Part shown: positions 1 to 38,684 of the stretch, in pieces | Layout of the letters: each line of letters starts with the position of its first letter | Position numbering within the stretch: the first letter of the stretch is position 1 | Assembly (NCBI GenBank): GCA_021163445.1 | Contig: JAGGWR010000070.1 | Span: 1-38,684 of the forward strand | Direction of reading: 5' to 3' | Length of the DNA stretch: 38,684 bases | Source of the DNA: Candidatus Tharpella aukensis | GTDB lineage: Bacteria; Desulfobacterota; Anaeroferrophillalia; Anaeroferrophillales; Tharpellaceae | Translations under genes and position numbers: made by a program | The notes under the pieces: generated by a model | Seen by the model: only the letters and a program-made list of their open reading frames with translations | Database searches by the model: none | Told to the model about the DNA's origin: nothing

Positions 1-43
1 ATAATACATAAGTATATGAAATGTCAATATTTTTTACGTCCCA

Positions 44-961
44 TTGTGTCCCAAGTTTTCACGTCTTATTCTTTCTCCTTATCAGGTGCGTGGTGCCTTT
101 GCCAACTATGTCAATCTGCTCAAGTCCGATTTTAAATCTATTGCCGCCAGCGGCTGGGGGCCGGAACTGATTCCCGATGAGGAAATTTTGCACAGTCAAT
201 TTCCTGAAATTCTCGAAGATATGGAGCAGGCCCAAGCCCGCTTGACTGAGTTGCAGGCCCTGTTCAGTGCCGCCGATGAAGAAGATTTTGAAGACACGGA
301 AAACACCGGCGTCATGGCTGGTGACGAGGTGAAAGGCAAAAAGGAGGAGCTCAAAACTTTTAATTGTGAATGGAAAACGCAGCTCAAAGAACTGAAAGCC
401 CTGGCGGCCAATATTTTTACCGAAATCAAAGTCGCCGGACTGCTGCCAAGTGGTACAAAGAAAGGTTATTATTGTACGGATGGCCTGAGTCAAAAAGAGC
501 CGCAATTTGAGAATGGCAAACGCATTCTCGATTTAGCTGTTCAGGTGCGACACTTCTCCGAGTTTGCCGAACCACTTAGTCAGATAATAGAACAGGGTGC
601 AGTGGCCCGAGAACAAGCTCAGAAACTTGAACAAAGTTTGGCTCGACACAAAGTCTTGGAGGATGAGGTCAAGATCTTGAAAGCCACAATCAAAGGTATT
701 GAAAACAGACGCGATGAATTGGTCGCAAGTGCGCGGCAGAAGATTTCTCGCGACGAGGCCCGGATCGTGATTATCGAACGGTTGTGCCAAGTATTGATGA
801 ACACTTATCAGGCCTATCTCCGGGCCGACCAGCGCGCTTGCATCAAGGCGATTGAAAATCTGTGGAGTAAATACGCCGTAACGGCCAAGACGATTGAAGC
901 AGAGCGGGGTGCGGCCTCAGAGCAGCTGAATGCGTTTCTGGTGGAGTTGGGGTATGAGTGA
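44..961 (+). CDS. hsdM: Type I restriction-modification methyltransferase subunit (HsdM), C-terminal ~300 aa only. The 5' catalytic part is missing or interrupted at the window edge.
   Basis: The ORF ends at TGA 959-961. From memory, its translation (YQVRGAFANYVNLLKSDFKSIAASGWGPELIPDEEIL ... AIENLWSKYAVTAKTIEAERGAASEQLNAFLVELGYE) matches the coiled-coil C-terminal extension of long type I M subunits. The stop overlaps the hsdS ATG (ATGAGTGA). In-frame stops at 2-4 and 14-16 and a visibly AT-rich first ~85 nt show that the N-terminal methylase domain is not contiguous here. Confidence 0.6.
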   Translation: MCPKFSRLILSPYQVRGAFANYVNLLKSDFKSIAASGWGPELIPDEEILHSQFPEILEDMEQAQARLTELQALFSAADEEDFEDTENTGVMAGDEVKGKKEELKTFNCEWKTQLKELKALAANIFTEIKVAGLLPSGTKKGYYCTDGLSQKEPQFENGKRILDLAVQVRHFSEFAEPLSQIIEQGAVAREQAQKLEQSLARHKVLEDEVKILKATIKGIENRRDELVASARQKISRDEARIVIIERLCQVLMNTYQAYLRADQRACIKAIENLWSKYAVTAKTIEAERGAASEQLNAFLVELGYE

Positions 962-2218
962 TTGGGTAATAAATCAGCTAGGGGACTTGGTTGATTTTCA
1001 AAAAGGAAGAAAGGTTGAAACAAGTCAGTTTCAGCTATTAGGATCTGAACGATATTTGGGCGCTAGCTCGCTTGTCGGTGGTCACGATGGATATGCATCA
1101 ACTTTTCAATCAGTTCAAGCAAATAAAAATGATGTATTGATGCTTTGGGATGGCGAACGAAGTGGTTTGGTGGGGCATGGTTTGTTGGGGGTCGTGTCAT
1201 CAACCGTCTCAAAACTTTCCTCTAATGGGAAAATCACAAGTAGCTTACTTTACTACTATCTGTTACAAAATTTTGAATGGATTCAGAACCGAAGAACTGG
1301 AACCGGAGTGCCTCATGTGCCAAAAGATTTGGCACGAATCCTCAAACTAAAATATCCTGTAGACGAAAAGCACCAAAAAATCATTGTTTCAATTTTAGAA
1401 ACCATCGATCGATCCATCGAAAAAACTGAAGCCATCATCCACAAATACCAGCAAATCAATGCGGGGTTAATGCACGACTTGTTTACCCGTGGCCTCACCG
1501 CCGATGGCAAACTCCGCCCCCATAGAGAACAAGCCCCGGAGCTCTATCAAGAAACCTCCATCGGTTGGATTCCGAGGGAGTGGAAAGCTAAAAAGTTAAG
1601 TGACATTTTAATTGATTCAGGTGGTTATTTGCAAACAGGCCCTTTTGGCAGCCAACTTCATGCCCGTGAATATACGAGCGAAGGTGTGCCAGTAGTAATG
1701 CCGCAAGATATCAATGGCGGGAAAATTGGAATTCTCGACATTGCAAGAATTCCTGAAAAGCGGGCACAAATTCTTCACCGGCACAGATTGAAAATTGGTG
1801 ACATTATTATAGCAAGGCGTGGTGAGCTAAATAGAGCTGCTGCAATAACGGAGATCGAGAAAAATTGGGTTTGTGGGACAGGTTGTTTTTTGTTGAGGTT
1901 GGGGGGGGTAAATTAGATGCAAGGTTTTTTTCTTACGCATACCAACATGATGTAGTGCAACGTCAAGTTGCAGGCTTAGCAGTCGGAACAACAATGCCTA
2001 GTTTAAATAATGCTGTCATGAATGCTTTATATTTTCCATATGTTGGAATAAACGAACAGAAGAGAATTACCGAACGATTAGAGGTGGTAGAGCACCAAAT
2101 TGAGTCATTGCTTAAACATGATGTGAAACTCAAAAAACAAAAATCCGGCCTCATGTATGACCTCCTCACCGGTAAAGTATCCGTCACCATCACTCAAGAG
2201 GGGGTCGCCTATGACTAA
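954..2218 (+). pseudogene. hsdS: Type I R-M specificity subunit HsdS (two target-recognition domains), split by a frameshift in a G8 run
   Basis: ATG at 954 (MSDWVINQLGDLVDFQKGRK). The order is TRD1, central conserved helix (KIIVSILETIDRSIEKTEAIIHKYQQINAGLMHDLFTRG), TRD2, then C-terminal conserved helix (EQKRITERLEVVEHQIESLLKHDVKLKKQKSGLMYDLLTGKV). The first frame stops at 1914-1916 just after G8 (1901-1908). The rest of TRD2 and the C-terminal helix continue in another frame to 2218. G9 (or G6) would give ...FLLRLGGGKLDARFFSY... as one ORF. Confidence 0.8.
1901..1908 (+). repeat. G8 homopolymer inside hsdS, at the frameshift site
   Basis: Direct count in ttgaggtt-GGGGGGGG-taaattag. The two hsdS reading frames switch exactly here. 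Confidence 0.9.
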
Positions 2219-2246
2219 CTTAAATTTAAAAAATACCGGTAACCAC

Positions 2247-2395
2247 TCAGCGTGTTTGACCATATAGCTACAGTAAATGGAGACAAACGTTGCTTCGCTT
2301 ACTTTGAGGGGGACACAGCTCAGCTCGTCGCGGGCTGAAGCCCGGTCTGGAGGTATGTCCCCGTATCGAGACAGTCCGAAACCAGAACACGCTGA
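2247..2395. other. Structured non-coding segment bounded by an inverted repeat (function unknown)
   Basis: A perfect 10-bp inverted repeat, TCAGCGTGTT (2247-2256) / AACACGCTGA (2386-2395), encloses two nested helices. These are GGGGACA (2309-2315) / TGTCCCC (2356-2362) and CGGGC-TGAA-GCCCG (2331-2344). No ORF of 60 aa or more lies in it, and I recognised no protein motif in six-frame reading. Confidence 0.4.
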
Positions 2396-2445
2396 AGAAG
2401 AAGTTCTAAAATGTTTTGCTTAATCTACTTCAACCTGCCGAGATT

Positions 2446-2492
2446 GGGGTCATTGCTGGTACTAGGTGCGTTAGCACCCCAGCTTTGACCCC
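2446..2492 (+). other. Interrupted GC-rich stem-loop (17 bp in total)
   Basis: The paired segments are GGGGTCA (2446-2452) / TGACCCC (2486-2492), GCTGG (2455-2459) / CCAGC (2479-2483), and GGTGC (2465-2469) / GCACC (2474-2478) with loop GTTA. It is followed only by a weak T tract (GTTTAT), so a terminator role is uncertain. Confidence 0.5.
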
Positions 2493-2539
2493 GTTTATGA
2501 GGGCGAAGCAAAGTTTGCACTATTTGTTGTCGCTTTATA

Positions 2540-2739
2540 GTGATTAGTCGAATATTTATAAAATCAGTATGTTCCATTTTGGAACATACTGCTGCATAGG
2601 GCAAAATCTATCACACTTAACATTCCGGATTTGGGCAGTCATGAGCCAGAAAAACATTTTTAAAGCCGGTGAGTTGGATAAAGATTCAGTTATTTCCATT
2701 TTGGAAACAACTCGGCAAGAAGGTTTTACACATGTCTGA
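2540..2739 (+). pseudogene. Decayed, partly duplicated remnant of a RhuM-family gene between hsdS and hsdR
   Basis: Three translated pieces resemble the conserved RhuM block as I recall it (...HLKNIFxxGELxxxSV......TAADGKxY....QFRIWAT). They are VISRIFIKSVCSILEHTAA*GKIYHT* (2540-2620), TFRIWA (2620-2637) and MSQKNIFKAGELDKDSVISILETT (2641-2712). Stops, frame changes and the duplicated SVxSILExT piece indicate decay. Confidence 0.45.
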
Positions 2740-5700
2740 ATACACCGAAGTCGAGCAGCCGTTTCTTGAGCAGCTTAAAACCCTGGGCTGGACAGCTATT
2801 GATCAGGGGGCTGAGATTCCTCATGATCCGAGCAAGAGCCTGCGTCAAAACTTTCGTCAGTGGCTCCTGCCCGAGGTCTTTGTCGAAGCCGTGGCTGCAA
2901 TTAATACCACGGCGGCGGGTGAAAAATGGTTGACCGAAAAACAACTGCATGACCTCCACGACCTAATTTTACGCCAACCCAACCGCACCCTGCTGGAGGC
3001 TAACGAGGCTTTTCAAAAGCTGTTGTTTAAAGCTCAGGTGGATGTTAACGAGATTTCCGGTGAGCAAGACCCGGTGGTCAAAATTATTGATTTCACCAAT
3101 CCCGAAAACAACCAATTTCACGCTATTAACCAGTTTCGTATTGGTACACCGGGTTGCGTTAAGCAGTTTATCATTCCCGATATTGTCCTTTTTGTCAACG
3201 GCATTCCTCTGGCCGTGGTCGAGTGTAAAAAGGGTGGGCCGACCTGCGTCAATCCTATGAATGAAGCCTTTGAGCAACTGCAGCGTTATATGAATAAACG
3301 TAAGGATACTTTACAGCAAGGCTTGAAAGAGGGTGAACAGCGCTTATTTCATACTTCGTTGTTGTTGATTCGTACCTGTGGTCTCAAAGCCGATTTTGGC
3401 ACGATTACTTCCGGTATCGAGCACTTCTTTTCCTGGAAAACCCAGTGGCCGAATGAAGAATCCACGGCTGACGGCATGAATCAGCAAGAGCAACTTATTG
3501 CCGGTATGTTGAACCGACACAACTTGCTGAAAATTCTCCGGACGGCATCGGTATTTATGGATACCGACGGCGGCCAGCGAATTAAAGTGGTTTGTCGTTA
3601 TCAGCAATTTCGAGCGGCGGGCAAAATATGTGAACGGTTGCGGGGTGGTGGGACTTCGGCTCAAAAGAGTGGCGTGGTCTGGCATACCCAGGGATCGGGA
3701 AAATCGCTGACTATGGTTTTTGTCGCGCGGATGATGCGAACCTCGAAAGAATTGAACGATTTTAAGATAGTTTTGGTCAATGACCGGATTGATCTGGAAG
3801 ACCAACTCAGTAAAACCGCGACCCTGATCGGCGGTCGGGTCAATATCATCGAAAACAGCAAAGACCTGCGGCGGCAATTAGCACCCGACAGCTCTGATAT
3901 TAATATGGTGATGATCCATAAGTTTCAGCAGCGCGAGACTAGTTTAAGTCTGAAAGTTGCCGAAGCTTTAGGCACCTATCTGGCGATGCCGGCGGGTAAG
4001 GCTTTTGGCATCGTCAATGATTCAGAGCGTATTATTTTAATGATTGATGAAGCTCACCGGACTCAAGGGTCAGACCTTGGTGATAATATCTTTGAAGCAT
4101 TTCCCAATGCGGTGAGGATCGCTTTTACCGGAACGCCCTTGATTACCGAACGCCACGGCGAAAAGAAAACTCATAAACGTTTTGGTCAATATATTGATAC
4201 CTACCGCCTAATGGATGCGGTAGCCGACGGTGCGACGTTACAGATTCTTTATGAAGGAAAAACCGCCGATGCCGCCCTTAATGATAAGCACGGTTTTGAA
4301 ACCTCTTTTGAGGATCTGTTTAAGGACCGCAGTGAAGAAGAGTTGCTGGCTATAAAGAAAAAATATGGTGCCACCGGTGATATTCTGGAAGCAGAGAAGC
4401 GGATTGTGGCGATTGCCGAGGATCTGGTGGATCACTACATTAGCCATATTTTGCCTAACGGTTTTAAGGCCCAGGTGGTTTGCCATTCCAAATTAGCGGC
4501 CTGGCGCTATCAAAAAGCGATTCAAGAGGCTTTGCAGAAACAGTTGGCATTGGCTAAGGCTAAAGCGCTTCCTGATTTAGAGCTGATCAAAAAAATTGCC
4601 TTTTTGAAAGCCGTGGTTGTGGTTTCGGGTGATGGCACCAATGAGGCGGCCTATCTTACTAAAACGCGGAGAGAGGCCAAGGAGTGGAATGCGGTTGATA
4701 ATTTTTGCCGACCATTTGATCTGAACGATCCAGATAAGGAATACACCGGTATCGCCTTTTTAATCGTTTGCGATATGCTGCTTACCGGTTTTGATGCGCC
4801 GATTGAGCAGGTCATGTATATCGATAAAAAAATTCGGGAGCATACCCTGCTCCAGGCGATAGCTCGCACCAATCGGGTCAAAGCCGGTAAAAAACGGGGC
4901 TATGTGGTGGACTATATCGGTCTGGCCAACCATCTTACCGAAGCTCTGACGCTTTATGCGGCCAGCGATGAGCAGGAAGAACTGGCCCAAGGGCTGAAAA
5001 GTATTACTTCTGAAATGCCGGTTTTGGAAGAGCGTTACCAGCGTCTGTTGCAACTGTTTTCTGAGAATTCTGTGAAAAAAGTCAGGTTGGTGGCGGATTT
5101 TGTTCAGGGTGAATTGCCGGATGTAGAGGCTGATGCCGCCGTTGTCCATGAAGCTGTCTGTTTGTTAAAAGATGAAAAAATCAGGGCCGACTTTGATGTC
5201 TACTTGAAAAAGTTTTTGCTGAGTATGGATATTATTCTGCCCCACCAGGCTGCACATCCTTACCGGGTACCGGCAAAACGATTTGGTTATATTTTACGAG
5301 TCGCCAAAGAGCGTTATAAAGATAGCAGTTTGGATTTAGGCGATGCCGGTCAAAAGGTAAAAGAGCTGATTAACGCTCATTTGATTAGTTTAGGCATCAA
5401 TCCCATGGTGCCGCCTGTGGAGCTTTTGGCCGATGATTTTATCGAACATCTGCATCAGCACGCAGCCGGTAACCTTGAGGCCAAAGCCAGTGAAATGGAA
5501 CATGCCATCCGTAAACACTGCACGGTGCATCATGATGAAGATCCGGCTTTTTATAAGAGTTTATCTGAAAAGGTAGAGAATTTGATCGACAAGTATCAGG
5601 ATCAATGGGATCTGCTGGCCGATGAATTGGAAAAACTCCGAACTGAGGCGCTAGCGGGCCGCAGGGCTGGCGAAGATGGGATGAGTAAGGAAGCCACCAC

Positions 5701-5992
5701 TTTTTATGCGCATATTGCCCAAGTCTTTGCCGATGGCAAAATCCCCAGTGCTGCCAAGGCTAAAATGAAGATTTTGATGGAGGCGATTGTTGATATTTTG
5801 CAAGAGAGTATTGGCAGTATTGATTTCTGGACCAATGCCGACAAACAGAAGAAAACCCGCAGCCGGATTAAAACCGCTTTGTTGCTGACCGGTATTAATG
5901 AACTCAAGCAAAACCGAGAGCGGGTAGCGGTAGAAATAATGAAGTTGGCTAAGAATCGCCATGATGAATTACTAAAGGGTCGTACAAAGTGA
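2732..5992 (+). CDS. hsdR: Type I restriction enzyme R subunit (HsdR), apparently intact, 1086 aa
   Basis: ATG at 2732 (MSEYTEVEQPFLEQLKTLGW). It has a PD-(D/E)xK nuclease motif (IIPDIVLFVNGIPLAVVECKK), helicase motif I (HTQGSGKSLTM) and motif II (LMIDEAHRTQ). The GTG at 2669 in the ORF track is an unlikely start. Confidence 0.92.
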   Translation: MSEYTEVEQPFLEQLKTLGWTAIDQGAEIPHDPSKSLRQNFRQWLLPEVFVEAVAAINTTAAGEKWLTEKQLHDLHDLILRQPNRTLLEANEAFQKLLFKAQVDVNEISGEQDPVVKIIDFTNPENNQFHAINQFRIGTPGCVKQFIIPDIVLFVNGIPLAVVECKKGGPTCVNPMNEAFEQLQRYMNKRKDTLQQGLKEGEQRLFHTSLLLIRTCGLKADFGTITSGIEHFFSWKTQWPNEESTADGMNQQEQLIAGMLNRHNLLKILRTASVFMDTDGGQRIKVVCRYQQFRAAGKICERLRGGGTSAQKSGVVWHTQGSGKSLTMVFVARMMRTSKELNDFKIVLVNDRIDLEDQLSKTATLIGGRVNIIENSKDLRRQLAPDSSDINMVMIHKFQQRETSLSLKVAEALGTYLAMPAGKAFGIVNDSERIILMIDEAHRTQGSDLGDNIFEAFPNAVRIAFTGTPLITERHGEKKTHKRFGQYIDTYRLMDAVADGATLQILYEGKTADAALNDKHGFETSFEDLFKDRSEEELLAIKKKYGATGDILEAEKRIVAIAEDLVDHYISHILPNGFKAQVVCHSKLAAWRYQKAIQEALQKQLALAKAKALPDLELIKKIAFLKAVVVVSGDGTNEAAYLTKTRREAKEWNAVDNFCRPFDLNDPDKEYTGIAFLIVCDMLLTGFDAPIEQVMYIDKKIREHTLLQAIARTNRVKAGKKRGYVVDYIGLANHLTEALTLYAASDEQEELAQGLKSITSEMPVLEERYQRLLQLFSENSVKKVRLVADFVQGELPDVEADAAVVHEAVCLLKDEKIRADFDVYLKKFLLSMDIILPHQAAHPYRVPAKRFGYILRVAKERYKDSSLDLGDAGQKVKELINAHLISLGINPMVPPVELLADDFIEHLHQHAAGNLEAKASEMEHAIRKHCTVHHDEDPAFYKSLSEKVENLIDKYQDQWDLLADELEKLRTEALAGRRAGEDGMSKEATTFYAHIAQVFADGKIPSAAKAKMKILMEAIVDILQESIGSIDFWTNADKQKKTRSRIKTALLLTGINELKQNRERVAVEIMKLAKNRHDELLKGRTK

Positions 5993-6696
5993 ATGCCCGA
6001 CGCATAAAAGATATTGATTACCAACTGTTGCCCGGTACAGATCGCAAAACGACGGATATTGTCATTGAGCGTAATGGTTCTATTGCCGTGCGCCCACCCC
6101 GAGGTTTAAGTCCGGAACAGGTGGACGCTGTAGTTGAAAGCAAGCGCTTATGGATATATAAGAATTTGGCCGAATGGCGTGATTTGAACGTCACGGCAGT
6201 GGTGCGAGAATGGGTCAATGGTGAAACATTTATCTATTTAGGGAGATCTTATCGCTTGGCCTTGGTTGCTGATCAGGATGTTGACTTGAAACTGAAAGAG
6301 GGTCGTTTTTGTTTGAAACGATTACTGATTGAGCAAGGTGGGGAAAGTGCGGCAAGGCGGGCTTTTGAAGTGTTTTACTCAACCAAAGGTGAAAAACGTA
6401 TAAGCCAACGGGTTGCGGAGTTTGCCCCGAAGGTTGGGGTCGTTCCATCAGGGACGGCGGTTAAAGGTCTGGGCTACCGCTGGGCTAGCTGTACTAAGGG
6501 TAATACGCTGGTTTTTCATTGGAAGTGCATGATGGCACCGCCAAAAATTATCGATTACATGGTAGTTCATGAGTTATGCCACCTGCACCAGCGAGATCAT
6601 TCAGATGCTTTTTGGAATGAAGTGGACAAGGTGATGCCCGATTATCGCGAGCGCAAGTTGTGGTTAAGAAGGCATGGTGCGGGGTTGGATTTGTAA
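5989..6696 (+). CDS. DUF45/YgjP-type (M48-like) zinc metallopeptidase
   Basis: GTG at 5989 overlaps the hsdR stop (GTGA). HExxH motif in MVVHELCHLHQRDHSDAFW. The length (235 aa) and layout fit the YgjP/DUF45 family. Confidence 0.8.
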   Translation: MNARRIKDIDYQLLPGTDRKTTDIVIERNGSIAVRPPRGLSPEQVDAVVESKRLWIYKNLAEWRDLNVTAVVREWVNGETFIYLGRSYRLALVADQDVDLKLKEGRFCLKRLLIEQGGESAARRAFEVFYSTKGEKRISQRVAEFAPKVGVVPSGTAVKGLGYRWASCTKGNTLVFHWKCMMAPPKIIDYMVVHELCHLHQRDHSDAFWNEVDKVMPDYRERKLWLRRHGAGLDL

Positions 6697-6736
6697 ATGT
6701 ATAAAAAGGGTCGCCCATTTTTTCTTAGGTGAAATT

Positions 6737-6919
6737 TTACGATGGGTCTGGTCTCTTTTTGGCAGCAAACATTAGGCAGGGTTTGCCTGAAGTGCTTAAG
6801 ACCACCTGGGCTGGATTATTTTTTGATTTGAATGAGTAGGCCCGGCAGCCGTACGGCTTTTTGGGGTCGTAGGTGACATAGTAGTGGCGGCATTGACGGC
6901 AGGATGGTTGTTGGGACAT
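6737..6919 (-). CDS. Small Cys-rich hypothetical protein (60 aa from the ATG)
   Basis: MSQQPSCRQCRHYYVTYDPKKPYGCRAYSFKSKNNPAQVVLSTSGKPCLMF, with a CxxC pair plus two further Cys. It lies just downstream of the SurA-like gene on the same strand. The ORF track starts it at GTG 6952, but ATG 6919 is preferred. Confidence 0.5.
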   Translation of the reverse strand: MSQQPSCRQCRHYYVTYDPKKPYGCRAYSFKSKNNPAQVVLSTSGKPCLMFAAKKRPDPS

Positions 6920-6955
6920 GGCGGCAATCTTTAATGTTTTGTTTTTGGTCACGCA

Positions 6956-7936
6956 CTACTTCATAATCTTAACACTATATTCGCGGCGTAGATCCCGGCC
7001 CATATTTTTCATGGATTTTGTCAGTTTTTCATCGTAAAGTTTTTCTTTGACCTGCTCTTCAGCTTCCGGCGTCAGCGAGTGCTCTTCATCTTTACCGGTA
7101 CGGTTGGTGATCATTATCATGTGGTAACCGAGTGAGGTTTTGATAACTTTACTGGGTTTATTCAAAGGCTGTTCGTAAGCCACCTCTTCGATCTCCTCAA
7201 GCAGGTTGCCGCGTTTGAATGTACCCAGGCGTCCGCCTTTGGCCGCCGCCGGGCCTTCTGAATACTCACTTGCAAGAGCAAAGAAATTTTCGTCATTTTT
7301 CAGGCGTTTATGGAGATCTTTCCAGAGTTCATCATCTTTTCCCGCCGCCGCATGAGCCGAACTGGTGGGGATGAAGATCTGGGCCAGAGTGACACTCTCT
7401 TCGGTGCTTAAAAGATCGTGTTTCTTCGCGTAGTTGAGGATCTCCTGCTGGGTGATAATAATGTTGGATTTGATCTCTTTGGAGACAAATTTGGCTTTGA
7501 GCAGGTCGCTGGCGATTTTGTTTCGGTAGGAGGTGAAGTCAAGGTTTTGCGCGGCGAGGGCTTTTTCAAGTGTCTCCTTATCCATACGGTTCTGTTGAAG
7601 TACCCTTTCTATAGTCTCATTGACCTCTTCATCGCCGATGCCGATACCTAGAGAGGCCGCTTTCCGGGCGATCAGGAGGTTGTCGATAAGTTCATCAAGC
7701 GCTTTTTTGATGATCGCATTTTGTTCCTTTACCGGAAGAGCCAGGAAATCTTCCTGGCGATATTCAACCGAGATCGCCTGGCGCAGGTTCATCGATGTAA
7801 TGACTTGATTATCGACGATTGCCATAACTCGATTGACAATGCGAGCCTGGGTCAAATGGGGGAAGAGTGACAAGGTAAAAACAATCAATAAAAAACTGAA
7901 AATTATTTTACCGGGGACAATTATTTTATTCTTCAT
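6956..7936 (-). CDS. SurA-like periplasmic chaperone / parvulin-type peptidyl-prolyl isomerase
   Basis: N-terminal signal sequence (MKNKIIVPGKIIFSFLLIVFTLSL). A SurA-N-like region (VMAIVDNQVITSMNL...) is followed by a parvulin domain (SEYSEGPAAAKGGRLGTFKRG...SLGYHMIMI). Confidence 0.8.
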   Translation of the reverse strand: MKNKIIVPGKIIFSFLLIVFTLSLFPHLTQARIVNRVMAIVDNQVITSMNLRQAISVEYRQEDFLALPVKEQNAIIKKALDELIDNLLIARKAASLGIGIGDEEVNETIERVLQQNRMDKETLEKALAAQNLDFTSYRNKIASDLLKAKFVSKEIKSNIIITQQEILNYAKKHDLLSTEESVTLAQIFIPTSSAHAAAGKDDELWKDLHKRLKNDENFFALASEYSEGPAAAKGGRLGTFKRGNLLEEIEEVAYEQPLNKPSKVIKTSLGYHMIMITNRTGKDEEHSLTPEAEEQVKEKLYDEKLTKSMKNMGRDLRREYSVKIMK

Positions 7937-7946
7937 ATCTATTTTT

Positions 7947-8804
7947 TTACAAGTCGGTAAGGTTCTGGTGAAAAATTTCTATAGTATGTTGTTCTTTGCT
8001 CTGCTTTAGCCAGTGTTGGTAGTTATTTTGCAAACGTTGGGCAAAAAGTGTGTCCTTAATCCGATTTTCAACTTCGGCAAAAGGGATATTTCCGGCCGGC
8101 AGCCGTTTTTCAATCCTGATCAGGTGATAACCGTATGGTGTAGCGATGACCGGGCTGATTATCTTATGTTTTAAGCTGGGCAGAATTTTGGCCAGGCTTG
8201 GCGGCAACTCTGCAGCCGTTACCAGGCGATTTTTTCCACTATCTGCAATTCGGGCGCCGTTAATCTGTTTCCGTCCCGCTTCAGCCATGCTCAGCTCCTT
8301 CTTATCGAGTCGCTCTTTAAGTTCCCAGGCCGAGTTCTCCGAGTTTAAGAGCAGGTGTTCGAGTTGATAGCGGGGAGCGACGACAAAATTATCAATATAT
8401 TGGTTGTAATATGCCCTGGCCTCTTTAAAATTTGGGAAAGGAACCTCTTTTCCCAAGCGGCTCAAGACCTTCTCCATCGCTTTCTGGCGGTCGATAGGCG
8501 TGTTTTTGTTATCGACAAGCAGGCCCTGGCGTTGGGCTTCAAGGAGCAACAGGTGTTCATTGATAAGCTGGTTTAAAACAGCCTTGGCACTGGAAAATTG
8601 ATCCTGCTGGACGGTCGGTGGCGGCACTTCTCTGGAGCCTTCTTCGCGATACTCTTTGAGTCGTGCGCTGACCTCAGCTCTGGTAATCGCTTTTCCATCA
8701 ATAGTTGCAACCACCTCTTTGGACGGTGAACAGCTGATCAGGAGAACAGCGCCCATTAAAACCAATAAAAAACTAGAGCAAAGATGGCGAAGTGATTTGC
8801 TCAA
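7947..8804 (-). CDS. PpiC/parvulin-family peptidyl-prolyl isomerase, probable lipoprotein
   Basis: TTG at 8804 directly follows the upstream stop. Signal peptide with lipobox (LLISC). SurA-N-like region, then a C-terminal parvulin-like end (TPYGYHLIRIE). Confidence 0.7.
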   Translation of the reverse strand: MSKSLRHLCSSFLLVLMGAVLLISCSPSKEVVATIDGKAITRAEVSARLKEYREEGSREVPPPTVQQDQFSSAKAVLNQLINEHLLLLEAQRQGLLVDNKNTPIDRQKAMEKVLSRLGKEVPFPNFKEARAYYNQYIDNFVVAPRYQLEHLLLNSENSAWELKERLDKKELSMAEAGRKQINGARIADSGKNRLVTAAELPPSLAKILPSLKHKIISPVIATPYGYHLIRIEKRLPAGNIPFAEVENRIKDTLFAQRLQNNYQHWLKQSKEQHTIEIFHQNLTDL

Positions 8805-9668
8805 TTACTTCCCAATAACATCGGGATAGAGAGTCACCTTGGTTTTCTTTTTGAGACCGTCAATATAGTCATTGAATACTTGGCTCTTGTTTTTCTGGGT
8901 TAGTTGGTTTTCAATTGCGGTGCGGACTTCATCAAGAGGTTTGGCTCCGGCCTCTTTGATCTCTACGACTTCGATGATGTGGTAGCCGAATTGGGTTTTT
9001 ACCGGGGCACTGACTTCACCCACTTTAAGAGCGAAGGCGGTATCAGAAAACTCTTTGACCATGCGGTCGCGAGTGAAGAAACCCAGATCTCCACCCTTGG
9101 CGGAACTCGGACAAGAAGATTTCTCTTTGGCCACGGTGGCAAAATCAGTCCCTTTTTTGAGCTCAGCTTCAACTGCTTTGGCTTCGGTCTCATCTTTGAC
9201 CAGGATGTGTCGGGCCCGAACCTGTTTTGCTTGTTTAAATTCATCGGCATGGGTCAGATAATACTGATTTACTTCTTCCGGCGTCGGCGCCTTGATGCGA
9301 GCTTCAATTTCACGCTGTAAAAGGGCGGCGAGAATGATTTTGTGGCTGACTTCATCAATTTGCGCCATGATTACCGGGTCTTTGCCTAATCCCTGCTTAA
9401 TCCCTTCCTGATAAAGAAGTTTGGAGGTGGCTAGTTGTTCAAGGAACTCTTTCTGCATCTTTTTGTCACTGGCCATCTGTTGCAGGTTTGGCGGCAGTTT
9501 TTGTAATTCATCCTGGAATTGACTTAAAGTGATTTTTTCAGAACCGACTTCAGCTACCACAGGGTCAGCAGTGGCGGCAGTTACAGCTGATGAACCAATG
9601 GTTATGCTCAGTGCCAGAAAACTGATAAAAAGAGAGAGTGTGACAAGGTTTCGTAGGTAGTTTTTCAT
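8805..9668 (-). CDS. PpiC/parvulin-type peptidyl-prolyl isomerase (secreted)
   Basis: Signal peptide (MKNYLRNLVTLSLFISFLALS). Parvulin motifs are present (VRARHILV, SSCPSSAKGGDLGFF, TQFGYHIIEV). Confidence 0.8.
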   Translation of the reverse strand: MKNYLRNLVTLSLFISFLALSITIGSSAVTAATADPVVAEVGSEKITLSQFQDELQKLPPNLQQMASDKKMQKEFLEQLATSKLLYQEGIKQGLGKDPVIMAQIDEVSHKIILAALLQREIEARIKAPTPEEVNQYYLTHADEFKQAKQVRARHILVKDETEAKAVEAELKKGTDFATVAKEKSSCPSSAKGGDLGFFTRDRMVKEFSDTAFALKVGEVSAPVKTQFGYHIIEVVEIKEAGAKPLDEVRTAIENQLTQKNKSQVFNDYIDGLKKKTKVTLYPDVIGK

Positions 9669-9802
9669 GAAATAATTCCTTTTAATCTGTTGAATTTACA
9701 AGATTCCAGCTTTCGCCGGAATAACGATTGTGATCCTGCATTTGATTTTGCCTTTACTTTTTTCGTCTGTTTTCGTGGTCGAAAACGCCGCCATTTATCA
9801 GA

Positions 9803-12800
9803 TTAATAGATTTTTTGCAACAGCTTTTCACACCAAGCGTAGAGTTCGCCGGGTTCGAGAGAGACTTCCATGCTGAGCCAGTGTTCGGGTGTGAGTTTGC
9901 ATTTACTTCCCTCTTCCTGCAGTAGCGCCATGATTTTTTCGGCAGCCGGCGGACTCTCCGGGGCAAAATGAAGACTGACTTTTTTGCGGCCGAGTTCCAG
10001 AGCCAGAACCCGATAACTTTTGAGCAGAATCTTCAGGTTTTTGAGCCGGAGCAGGTTAAGTACCTCTTCCGGCAACCGGCCGCAGCGATCCTCTAATTCA
10101 TCCTCTAAGCGGTCGAGATCAAGTTCATTCTCAGCGGCCGCAATCTTTTTGTAAAATTGGAGTCGCAGAGTCAGGTCGGGAAGGTAGCCTGGTGGAATAT
10201 GAGCCGAAAGGCTGACTTTGATTTCGGGTTCCGGAATCTTGGTTTGCGGATTGCCCCGGGCTTCATTAATCGCTTCACTGAGCATCTCCTGGTAGAGTTC
10301 ATAGCCGATGGCGGAGATTCGGCCGGACTGTTTTTTACCCAGGATATTGCCCGCCCCGCGAATCTCAAGATCCTGCATGGCGATGCGAAAACCGGCGCCT
10401 AAAGTGTTGGCTTCGGCCAGGGCGTTAAGGCGTTTGCGGGCATCTGGAGTTAATCTTTCGAGTTCCGGAACCAGGAGATAAGCAAATGCTTTACGTTGTG
10501 AACGGCCGATGCGGCCGCGGAGTTGATAGAGTTGGGCGAGGCCGAAGTTTTGTGCATTTTCGATGATCATGGTGTTGGCGTTGGGGATATCGAGGCCCGA
10601 TTCAATAATGGTTGTGCAGAGCAGCAGGTCATATTTATGTTCGGCAAAACCGAGCATGATTTTTTCTAAGTCGTTTTCCCGCATCTGGCCGTGACCGACG
10701 CCGATTCTGGTCTCCGGCGGCAGCAGGGCTTTAAGGCGGGCGGCCCGGGCGGCGATGGTGGCGACGCTGTTATGAACAAAAAAGATCTGGCCGCCGCGAT
10801 CAAGCTCTTTTTCAACCGCTTCCCGGATAATGTTATCATCATAAGTGGCAACAAACGTGCGGATCGCCAAACGGTCACGGGGGGCGGTTGTAATTGCACT
10901 TAAAGAGCGCATCCCGGAGAGCGAAAATTGGAGGGTGCGGGGGATCGGGGTCGCACTCATCGAGAGGACGTCGAGATGGCGTTTAAAGCTTTTTAATTTT
11001 TCTTTGTGACGGACGCCGAATTTATGCTCTTCGTCCAGAATCAAAAGTCCTAAATCTTTGAACGAGATATCTTTTTGTAGTAGTCGATGAGTGCCGATAA
11101 CTACATCAATCGTGCCTTTACGTAACCCTTCAGCCACCTGTTTTTGTTGAGCCGGAGTGCGAAAACGGCTTAAAACTGCAACTTCCACCGGATAGCTGGC
11201 AAAGCGCTCTTTAAAGGTTTCAAAGTGCTGTTGGGCCAAAACCGTAGTTGGAACTAAAATTGCGGCTTGGCGGCCCGATAAAACAGCGAGAAAAACGGCT
11301 CTTAAGGCGACTTCGGTTTTGCCGAAACCGACATCACCGCTGACGAGTCTATCCATCGGTTTTTCTGCGGTTAGATCACTGACGACCTCTTTGATGGCTC
11401 GGAGTTGGTCAGGGGTCTCTTCGTAGGCAAAAGAGGCCTCGAATTCACGATAGAGGTGATCCGGCGCCAGGCAAGCCCGCCCTTTTATCACCTCACGTTC
11501 AGCGTAGAGATCGAGAAGTTCAAGGAGGAGGTCATCAATCGCCTTTTTGGTTTTCTCCTTGGCCGTCGCCCATTGGGGCCCGCCGAGACGGCTTAAGGCA
11601 GACGGGCTGTCGCCGCTGCCGTGATATTTGTGGAGCTGATCAAAAGATTCGACCGGGACGTAGAGCAGGTCTTCTCCTAAAAATTCAAGAATCAGATATT
11701 CATTGACAATGTTCTCTACGCTCAGGGTCTTCAGGCCCCGGTAACAGCCGATGCCGTGCTCGATATGGGTGATTTTGTCGCCCAGTTTAATTTCGGCAAA
11801 ATCGTCAAAAAAGGCCTCACGGCTCTCCTGGCGGTGCTTGACTGGAGCTCTGATTTTTTGTTTTGAAACAAAGAGGTCGGTATCACTTAAAAATAGGGTT
11901 TTCTCTGTTGGCAGTTGAACTCCGCGACTTAAGCGGACAGTTTTTAGGGTGATTCCGGCAGCCGGGCTGTTGCTTGTTTCTGAATCGAGGCCAACCGGCA
12001 GACCGTAATCAAGAAGCAGGGCTTTCAGGCGTTCGCTGGTCGTCTGGTTGCGGCCTGCGAGAAAAATATGCCAACCCTGCGCCAGATGTTCTTTTAGTAT
12101 GGTTACGGCCGCACCTAAAGGGGTTTCATCGTCGGAAGCGCTGGTTTGGATGATGCTGTTTTTAAGATAGATGTTGTCGCGGGTTTTAAAGTTAAGCTCA
12201 CAGGCGTTTTCTTCAACCCTGTCGCTAAGAAGAGATGAATTGGAATTGAGTCTGTTTGTATAACCAAGTCCATTAATATTAATCGTGCCATGGTTGTCGG
12301 GGCCTTTAAGCGCAATGTCTAATGGCATCAAATAGGCTTCGGGAGGATAGATTAAGCGCTGCTCACCTAAAGCCCGCTCATAACCTTCATGGAGCTGCTG
12401 GTTGAGATCTTCAAATTGTTCTTTGAGTTCCAGAGGGTCGATGAAGATAACAACGCTGTCGCCCGGGAAAAAATCGATGAGTGAATGCCATTGCTCTTCA
12501 AAAGCCGGGAGCCAGGCTTCGAAACCGGGGCGATTCGGACTCTGGTTGAGCTCCTCTAAAGCTGATCCTAAAGCGATATGGGAATCGTTGAGTTCGACAA
12601 AACGCTGCCGGACTCTTTGGCGGGCCAGGTCGAGATCGGGCGGCGCTAAAACTTCCCGAGCCGGGCCGATTTCCAGATATTCACATTCTCGCTTTTTGCT
12701 GAGTTGGGTCAGGTGGTCAAAGGGTCGGATCGATTCAATTTCATCACCGAAAAAATCGAGGCGCATGGGTTCTTCATGCAGAGTTGAAAAGATGTCGATT

Positions 12801-13345
12801 ACGCCGCCTCTGACACTGTAATCGCCGGGCTCATCAACTACCGGGACGCGGACATAGCCTGAATCTTCAAGTTGGTTGAAAAGTTTTTCCCGATCAATAG
12901 TCTGGCCCCATTCAAGGCGTGAGAAACGTTGATAGAAACCGGCCGGGGCGGGCAGGCGGCCGGCATAGGCCGCAATTGTCGTGAAACAGAGGAAATTTTT
13001 AAGTTTACGGATTTTAGCCAGGGTCTTGATGCGCTCACGTTCAATGCGACCGCTGCGTAAGGTTTGTCGGTAGGCCAGGCGCGGCAGCGGGGGCAGGGTG
13101 ATAAGCTCGGGGGCCGGGTTTGCAGTTGGTACTATTTCAAGATAGGCGGCAACGTTGCGGCAAAGATCCTGACTTTTTTGAAAATCATCGCTGATGATGA
13201 TAAAGCCAGAGTTTGGCAAGAGACTTAAGCGACTAAGAAGCAGGGCCGGGGCGGAGCCCTGCAGGCCGCTTAAGTGAATCGTTTTAGATTCAGTCAGGGC
13301 CCCAGCAATGGTTTTTATATCATCTGTAAAAGGGGTTGTGGACAT
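9803..13345 (-). CDS. mfd: Transcription-repair coupling factor Mfd, 1180 aa
   Basis: ATG at 13345 (MSTTPFTDDIKTIAG), preferred over the upstream alternative start in the track. Walker A (GDVGFGKTEVA) and DEEH box (LLILDEEHKFG) are present, with a superfamily-2 translocase C-terminal half. Size and layout are typical of Mfd. Confidence 0.93.
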   Translation of the reverse strand: MSTTPFTDDIKTIAGALTESKTIHLSGLQGSAPALLLSRLSLLPNSGFIIISDDFQKSQDLCRNVAAYLEIVPTANPAPELITLPPLPRLAYRQTLRSGRIERERIKTLAKIRKLKNFLCFTTIAAYAGRLPAPAGFYQRFSRLEWGQTIDREKLFNQLEDSGYVRVPVVDEPGDYSVRGGVIDIFSTLHEEPMRLDFFGDEIESIRPFDHLTQLSKKRECEYLEIGPAREVLAPPDLDLARQRVRQRFVELNDSHIALGSALEELNQSPNRPGFEAWLPAFEEQWHSLIDFFPGDSVVIFIDPLELKEQFEDLNQQLHEGYERALGEQRLIYPPEAYLMPLDIALKGPDNHGTININGLGYTNRLNSNSSLLSDRVEENACELNFKTRDNIYLKNSIIQTSASDDETPLGAAVTILKEHLAQGWHIFLAGRNQTTSERLKALLLDYGLPVGLDSETSNSPAAGITLKTVRLSRGVQLPTEKTLFLSDTDLFVSKQKIRAPVKHRQESREAFFDDFAEIKLGDKITHIEHGIGCYRGLKTLSVENIVNEYLILEFLGEDLLYVPVESFDQLHKYHGSGDSPSALSRLGGPQWATAKEKTKKAIDDLLLELLDLYAEREVIKGRACLAPDHLYREFEASFAYEETPDQLRAIKEVVSDLTAEKPMDRLVSGDVGFGKTEVALRAVFLAVLSGRQAAILVPTTVLAQQHFETFKERFASYPVEVAVLSRFRTPAQQKQVAEGLRKGTIDVVIGTHRLLQKDISFKDLGLLILDEEHKFGVRHKEKLKSFKRHLDVLSMSATPIPRTLQFSLSGMRSLSAITTAPRDRLAIRTFVATYDDNIIREAVEKELDRGGQIFFVHNSVATIAARAARLKALLPPETRIGVGHGQMRENDLEKIMLGFAEHKYDLLLCTTIIESGLDIPNANTMIIENAQNFGLAQLYQLRGRIGRSQRKAFAYLLVPELERLTPDARKRLNALAEANTLGAGFRIAMQDLEIRGAGNILGKKQSGRISAIGYELYQEMLSEAINEARGNPQTKIPEPEIKVSLSAHIPPGYLPDLTLRLQFYKKIAAAENELDLDRLEDELEDRCGRLPEEVLNLLRLKNLKILLKSYRVLALELGRKKVSLHFAPESPPAAEKIMALLQEEGSKCKLTPEHWLSMEVSLEPGELYAWCEKLLQKIY

Positions 13346-13368
13346 ATTTAGAATTTTGCCAGTAAAAT

Positions 13369-14154
13369 TTAACGCAAAAATGTTTGCAGGGCTTTTTCCA
13401 CTTCGGCAACGTCGACTTTGGTGTTCCAACATGGCCCTTCGGGGCGTTGGTTAAGAATGCCGTAGACCGGTAGGGGGAAGGTGTCGTGAATGCCGCTGGT
13501 CAGGTCGCGTTCACAGGCTACGGCAATAATTATTTTTGGCTTGTGATCACGGACAATTTTACGGGCCAAGGTGCCGCCGCTAGCGACCGCGATGTGGGTT
13601 TTATAGGTTTCGGCAAGTTTTGTCAGGGCATCAATGTCGCATCTGCCGCAATGTTGACAATTGTCAATGTTGGTAGTGATGCGGCGTTGACAGTCAGCTT
13701 TTTGTAAACAGTGGGGCAGCAGTATCAGTAGACGTTCCGGCAGGATTTGGTGGCGGTGTCTGGAGAGGAGCAAGCGGTTGTTGATTTCGATGAAAGAGTT
13801 GCGGACAATCTCTTTCGGAACCCCTAGGCGGGGGCCGAGAATCTCCATTAAAGGAAGGAATAATTTGATTCCTAAACCGCGAATTTTTTGCGTAAAAGGA
13901 AAATCTTTTTCCAGAACAATGGATAAAATCAAGGCCGAAATAATGCCGCTTAAAAAGATGAAGGCAAGTCCGGCAATAACCCAGGCGATTAAGGTCAGGC
14001 TGGGATGAAGATGGTTTAGCCCAATTGTTGCAATCCAACCACCAACCAGGATAATCAGCATGATCAAGGCGAACGTAAGCCCTAAAAGGCCGATGAATAT
14101 CCTTTTTTTGGAGGTTTGCAGGTTGTCTGGTTGATGAGTTTTAAGCTCTTTCAT
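13369..14154 (-). CDS. DUF116 family membrane protein with a Cys-rich C-terminal domain
   Basis: ATG at 14154 overlaps the fmt 3' end. It has hydrophobic helices (IFIGLLGLTFALIMLIILVGGWIATI, LIAWVIAGLAFIFLSGIISALILSIVL). These are followed by LLPHCLQKADCQ...CQHCGRCDI...AVACERDL, as I recall for DUF116. Confidence 0.65.
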   Translation of the reverse strand: MKELKTHQPDNLQTSKKRIFIGLLGLTFALIMLIILVGGWIATIGLNHLHPSLTLIAWVIAGLAFIFLSGIISALILSIVLEKDFPFTQKIRGLGIKLFLPLMEILGPRLGVPKEIVRNSFIEINNRLLLSRHRHQILPERLLILLPHCLQKADCQRRITTNIDNCQHCGRCDIDALTKLAETYKTHIAVASGGTLARKIVRDHKPKIIIAVACERDLTSGIHDTFPLPVYGILNQRPEGPCWNTKVDVAEVEKALQTFLR

Positions 14155-15094
14155 CTGTTTTGATGCCAAAAAAATCATTTTCCCGGGCTTTATAGCCGCG
14201 TAGAAATTCACTGGCGCTGCGAACCGGTTTGCCCGCAATCTGAAGTCGTTCAATACTTAAAATGCCAGCTTGTCCGCAGCCCACCAAAAGTTTGTCGTTA
14301 TCGACTAAAATAGCTCCGGGGGCCAGAATATGGGATGCTTGAACGGGTCGGGATTCAATTATTTTAACCCTTTTGCCGCGATGAAAAGTGTAGGTGCCGG
14401 GCCAGGGGTTCAAACCTCTGATGCGGTTAAAAAGGCTCTCCGCCGGGGCTTGCCAGTTGATAAGTCCATCCTCTTTTTTGAATTTGGGAGCCAATGAAGC
14501 GAGGCGTTCATCCTGAGCGTGGGGCTCTAATTTACCCGCCTCCCATTCGCTGATTGTGCGCCAGACCAGTGGCGCTCCCAAAAGAGCGAGACGGCGGGAG
14601 AGTTGAGGCAAGGTTTCATGGTCGAAAATAAAGCTTGGCTCCTGGAGCAGAATATTGCCGCAATCGATCTTTTCTCCGATGAGTTGGGTGGTGACGCCGG
14701 TCATCGGTTCGCCGTTAATTAGAGCCCAGGGCATCGGGGCCGGGCCCCGGTAGGCGGGCAACAGCGAGGGGTGGAGGTTGATCGCTGCCTTTTTCGGCAA
14801 GGCGATAGTTGCCGGACTCAGTTTGGCTCCGTAATCGACTAAAATCAGATAGTCCGGGGCAAATTCCTCAATCAGACGGTGGCTCTCAGGGGCATTGATA
14901 TCTTTTGGCGTTTCCACGTCAAGGCCGAGATTTAAAGCTGCTTCTTTGGCCGGTGTTGGGGCATTTTTACGGCCCCTGCCTTTGGCTTGGTTCGGTTGAG
15001 AAAAAATTTTTAGATCAATCGTCGGTCGGTGTCCGGCGACCAATTCCAAGGTTGGGATAGCAAATTCCCCGGAAGCAATGAGCAAAATTTTCAT
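14141..15094 (-). CDS. fmt: Methionyl-tRNA formyltransferase
   Basis: MKILLIASGEFAIPTL at the N-terminus and an HPSLLPAYRGPAP motif. Its start overlaps the def stop by 4 nt (15091-15094). Confidence 0.92.
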   Translation of the reverse strand: MKILLIASGEFAIPTLELVAGHRPTIDLKIFSQPNQAKGRGRKNAPTPAKEAALNLGLDVETPKDINAPESHRLIEEFAPDYLILVDYGAKLSPATIALPKKAAINLHPSLLPAYRGPAPMPWALINGEPMTGVTTQLIGEKIDCGNILLQEPSFIFDHETLPQLSRRLALLGAPLVWRTISEWEAGKLEPHAQDERLASLAPKFKKEDGLINWQAPAESLFNRIRGLNPWPGTYTFHRGKRVKIIESRPVQASHILAPGAILVDNDKLLVGCGQAGILSIERLQIAGKPVRSASEFLRGYKARENDFFGIKTDERA

Positions 15095-15597
15095 GACTGG
15101 GTAAGGGTTCCTTTTTTAAATTTACGATCGTAGATACTTCGTTTCAAGCGGCTGATCCGATCGATAAAGAGAATACCCTGAAGGTGGTCGATTTCATGTT
15201 GGAGAACAATTGCCGGAAAGTCCTCCAGCGTCAATTCCACCTCTTTTTCATCAATGGTGTAGGCCTTGACAACTATTTTATGATGGCGAGAAACTTCGGC
15301 CGTGTAGTCGGGAACACTCAAGCAGCCTTCGGTGATGCTGGCTCGACCTTCGTAGGCGGTGATTTCGGGGTTAATCAGGACGAGTGGCTCAGGTTTGTCC
15401 TTCTCGCCCGTGTCGGCGACGACAAGGCTGATTGAGCGGCCTATCTGAGGAGCTGCTAAACCGACTCCCGGGGCTTGGTACATGGTCTCCAGCATGTCTT
15501 GGGCCAGCTCTCTGATGCTGTCGTCAATTTCCAAGATTTTTTCGGTTTTCTTTTTTAAAACCGAGGCCGGATAAACATCGATATTGAGAATACTCAT
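15091..15597 (-). CDS. def: Peptide deformylase
   Basis: All three deformylase motifs are present: GVGLAAPQIG, EGCLSVP and QHEIDHLQG. Confidence 0.95.
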   Translation of the reverse strand: MSILNIDVYPASVLKKKTEKILEIDDSIRELAQDMLETMYQAPGVGLAAPQIGRSISLVVADTGEKDKPEPLVLINPEITAYEGRASITEGCLSVPDYTAEVSRHHKIVVKAYTIDEKEVELTLEDFPAIVLQHEIDHLQGILFIDRISRLKRSIYDRKFKKGTLTQS

Positions 15598-15645
15598 GGT
15601 TGTTGATGATACCTTTTATATTAGTAAATATGATGAAGGGCAGTG

Positions 15646-15675
15646 AGTATAGTCAATCGGGGTAAAATATGTCAA
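15646..15675 (-). promoter_or_regulatory. Candidate sigma70-type promoter for the def-fmt operon
   Basis: The minus strand reads TTGACA (15675-15670), an 18-nt spacer, then TATACT (15651-15646), about 45 nt upstream of the def ATG. Confidence 0.5.
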
Positions 15676-15797
15676 CCTGAAAGTTTGTTTAGACGATTAT
15701 ATGACTCATTTGCTGGACAAACCAGTGGAGACATGCTATTTCTTATACGAATGTACCTGTTAGATAAGATGTTTGTAGAATATTCAAGAGGTATTTT

Positions 15798-18029
15798 ATG
15801 TCTCAGGAAACAATTGTCCAATTATTAAACGATCTGGCTGCTGATGTGGTTATGCTCGAGCCTGGAGACCTCTCTAGTCTGGGGCCGTTGCTTAAGACTG
15901 TTGAGGAATTAGAGAAACCTGATGTCAGCGCTGGATTTGAATTCCTGTTGCCTCGAGCTGAACAGTTTCGGGATGCCATTGTTACGATCATATTTGAAGA
16001 GTTTAAAGAACCGGAAAAATCGATCGAACTGCTTTCAACGTCAATTTCCAAGATGCAGGAGGCTCTGCGTAATGGTGCCGACAGTTGTGATAGTGTCGTT
16101 TCAGTGGCGGTTGAAAAGCCTGAAGAGTCAGTGGCGGCTGTTGATGTGGAACCGGAATCCGGTGATGCGGAACATTCATCGGATCTGGATGAAGAACTTT
16201 TTATTGGAGTCGATTTTAGTCAAGATCATGATCTTTATCAGGGTTTTATTGCTGAATCCAACGAACATCTCGATACGATAGAAGAGAATATTCTTAATCT
16301 GGAGCAGGATCCCGAGAACCTTGAGATCTTGAATTCTATTTTTCGCCCTTTTCACACAGTTAAAGGGGTCTCTGGATTTATGAATCTTTCACAGATGAAT
16401 GTTATTGCTCATCATCTGGAAAACCTGCTTGATGATGCCCGTAATCAGAAGTTTTATCTCGATGGTGATGCTACCGACTTGATTCTTGATGGGGTTGATT
16501 TCCTGAAAAAGATGCTTGGGCAACTTAACCTTGCTCTTGACGGGGGTGAACTTGAGAGGATGTCGGTTAAACCTTTCATTAAGCGTGTCGATGCTCTCCA
16601 TCAAGTGCTTTTGGGAGGTGACGCAGCTACTCCTGATGCTGAAAATGAGTCACCAGCACCAAAAATTGGCGAAATTCTGGTTGAAGAAGGGGTTATAAGT
16701 TCTGATGATCTTGAAGGAGCACTGGCTGAACAGCGGGTCGCTGCCGCTGCTGAACCGGAGAAAGCCCCGAAAAAGATCGGCAAAATTTTAGTTGACCAAA
16801 AAAAGACCAATGTTAAAACCGTAGCCCGGGCTATCCGCCAACAAAAACAGAGAAAAGATGTTGCCGGTGCCGGCAGTGGCGTTTCTTCAATCAAAGTGGA
16901 TATGGAGAAACTCGACAATCTGGTTGATATGGTGGGAGAGTTGGTTATTGTTCAAGCGATGATTCATCAGGATCCTGATATTGCCGGTTTAGTAACCCGG
17001 AAGGTGACCGAGAATATGGCTCAGTTGTCCCGGATTACGTCATCATTGCAAAAGGTTGCGATGTCGATGCGGATGGTGCCGATTAAGCAGACTTTTGGTA
17101 AAATGGTGCGTCTTGTACGTGATCTAGCCAAAAAAACCGAAAAAAAGATCGATCTAGTGATGTCTGGTGAGGAGACTGAAATTGATCGTAATATGGTTGA
17201 TTTGATCTATGATCCGATGGTGCATATGATCAGAAATTCGGCTGATCATGGTCTTGAAACCCCAGAGGATCGCCGCGCTTCGGGCAAGGATGAAACGGGA
17301 ACCATTACCCTTAAAGCCTATCATGGCGGAGGTAATGTGATTATTGAGATCGTTGATGACGGACGCGGTCTTAATCTCGAAAAGATCAGAGAGAAGGCGA
17401 TTGAGAAGGGGTTGCTCAGCGAAAATGATCAGCCAACCGATCAAGAGCTTTGCAATATGATTCTCGCGCCGGGGTTTTCGACAGCTGACAAAGTTACCGA
17501 TGTCTCGGGCCGCGGGGTCGGCATGGATGTCGTAAAAAAAGCGATTGAAAGACTGCGTGGAGTGATAGAGATTGATACAAACACGGGTCAAGGTTCGATC
17601 GTGACCATTAAGGTGCCGTTGACATTGGCGATTATTGACGGTATGGTGGTGATTGTTGGTCATGAGCGCTACATCGTTCCGACTCTCAATGTGGTTGAAT
17701 CATTGCGTCCCTTGAAAGAGCAGTACCATACGGTGCAGGGTCAGGGTGAGTTGATTAAAGTACGTGATCGCCTTTTGCCTCTGGTGCGTCTGCATCAGGT
17801 CTTCCATAGCGAAGCCCAGACGACCAATCCCTGGGAGGCTCTGGTGGTGGTAGTTGAGCACGAGGGAGAACAGTTTTGTCTGTTGGTTGACGAGCTGGTT
17901 GGTAAACAGGAGATTGTTATTAAAAGTCTCGGTGAACGACTCAAAGATCTGCCCGGAATTGCCGGAGGGGCAATTATGGGGGATGGCCGTGTTGGTTTGA
18001 TTTTGGATGTTGCCGGACTTTTTACTTAG
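15798..18029 (+). CDS. cheA: Chemotaxis histidine kinase CheA, with an atypical N-terminal extension and no obvious P2 domain
   Basis: HPt motif FRPFHTVKGVSGF (His186). Kinase motifs HMIRNSADHG, DDGRGL and GRGVGMD. C-terminal CheW-like domain. SD-like AAGAGG lies upstream of ATG 15798. Confidence 0.92.
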   Translation: MSQETIVQLLNDLAADVVMLEPGDLSSLGPLLKTVEELEKPDVSAGFEFLLPRAEQFRDAIVTIIFEEFKEPEKSIELLSTSISKMQEALRNGADSCDSVVSVAVEKPEESVAAVDVEPESGDAEHSSDLDEELFIGVDFSQDHDLYQGFIAESNEHLDTIEENILNLEQDPENLEILNSIFRPFHTVKGVSGFMNLSQMNVIAHHLENLLDDARNQKFYLDGDATDLILDGVDFLKKMLGQLNLALDGGELERMSVKPFIKRVDALHQVLLGGDAATPDAENESPAPKIGEILVEEGVISSDDLEGALAEQRVAAAAEPEKAPKKIGKILVDQKKTNVKTVARAIRQQKQRKDVAGAGSGVSSIKVDMEKLDNLVDMVGELVIVQAMIHQDPDIAGLVTRKVTENMAQLSRITSSLQKVAMSMRMVPIKQTFGKMVRLVRDLAKKTEKKIDLVMSGEETEIDRNMVDLIYDPMVHMIRNSADHGLETPEDRRASGKDETGTITLKAYHGGGNVIIEIVDDGRGLNLEKIREKAIEKGLLSENDQPTDQELCNMILAPGFSTADKVTDVSGRGVGMDVVKKAIERLRGVIEIDTNTGQGSIVTIKVPLTLAIIDGMVVIVGHERYIVPTLNVVESLRPLKEQYHTVQGQGELIKVRDRLLPLVRLHQVFHSEAQTTNPWEALVVVVEHEGEQFCLLVDELVGKQEIVIKSLGERLKDLPGIAGGAIMGDGRVGLILDVAGLFT

Positions 18030-18168
18030 CTGTTTCGTGACTTCTAAGTAACTACTTGCAACTAATTGATATTACATGAGTTTCACATTATACCTAAAAT
18101 AAGTATAGTATGCAGTGAAGTCCATTTGTTATTTACATAATATGTGGCCGTATAGCGGTCTGGAGTCG

Positions 18169-18189
18169 CTTTTTACGACGCCATCAAAC
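18169..18189 (+). repeat. Partial copy (3' terminus) of the 128-nt palindromic repeat family
   Basis: CTTTTTACGACGCCATCA (18169-18186) is identical to 21122-21139. The following AAAC and ATATCTTG also resemble the flank of the 34853-34980 copy read on the minus strand. Confidence 0.7.
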
Positions 18190-18233
18190 TTATATATCTT
18201 GGTTCCGGCTCTGTGCCGGGGTAGGTTTTTATT

Positions 18234-18749
18234 ATGGAAGAGCACGCCAGTATTGAGGAAGTTACAACTGCTTCCGGAAATGAGAATAAGTATCTGAGTT
18301 TTCATCTTGCCGATGAGTTATATGGACTAGATATTCTTAAGGTTAGAGAAATTATCGGAGTCCAGGAAGTAACTAAGGTTCCAGGGGCTGAAGAGTATCT
18401 GATCGGGGTGATTAACCTGCGTGGTAAAGTTATTCCGGTTGCTGATTTGCGTATGCGGTTTGTTTTGTCGAGGCGAGAATACGACGCTAGAACCTGTATT
18501 ATTGTTGTTGAAATTGCTAGTGAGGCCGGCCCTGTTGCAATGGGTATTGTTGTTGATGCCGTTGATGCGGTGGTCAATCTGCGCGATGACCAGATAGAAA
18601 AAGCTCCGGTTTTCTCTTCCGAGATCAGTCAGGACTGCATTAAGGGTTTGGGTAAATTTGAGGATAAGGTGGTTATTATCCTTGATATCGATCGAGTCTG
18701 TTCATCCGAGCGGGTGCCGGAAGAGTCGTCGGATGAGTTAAATGAGTAG
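18234..18749 (+). CDS. cheW: Chemotaxis coupling protein CheW
   Basis: A single CheW-like domain is present (YLSFHLADELYGLDILKVREI...VINLRGKVIPVADLR). Confidence 0.9.
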   Translation: MEEHASIEEVTTASGNENKYLSFHLADELYGLDILKVREIIGVQEVTKVPGAEEYLIGVINLRGKVIPVADLRMRFVLSRREYDARTCIIVVEIASEAGPVAMGIVVDAVDAVVNLRDDQIEKAPVFSSEISQDCIKGLGKFEDKVVIILDIDRVCSSERVPEESSDELNE

Positions 18750-18767
18750 GTTAAAAAGAGGGTTGTG

Positions 18768-19601
18768 ATGATTGGGATGGATAAGATTAGTGATAAGGAT
18801 TTTGTCCGGTTTTGCGACTTTATTTATCAGCGTTGCGGGATAACGCTAAATGATAATAAACGTGATCTAGTTCATTCACGCCTGGCTAAACGTTTACGTG
18901 CTCTTGGGCTCAGTAGCTATGAGGATTATTTTGATATTCTCTATAACGGCCGTGATAATGAACAAGAGATTGTTAATCTGCTTGATGCTATTTCAACTAA
19001 CGTCACCTATTTTTTTCGCGAAGACAAGCATTTTGATTTTCTCGTTAACACGGTTATTCCGGGAATTGAAAAAAATAATCCGGGGGGATCGGATAGAAAA
19101 ATCAGGATCTGGTCGGCGGGTTGTTCAACTGGGGAGGAACCTTACAGTCTGGCTATAACCTTTGCCGAAAATATGGCTCTTGAAAATTGGGATTTTCGGA
19201 TTCTGGCAACCGATATTTCGACCAATGTATTGAGCCATGCTCGCAAGGGAGTCTATGATGAGGAGCGTTTGCGTAATGTCTCCGATACTATGCTGAGAAA
19301 ATATTTTACCCGGAGTCGGGATGGCAGCCGTTTTCGGGTGCATGAAAAACTTGTCTCCAAAATCAAATTTGCTCGTTTGAACTTGATGCATGAATTTCCT
19401 TTCAAAAGTCGCTTCGATTGTATCTTTTGTCGAAATGTGATGATCTATTTTGATCGTTCAACCCAGGGTCAGTTGGTTAATAAATTTAGCTCCTTTCTTA
19501 ATCCTGGGGGTTATCTCATGATTGGTCATTCGGAAAGTTTGACTAATGTCGAGCACGATCTTGTCTATGTTCAACCTTCACTCTACAGGAAAAAAGGCTG
19601 A
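18768..19601 (+). CDS. cheR: Chemotaxis protein methyltransferase CheR
   Basis: The CheR N-terminal helical domain is followed by a SAM-binding fold (RIWSAGCSTGEEPYSLA, ATDIS, FCRNVMIYF). ATG at 18768 follows SD AGAGGG. Confidence 0.9.
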   Translation: MIGMDKISDKDFVRFCDFIYQRCGITLNDNKRDLVHSRLAKRLRALGLSSYEDYFDILYNGRDNEQEIVNLLDAISTNVTYFFREDKHFDFLVNTVIPGIEKNNPGGSDRKIRIWSAGCSTGEEPYSLAITFAENMALENWDFRILATDISTNVLSHARKGVYDEERLRNVSDTMLRKYFTRSRDGSRFRVHEKLVSKIKFARLNLMHEFPFKSRFDCIFCRNVMIYFDRSTQGQLVNKFSSFLNPGGYLMIGHSESLTNVEHDLVYVQPSLYRKKG

Positions 19602-20083
19602 TGTCTTTGGTTACGATCGGAATTGCTGATCTTAAGGTCAGTAATAATCCCGAGGATACTCTGGTTACCTACTCTCTTGGTTCATGTATCGGTCTTGCCG
19701 TCTATGACCCGGTGGCCAAGGTTGGCGGACTCTTGCATTATATGTTGCCGGATTCATCAATAAATCAGGAAAAGGCGGCAAAGAATCCGGCGATGTTTGC
19801 CAATAAGGGCATACCTTTGCTGTTTAAACAGTGCTACAAGCTTGGAGCTGACAAAAAACGGATGATTATTAAGGTTGCTGGCGGCAGTCAGATTATGGAT
19901 GCTGCTGGTACCTTCAATATCGGTAAACGTAATTACGCAATTTTGCGTAAAATGTTTTGGAAGAATAATGTTATGATCGACGGTGAAGATATTGGCGGCA
20001 ACTGTAACAGAACCATGTATATGCAACTTGACGATGGCAAGATAAACCTGAAAATTTCCAAAAAAGGGATGGTCGAGTTATGA
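19601..20083 (+). CDS. cheD: Chemoreceptor glutamine deamidase CheD
   Basis: LGSCIGLAVYDP motif. The ATG overlaps the cheR stop (TGATG). Confidence 0.88.
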   Translation: MSLVTIGIADLKVSNNPEDTLVTYSLGSCIGLAVYDPVAKVGGLLHYMLPDSSINQEKAAKNPAMFANKGIPLLFKQCYKLGADKKRMIIKVAGGSQIMDAAGTFNIGKRNYAILRKMFWKNNVMIDGEDIGGNCNRTMYMQLDDGKINLKISKKGMVEL

Positions 20084-20940
20084 ACTTGATGGAAGAGATC
20101 ATTGCCGCAGTCGATGAGATGCCGCCCTTTCCTCAGGTTGTGCATCGGGCCATGCAGGTGATAGCGATACCGGAATACGAAGTTTCGAATCTGGTGGAGA
20201 TCTTGAAGGTTGATCAGGCGGTTACTGCAAATATTCTTAAACTTTGCAACTCTGCCTACTTTGGCTTGCCGCGTAAGGTCTCTTCTTTGAAAGAGGCGGT
20301 TGTTTATCTTGGTTCTGACCAGTTGAAACAGCTTCTACTTTCGGGGGCGGCCAGTAAAATTTATGAAAAACCGAGTGAAGGGTATGCCGTTTTTGCAGAT
20401 GAGCTTTGGCGTCATGCTCTGGCTACAGCCGTGATGTCCCAAGTTTTGCGCCGTCATTTGCGACTCAAGATTGATGAAAATATGGTTTTTACCGCAGCCC
20501 TGCTGCACGATGTCGGCAAGGTTGTTTTAAGTTCTTTTGTCTCTGACAGATATATTGCTATAGAGAGCATGGTGGAGAGTGGTGACTACTCTTTTCAGGA
20601 AGCTGAAAAAGATGTCTTAGGTTTTGATCATGCTGAAATTGGTGGTAAAATAGCGGAATCATGGGATTTTCCTCCGTCAATTGTTGCGGCTATCACTTTT
20701 CACCATGAGCCTGCTCGTTCTCCGAAAGAGTTTCGCCTGTTGACCGAGTTGGTGGCTTTAGCCAACAATCTTGCGGTGATGGTTGGTTATGGTACCGGGG
20801 TTGATGGTTTGGCCTGCCGAGGGCATGGTTTGCTTTTGCAGAAGTTAAAGCTTGAGGAGAAGGATGTTGAGGAGTTGATTCTTCTTTTCCAGATGGAAAT
20901 GGAAAAAACGTGTGATATTGCCGGTGTAAGTGAACGTTGA
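20080..20940 (+). CDS. HDOD domain-containing signalling protein
   Basis: The N-terminal motif (MPPFPQVVHRAMQV) and LLHDVGKVVL and GFDHAEIGGKIAESWDFP are typical of HDOD. The ATG overlaps the cheD stop (ATGA). Confidence 0.85.
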   Translation: MNLMEEIIAAVDEMPPFPQVVHRAMQVIAIPEYEVSNLVEILKVDQAVTANILKLCNSAYFGLPRKVSSLKEAVVYLGSDQLKQLLLSGAASKIYEKPSEGYAVFADELWRHALATAVMSQVLRRHLRLKIDENMVFTAALLHDVGKVVLSSFVSDRYIAIESMVESGDYSFQEAEKDVLGFDHAEIGGKIAESWDFPPSIVAAITFHHEPARSPKEFRLLTELVALANNLAVMVGYGTGVDGLACRGHGLLLQKLKLEEKDVEELILLFQMEMEKTCDIAGVSER

Positions 20941-21010
20941 TGGTTGTTACCCTGTTGTGATCCCGGTTTTTTGCCGGTTTAGGAGTTTACGAACTCATGA
21001 AAAGTAATGG

Positions 21011-21138
21011 GATGGCTAAGTAAAAATTTCGATAGACAAGATGATGGGGTTTTCCAGGCGCGAGACCATACAAATAGTATGTCGAGTGTCTGGGAAACCA
21101 CATCATCGCAGGATATCGGAACTTTTTACGACGCCATC
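21011..21138 (+). repeat. 128-nt rod-like palindromic repeat element, copy A
   Basis: It is 119/128 identical to the reverse complement of 34853-34980. Self-complementary segments: GATGGC (21011-16) / GCCATC (21133-38); GTAAAAA (21020-26) / TTTTTAC (21123-29); TTTCGATA (21027-34) / TATCGGAA (21114-21); and a 19-position stem (21040-58 / 21089-107). The apical region is 30 nt. Confidence 0.9.
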
Positions 21139-21150
21139 AGGAGTAAATTT

Positions 21151-21579
21151 ATGGCATATAATATTTTAGTGGTTGATGATTCGCTGTCAATGCGGGCAAT
21201 TATCAAAAAGGTCATTGCCATGTCTGGTTTTGATGTCGGAGAGATAGCTGAAGCTGGAAATGGTTTGGAGGCTCTGGCTAAACTTGAAGATTTCTGGGCC
21301 GATGTGGTTTTGTCTGATATTCATATGCCGGAAATGGACGGAATTGAGTTATTAAAAAAAATTAAATCTGATCCGTTGATGGCCTCAATGCCGGTGGTTA
21401 TGATCACGACCGAATCCCGGGATGAGGTTGTCTCCGGTGCCCTGGCAATGGGTGCGGCCGGTTATATCAAGAAGCCTTTTCGGCCGGAAGATATTAAAGC
21501 TTTGCTGGTCGAGATTTTAGGAGGAGAAGATGATGCTGTTGGAGAAGATCAGTCAGAATCTGACGACTGTGATTTCTGA
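21151..21579 (+). CDS. cheY: CheY-like response regulator (single REC domain) with an acidic C-terminal tail
   Basis: MAYNILVVDDSLSMRAI..., DIHMPEMDG, KKPF. SD AGGAG at 21139-21143 lies 7 nt upstream of ATG 21151. The tail is GGEDDAVGEDQSESDDCDF. Confidence 0.9.
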   Translation: MAYNILVVDDSLSMRAIIKKVIAMSGFDVGEIAEAGNGLEALAKLEDFWADVVLSDIHMPEMDGIELLKKIKSDPLMASMPVVMITTESRDEVVSGALAMGAAGYIKKPFRPEDIKALLVEILGGEDDAVGEDQSESDDCDF

Positions 21580-21997
21580 AGTCCTGGAGACTATGTTTTT
21601 TGTTTTTCTGGAGCCCCAGTCGGGAACTTTACCATCAAGTAAAGATTTTATCGGAGCAAAGGTGGTCATCAAGGGTACTGATTCTGCTTATGAGATTGAT
21701 TTTTTAGCTCAATCAAGATTATTGCAACAGATTGCGGCCGATTTTCTGGGACTTGATCAGGAGACCGCAAACCTTGCTCAATGTCAGGATGTACTCAAAG
21801 AGATTGGCAATATGGTAGCCGGGAATCTGGTCAATATCTGCGATCCTGAAGCTTGTCTTGAGCTTGGTATCCCAACTGTTTCTGGAGAGGGCTTGGCAGC
21901 TGAAAGTCTGAACGATTGTGCTGAAACATTTATTTATGGTTCTGATGAAGGAGTTCTGCTGGTCGGGCTAAATGTTGCTGATACCAGTGGTAAGTGA
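21530..21997 (+). CDS. cheX: CheX-like chemotaxis phosphatase family protein
   Basis: The N-terminal helix (ISEVLETMFFVF) and overall size fit the CheX/CheC-like family. Strong SD AGGAGG at 21519-21524. It overlaps the cheY 3' end by 50 nt. Confidence 0.7.
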   Translation: MMLLEKISQNLTTVISEVLETMFFVFLEPQSGTLPSSKDFIGAKVVIKGTDSAYEIDFLAQSRLLQQIAADFLGLDQETANLAQCQDVLKEIGNMVAGNLVNICDPEACLELGIPTVSGEGLAAESLNDCAETFIYGSDEGVLLVGLNVADTSGK

Positions 21998-23026
<1,029 letters not shown>

Positions 23027-23054
23027 TAAATATGGCCAGGTAAAAAAATCGATT

Positions 23055-24263
23055 TTATAACTTTTTTATGGAAGATATATTAGTTATTGGGGCCTGTTTG
23101 AGGGCCCCTTTTTTTTCTTTTTTAATTTTATATAGATCTTCATCGGCGGCTTTTTTCAGGGCTTCGGCAGTGGTTGCAGTTGAGTCGGGATAGGTGGTGA
23201 GCCCGGCGCTCATTTTAATTGGAATCCAGGTGTTTTGGTCGACTTGAATTTTGCATTCAGAAGCTATTTTGAGAAGTTTTTCAATTACGTTCAGCCCCTG
23301 TTGATGGTTGGTGTTGGGTAAAATGATTGTAAACTCATCGCCTCCGTAGCGTAATCCAATATCGTGCTGGCGGAGATTGTTATTGATCAGGACACCGGTT
23401 TCCGCCAGTACCATATCACCTGCCGGATGACCATAGCGGTCATTGACGAGTTTAAAATCATCAAGATCGATCATTATCAGGCTTAAAGGGAGGTCGTAGC
23501 GTTTGGCTCTGGAAAACTCTTTGGGTAGAACTTCATCAAGGATGCGGCGGTTGTAGAGTCCGGTCAATGGATCTGTACGCAGGAGTCTTTGGAGTTGGGC
23601 AGTTAAGAGGTTGTTTTCGATGACGGTGGCCAATTTTCGGCCCAGGCTTTCAACTGCATCAGTAGCTGTTCCGGGGATAAATTTTTCAGGATCTGAACTT
23701 GCCAGATTAAGTGTGCCGATGGCCTGCCCACGACTGATAAGTGGGATAAAAGCGGATGATGCGATACTGTTGATAGTATTTTCCAAGGGGTTAAGCAGGG
23801 AGAGAAGAGCCGTATCAGGATTAATGCTTATCAGAGGGCGATCCTGTGGGAATAGCCGTTTATAGTCAGATTCGCTGATAAATGATATAGCAACCGTCTG
23901 GCAATCTTTCCAGTTGCTATCGGCAGACTCAATTATCTCTCTAAATTCAAGTTCGACGGGCTTATTTATTCTATCAATAAGAGAAATGTTGGCTAGAGGT
24001 ATGGTGAAATCAGAGGCAAGTTTGCTTTGTAACTCGTTGATTACGCAATCAAGATCGTCGGCCTTAAGAATGCTCTCTTCAAGATATTCAAAACATCGAT
24101 GCTGTTTTTCTCGTTCTTTAGCTAACTCTTCAAAATTTGAGAGGGTTCGATCAAGTTCATAATTACGGTCACGAAGCTCCTGGTTCTCTTTGAAAATTTT
24201 GTCAAAGATGGCTTGTTTGGCGTCGATTATCGTACTTTTAGGGGAGGTCTCGTCGCTACTCAT
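23055..24263 (-). CDS. Diguanylate cyclase (GGDEF) with an N-terminal coiled-coil/GAF-like sensor region
   Basis: Active-site RYGGDEFTI, with an RxxD I-site (RQHD) 5 residues upstream. The ATG overlaps the stop of the upstream EndoIII-like gene. Confidence 0.88.
   Translation of the reverse strand: MSSDETSPKSTIIDAKQAIFDKIFKENQELRDRNYELDRTLSNFEELAKEREKQHRCFEYLEESILKADDLDCVINELQSKLASDFTIPLANISLIDRINKPVELEFREIIESADSNWKDCQTVAISFISESDYKRLFPQDRPLISINPDTALLSLLNPLENTINSIASSAFIPLISRGQAIGTLNLASSDPEKFIPGTATDAVESLGRKLATVIENNLLTAQLQRLLRTDPLTGLYNRRILDEVLPKEFSRAKRYDLPLSLIMIDLDDFKLVNDRYGHPAGDMVLAETGVLINNNLRQHDIGLRYGGDEFTIILPNTNHQQGLNVIEKLLKIASECKIQVDQNTWIPIKMSAGLTTYPDSTATTAEALKKAADEDLYKIKKEKKGALKQAPITNISSIKKL
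23089..23116 (+). terminator. Rho-independent terminator of the che operon
   Basis: GGGGCC (23089-94), an 8-nt loop, then GGCCCC (23103-08), followed by T8 (23109-16) and more T. It lies 63 nt after the cheB stop. Confidence 0.7.
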
Positions 24264-24943
24264 GGCGATCCTTTATGGCTCTGAAATTGATTTTGGTCAG
24301 GCACCAAATAGTTAAGTAGAGGGCAATTTTTACAAACCGGATTCTGGGGTCGGCAAAAATTTTTGCCGATTTGAACCAGTAGGGCATGAAATTCATTGAA
24401 AATTGCAGGATCTGCCTGAAGTTGGTTCGTAAAATAACTTTGGGCTTTGTCATAGTTGGCTGTGGCTGGAAGCCACTGGTGTCGTTTGCCGATTCTTAAC
24501 GTGTAAGCATCGATAACAAAACTCGGTCGCTTGAAAGCATAGAGCAGGATGCTGTCGGCGGTTTCCGGGCCCACCCCTTTTAAGGCAAGAAACCATGTTC
24601 TTAAATCAGGCGTCGTTTTTTCTTTTAATTGATTGAGTCCGCCGGCCTCGATAATGGCATCGGCCAGCGCTTTAAGACGCTCACTTTTTTGGCGAAAGTA
24701 GCCGGAAGGTTTGATTAGTTTCTGAAGTGCCGATAACGGTGTGGTGGAGATTGCGGAAAATGAAAGCCGGTGATCAAGGCGCAGATTAATAAGTGCCTTT
24801 TCGACATTTTCCCAAGTTGTGTTCTGGGTCAAAAGAGCTCCGATTATCATCTCTTCCGGCCCCTTTGCCGGCCACCAGTTTTGGGGCCCGAAAGCGGCCA
24901 GAAGAGATTTATAAACCTCTGTCAGATCACAATTTTCAGTCAT
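24260..24943 (-). CDS. Endonuclease III-like (HhH-GPD superfamily) DNA glycosylase family protein
   Basis: HhH motif [18 protein letters not shown]-terminal Cys cluster ([13 protein letters not shown]). Confidence 0.75.
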
Positions 24944-27593
24944 CCATCAAGGCGGCTCTCGCGGCGGCCAGTCGAGCGATCGGTACCCGGAACGGGGAAC
25001 AACTGACATAATCTAAGGCGGTGCGGTGGCAGAAAGCGACTGATGCCGGTTCGCCGCCATGTTCGCCACAGATGCCGACTTTAAGGTCGGGACGGGTGGT
25101 GCGGCCTCGGGTTACGCCGATCTCAATCAAGGCCCCGACTCCGTCAATGTCGATCGAAACAAAGGGGTCGGAGGCAAAGATTTTTTGCTCGATATAAATG
25201 GGCAGGAACGTGCCCGCATCGTCGCGGCTTAAGCCGTAGGTGGTCTGGGTTAGATCATTAGTACCAAAAGAGAAAAATTCAGCTTCCTGAGCAATGACAT
25301 CGGCGGTCAGGGCGGCGCGGGGCAGTTCAATCATGGTGCCGATCAAATAGTCTAAAGTAACGCCGTAGTCGGCAATGATCTGGTCGCAAATTACTTTGCT
25401 TCTAACCTTTAAAAATTTAAGTTCATTGACATCAGCGACCAGCGGAATCATGATTTCAGGAAGAACGGTAATTCCGGCGCGGACAGCTTCGCAAGCTGCT
25501 TCCATGATTGCCCGAACCTGCATGGCATAAATTTCGGGGTAGGCGATGCCGAGACGACAACCGCGATGACCAAGCATTGGATTTAATTCGTGCAGAGCTT
25601 CGGTTCGTTCTTTGAGAGCCGTCAGAGAGACGCCCATTATTGTCGCCAGCTCTTTGATGTCAGCTTCCTTTTGCGGCAGGAACTCATGCAGGGGTGGGTC
25701 AAGCAGGCGCACGGTTACCGGGAGCCCGTCCATGGCTTTAAAAATACCGATAAAGTCACTTTTTTGGGCCGGCAGGAGTTTGGCCAGAGCTTTTTCTCGC
25801 CCTTCCAGGTTGTCGGCGAGAATCATTTCGCGGATCGCCTTGATGCGTTCCTCTTCAAAGAACATATGTTCGGTGCGGCAGAGGCCGATGCCTTCGGCCC
25901 CGAAATCTCGGGCAACAGTGGCGTCATGCGGGGTGTCGGCATTGGTTCGAACTTTCAAGCGGCGAAATTCATCAGCCCAGCTCATAAACGCTGAGAAATC
26001 ACCGGTCAGTTCCGGTGTGATGGTGGCGATGCGACCGAGGAAAACTTCACCGGTGGAACCGTCAAGTGTGATAATTTCGCCTTTCTTAAAGATCTTGTCA
26101 CCGATTTTAAAGCAGTCGTTCTGGTAGTCGACAAAGATTGCGGCGCAGCCGGCAACGCAGCATTTCCCCATGCCTCTAGCGACTACCGCTGCATGTGAGG
26201 TCATGCCGCCGCGTGAGGTTAAAATTCCCTCGGCCGCGTTCATGCCGTTGATATCTTCGGGGGAAGTTTCGGCCCGAACAAGAATGGTTTTATGGCCGTC
26301 GGCGCTCATCGCTTCGGCCTCATCGGCACTAAATACGATTTCACCGCAAGCGGCCCCCGGTGAGGCGGGCAGGCCTTTGGCAAGTAACTCTTTAGCCGCT
26401 TCAGGATCGAGGGTTGGGTGCAGGAGTTTGTCGAGTTTTTCCGGCTCGACTCTTAAGATAGCTTCGCGTTTGTCGATTAAGCCTTCGGCGACCATGTCGA
26501 GAGCGATCTTGATATCGGCCGTGATTGTCCGTTTGCCATTCCGGGTTTGTAAGAGCCAGAGTTTATGGTTCTCAATCGTAAACTCAATATCCTGCATGTC
26601 GCGATAGTGTTTTTCGAGTTTCTGGTAGACTTCGACCAGTTCTTGATAGAGATCGGGCATTACGCTTTCAAGTGAAGGCAGGTCGGAATCTCCACGGCCC
26701 GCCTCATTGATGGGCTGCGGTGTGCGTATTCCGGCGACTACATCTTCACCCTGAGCATTGATCAAAAATTCGCCGTAGAAAAGATTCTCACCGGTTGAGG
26801 GGTCACGCGTAAAGGCGACGCCGGTAGCGCACTCTTCACCCATATTACCAAAAACCATGGCTTGAACATTAACTGCCGTACCCCAGTGGTCAGGAATGTT
26901 GTTAAGTTTACGGTAAGTTGCGGCTCGTTTAGTATTCCAGGAGCTGAAAACCGCACTGATCGCGCCCCAGAGTTGGTCATAAGGGTCTTCCGGAAAATCT
27001 TTGCCGGTTAACTCTTTAACTCTGGATTTAAGGTTGGCAACCAGTTGTTTTAAGTCGTCTGCATCGAGGTCGGTGTCAGAGTCAACCCCCTTTTTCTCTT
27101 TGGCTTGATCAAGTAGTTCTTCGAGTTTTTCCCCCTCAATACCCATGACGACATTGCCGTACATCTGGACAAAGCGGCGATAACTGTCATAGGCAAATCG
27201 GGCACTGCCGGAACCTTCGATAAGGCCCTCGACGGTTTGATCATTAAGACCCAAATTAAGTACCGTATCCATCATCCCGGGCATTGAGACCCGGGCTCCG
27301 GAACGAACCGAAAAGAGCAAAGGTGTCGAGCTGCTGCCGAAACCTTTATTCATGGTCTCTTCGGTTTTGCGCATGGCTTGCCGAACCTGCTCTTCTAAGC
27401 CTTCGGGATATTGGTTCTGGTTTTCGTAAAAGAAGACACAGGCAGAGGTGGTGATTGTGAAACCTGGAGGAACGGGGATACCGATTTTAATCATTTCCGC
27501 CAGATTAGCACCTTTGCCGCCGAGCAGGTTCTTCATGCCAGCATCGCCTTCAGTATAATCACCGCCAAAGCTGTAAACAAATTGTTCGCTCAT
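24936..27593 (-). CDS. ppdK: Pyruvate, phosphate dikinase
   Basis: 885 aa. N-terminus [11 protein letters not shown]...[10 protein letters not shown], phospho-His loop [13 protein letters not shown], and C-terminal PEP-utilising domain ([15 protein letters not shown]). Confidence 0.95.
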
Positions 27594-27611
27594 CTTAGGT
27601 CTCCTTGGATT

Positions 27612-29675
27612 CTAAAGTTTAGAAAAATCGGCGATCTTTTTAAAATCGGCGGCGATTCCCTGCAACAGGGCCAGGCGGTTTTCGCGTATCGCCTGGTCAT
27701 CGACCATGACCATGACTTCGTCAAAAAAGGTATCAACGTTGCTTTTCAGTTCAGCGACTGTGCTGAAAGCCTGGTCGTAATCCTCGTTTCCAAGATCGGC
27801 GGCCAGGCGCTGAGCGACTTTTTGCCAGGCTTGATAGAGATTCGCTTCGGCGCCGTCCATTAGTTTTTCAGGAATCAGTTGGTAGTTTTCTTGCTCTTTA
27901 CGGGTGATATTCATAATCCGTTTAAACGCGGTCGAGAGATCGGCGAAATCGCCACGATGACGAAAACGGTCTAAGGCACTGATGCGTTTGTGAGTCATGA
28001 CTATATCATCAAAATCTACGGCTAAGACTGCTTCGATAACCCCGGTCGGAACCCCGGCGGCTGTCAGGCTGTGGAAAAAACGCCCTTTGATGAACTCTAA
28101 GATTTCAACGGCGACGGTTTCTATGGGTTGTTCTATTTTGTCTTGCAGAAGCTCTAAAGAGTTGTTGATAAGATTCCTTAAAGGCAGTCGGTAGTTGCGA
28201 TCGAGGCAGATATTGATAATGCCTAAAACCTGACGGCGCAAGGCATAAGGGTCGGCACTGCCGGTCGGTTGCAAGCCAACTCCGAAACAGCCGGCCAGAG
28301 TATCAATTTTATCGGCGATGCCGACAATCGCGCCGCAGTTATTGCTCGGTAGCGTTCCACCGGCTCCGGTCGGCATATAGTGTTCATGGATGCCGATGGC
28401 GATAGCATCGTCTTCACCGGCAGCCCGAGCGTATTCGCGGCCCATGATCCCCTGGAGATCAGAGAATTCGTTGACCATATTGCTTTCGAGATCGGCTTTA
28501 CAGAGCCAGGCCGTACGGCTGATGGCCGCTTTCTGTTCGGGACAGAGCAGGTCGGCCATTTTTTCAGCTAAACTACGGAAACGTTCGACCTTCTCGTATG
28601 AGGTTCCGAGTTTAGCCTGAAAGACGACATTGCGTAGGCGTTCAACAAAATCATCAAGCGGAACCTTGAGATCCTCCTGGTAGAAAAACTTGGCATCATT
28701 AAGTCGGGCCAGGAGAACTCTCTGGTTACCTTTGACGACGATTTCGGGGTCACGGGCGACGGTGTTGTTGACGGTGATGAAGTTGGCCATCAGGCGGCCT
28801 TCAGGGTCACGCAAACAGAAATATTTCTGGTGATAGCGCATTACTATTATTAGAACTTCTTCCGGCAACTCAAGAAAGCTTTGGTCAAAGGAGCCGGTAA
28901 TCGCATGTGGGTATTCGACAATATTGGTAACTGTTTCTAAGAGTTCCGGATCGTCAATAATCGTGCCGCCGAGTTGTTTTTCAATTTCAGCGAGCTGGCT
29001 TTTAATTATAGTTTTGCGTTCATTCTGATCAACAATAACTTTAGCTTGGCGGCAAAGCTCAACGTAATTACTTGGTTGTTTGAGGTCGAATTTGTCCGGG
29101 GCCATAAAGCGGTGACCATAAGATGCTGCACCGCTGCTGATACCGGCACAATCAAAGGGAATGGTCTGGCTGCCGTAGAGAGCTGCAAGCCAGTGGATGG
29201 GTCGGGCAAAACGGGCCTCGAGATTTTGCCAGCGCATAGATTTGCGGAAAGGGATACTCATAATGTAGGCGGGCAGGGCTTCGGCCAAAAGTTTTGTCGT
29301 CTTTTCGCCGGTTTCCCGCTTACGGACACAAACATATTCACCTTTTTCGGTACTCACCACCTCAAGCTCTTCCGGTTTGACTTTTTGCCCCCGAGCAAAC
29401 CCGATACCGGCTTTACTTGGTTGGCCGTTTTCGTCAAAAGCGATGCGCTTGGCGGGGCCCATATTTTCAACTACACGATCTTCCTGCGCTGCCGCCAGAG
29501 ATGCAACCTGGAGGGTGAGGCGCCGAGGCGTTGCCATTATAGTGATTTCGCCATGATCAAGGCGCAGCCGAGTGAGCATCTTTTGCGCTTGAGTTTTCAT
29601 GTCGATAAAAGCTTTGCTTAAAAACCCGGCCGGAATCTCTTCGGTGCCGATTTCAAGGAGGAGGTCTTGGGTCAT
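27612..29675 (-). CDS. glyS: Glycine--tRNA ligase beta subunit
   Basis: 687 aa. The N-terminus MTQDLLLEIGTEEIPAGF and overall layout are typical of GlyS. Confidence 0.92.
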   Translation of the reverse strand: MTQDLLLEIGTEEIPAGFLSKAFIDMKTQAQKMLTRLRLDHGEITIMATPRRLTLQVASLAAAQEDRVVENMGPAKRIAFDENGQPSKAGIGFARGQKVKPEELEVVSTEKGEYVCVRKRETGEKTTKLLAEALPAYIMSIPFRKSMRWQNLEARFARPIHWLAALYGSQTIPFDCAGISSGAASYGHRFMAPDKFDLKQPSNYVELCRQAKVIVDQNERKTIIKSQLAEIEKQLGGTIIDDPELLETVTNIVEYPHAITGSFDQSFLELPEEVLIIVMRYHQKYFCLRDPEGRLMANFITVNNTVARDPEIVVKGNQRVLLARLNDAKFFYQEDLKVPLDDFVERLRNVVFQAKLGTSYEKVERFRSLAEKMADLLCPEQKAAISRTAWLCKADLESNMVNEFSDLQGIMGREYARAAGEDDAIAIGIHEHYMPTGAGGTLPSNNCGAIVGIADKIDTLAGCFGVGLQPTGSADPYALRRQVLGIINICLDRNYRLPLRNLINNSLELLQDKIEQPIETVAVEILEFIKGRFFHSLTAAGVPTGVIEAVLAVDFDDIVMTHKRISALDRFRHRGDFADLSTAFKRIMNITRKEQENYQLIPEKLMDGAEANLYQAWQKVAQRLAADLGNEDYDQAFSTVAELKSNVDTFFDEVMVMVDDQAIRENRLALLQGIAADFKKIADFSKL

Positions 29676-29724
29676 ATCTTTTCTACCTGTCCAGCCGTAA
29701 GCCGGGGAAAATGGTGATGTGGTG

Positions 29725-30270
29725 TTATTTGGCCAGGAGTTCTTTTATTTTGTTTTCCAGTTTGCCGGCGATTTCTGCGTTGAAACCGACGACTTTAAAC
29801 TCAATAGATGGCTGCTTGCTGAGTAAAATTATGGTCGGCAGGGAGCTGACGTTGCCTAAATCTTTGGTGATCGGGTTGTTGGTGCCCATAGCAATCGGGT
29901 AGGGGATGTTGTTGCGTTTGACAAACTCTTCCACGTCAGACTGGTCACCTTGATCAAGACTTACGCCGATCACTTCCAAACCTTGGTCTTTATAGGTTTT
30001 ATAAAGCGTAACCAAGTGCGGGATTGCAGCCCTGCAGGGAGCACACCAGGTCGCCCAGAAATCGAGTAACACGACTTTTCCTTTAAGACTGTCGCGGGTC
30101 AGAGGTTGACCATCAAGCGAAGTCAGGGAAAAATCGGGGACGACTTTTGGCACTTTGGCTTTTTTCGGCCCGCTATCGCCGCAACCTGTAAACAGAGCGG
30201 CGATAAAGAGAGTTAAGCAGAACGTAATTAGACAGTTGTGAAGTGGTTTACGAGTGAAAAATCTGAACAT
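29725..30270 (-). CDS. TlpA/redoxin-family thiol:disulfide oxidoreductase, probable lipoprotein
   Basis: ATG at 30270 with GGAG upstream. Signal sequence ending LFTGC. Thioredoxin-fold motif WATWCAPC. Confidence 0.8.
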   Translation of the reverse strand: MFRFFTRKPLHNCLITFCLTLFIAALFTGCGDSGPKKAKVPKVVPDFSLTSLDGQPLTRDSLKGKVVLLDFWATWCAPCRAAIPHLVTLYKTYKDQGLEVIGVSLDQGDQSDVEEFVKRNNIPYPIAMGTNNPITKDLGNVSSLPTIILLSKQPSIEFKVVGFNAEIAGKLENKIKELLAK

Positions 30271-30326
30271 GGATTTTCGCTCCAAGCGAGTTGTTTTAAA
30301 AGTTGAGTTTTAAGTGGTTGTTTAAA

Positions 30327-30650
30327 TCAAACTCCGGCCAGCATTTTTTCAAAATTATCTTTGGAGGTTAAACCAACAACCTTATCAACCTCTTTGCCCT
30401 GATTAAAAAGAATTATTGTCGGGATGCCCCGCACGCCGTATTTGGCTGGGGTCTTCGGATTTTCATCAACATTAATTTTGACGACCTTGATTTTGTCGCT
30501 GTTCTCTCCGGCAAATTCGTCAAGAATCGGGGTGATTGACGCACAGGGGCCGCACCAAGTGGCGTAAAAATCGATCAAGACAGGGATTTTTGAACTTACA
30601 AGCAACTCGGCGAAACTATCATCGGTAACCATCTCAACATTGTCTGACAT
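30327..30650 (-). CDS. trxA: Thioredoxin
   Basis: 107 aa with a WCGPC active site. SD AAGGAG lies upstream. Confidence 0.93.
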   Translation of the reverse strand: MSDNVEMVTDDSFAELLVSSKIPVLIDFYATWCGPCASITPILDEFAGENSDKIKVVKINVDENPKTPAKYGVRGIPTIILFNQGKEVDKVVGLTSKDNFEKMLAGV

Positions 30651-30725
30651 CTTTAATTTCTCCTTAAATTGTTAGTCTGAAAATTTTAAATAATTGCTCA
30701 ATAAAAAATGAAAAACTTAGAAATT

Positions 30726-31712
30726 TTAACGATCCCGGCTCAGTACGTAGTCGGTAATAAAATGCAGGGCTTCTCTTTCCGGCGATGGTGGAAGTTCATT
30801 TAAAATAGTGTGGGCTTTTTCCAGGTAGCTGTCGGCTTTGCGGCTGGTGAACTCAAGACTTTGGTAGTTTTTCATAAGAGTGTGGACAAAATCAAAGTCT
30901 TGGGGGCTGACATAGTCGGCGCTGATTATCTCCTTGATCCTCTCCTGCTCTTCAAAACTGGCTTGTTGCAGCGTGTGAATCAGAGGCAGGGTGACTTTTC
31001 CCTCCTCAAGATCAATGCCGATAGTTTTGCCCAGATCTTCTTCGCAGGAGGTGTAATCAAGGATGTCGTCAATCATTTGAAAAGCGATTCCGAGGCAGTT
31101 GCCGAACTCTTTCATCTTTATTTGGATATCCGGTTCAGCCCCAGCTATAATGGCTCCGATTTCACTGGCGCTGGCCATCAAGATGGCAGTTTTACCATCA
31201 ATTATTTTAATGTAATCAGCTTCAGTGGTGGTGACATCGGCAGTTTTCATGAGTTCAAGAATTTCGCCTTCAGCCAGTCTTTTGGTTGCCGTCGACAAAG
31301 ATTTAAGGGTTGCCAATGATCCCTGGTCAACGGCCAGATCAAAGGCCATAGCGAAAAGGAAGTCGCCGACTAAAACTGAGGCCTCGTTACCCCAGATTGT
31401 GTTGGCTGCCGCCAGACCGCGCCGCATATCGGCTTCATCGACAACATCGTCATGGAGCAGGGTTGCGGTGTGGATAAATTCGATGGCTGCCGCCAGCTGG
31501 GTTCCGCTCCTGCGCTCGCCACCCAGCATACCGCTGGTCAGGATAAGCAGGGCCGGGCGCAGACGCTTGCCGCCACTTAAGATAATGTGTTCGCCGATCT
31601 TGGGAATCAGGGCAATATCTGATACCAGATAGCGGGAGAAAGCGGCTTCGGTCTCTTTGAGCTCAGCTTCGATGAGCGCAAAGACCTGATTGATATGAGT
31701 GAAAGAAGACAT
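30726..31712 (-). CDS. ispB: Long-chain polyprenyl diphosphate synthase (IspB-like)
   Basis: Two Asp-rich motifs are present: LLHDDVVDE and FQMIDDILD. Confidence 0.85.
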   Translation of the reverse strand: MSSFTHINQVFALIEAELKETEAAFSRYLVSDIALIPKIGEHIILSGGKRLRPALLILTSGMLGGERRSGTQLAAAIEFIHTATLLHDDVVDEADMRRGLAAANTIWGNEASVLVGDFLFAMAFDLAVDQGSLATLKSLSTATKRLAEGEILELMKTADVTTTEADYIKIIDGKTAILMASASEIGAIIAGAEPDIQIKMKEFGNCLGIAFQMIDDILDYTSCEEDLGKTIGIDLEEGKVTLPLIHTLQQASFEEQERIKEIISADYVSPQDFDFVHTLMKNYQSLEFTSRKADSYLEKAHTILNELPPSPEREALHFITDYVLSRDR

Positions 31713-31826
31713 GTTTGGGAGGGATTTATCTCATGGTTTAAGGTTGCTGGTTAGTTGATCTGATGCAAGTGATTATCAAGAACCGCTATCTATAGCGTAA
31801 ATTAGCGAGGCTGTCAAAAAAAAAGG

Positions 31827-32519
31827 TTAAATCATCAGCGGATTTTCAATGATGATGCCCGGAGCCCCGTTTTTGCGGGCCGCAAGGACCAGCATTCCGG
31901 CTCTGTCGGAGTTATGTGGATGGATAAACCGGAGGTGTTTGGGCTCAAGCTTTACAGTTTTAAGGTGAGTTATGAGTTCGACCAGACGTTCAGCTGGGAA
32001 AATTAGAATAAAGAGTCCTTTTGGGGCCAGGAACCGGGCTGCAGCCTGGGTCAGATTTTCAAGGTTGCCGGCCAGTTCATGGCGGGCCAGGCGCTTTTGC
32101 AGGCAATGATTGAGGCGGCCGTCGTCTACCGGATAGTATGGGGGGTTACAGACGACCATTTTAAATCGACCTTTAAGGGCTGTTTCTTTGCTTAAATCAC
32201 GGTAGTCTGCGGTAATTATCTCTATCCGGTCACTTAATTTGTTGCGCATGAGATTGGCGCTTGCTAATGCCGACAACTCACTTTGGATCTCAATACTGGT
32301 AAAGCGGGCGGTCGGAAAATCGCGGGCCATAAGCAGCGGTATGATGCCGACGCCGGTGCCTAGATCGAGGCATTCGCCAAAGATCTGAGCCCGCCAAAGC
32401 TCTCGGTGTTGATAAATGAATTGGGTCAGGATAAAGGGATCCTGGTTGTACCGGTAACCGGTTTTGGGCTGCTCTATCTCAAGATCATAGTGCGGTGGCT
32501 TTTCAATCGTGGTTGTCAT
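31827..32519 (-). CDS. SAM-dependent N-methyltransferase with NPPY motif (YfiC/TrmN6-like)
   Basis: SAM motif LDLGTGVGI and catalytic VVCNPPYYP. Confidence 0.7.
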   Translation of the reverse strand: MTTTIEKPPHYDLEIEQPKTGYRYNQDPFILTQFIYQHRELWRAQIFGECLDLGTGVGIIPLLMARDFPTARFTSIEIQSELSALASANLMRNKLSDRIEIITADYRDLSKETALKGRFKMVVCNPPYYPVDDGRLNHCLQKRLARHELAGNLENLTQAAARFLAPKGLFILIFPAERLVELITHLKTVKLEPKHLRFIHPHNSDRAGMLVLAARKNGAPGIIIENPLMI

Positions 32520-32527
32520 TAAATAAC

Positions 32528-33838
32528 TTAATTGAGACGATTGATCAAAATTCCAGTGGCCAGTTTGGGGAAGAAAAAAGTTGATTTTTGCGGCATTTTT
32601 TCACCTTGGAGGGCAACCTCTCTGACCTGTTCTATTTTGGTTGATTTGAGCAATACTGCAATCTGCGCTTCACCGGTGCGGACGGCATTAATGGCGGTTG
32701 CGGCGTCCTGGGTGTAACGGGTGTAGCGCTGCTGTTCCATGTCGGCTGAACTGATGTTCAGAATATGGCAAAAAACCAGTTGCTGGAGAACTGAAACATC
32801 AAGAGCGGCGAGGGAGGTTGGGAGTTTGTCGAGAATCTCGGCGGCGGCATCTCTTTTCAGGGTCAAGAGCAAAGGTTCGGCGATATTGTCGGCGAGAAAA
32901 ATAAAACTTGAGTTGTCGCCACTTTTTTTCAATTGATCCAGGAGATCCTGAGCCCGGTCGTTGTCGGCAGTGCATTTTTCAATCGTGAAATATGCGGCTA
33001 GTCGTTTTTTCAGTTCGACCGCATCCGGGGTTGGGAAATTTGAGAGCAGGCGATGGGTTGGCAGGATCGCCAAGCCCGGATCCGACATGCTTGAGAAGTA
33101 GCTCATGACGTAATCCCAAGGTTGGTTCTCTCCAGTATCTGGAGCGGCCTTTTTTCTCTCCTGCTGGTAGAGGAGGGCGGTTTCGTAGCGATGATGGCCA
33201 TCAGCAATAAAAATTTCTCGATCCTTGAGGTGGGTTTGGGCCGCAGCAATAGCTTTAGTGTCGGTTATTCGCCAGAGGCGGCGGGTGATGCCGTCTTCGG
33301 TGAATGTGAGCATTGTTTCAGATTGACGGGCTTTAGCTAAAGCATCTTCAACTGTGTTCTTTGAGTCCTCATAAAGAGTGAATATTTGACTGAAATTAGC
33401 CCGGCAATGGCGAGTTAATTCCAAACGATCTTCTTTGGGGGCACTCATCGTTTTTTCATGCGGACGGACGGTATTTTTCTCCCCTTCGAGTTTCAGTATA
33501 CCGATAAAACCGCGCCGACAATAACGTTTGCCGACTGCCTCGAACTCCTCCTCAAGGTCGTAGAGTGCGGGTTCCTGGTCGTTGATCAGGATTTTTTTGC
33601 TAAGCCATTGGTTAAAGGTCGAAGCCGCTTCTTGAAACTCGCTTTGCGGCCGACTGCCGCCCATCTCCTGGGCCGATTTACCAAGAATCAGGCGGATAAC
33701 ATTATAGGGGCTGTCGGCGAGAAGTTTGCTTTTGCAGGCGCCGTTAATAACATCATAAGGGGGGGCTGTGACGTTTGCAAGATTGTCAATAATTTCCGGG
33801 TTGTAATAAGTTCCTTTAAATGCTTCAATTTGAGGCAT
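32528..33838 (-). CDS. DUF1015 domain-containing protein (function unknown)
   Basis: 436 aa. The N-terminus (MPQIEAFKGTYYNPE...APPYDVI) and the block FIADGHHRYETAL match DUF1015 as I recall it. Confidence 0.65.
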   Translation of the reverse strand: MPQIEAFKGTYYNPEIIDNLANVTAPPYDVINGACKSKLLADSPYNVIRLILGKSAQEMGGSRPQSEFQEAASTFNQWLSKKILINDQEPALYDLEEEFEAVGKRYCRRGFIGILKLEGEKNTVRPHEKTMSAPKEDRLELTRHCRANFSQIFTLYEDSKNTVEDALAKARQSETMLTFTEDGITRRLWRITDTKAIAAAQTHLKDREIFIADGHHRYETALLYQQERKKAAPDTGENQPWDYVMSYFSSMSDPGLAILPTHRLLSNFPTPDAVELKKRLAAYFTIEKCTADNDRAQDLLDQLKKSGDNSSFIFLADNIAEPLLLTLKRDAAAEILDKLPTSLAALDVSVLQQLVFCHILNISSADMEQQRYTRYTQDAATAINAVRTGEAQIAVLLKSTKIEQVREVALQGEKMPQKSTFFFPKLATGILINRLN

Positions 33839-33871
33839 GAATGTTCTCCTGGTTGGATTGATTTATTTTGT

Positions 33872-34750
33872 TTAGCCAGCAAAAATATCTAAGGCGGAAA
33901 CTACAAAAATAGTGATGCTGATATAACCGTTAACTGTGAAAAAGGCAGTGTCGATTTTTGTCAGATCAGTCGGACTTAAGAGTTCATGTTCATAATGCAG
34001 CATTGTGGCAACCGCCAAAAGAGCTAAAAGAAAGAGCCAACCCAGCGAGGGGGTGATCAGGTAGATAAAAAAGAGGGCGCCGAGCATGCCTAAGTGGAGT
34101 TTGCGGGCCAGAGTTAAAGTCTGTTCAATGCCGATGGTTGCAGGAATTGAGTGGAGTCCCTCTCCCAGGTCAAATTCGATATCTTGCAGGGAGTAGAGCA
34201 GGTCGAAACCACTGACCCAGCAGCCGACGGCAAAGCCTAATACCAGCGGGGTCAGGGCGAGTGAGCCGGTAACTGCAATCCAGGCTCCGATCGGAGCCAG
34301 TCCGAGGCAGAAACCGAGAACATAGTGGGTGTAGATGGTATAGCGTTTGGCCACCGAGTAGGCAGTTAACATCATAATAATGTAGGGGGCCAGGAGCAGG
34401 CAGAAAGAGTTGAGCATGGCCGCCGCAAAAATAAAGATCAAATAACTTAAGCAGGTCAGTAGAAGCACCTGTTTGGCGTCAATTAATCCGGCAGGCAGGG
34501 CACGGTCTTTGGTGCGGGGGTTGCGGGCGTCGATCTCTGTATCAAGCAGGCGGTTGGCCCCCATGGCTCCGGTGCGGGCTCCGGCCATAGCAATAATGAT
34601 CCATAATACTTTCCAGATCGAGGGCAGTCCGTCGGCGGCCAGCAATGCTGCCATCAGGGCGAAAGGCAAGGCAAAAATAGTATGAGAAAACTTGACCATT
34701 TCAAGAAAAGTGCGTATCCGTGGTTGAGGGGTGGTAAGTTCCATTTCCAT
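33872..34750 (-). CDS. UbiA-family aromatic polyprenyltransferase (4-hydroxybenzoate polyprenyltransferase-like)
   Basis: Polytopic membrane protein with the Asp-rich motif NRLLDTEIDARNPRTKDR. A second acidic motif lies in YSLQDIEFD. Confidence 0.8.
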   Translation of the reverse strand: MEMELTTPQPRIRTFLEMVKFSHTIFALPFALMAALLAADGLPSIWKVLWIIIAMAGARTGAMGANRLLDTEIDARNPRTKDRALPAGLIDAKQVLLLTCLSYLIFIFAAAMLNSFCLLLAPYIIMMLTAYSVAKRYTIYTHYVLGFCLGLAPIGAWIAVTGSLALTPLVLGFAVGCWVSGFDLLYSLQDIEFDLGEGLHSIPATIGIEQTLTLARKLHLGMLGALFFIYLITPSLGWLFLLALLAVATMLHYEHELLSPTDLTKIDTAFFTVNGYISITIFVVSALDIFAG

Positions 34751-34852
34751 GTTAAATACCTCTTTTAATGTAAGTTGGGGAAAATGGTTCAGGTTTGTTT
34801 TTTTCCGGGCACCCCCATTACTCTATTTAGTTTGATGATGCAAGATATGTTT

Positions 34853-34980
34853 GATGGCGTTGTAAAAAGTTCCGATATCCTGCGTTGTTGTGTTTTTCCA
34901 GACACTCGACATACTATTTGTATGGTCTCGCGCCTGGAAAACCACAACTACTTGTCTATCGAAATTTTTACTTAGCCATC
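34853..34980 (-). repeat. 128-nt rod-like palindromic repeat element, copy B (the minus strand has the orientation of copy A)
   Basis: Its reverse complement aligns base-for-base, without gaps, with 21011-21138, with 9 mismatches. It lies in the 299-nt divergent spacer between the ubiA-like gene and pdxA. Confidence 0.9.
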
Positions 34981-35049
34981 CCGTATTTTTTACGTCTCGA
35001 AGGAAGTGTACTTGGGGTGTGAGTTTATTATGCTTATGGGAGAATAAAT

Positions 35050-36057
35050 ATGGTTAGATTGGCGGTTTCGATGGGGGATCCGGCGGGTGTCGGTCCAGAA
35101 GTGACAGTGCGCTCTCTTGTGCAGATGGATGAGGGCTTGCGTAGAGAGGTCGTGGTGGTCGGTGAGGCGGCTTGGTTGCGGCGGGTTGCAAAAGCGATTG
35201 GCGGGGTGGCAAGATCACTGGTTTTTGTCGAAAGAGGTGCGGCGGTCGGGGTTGATGATTGGCCGTCAGAGATTGCTGCGAGGGCGATCCGGGTTTGCAA
35301 TCCTCTTGCCGAAGCTCTGCCGCAACTGGTTTTGGGGCGTGATTATGCGGTTTTCGGTGATGCCTCATTTAATTATGTCAAGTGTGGAGTCGAGTTGGTG
35401 CAAAAAGGGATTTGTCAGGCTCTGGTGACCGCACCGATCTCTAAGCATGCCTGGCATCTGGCAGGCCATCAATATCCCGGCCATACTGAATTTTTGCGCG
35501 AATTGAGCGGGAGTTCGAAGGTCGGTATGGTATTTTGGGGTGAACGTTTGAAGGTTCTGTTGGCGACGACTCACCTATCTCTGGCCCGGGTGCCGGAGGT
35601 TTTGACAATTGATCTTGTCCTGGAACAGATTTTAATGTTGCATGACTTTATGCAGAAGATTAATCTGTCTGGAACTATCGGTTTAGCCGCCCTGAATCCT
35701 CATGCCGGCGAAGGGGGAGCCTTTGGCGATGAAGAGGAGCGCATTTTGCGGCCTGCTCTGACCCGTTTACATAAGCTTGGTGTCGCGGTTGAGGGGCCTG
35801 TACCTGCTGATGTGCTTTTTCATCAGGCTCTTAACGGTCGGTATGCGGCCCTGGTCGCACTCTATCATGATCAAGGCCTGGTGCCTTTTAAAATGCTCTA
35901 TTTTGATGATGGTGTCAATCTTTCTATAGGCCTCCCTTTTATCAGAACTTCCGCTGATCATGGTACGGCGTTTGATATTTCTGATAAATTTGTTGCCAGC
36001 AGCCGAAGTATGGATGCAGCACTCGCACTTGCCGTTAGGTTGGCAAGTGTTTATTGA
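35050..36057 (+). CDS. pdxA: 4-hydroxythreonine-4-phosphate dehydrogenase
   Basis: MVRLAVSMGDPAGVGPEV at the N-terminus, plus LNPHAGEGG and TSADHGTAFD motifs. Confidence 0.9.
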   Translation: MVRLAVSMGDPAGVGPEVTVRSLVQMDEGLRREVVVVGEAAWLRRVAKAIGGVARSLVFVERGAAVGVDDWPSEIAARAIRVCNPLAEALPQLVLGRDYAVFGDASFNYVKCGVELVQKGICQALVTAPISKHAWHLAGHQYPGHTEFLRELSGSSKVGMVFWGERLKVLLATTHLSLARVPEVLTIDLVLEQILMLHDFMQKINLSGTIGLAALNPHAGEGGAFGDEEERILRPALTRLHKLGVAVEGPVPADVLFHQALNGRYAALVALYHDQGLVPFKMLYFDDGVNLSIGLPFIRTSADHGTAFDISDKFVASSRSMDAALALAVRLASVY

Positions 36058-36066
36058 TGTTTTTTT
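36026..36066 (+). terminator. Candidate intrinsic terminator overlapping the pdxA 3' end
   Basis: CACTTGCC (36026-33), an 8-nt loop, then GGCAAGTG (36042-49), followed by the T-rich tail TTTATTGATGTTTTTTT. Confidence 0.55.
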
Positions 36067-36122
36067 ATGTTTGATTGTTTTAAAATGACTAAAAAAATGT
36101 TCTGTTAAGCCCCATAAAAATC

Positions 36123-36181
36123 TTGACAAGAGCTTTTTCCTAAGCTATATGAAATAGCTCATGTTAGCACTGTTAATGTGC
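36123..36181 (+). promoter_or_regulatory. Candidate sigma70 promoter with two palindromic operator-like sites upstream of iclR
   Basis: TTGACA (36123-28), a 17-nt spacer, then TATATG (36146-51). Palindrome AGCTAT-5-ATAGCT (36143-59) overlaps the -10 element. A second palindrome, AGCAC-7-GTGCT (36165-81), follows. Confidence 0.45.
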
Positions 36182-36255
36182 TGTTTGTCTGTAACTGAAG
36201 TAGTCGCTTGCTTGCCCGGCTGCTGTTTTATCATATTTTTATGGGGATGTGCATT

Positions 36256-37074
36256 ATGGTTAAGAGAGAGAAATCAAACTATATTATCCAGGCAGTAGTT
36301 CATGCTTTAACCCTGCTTGAAGAGTTTAGCGGCGATGTTGATGAGCTTGGCGTAACCGAACTAAGTAAACGTCTTAAACTTCATAAAAATAATGTTTTCC
36401 GGTTACTGGCAACCCTAGAGGAAAAAGGCTATATCGAGCAGAACAAGATAACCGAAAACTACCGTTTAGGGATTAAAAGTCTGGAACTGGGCCAGACCTT
36501 TATTCGGCAGATGGGAGTTTTGCGTCAAGCCCATCCGGTGATGGAAAAGTTGTGCAAAGATTTACGGGAAAATGCTTATGTCGGGGTTATTCGTAACCAT
36601 AATGTTGTCTACCTTGATGTTGTCGAGTCTGATCAGGCGGTTCGGGTGGTTTCCCGCGTCGGTTCGCAGTTGCCAGTCTGGTGCTCAGCTATCGGTAAAG
36701 CTCAGGTCGCCTCGATGAACACCGGCGAATTAGAGAAAATTTTGCCGCCGGTTAAAGAGTGGGAAGCCTGTACCCCGAAATCGATTCGCGACAAAGATCT
36801 CTTTTTCAAAGAATTGGAGCTAATCCAGGAACAGGGTTATGCCGTTGATGATGAAGAGTATGATCATGATGTCAAATGTGTCGGCGCGGCAATTCGTGAC
36901 TATACCAAAAGAGTGGTAGCCGGTATTAGTGTTTCCGGCCCCTCTTTTCGTTTGACCGACGCATCTATCAAGGAGACGATTGCACCCGCAGTTAAACAGG
37001 CCGCAGCCGAAATCTCCCGGCGCCTCGGTTATGAAGTGGCTCTTAATATTGAAGAGAAGGGTTCCAATCCCTGA
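36256..37074 (+). CDS. IclR-family transcriptional regulator
   Basis: ATG at 36256 (MVKREKSNYIIQAV). Winged HTH (LGVTELSKRLKLHKNNVFRLLATLEEKGY) plus an IclR effector-binding C-terminal domain. Confidence 0.88.
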   Translation: MVKREKSNYIIQAVVHALTLLEEFSGDVDELGVTELSKRLKLHKNNVFRLLATLEEKGYIEQNKITENYRLGIKSLELGQTFIRQMGVLRQAHPVMEKLCKDLRENAYVGVIRNHNVVYLDVVESDQAVRVVSRVGSQLPVWCSAIGKAQVASMNTGELEKILPPVKEWEACTPKSIRDKDLFFKELELIQEQGYAVDDEEYDHDVKCVGAAIRDYTKRVVAGISVSGPSFRLTDASIKETIAPAVKQAAAEISRRLGYEVALNIEEKGSNP

Positions 37075-38291
37075 TTTCTCTCCAACCAGCTGGTCATCTT
37101 TATATTCATATTCCTTTTTGCCGTTCTCGTTGCCATTATTGTGCTTTTGCCTCGGTGGCGGTTGACACGGTTCCGGAAAAGGCTTATCTGGCCGCTCTTG
37201 AGGCTGAGTTTCAATATCGTCTAAAGAGCTGGCCGCAAGCCTTTCTGCCTCTGGTCACCCTCTATTTCGGAGGCGGGACGCCCTCCCTTTTTTCTCCTTC
37301 TTTTTATGCCCGAATCATTGATATGTTGGCTCAGCGACTTGGTTTTGTTTCTGAGCCTGAAGTAACTCTTGAGGCTAATCCAGCCGATATCAGCCGGGAA
37401 AAAATTATCGGTTACCGGGCCGCCGGGATCAATCGCATCAGTCTTGGCGCGCAGTCCTTTGCTCCTGAAGGATTGCAGCTTCTCGGTCGGCGCCATGACG
37501 GATTGATGGTTGAAAAGGCAGTCGATATTTTACGCAGTGAGGGGATTGATAACCTTAGCCTTGATTTGATCTATGCCTGGCCCGGGCAGAGTCGTGTCGT
37601 TCTGAATCAAGATTTGCAGAAACTTGCATCTTTGGCGCCGGAACATGTTTCGGCTTACTCCCTCTCTCTGGAACCGGGAACCCGCTTGGCGCAAGAAGTT
37701 GCTTCCGGAAAATTGTCGGTGGTGGCTGATGATGTTCAAGCCGAGATGATGCAATTAGTTGAAGAGGGTCTTGAAAATGTCGGTCTTCATCGCTATGAAA
37801 TCTCCAATTTTGCCCGCCACCCTCAGGTTCAGGCCCGGCATAATTTAGCCTACTGGCAGCTTCACGATTATTTAGGGCTTGGAGCCGGCGCTTGCGGGGG
37901 CTGGCGCTGCCGTAAAGATTCCGAGCATTGGGCCGAACGCTATTGTAACATGCCTGACCCTTTCGTCTATATGCAGCGGCTTGAACAGCTTAACGCCTCG
38001 TCGCCTACCGGAGGCAGCAGTTCCGAACTTCGGCCCGAGCGCTGGTTTGAAAAAGAGATTATTGATCTTAAAACCTCTTTTATCGAATCCCTGATGATGG
38101 GTTTAAGGCTTCGTCAAGGGGTCGACCTTGCGGGTTTGAGAGAGGAGTATGGTTCGCAAACAGTTGATGCCATAATGCCTCGAGCGCAAAAGTTACGTGA
38201 CGATGAATTGCTCGATTGGGATGAGAATAATCTCTGGATCACCGACAAAGGTATGTTTTTAAGTGACACGATCCTCTCTTATTTGCTATAA
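37071..38291 (+). CDS. hemW: Radical SAM family heme chaperone HemW (HemN-like). The start codon is uncertain and non-canonical.
   Basis: The frame is open from 37053 and encodes ...GHLYIHIPFCRSRCHYCAF (CxxxCxxC) upstream of the GTG 37155 used by the ORF track. FGGGTPS and HemN_C-like regions follow. No ATG, GTG or TTG lies between the in-frame stop at 37050-52 and the Fe-S motif. The candidate starts are CTG 37071 and ATT 37074. Confidence 0.8.
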   Translation: MISLQPAGHLYIHIPFCRSRCHYCAFASVAVDTVPEKAYLAALEAEFQYRLKSWPQAFLPLVTLYFGGGTPSLFSPSFYARIIDMLAQRLGFVSEPEVTLEANPADISREKIIGYRAAGINRISLGAQSFAPEGLQLLGRRHDGLMVEKAVDILRSEGIDNLSLDLIYAWPGQSRVVLNQDLQKLASLAPEHVSAYSLSLEPGTRLAQEVASGKLSVVADDVQAEMMQLVEEGLENVGLHRYEISNFARHPQVQARHNLAYWQLHDYLGLGAGACGGWRCRKDSEHWAERYCNMPDPFVYMQRLEQLNASSPTGGSSSELRPERWFEKEIIDLKTSFIESLMMGLRLRQGVDLAGLREEYGSQTVDAIMPRAQKLRDDELLDWDENNLWITDKGMFLSDTILSYLL

Positions 38292-38332
38292 GCGATTTTC
38301 AACTTTAACCTGATAATATTGGAGATTTTAAA

Positions 38333-38684
38333 ATGAGTGCGAATGATCCCGGACAAATGCCCGAATTTGTGGCTGATACTGACCATCTCTATCGTGAAGA
38401 GACGATAACTGATCTTAAGGTCGCATCGATCAAGGTGCTGACACCCATCAACCTGGACGGCAGCGAAGACCAGGATCGTACGGCGATCTATGTCGGCCAC
38501 ACCCAGTTGATGTCGCCGGAAGGGCCAGTGCCGTTGCAAGCCTCTTTAGAAGCCAACAGTCTGGAAGAAGCGATGACCATTTTTCCGGATGCCATGCGTC
38601 AGGCCTTGTCCGAGATGGTTGAAAAGATCAAAGAGATGCAGCAACAGCAAAAACAGAAAGAGATGGATAGCTCCCGGATCATCA
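38333..38684 (+). CDS. Hypothetical protein, 5' partial (runs off the window end)
   Basis: ATG at 38333 lies 8 nt after GGAG (38321-24) and the frame stays open to the window end (MSANDPGQMPEFVADTDHLYREETITDLKVASIKVLTPINLDG...). It is absent from the ORF track because it has no stop. The antisense ORF 38279..38539 is a shadow of it. Confidence 0.6.
   Translation, partial: MSANDPGQMPEFVADTDHLYREETITDLKVASIKVLTPINLDGSEDQDRTAIYVGHTQLMSPEGPVPLQASLEANSLEEAMTIFPDAMRQALSEMVEKIKEMQQQQKQKEMDSSRII

Follow-up and report, generated by a model that had tools for sequence, protein, structure and literature searches.

A new family of hairpin-forming MITEs in uncultured marine-sediment bacteria, with an insertion that duplicated a cheY Shine-Dalgarno sequence

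The 128-nt palindrome directly upstream of cheY in Candidatus Tharpella aukensis (copy A) belongs to a new MITE family. It was inserted into the HDOD-cheY spacer via a 6-bp staggered cut at AGGAGT, and the cheY Shine-Dalgarno (SD) sequence was duplicated in the process. The best explanation, which we consider very probable, treats copy A as a MITE, a non-autonomous DNA transposon about 151 nt long, that lives at cheY as a tolerated passenger. The hairpin beside the cheY ribosome-binding site would then be a transposon scar that regenerated its target, not a purpose-built regulator. All coordinates refer to the window, i.e., the whole stretch of DNA analyzed (38,684 nt, or 38.7 kb).

Results

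The insertion at cheY

The che operon in the window comprises cheA (15798-18029), cheW (18234-18749), their operon neighbors cheR and cheD, an HDOD gene (20080-20940), and cheY, whose ATG is at 21151 and which is followed by cheX and cheB. The HDOD-cheY gap measures 210 nt (20941-21150), exactly as given in the initial annotation of this DNA. The che locus of Pseudomonadota bacterium MAG240 (L087) is 88% identical in DNA sequence to the window across the che operon, and its HDOD-cheY spacer is 52 nt, free of the element, and reads ...GCCGGTTTAGGAGTTAATTTATG. At this empty site the window reads ...GCCGGTTTAGGAGT[151 nt]AGGAGTAAATTTATG, i.e., AGGAGT + 151 nt + AGGAGT, and the BLAST alignment of the two sequences breaks exactly at 20987/21139, its two parts overlapping by 7 nt in L087. 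The more distant orthologues L090-L093 have spacers of 45-49 nt, likewise without the element; the HDOD protein itself has many relatives at 76-90% identity.

The left member of the target-site duplication, AGGAGT at 20981-20986 (+ strand), is the original cheY SD, which the element now separates from its gene; in L087, AGGAGT(T) is found just once at this place. Next comes the outer left terminal inverted repeat (20987-21010, + strand), which was recognized from the flanks of 74 copies and is missing from the L087 empty site. It is degenerate in copy A, reading TTACGAACTCATGAAAAGTAATGG, with 17/23 matches to the family consensus GATGCATTCGTAAAAAGTCACGG. The right member of the duplication, AGGAGT at 21139-21144 (+ strand), is the functional cheY SD, 6 nt before the ATG. 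The end of the rod, GCCATC, is directly followed by AGGAGTAAATTTATG, so the contact between element and SD noticed in the initial annotation is real; as a design feature, however, it does not stand, because the SD is the 6-bp target duplication and hence a by-product of insertion. In other words, the last base of the element abuts the SD because the insertion hit the cheY SD and duplicated it, and cheY retains an intact SD and its spacing to the ATG for the same reason (window, AGGAGTAAATTTATG; empty orthologue, AGGAGTTAATTTATG). The 128 nt originally proposed as the size of the element are correct for the rod but not for the inserted unit, which the breaks in the orthologue alignment put at about 151 nt.

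An identical HDOD protein is also encoded by six contigs from metagenomes (JGI 3300017593 and the SPET22-1 assemblies in ENA). The element is present in all of those that reach the spacer, two of them end within it, and one carries a single substitution in the element that mends a mismatch. The sole ORF crossing the element (21007-21579, 190 aa) is an upstream extension of cheY made by the insertion, and for annotation purposes it should be treated as an insertion artefact.

The rod of copy A

The rod of copy A occupies 128 nt (21011-21138, + strand; GATGGCTAAG...CGACGCCATC), has AT-rich ends with the termini GATGGC...GCCATC, and has three parts: an inner arm that resembles a terminal repeat, a body that is palindromic, and CTTTTTACGACGCCATC, the right terminal inverted repeat. 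Its delimitation rests on the predicted fold and on the alignment and covariation of 66 copies described below. As RNA, the + strand folds into one near-perfect rod with an MFE of -66.4 kcal/mol, reproducing the helices originally listed for it; dinucleotide shuffles of the same sequence reach -25.9 +/- 3.1 kcal/mol (z -13.1), and 0/200 are equally stable. The opposite (-) strand gives -45.9 against -66.4 on the + strand. When folded in a 250-nt context (20941-21190), the rod is self-contained and the cheY SD is unpaired in the centroid structure.

No promoter-like or terminator-like sites were predicted inside 21011-21138 or in copy B (below), and no terminator was predicted between the HDOD gene and cheY; the suggestion that the element might donate a promoter or terminator thus finds no such site within the rod. 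We also considered an intrinsic terminator role for the antisense orientation and rejected it: the nearest T-run lies 7 nt beyond the stem base, and the antisense rod is therefore not a canonical intrinsic terminator. A search of the whole window against Rfam at gathering thresholds gave 0 matches, and relaxing the search of the element region to E up to 10 gave only chance matches (E>4).

The family: copies, ends, and target duplication

A collection of species-representative genomes was scanned with the terminal 20-mer AAGTAAAAATTTCGATAGAC. At least 77 loci with unrelated flanks were found in 7 MAGs. Among the matches listed, at least 32 were in Deltaproteobacteria bacterium CSMAG_1647, at least 17 in Pseudomonadota bacterium MAG240, at least 9 in MAG091, at least 8 in each of CSMAG_305 and CSMAG_2054, at least 2 in a Desulfuromonadaceae MAG, and at least 1 in Candidatus Tharpella sp. 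AUK055. The hosts are uncultured marine-sediment bacteria, whose records carry the labels Deltaproteobacteria, Pseudomonadota or Candidatus Tharpella. The last of these names was given to bacteria from Auka vent sediments, also the source of SPET22-1, in a paper that mentions no repeats (PMC9213671). A metagenome scan with the core 20-mer added a single genuine copy, L007, whose locus is unrelated, along with two chance matches, and viral contigs and plasmids contained no match to the element. Full-length copies of 126-129 nt number at least 69 by sequence and flanks, with at least 66 distinct sequences in the alignment. Longer variants (151-156, 179, and 255 nt among the matches listed) and truncated copies also occur. 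Many k141 contigs start 11-12 nt before a copy, and some assemblies break inside the element; such contig breaks are as expected for a multi-copy repeat. The possibility left open by the initial annotation that the repeat is confined to two loci, as a segmental duplication, is contradicted by these numbers and by the filled and empty orthologous sites.

When the flanks of 74 copies were aligned, the rod proved in most of them to be immediately preceded by the 23-nt sequence GATGCATTCGTAAAAAGTCACGG (outer repeat, conserved as GATGNNNTCGTAAAAAGTNNNGG). The first 17 nt of this outer repeat are an inverted repeat of the right end, the reverse complement of CTTTTTACGACGCCATC being GATGGCGTCGTAAAAAG. 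The element therefore has terminal inverted repeats, GATGNNNTCGTAAAAAG at the outer left end and CTTTTTACGACGCCATC at the right, and the family end pair can be written GATGNNNTCGTAAAAAG ... CTTTTTACGANNNCATC. The complete unit is built of an outer terminal inverted repeat of 23-24 nt, a spacer of 5 nt, and the palindromic body of 128 nt, with the other terminal repeat as the 3' end of that body. There are thus three terminal-repeat-like sequences per element, which is not the simplest MITE layout. Perfect 6-bp duplications flank 29 copies among the matches listed; their consensus is A-A-N-N-T-T, with A as the first base in 29/29. In a few copies (L007, L016, L041, L046, L060, and L082), the outer repeat or the duplication is not recognizable.

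Besides the che locus, two further filled/empty pairs were found, L025 (filled) with L022 (empty) and L072 (filled) with L064 (empty). All three natural empty sites (L087, L022, and L064) lack both the outer repeat and the rod and have the duplicated hexamer only once. Two other descriptions of the insertion were tried and rejected. Ends of the TG...CA type with a 4-bp duplication fit L030 (AAAGAA|GAT) and copy A (AGGAGT) less well than 6 bp does, and insertion of the rod beside a pre-existing solo repeat conflicts with the joint absence of outer repeat and rod at all three empty sites.

The repeat is a new MITE family and not a REP-type element, because it has terminal inverted repeats, a target duplication of fixed length, many copies, and both filled and empty orthologous sites. 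Its length of about 151 nt with no coding capacity of its own falls within the usual size of MITEs (< about 300 bp). Of the two kinds of architecture first proposed, the MITE/Correia-like one is borne out by the terminal repeats, 6-bp duplications, dispersed copies, and empty sites, but the REP-like one is not, as duplications are present and a short GC-rich palindrome is not. An autonomous insertion sequence with matching ends was sought in about 600 kb of loci as repeat pairs 0.3-7 kb apart, and none was found. The ORFs between candidate repeat pairs in L044, L038, and L020 were all host genes, among them genes for sensor kinases and CheB/CheR-like proteins, and an all-against-all BLASTP of 670 ORFs revealed no multi-copy protein. 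The ISDol1 group of ISNCY, which makes 6-7-bp duplications and is of deltaproteobacterial origin, is a lead only.

Copy B and the cheA-cheW remnant

Only two full copies are present in the 38.7-kb window. The second, noted in the initial annotation at 34853-34980, is there: copy B (- strand) is inverted with respect to copy A, matching its reverse complement at 119/128 bases. A repeat finder reports the two as a 140-nt inverted repeat of 91% identity (arms 21000-21139 and 34852-34991). Copy B folds at -59.3 kcal/mol on the - strand and -44.2 kcal/mol on the + strand, and its middle-stem differences from copy A are partly compensatory (GAUGAUG/CAUCAUC in A, GUAGUUG/CAACAAC in B). Reading beyond the rod on the + strand, the spacer CCGTA is followed by the outer repeat TTTTTTAC...GAGTTTATT. 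Comparison with the family flanks suggests that the spacer and outer left terminal repeat (34981-35029, - strand) are split by a degenerate 27-nt mini-insert at 34994-35020, and that the target duplication is imperfect, with ATGTTT at 34847-34852 and ATGCTT at 35030-35035. From these positions, copy B appears to end 20 nt before the start of pdxA, in the divergent region between the UbiA-family gene (33872-34750, - strand) and pdxA (35050-36057, + strand). The 27-nt mini-insert (GCCCCGCAGGAAGTGCCCTTGGGGTGC) was, in this sample, found only inside the MITE.

The cheA-cheW gap is 204 nt in the window and 19 nt in L087. Native cheA sequence runs to GCCGGACT and is followed by a remnant of a third copy, in antisense orientation on the cheA stop codon (18020-18043, + strand), made up of the rod end TTTTACTTAGC and the spacer/outer-repeat bases TGTTTCGTGACTT. 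This stub is broken after ACTT by a passenger module of about 125 nt (18044-18168, + strand) nested in the outer repeat of the remnant. The terminal 17 nt of the family repeat, CTTTTTACGACGCCATC, then follow at 18169-18185 (+ strand), with AAACTT at 18186-18191, which fits the target-duplication consensus. The fragment already noticed upstream of cheW corresponds to these 17 nt, all of which match, and is part of this larger rearranged insertion. The module also interrupts complete copies in L026 and L070, at the identical point, and lies beside a stop codon in L043; in the window, it contains the best promoter-like match of the region (TTCACA-16-TATAGT, 18082-18109), facing cheW. TTTTACTTAGC now supplies the last cheA codons and the TAG stop: CheA of the window ends ...LDVAGLFT*, and that of L087 is ten residues longer, ending ...LDVAGLSRN*. 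The altered CheA C-terminus thus comes from a second insertion of the same MITE family. We infer that the cheA-cheW site was a typical antisense stop-codon insertion that was later shorn of most of its rod.

Maintenance of the hairpin

The 66 distinct copies were aligned using MAFFT (alignment A1), and the consensus structure contains 50 pairs, in which 97.8% of the cells form standard pairs. Changes on both sides were detected at 14 pairs, affecting 70 cells, and 51 further pair types were present. None of 500 column shuffles reached any of the observed values, a statistic that overstates independence because the copies are related by descent, and the counts of changed cells are likewise not counts of independent events. 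Sliding the 3' partner by 1-3 columns reduced pairing to 37-47%. The covariation that the initial annotation had suggested looking for is thus present, and it is concentrated in the middle stem (columns 32-44 with 84-96). At 42/86, for instance, U-A has become C-G in 12 copies, and at 44/84, C-G has become U-A in 10 copies. Invariance in the first 30 columns of A1 is uninformative, as these columns were partly set by the search pattern. The rod-like fold is a property of the family, kept by compensatory changes.

The fold is also clearly favored on one strand. The sense strand folds better as RNA in 66/66 copies (mean, -65.0 vs -50.1 kcal/mol). The family has three fixed G:U pairs, apart from which G:U cells number 46 against 18 A.C cells. 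Together with the strong covariation, the fixed G:U pairs could indicate a function at the RNA level.

Orientation and placement at stop codons

Long non-overlapping ORFs served as the gene proxy for placement. No copy lies inside a gene among the matches listed. Between co-directional genes, 34 copies are antisense and 4 are sense to transcription (n=38; binomial p 6e-7), copy A being among the sense minority. The initial annotation had the same strand transcribed toward the next gene at all three sites of the window, which is correct for these sites but not for the family, in which 34/38 are antisense.

In 34-35/74 copies, a long ORF running toward the right end of the element stops at T|GA, with the T closing the duplication and the GA opening the element when its antisense strand is read. 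Of the other ORFs toward the right end, 5 stop at a TAA in the next frame and 2-3 read through. T|GA accounts for 34/41 of these ORFs, where one third would be expected (p 9e-11). When empty sites were rebuilt from copies with perfect duplications, the original sequence had TGA, TAA or TAG at the same position in 14/15 long-ORF cases. A natural pair illustrates this: the empty L022 reads ...GAA GCG GAT AGT TAG, and the filled L025 reads ...GAA GCC GAC AGT T|GA TGG C.... Pfam domains reach the C-terminal region in 7/8 stop-site ORFs tested, which include ketol-acid reductoisomerase, a class IV aminotransferase, a LivH-type permease, LptA, POR gamma, and an ACT pair.

The insertion sites give the target logo T-Y | A-A-N-N-T-T | W-R, whose left triplet is T-Y-A, the complement of a stop codon, in 25/29 copies and in 9/17 sites where no gene ends, copy A (TTA) included. 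At the same loci, sites matching the motif are about nine times as numerous in intergenic DNA as at gene ends (272 vs 31, the 31 including junctions made by the element itself), and gene ends nevertheless hold half of the copies. Both ends of the element begin GATG and could rebuild a stop codon, yet ~35 genes stop at the right junction and ~2 at the left. Selection at the protein level on a palindromic target was therefore rejected as a sufficient cause, as it cannot explain the orientation.

Stop-codon placement and orientation may have either of two causes: the transposition complex may recognize an asymmetric target, or the stronger sense hairpin may be selected against in mRNAs. A more specific reading of the former, which we put forward tentatively and hold to be somewhat improbable as it stands, is a 'stop-codon-homing' MITE, whose machinery would recognize an asymmetric target (T-Y-A followed by A-N-N-T-T) and insert the element one way, the terminal GA rebuilding the stop. 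If so, the upstream protein would be unchanged, a high copy number could be reached in a compact genome at almost no cost, and the maintained hairpin would serve the element rather than the host. Were the placement mechanistic, this would be a transposon that minimizes its own cost, and possibly a tool for tagging gene 3' ends. No description of oriented stop-codon insertion was found in the literature searched on bacterial MITEs and REPs, and oriented homing to stop codons might be new in kind.

Discussion

Fate and effect of the element at cheY

The terminal repeats and target duplication suggest that a DDE-type transposase, supplied in trans, moved copy A. At cheY, the element would be a tolerated passenger adding a very stable hairpin to the polycistronic che mRNA (HDOD to cheY), with no predicted terminator or promoter and with the SD not predicted to be occluded. 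Transcription of the HDOD gene would read through it, and cheY would still be translated from its own SD. If it has an effect, this would probably concern the processing or stability of the mRNA or the access of ribosomes, of which there are documented cases among Correia and ERIC elements; by the same analogy, the long double-stranded segment could attract RNase III or protect RNA ends. Close relatives do without the element, and hence we see no indication that copy A was selected for a role at cheY. The hairpin may be kept up since the fold of the sense strand matters to the element itself, be it as RNA or as single-stranded DNA when the element transposes or is replicated; its upkeep might alternatively be due to hairpin-templated repair.

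Some of the same data would fit a different reading, that the element is a cis-acting RNA device of the che operon, i.e., an entry site for RNase III or RNase E or a stabilizer (3' for the upstream segment or 5' for cheY-cheX-cheB) that sets the stoichiometry of the che proteins. The rod is very stable on the strand transcribed at cheY, its pairing is upheld by compensatory changes, sporadic G:U cells are more frequent than A.C cells on the sense strand (46 vs 18), and Correia (PMC2229807) and ERIC (PMC3184786) elements provide a precedent in being co-transcribed and affecting mRNA stability. However, the che operons of orthologous loci work without the element, on a spacer of 45-52 nt, and insertion sites follow the target motif and not gene class. 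In addition, for 34/38 copies flanked by co-directional genes, transcription runs in the antisense orientation, which has the weaker fold, so selection on host mRNAs does not explain the sense-strand bias. We therefore regard an RNA device as unlikely and a tolerated MITE as the better account of copy A.

A strand-specific fold would also be explained if the element were of the REP/REPIN type or derived from IS200/IS605 and were moved as a single-stranded DNA hairpin by an HUH tyrosine transposase (RAYT/TnpA). The hairpin is strand-asymmetric in 66/66 copies, and the left junction, often TT|GATG, is reminiscent of IS200/IS605 target words, which are TTGAT or TTAC. HUH single-strand transposition duplicates nothing, though, whereas 29 copies here have perfect 6-bp duplications and three empty sites have a single hexamer. 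The unit is 151 nt with long terminal inverted repeats, in contrast to the 20-40-nt GC-rich palindrome with a GTAG/CGTC head given in the portion of the REP literature available to us (PMC3733652), and an unsystematic look beside the copies turned up no RAYT-like or TnpA-like ORF. This origin is accordingly very improbable. Lastly, an immobile local segmental duplication or chance palindrome confined to the contig, although in keeping with just two full copies in the 38.7-kb window, is already refuted by at least 77 further loci with unrelated flanks in 7 MAGs, by orthologous sites both filled and empty, and by a z of -13 against shuffles.

What remains is a high-copy MITE, so far undescribed, in a little-known lineage of sediment bacteria, in which close relatives among the MAGs differ in their insertions. 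Three of its features seem worth following: oriented stop-codon insertion, structure-preserving covariation in a mobile element, and a 27-nt insert found only in the MITE. As in the initial annotation, the sequence was not recognized as a described family, there being no Rfam match and no description found in the literature searched on bacterial MITEs and REPs or on Tharpella.

Comparison with known elements

The Correia/NEMIS elements, a Neisseria MITE of about 104-157 bp, resemble the present family in size, terminal inverted repeats, target duplication, high copy number, mostly intergenic location, and a long end-to-end hairpin, and they are co-transcribed with neighboring genes (PMC2229807). 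The differences are nonetheless clear: Correia duplicates TA, whereas the present family duplicates 6 bp (A-A-N-N-T-T) and has the ends GATG...CATC, a third, internal terminal-repeat-like arm, and one-way landing at stop codons. Neither an IHF site nor a promoter was predicted in it, its host lineage is different, and there is no evident sequence relationship.

The ERIC/IRU elements of enterobacteria, imperfect palindromes of about 127 bp, are near the rod in length and are likewise found in transcribed intergenic regions near gene 3' ends; their effects on mRNA depend on the RNA fold, and ERIC-type elements are flanked by TA (PMC3184786). In contrast to ERIC, the family described here makes a 6-bp duplication and follows a strong orientation rule relative to the upstream gene, and its filled and empty sites in close relatives indicate insertions since their divergence. 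TA, which characterizes Correia and ERIC at the termini or as target duplication (PMC2229807, PMC3184786), is absent here, and 6 bp are found instead.

Chunjie, a MITE of Geobacter uraniireducens, shares a deltaproteobacterial-type host, AT-richness, and very stable predicted RNA folds, and, like copy A, it is described in an operon without disrupting it. In the part of its description that was available, it measures 178-235 bp and has terminal repeats of 21 bp and direct repeats of 9 bp (PMC3184786), as against about 151 nt and 6-bp duplications here. The bcr1 element of the Bacillus cereus group is a non-autonomous mobile repeat of roughly 155 bp with short direct repeats, and it is transcribed, compensatory base changes keeping its double-stranded structure (PMC3184786). 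Its direct repeats are 5 bp, however, its host is a Firmicute, and the sections of the account at hand report no stop-codon placement.

The REP/BIME/REPIN elements are also extragenic palindromes, commonly just downstream of stop codons, and can stabilize the upstream mRNA. As far as the accessible portions of their descriptions go, REPs are 20-40-nt GC-rich stem-loops that are associated with RAYT tyrosine transposases and leave the target unduplicated, whereas the present family has terminal repeats, 6-bp duplications, and a 128-nt rod. A short GC-rich palindrome with a GTAG/CGTC head and no duplication is therefore not what is seen. Elements derived from IS200/IS605 (PATE) are recognized by insertion 3' of a set tetra- or pentanucleotide, by hairpins that are subterminal instead of terminal, and by the lack of a duplication, and here the empty sites confirm duplications. 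As for integron attC sites, which are imperfect palindromes following the stop codon of a cassette and involve no target duplication, direct reading of the GATGGC/GCCATC termini reveals no RYYYAAC/GTTRRRY core sites, and target duplications are present. The closest known elements are the bacterial MITEs with end-to-end hairpins, from which, partly on the strength of those portions of their descriptions that were available, this family is distinct in duplication length, sequence, host, and the possession of three terminal-repeat-like arms.

Gene termini at MITE junctions

About half of the copies of the MITE (a non-autonomous transposon of ~151 nt, consisting of an outer terminal inverted repeat and a palindromic rod) lie, in one orientation, exactly at the stop codon of a gene, and at these insertions the stop is rebuilt by the terminal GA of the element (T|GA); both statements hold family-wide, over loci L007-L086. 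The two ends are not used equally: across the same loci, the right junction, i.e., the rod end, coincides with the stop of 35 genes, the left, outer-repeat end with that of about two. Reconstruction of the empty sites placed the native stop at the identical position in 14 of 15 cases, and likewise in one natural empty site.

The example in the window is the end of cheA (18014-18030), where comparison with the 88%-identical che locus L087 shows that the final codons and the stop are supplied by a repeat remnant. Window CheA is 743 amino acids long and ends in ...AGLFT*, whereas its L087 orthologue has 753 and ends in ...AGLSRN* (window 18014-18233 versus L087 8100-8144); the cheA-cheW gap has expanded from 19 nt, as in L087, to 204 nt in the window. 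A terminator-like hairpin, GTTCCGGCTCTGTGCCGGGGT, followed by a T-run is found at window 18202-18222, 11 nt upstream of the cheW start codon; the short L087 spacer does not carry this hairpin.

Sequences nested within the MITE

The same gap holds a module of ~125 nt (window 18044-18168), which also occurs in L026, L070 and L043 and in part in L011. It is inserted after the ACTT of the MITE terminal repeat, yielding composite copies of 255 nt, and includes a promoter-like TTCACA-16-TATAGT that is directed outward, in the window towards cheW; in L026 and L070 the second element reads TATAAT.

A much shorter insert of 27 nt, GCCCCGCAGGAAGTGCCCTTGGGGTGC, is nested inside MITE copies at no fewer than four different positions and in both orientations, usually preceded by AC and followed by RA. 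It was found at window 34994-35020 and in L011, L013, L015, L018, L021, L029, L030, L032, L035, L036, L042, L047, L050, L058, L061, L073 and L085. Because all 21 copies in the ~600 kb of loci are located within the MITE, the insert has the appearance of a very small mobile hairpin peculiar to the MITE.

Shared insertions and copy number

Different MAG species have some orthologous MITE insertions in common, and yet the rods at these sites are unlike (L018/L052/L062 and L053/L072): one carries the 27-nt insert, and another differs in its 3' half and in its end variant. The pattern points either to insertions that are old and whose sequence was later exchanged among copies, or to a site that was hit more than once. 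Contigs that end inside the MITE, or start 11-12 nt before it, include L004, L006 and many from the Deltaproteobacteria MAG CSMAG_1647 (L021, L024, L039, L051, L084 and L086). The repeat fragments these assemblies, and copy numbers from MAGs are therefore lower bounds.

Neighboring genes

A direct repeat of 34 nt with 74% identity (GTAAGCCGGGGAAAATGGTG...; window 29697-29730 and 34770-34803) lies beside two genes of the minus strand, at their starts; one of these genes belongs to the UbiA family. The repeat could be a leader motif common to both genes or could have arisen by chance. In more distant relatives, the che operon has a degraded look: all that L088 and L089 retain is cheD, the HDOD gene and a fragment of CheA, and in L092 and L093 cheA, cheW and cheY are broken up into several short ORFs. 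Pseudogenes, or else errors in the assemblies, may account for this.

The mechanically called 190-amino-acid ORF at window 21007-21579 is an artefact. The sense strand of the rod of copy A, the MITE preceding cheY, is open in the cheY frame, resulting in a spurious extension of 48 codons; orthologous CheY proteins, of 141-143 amino acids, start at the ATG corresponding to window 21151.

Follow-up and report, generated by a model that had tools for sequence, protein, structure and literature searches.

The two long palindromes in the window, by which we mean the whole 38,684-nucleotide stretch of Candidatus Tharpella aukensis DNA under study (contig JAGGWR010000070.1, positions 1 to 38,684), are two independent insertions of one non-autonomous MITE, an element of about 152–177 bp that is widespread in Desulfobacterota; we give this reading a probability of roughly 0.88. 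A preliminary description of the window had taken a 128-nt palindrome as the unit. That unit proved too small, as the palindrome belongs to a larger transposable element that has an additional outer left end and is bordered by target duplications of 6–7 bp. Our analysis revealed terminal inverted repeats, a duplicated target, small non-coding size, dispersed copies and an empty site, which together identify the element as a MITE. The kind of element is familiar and the family new; what makes it notable is mainly a hairpin that is kept paired across many species.

Species-representative genomes were scanned using only the feet of the hairpin, TGGCNNNGTAAAAA...TTTTTACNNNGCCA, and at least 116 stretches were returned, nearly all of them in MAGs of Desulfobacterota. 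Among the matches listed, the hosts belong to Desulfobacterales, Desulfobulbales (Desulfocapsa, Desulfopila, Desulforhopalus), Desulfatibia, Desulfosalsimonas, Desulfosudaceae and Desulfoarculaceae, several genomes carry three to seven loci each, and a few matches are from Desulfuromonadota. Typical copies were also observed on short contigs of MAGs labelled candidate division WOR-3 (L037) and Porticoccaceae (L116), for which mis-binning is more likely than a true host range. A few complete or near-complete copies, or sibling elements of the kind described below, occur on IMG/VR contigs classed as viral (L128, L136, L138 and L139); these could be prophage regions or mis-binned host DNA. The copies include head-to-head and tandem pairs (L105, L053), as well as insertions beside lone ends (L041, L012).

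When about 120 copies were oriented by their asymmetric loops, the left flank of the hairpin proved to be conserved. The element is built on an end motif of 17–19 bp, GATGGnnnCGTAAAAAG, which starts with GATGG and is present three times per element, as U, as L and, inverted, as R. U, (T)GATGnaCTCGTAAAAAGTC, is the outer left end and lies ~30 nt upstream of the hairpin; L, GATGGCTAAGTAAAAAG, is a second, direct copy of the motif at the start of the left arm of the hairpin; and R, the inverted copy with the 17-mer CTTTTTACGACGCCATC, ends the right arm. The order is U, a spacer of ~8–10 nt, L, the hairpin body and R, with a hairpin of ~125–128 nt. U (GATGnaCTCGTAAAAAGTC) and R (GACTTTTTACGAcGCCATC) constitute terminal inverted repeats of 19 bp that are conserved at both borders in ~100 copies, and the ends read GATG...CATC. 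With two copies of the motif at the left end, the hairpin stands off-centre in the element. The element has no coding capacity of its own, and stop codons, TGA and TAA, occupy two reading frames out of three at each of its ends. When the full-length strand is folded, 46 of 51 copies pair R with L; pairing of U with R instead of L with R was considered and rejected, being the minimum-energy fold in only 5 of the 51. The profile match to the element is clearly oriented, scoring 90 bits on one strand and 28 bits on its complement (89 against 27 for copy A).

Target-site duplications, which the preliminary description had suggested looking for, were found. Perfect direct repeats of 6 or 7 bp border 37 of the 51 copies in which U is intact and recognisable, 33 of them with a perfect 6-bp repeat and four with a perfect 7-bp repeat, and the consensus is AANNTT. 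The hexamers are true duplications rather than prolonged inverted repeats, since 29 of the 33 are non-palindromic. These duplications bear directly on another explanation, namely that the palindromes are repeats of the REP/REPIN type moved by a RAYT (IS200-like, single-strand-specific) transposase, which would explain a strand-specific hairpin. REPs are 20–40 nt long, REPIN doublets measure ~70–100 nt, no target duplications accompany them, and IS200/IS605-type transposition makes none. The present element shares with REPs and REPINs an imperfect palindrome that is dispersed between genes, a strand-asymmetric folding, and a pairing that is conserved while the sequence drifts. In addition, one end of a REP bears a GTAG or CGTC tag (PMC3733652), and the tetranucleotide CGTC is found inside the end motif, GATGGCGTCG. 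Nevertheless, the duplications seen in 37 of 51 copies largely refute this origin, and the 19-bp terminal inverted repeats, a unit of ~155 bp that is four to six times the length of a REP, and the lack of a recurrent gene beside the copies also speak against it; we regard it as very improbable.

The insertions favor short intergenic spaces and often lie on a stop codon or a ribosome-binding site. Among the matches listed, 99 of 117 copies are intergenic. Where a gene runs toward the R end, its stop codon is in 15 copies a TGA that is formed at the junction and overlaps this end, and in 12 further copies it is located 3–4 nt away, inside the duplicated target. Among 118 loci no recurrent neighbouring gene was found, the neighbours being unrelated housekeeping genes.

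Copy A spans 20987–21138 on the plus strand (~152 bp), as delimited by the family consensus with its flanks, the U motif, the flanking repeats, the fold and the profile match. Its degenerate U, TACGAACTCATGAAAAGTA, was located at 20988–21006 by motif comparison, and its hairpin occupies 21011–21138, with L at 21011–21027 and R at 21120–21138. The hexamer AGGAGT stands on the left (20981–20986) and again on the right (21139–21144) of the element, identical in 6 of 6 positions. Upstream of copy A lies an HDOD-domain gene (20080–20940, plus strand; Pfam HDOD, 5e-57), and directly downstream a CheY-like response regulator (21151–21579, plus strand, ATG at 21151; Pfam Response_reg, 2e-28), for which the right-hand AGGAGT is now the Shine-Dalgarno sequence. 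A metagenome scan with the HDOD protein upstream of copy A was used as a search for the empty site, whose existence the preliminary description had left to be checked. It was present on two contigs (L148 and L145) whose HDOD proteins are 79% and 84% identical to that of the window: there the HDOD–cheY spacer is ~50 nt long and contains no element, only a single (A/G)GGAGT, that is AGGAGT or GGGAGT, before the cheY ATG. The insertion of copy A has regenerated the Shine-Dalgarno sequence of cheY through target duplication.

Two further observations concern the copy A locus. The closest relative by HDOD protein (85% identity; L150, ~3400–3640) has downstream of this gene a spacer with a different repeat, and not cheY; in that repeat GTTGTAAGAACTTTGTAACTATTCAG occurs twice, inverted, around a segment of ~130 nt. 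In the window, an ATG at 21007 opens a frame of 48 codons that runs across 21007–21150, through all of copy A, and is in frame with the cheY-like gene. This is the only ORF across copy A, a chance in-frame extension of cheY from which a gene caller could report a false protein of 190 aa; translation of the CheY-like gene most likely begins at the ATG that follows the duplicated AGGAGT, at 21151.

Copy B lies on the minus strand and is 177 bp long (34853–35029), as established from the profile match, the fold, the alignment and the occurrence of the same split U at an unrelated locus (L111). The hairpin is found at 34853–34980, with R at 34853–34871, and U (~34981–35029) is split by a 24-nt insert, reading AATAAACTCA...CGTAAAAAATAC on the minus strand. 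The target-site duplication reads, on the plus strand, ATGTTT on the R side (34847–34852) and ATGCTT on the U side (35030–35035, 14 nt upstream of the pdxA ATG), with 5 of 6 positions matching. The split U at L111 raised the possibility of an orthologous insertion, which was rejected, as the flanks there encode an unrelated outer-membrane protein; the 50 nt in common therefore represent a variant form of the left end within the subfamily. The U of copy A and that of copy B are both degenerate, so that neither copy is likely to be mobile now, and the duplication at copy B is imperfect.

The genes on either side of copy B are divergent, with a UbiA-family prenyltransferase gene at 33872–34750 on the minus strand (Pfam UbiA, 6e-52) and pdxA at 35050–36057 on the plus strand (ATG at 35050; Pfam PdxA). 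The R end of copy B is located 102 nt from the ubiA ATG, just as previously described. On the other side, the 70 nt formerly given as the distance to the pdxA ATG must be corrected to 20 nt because the true border of the element is at 35029. Most of the divergent ubiA/pdxA control region is occupied by copy B, and the pdxA region of the window recurs nearly identical in two metagenome assemblies. Since only 20 nt remain between copy B and the pdxA ATG, the promoter of pdxA must be either within the element or on its far side; in the latter case, the mRNA would have a leader of ~200 nt that carries the hairpin in its weaker-folding sense.

The reverse complement of 34853–34980 was said to align with 21011–21138 without gaps and with 119 of 128 positions identical, and our re-alignment agrees. 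Repeat finding extends the similarity beyond these 128 nt, from 21000–21139 against 34852–34991. The view that the two copies do not belong to a larger duplication was borne out, as the flanks of A and B are unrelated. An alternative origin of the pair, as remnants of a segmental duplication or as integron attC-like recombination sites, can draw only on the shared 140 nt and the palindromic shape, and is opposed by these unrelated flanks, by a target duplication of its own at each copy, and by the at least 116 copies in other genomes. Furthermore, the sequence lacks GTTRRRY core sites (RYYYAAC...GTTRRRY), neither a cassette array nor an integrase is present nearby, and the copies are solitary between housekeeping genes. 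The family census refutes this origin, which we consider practically negligible beside two separate insertions of the MITE.

Both copies fold into one long hairpin, with −66.4 kcal/mol (z = −13.1) for copy A and −59.3 kcal/mol (z = −11.2) for copy B relative to dinucleotide shuffles, and for neither copy did any of 200 shuffles fold as well. In the ungapped alignment they differ at element positions 31, 32, 34, 37, 84, 88, 93, 96 and 120. Alignment and fold confirmed that eight of these nine differences fall in the arms of the stem 30–48/79–97 and none in the apex, and that the ninth (21130, G/A) lies inside the outer 3x3 loop TAA/GAC. Two pairs had been described as exchanged on both sides. 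It is correct that 31:96 and 34:93 are both A:T in copy A and T:A in copy B; a true double change, however, occurred at 34:93 only. Two changes that create or improve pairs were recovered at 37:90 (G.A in A, T:A in B) and 43:84 (U.G in A, U:A in B), and so were the two that break pairs, 32:95 and 39:88 being paired in A and broken in B. The ancestral state of each difference was inferred from the closest relatives of the two copies (L039, L068, L111, L097 and L014). With these relatives as the reference, the double change at 34:93 took place in the lineage of copy A, and 31:96 goes back to an A.A mismatch that copy A repaired on one side (A96 to T) and copy B on the other (A31 to T). Compared with the inferred ancestor, copy A acquired one pair-breaking change, T37 to G, and a change of A84 to G that turned a Watson-Crick pair into G.U, while copy B acquired two pair-breaking changes, T32 to A and C88 to A, and one change in a loop. 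Some of the states that distinguish A from B recur in other genomes (e.g., T96 in L087), and the difference must therefore be partly inherited from different source copies and not acquired in place.

The family is composed of three subfamilies, whose stems are entirely different while the architecture is the same. A single structure for the whole family was tried and discarded, as a MAFFT/RNAalifold alignment of all 110 copies puts the subfamily stems out of register and finds no more than 20 pairs; for this reason the subfamilies were analyzed separately. The proposal that pairing is maintained was upheld in the 42 copies of the window's subfamily, in which 96.7% of the pair cells are standard compared to 87.4% in shuffles. 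Of the 42 pairs, 20 have changed on both sides, with 146 such cells against 39 expected, although pair cells of related copies share ancestry and these counts are not independent events. None of 500 shuffles of this subfamily reached any of the pairing measures, and sliding the partners against each other lowered the pairing to 36–47%. Confinement of substitutions to the stem, which the comparison of A and B had suggested, does not extend to the family, as stem columns are 8–14% off consensus and unpaired columns 13–16%. Several features are common to all subfamilies. Two asymmetric internal loops, TAA/GAC (AAA/GAA in one subfamily) and CAAGGCG/CAACGCAG, are kept throughout and are present in nearly all 110 copies, and the apical RTAC...GTAY stem is conserved as well. 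In the window's subfamily, G.T persists at columns 20:112 in 32 of 42 copies and at columns 50:81 in 23 of 42.

Pairing could also be kept without selection, if the two arms were homogenized by repair or gene conversion on extrusion of a hairpin or cruciform, or by fold-back copying during transposition. The frequency of changes on both sides (146 cells, 20 pairs) would be expected from such a process, and the ancestral A.A mismatch at 31:96, resolved on opposite arms in copies A and B, fits it equally well. On the other hand, homogenization should erase both the asymmetric loops and the G.T positions. The two loops, TAA/GAC and CAAGGCG/CAACGCAG, have instead been kept across three subfamilies with different stems, and specific G.T positions are retained in most copies. 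Their persistence in more than 100 copies makes it distinctly unlikely that hairpin-templated homogenization, offered in the preliminary description as the alternative to selection, is by itself the source of the pairing. Under selection, the hairpin would stay paired as lineages that lose the pairing stop propagating. The most likely reason for such a dependence would be that some step requires the U-to-R strand to fold, be it as a transcript or as single-stranded DNA.

The two strands of the element do not fold equally well. The U-to-R strand is the more stable one in 107 of 110 copies, with mean values of −57.9 versus −48.0 kcal/mol. In the window's subfamily, 142 G:U cells were counted versus 5 A.C cells, a ratio that is inflated because the structure was derived from the same U-to-R strand. 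In a strand-neutral recount, with pairs predicted from both strands, G:U against A.C was 23:6 in the window's subfamily and 9:8 and 4:4 in the other two. The asymmetry consists mostly of purine-purine mismatches (907 versus 130 pyrimidine-pyrimidine). Since the purine-rich mismatches sit largely in conserved, inherited loops, the strand bias is weak evidence for a single-stranded form, and taken together the data weakly suggest that a folded form, as transcript or as single-stranded DNA, is needed during propagation.

It has also to be considered whether the hairpin is a cis-regulatory or structural RNA of the host, such as a terminator, an mRNA stabilizer, an RNase III site or a 5'-UTR switch, that is selected at each locus, with mobility being incidental or ancient. 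Strong covariation together with conserved purine-rich internal loops, the better folding of one strand in 107 of 110 copies, and the excess of G:U over A.C in the window's subfamily (142 versus 5) would all suit such a role. Moreover, many copies abut gene ends (15 TGA overlaps and 12 stops at 3–4 nt), and in the sequence A5 and T5 tracts bracket the stem, as they do in bidirectional terminators. However, a strand-neutral count leaves the G:U bias in only one of the three subfamilies, the gene contexts are unrelated, and close relatives that lack the element at the site of copy A still have the operon. Where copies are placed between co-directional genes, the better-folding strand runs with the genes in 19 of them and against the genes in 27 (117 copies listed); this absence of an orientation bias makes a cis-acting RNA role for the host at each locus unlikely. 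No promoter-like sites were found in copy A or copy B, and a scan for the terminator consensus returned none in either copy on either strand, the T5 run being inside the outer helix. Rfam 15 gave no match in the window at gathering thresholds, and only chance-level matches around copy A (E above 3). Selection as a host RNA is, in our estimate, quite improbable. A broader reading holds that the hairpin, instead of arising as a by-product when two transposon ends fused, is a functional single-stranded module, RNA or ssDNA of the U-to-R strand, which comprises the two conserved purine-rich internal loops and the RTAC...GTAY apex and is needed for propagation or was repeatedly kept by hosts in several orders of Desulfobacterota. 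This is still unlikely, though less so than a locus-by-locus host RNA. If it were true, a transposon with inverted ends and target duplications would depend on a strand-specific folded intermediate, a combination that to our knowledge has not been described for bacterial MITEs.

Concerning the movement of the MITE, we infer mobilization in trans, and likewise the type of enzyme. A transposase encoded elsewhere would bind the U, L and R motifs and move the element by staggered target cleavage. Each insertion duplicates 6, sometimes 7, bp of an AT-rich, AANNTT-like target. In a parent element, the ORF would lie between inverted GATGGnnnCGTAAAAAGTC ends with a duplication of 6–7 bp. No transposase and no longer autonomous element with these ends was found at the 118 loci (~0.8 Mb of flanks), where no ORF recurs among the flanks. 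The ORFs beside lone motifs were all housekeeping genes. A scan of viral contigs for the end motif gave mostly chance matches and a few MITEs, with no parent, and a BLAST search of plasmids returned no match. Motif pairs 0.7–3 kb apart were examined as candidate parents, and the one at L086 proved to consist of a full MITE that carries a nested insert and of a truncated copy in inverted orientation. The full copy (2016–2228) holds a 40-nt nested insert in its left arm, and the truncated one (3390–3471; U and L only) is inverted and 1.2 kb away; together they bracket two ordinary genes in a layout that resembles a composite transposon.

Sibling elements that have the same ends and a different interior were identified at L004, L032, L035, L062, L080, L094, L105 (191–325) and L128. 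Target-type flanks accompany those at L004, L032, L035, L062, L105 and L128, and L035 has a perfect 7-bp duplication, AGTTAGT. Some of these six contain inverted repeats of the type GTCATTCC(C/G)GCGAAGGC(G/C)GGAATCCAG. The same ends around several arrangements and interiors imply that a single end-recognizing activity moved several types of cargo, and several MITE families seem to use one transposase.

Traces of the family were also detected elsewhere in the window. A lone right-end remnant, GCTTTTTACGACGCCATC, with an AAACTT flank and without a hairpin body, lies on the plus strand at 18168–18191 in the cheA–cheW spacer. Its 17-mer (18169–18185) matches the R end of copy A in 17 of 17 positions, with 0.11 such matches expected by chance; the end at 18168–18185 has a profile match of E = 0.019 and was also found as an inverted repeat. 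AAACTT is of the usual target type. The cheA–cheW spacer shows no significant folding (z = −1.6). The stop codon of cheA stands inside GGACTTTTTACTTAG, which resembles the reverse complement of the L arm (18014–18060); a CTAAGTAAC motif follows 20 nt after it, and the perfect lone R end 140 nt downstream. This AT-rich spacer may be what is left of an older insertion, or of two. A weak profile match at 23032–23053 was rejected as a further copy (E = 0.27). At 23032–23080, between two convergent genes, ATGGCCAGGTAAAAAAATCGAT is followed 20 nt downstream by an inverted AACTTTTTTATGG; this weak match is probably due to chance.

The ends GATGGnnnCGTAAAAAG, the layout with three motifs and the 6–7 bp AANNTT duplication provide a precise recipe by which this repeat family, abundant in genomes and MAGs of sulfate reducers and their relatives within the Desulfobacterota, can be recognized. 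Such recognition matters for annotation, as repeats of this family break assemblies, create false ORF extensions like that at 21007–21150, and shift apparent gene ends and ribosome-binding sites. Because the element lands exactly on stop codons and Shine-Dalgarno sequences and carries stops of its own, it can remodel operon junctions; in the window, a chemotaxis operon and the ubiA/pdxA control region are affected. As its three subfamilies combine completely different stems with conserved loops, the family is also a large natural data set, with which it can be asked whether long MITE hairpins are kept by selection on RNA, by selection on single-stranded DNA, or by homogenization of the arms.

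In its end structure, with a motif that is doubled on the left and single on the right, and in a target duplication of ~5–7 bp, the element is comparable to IS21, Tn7, Mu and Tn552, transposons whose unequal ends bear several repeats for transposase binding. It differs from transposons of this type in having GATG...CATC instead of TG...CA at its ends, and in being known without a linked protein. Duplications of 6–7 bp are also made by the ISNCY/ISDol1 group, with a Desulfococcus host; the papers we found that name ISDol1 do not give its end sequences. Our literature search found no paper with the end sequence of the present element and no description of such an element in Desulfobacterota. In overall form, the closest likeness is to the hairpin MITEs ERIC/IRU (~127 bp) and YPAL of enterobacteria, Correia/NEMIS of Neisseria, RUP and BOX of pneumococcus, and Nezha of cyanobacteria, which likewise are non-coding, multi-copy, intergenic elements of ~100–200 bp. 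As in ERIC, Correia, RUP, YPAL and others, there are terminal inverted repeats and target duplications, and the whole element is an imperfect palindrome that gives a stable hairpin in a transcript; such elements also often lie beside stop codons or start sites in either orientation. In contrast to ERIC, Correia and their like, to which we saw no sequence resemblance, the present element has a doubled left-end motif and hosts in several orders of Desulfobacterota, and its target duplication is an AANNTT-like 6–7 bp, compared to the TA dinucleotide that ERIC and Correia are reported to duplicate.
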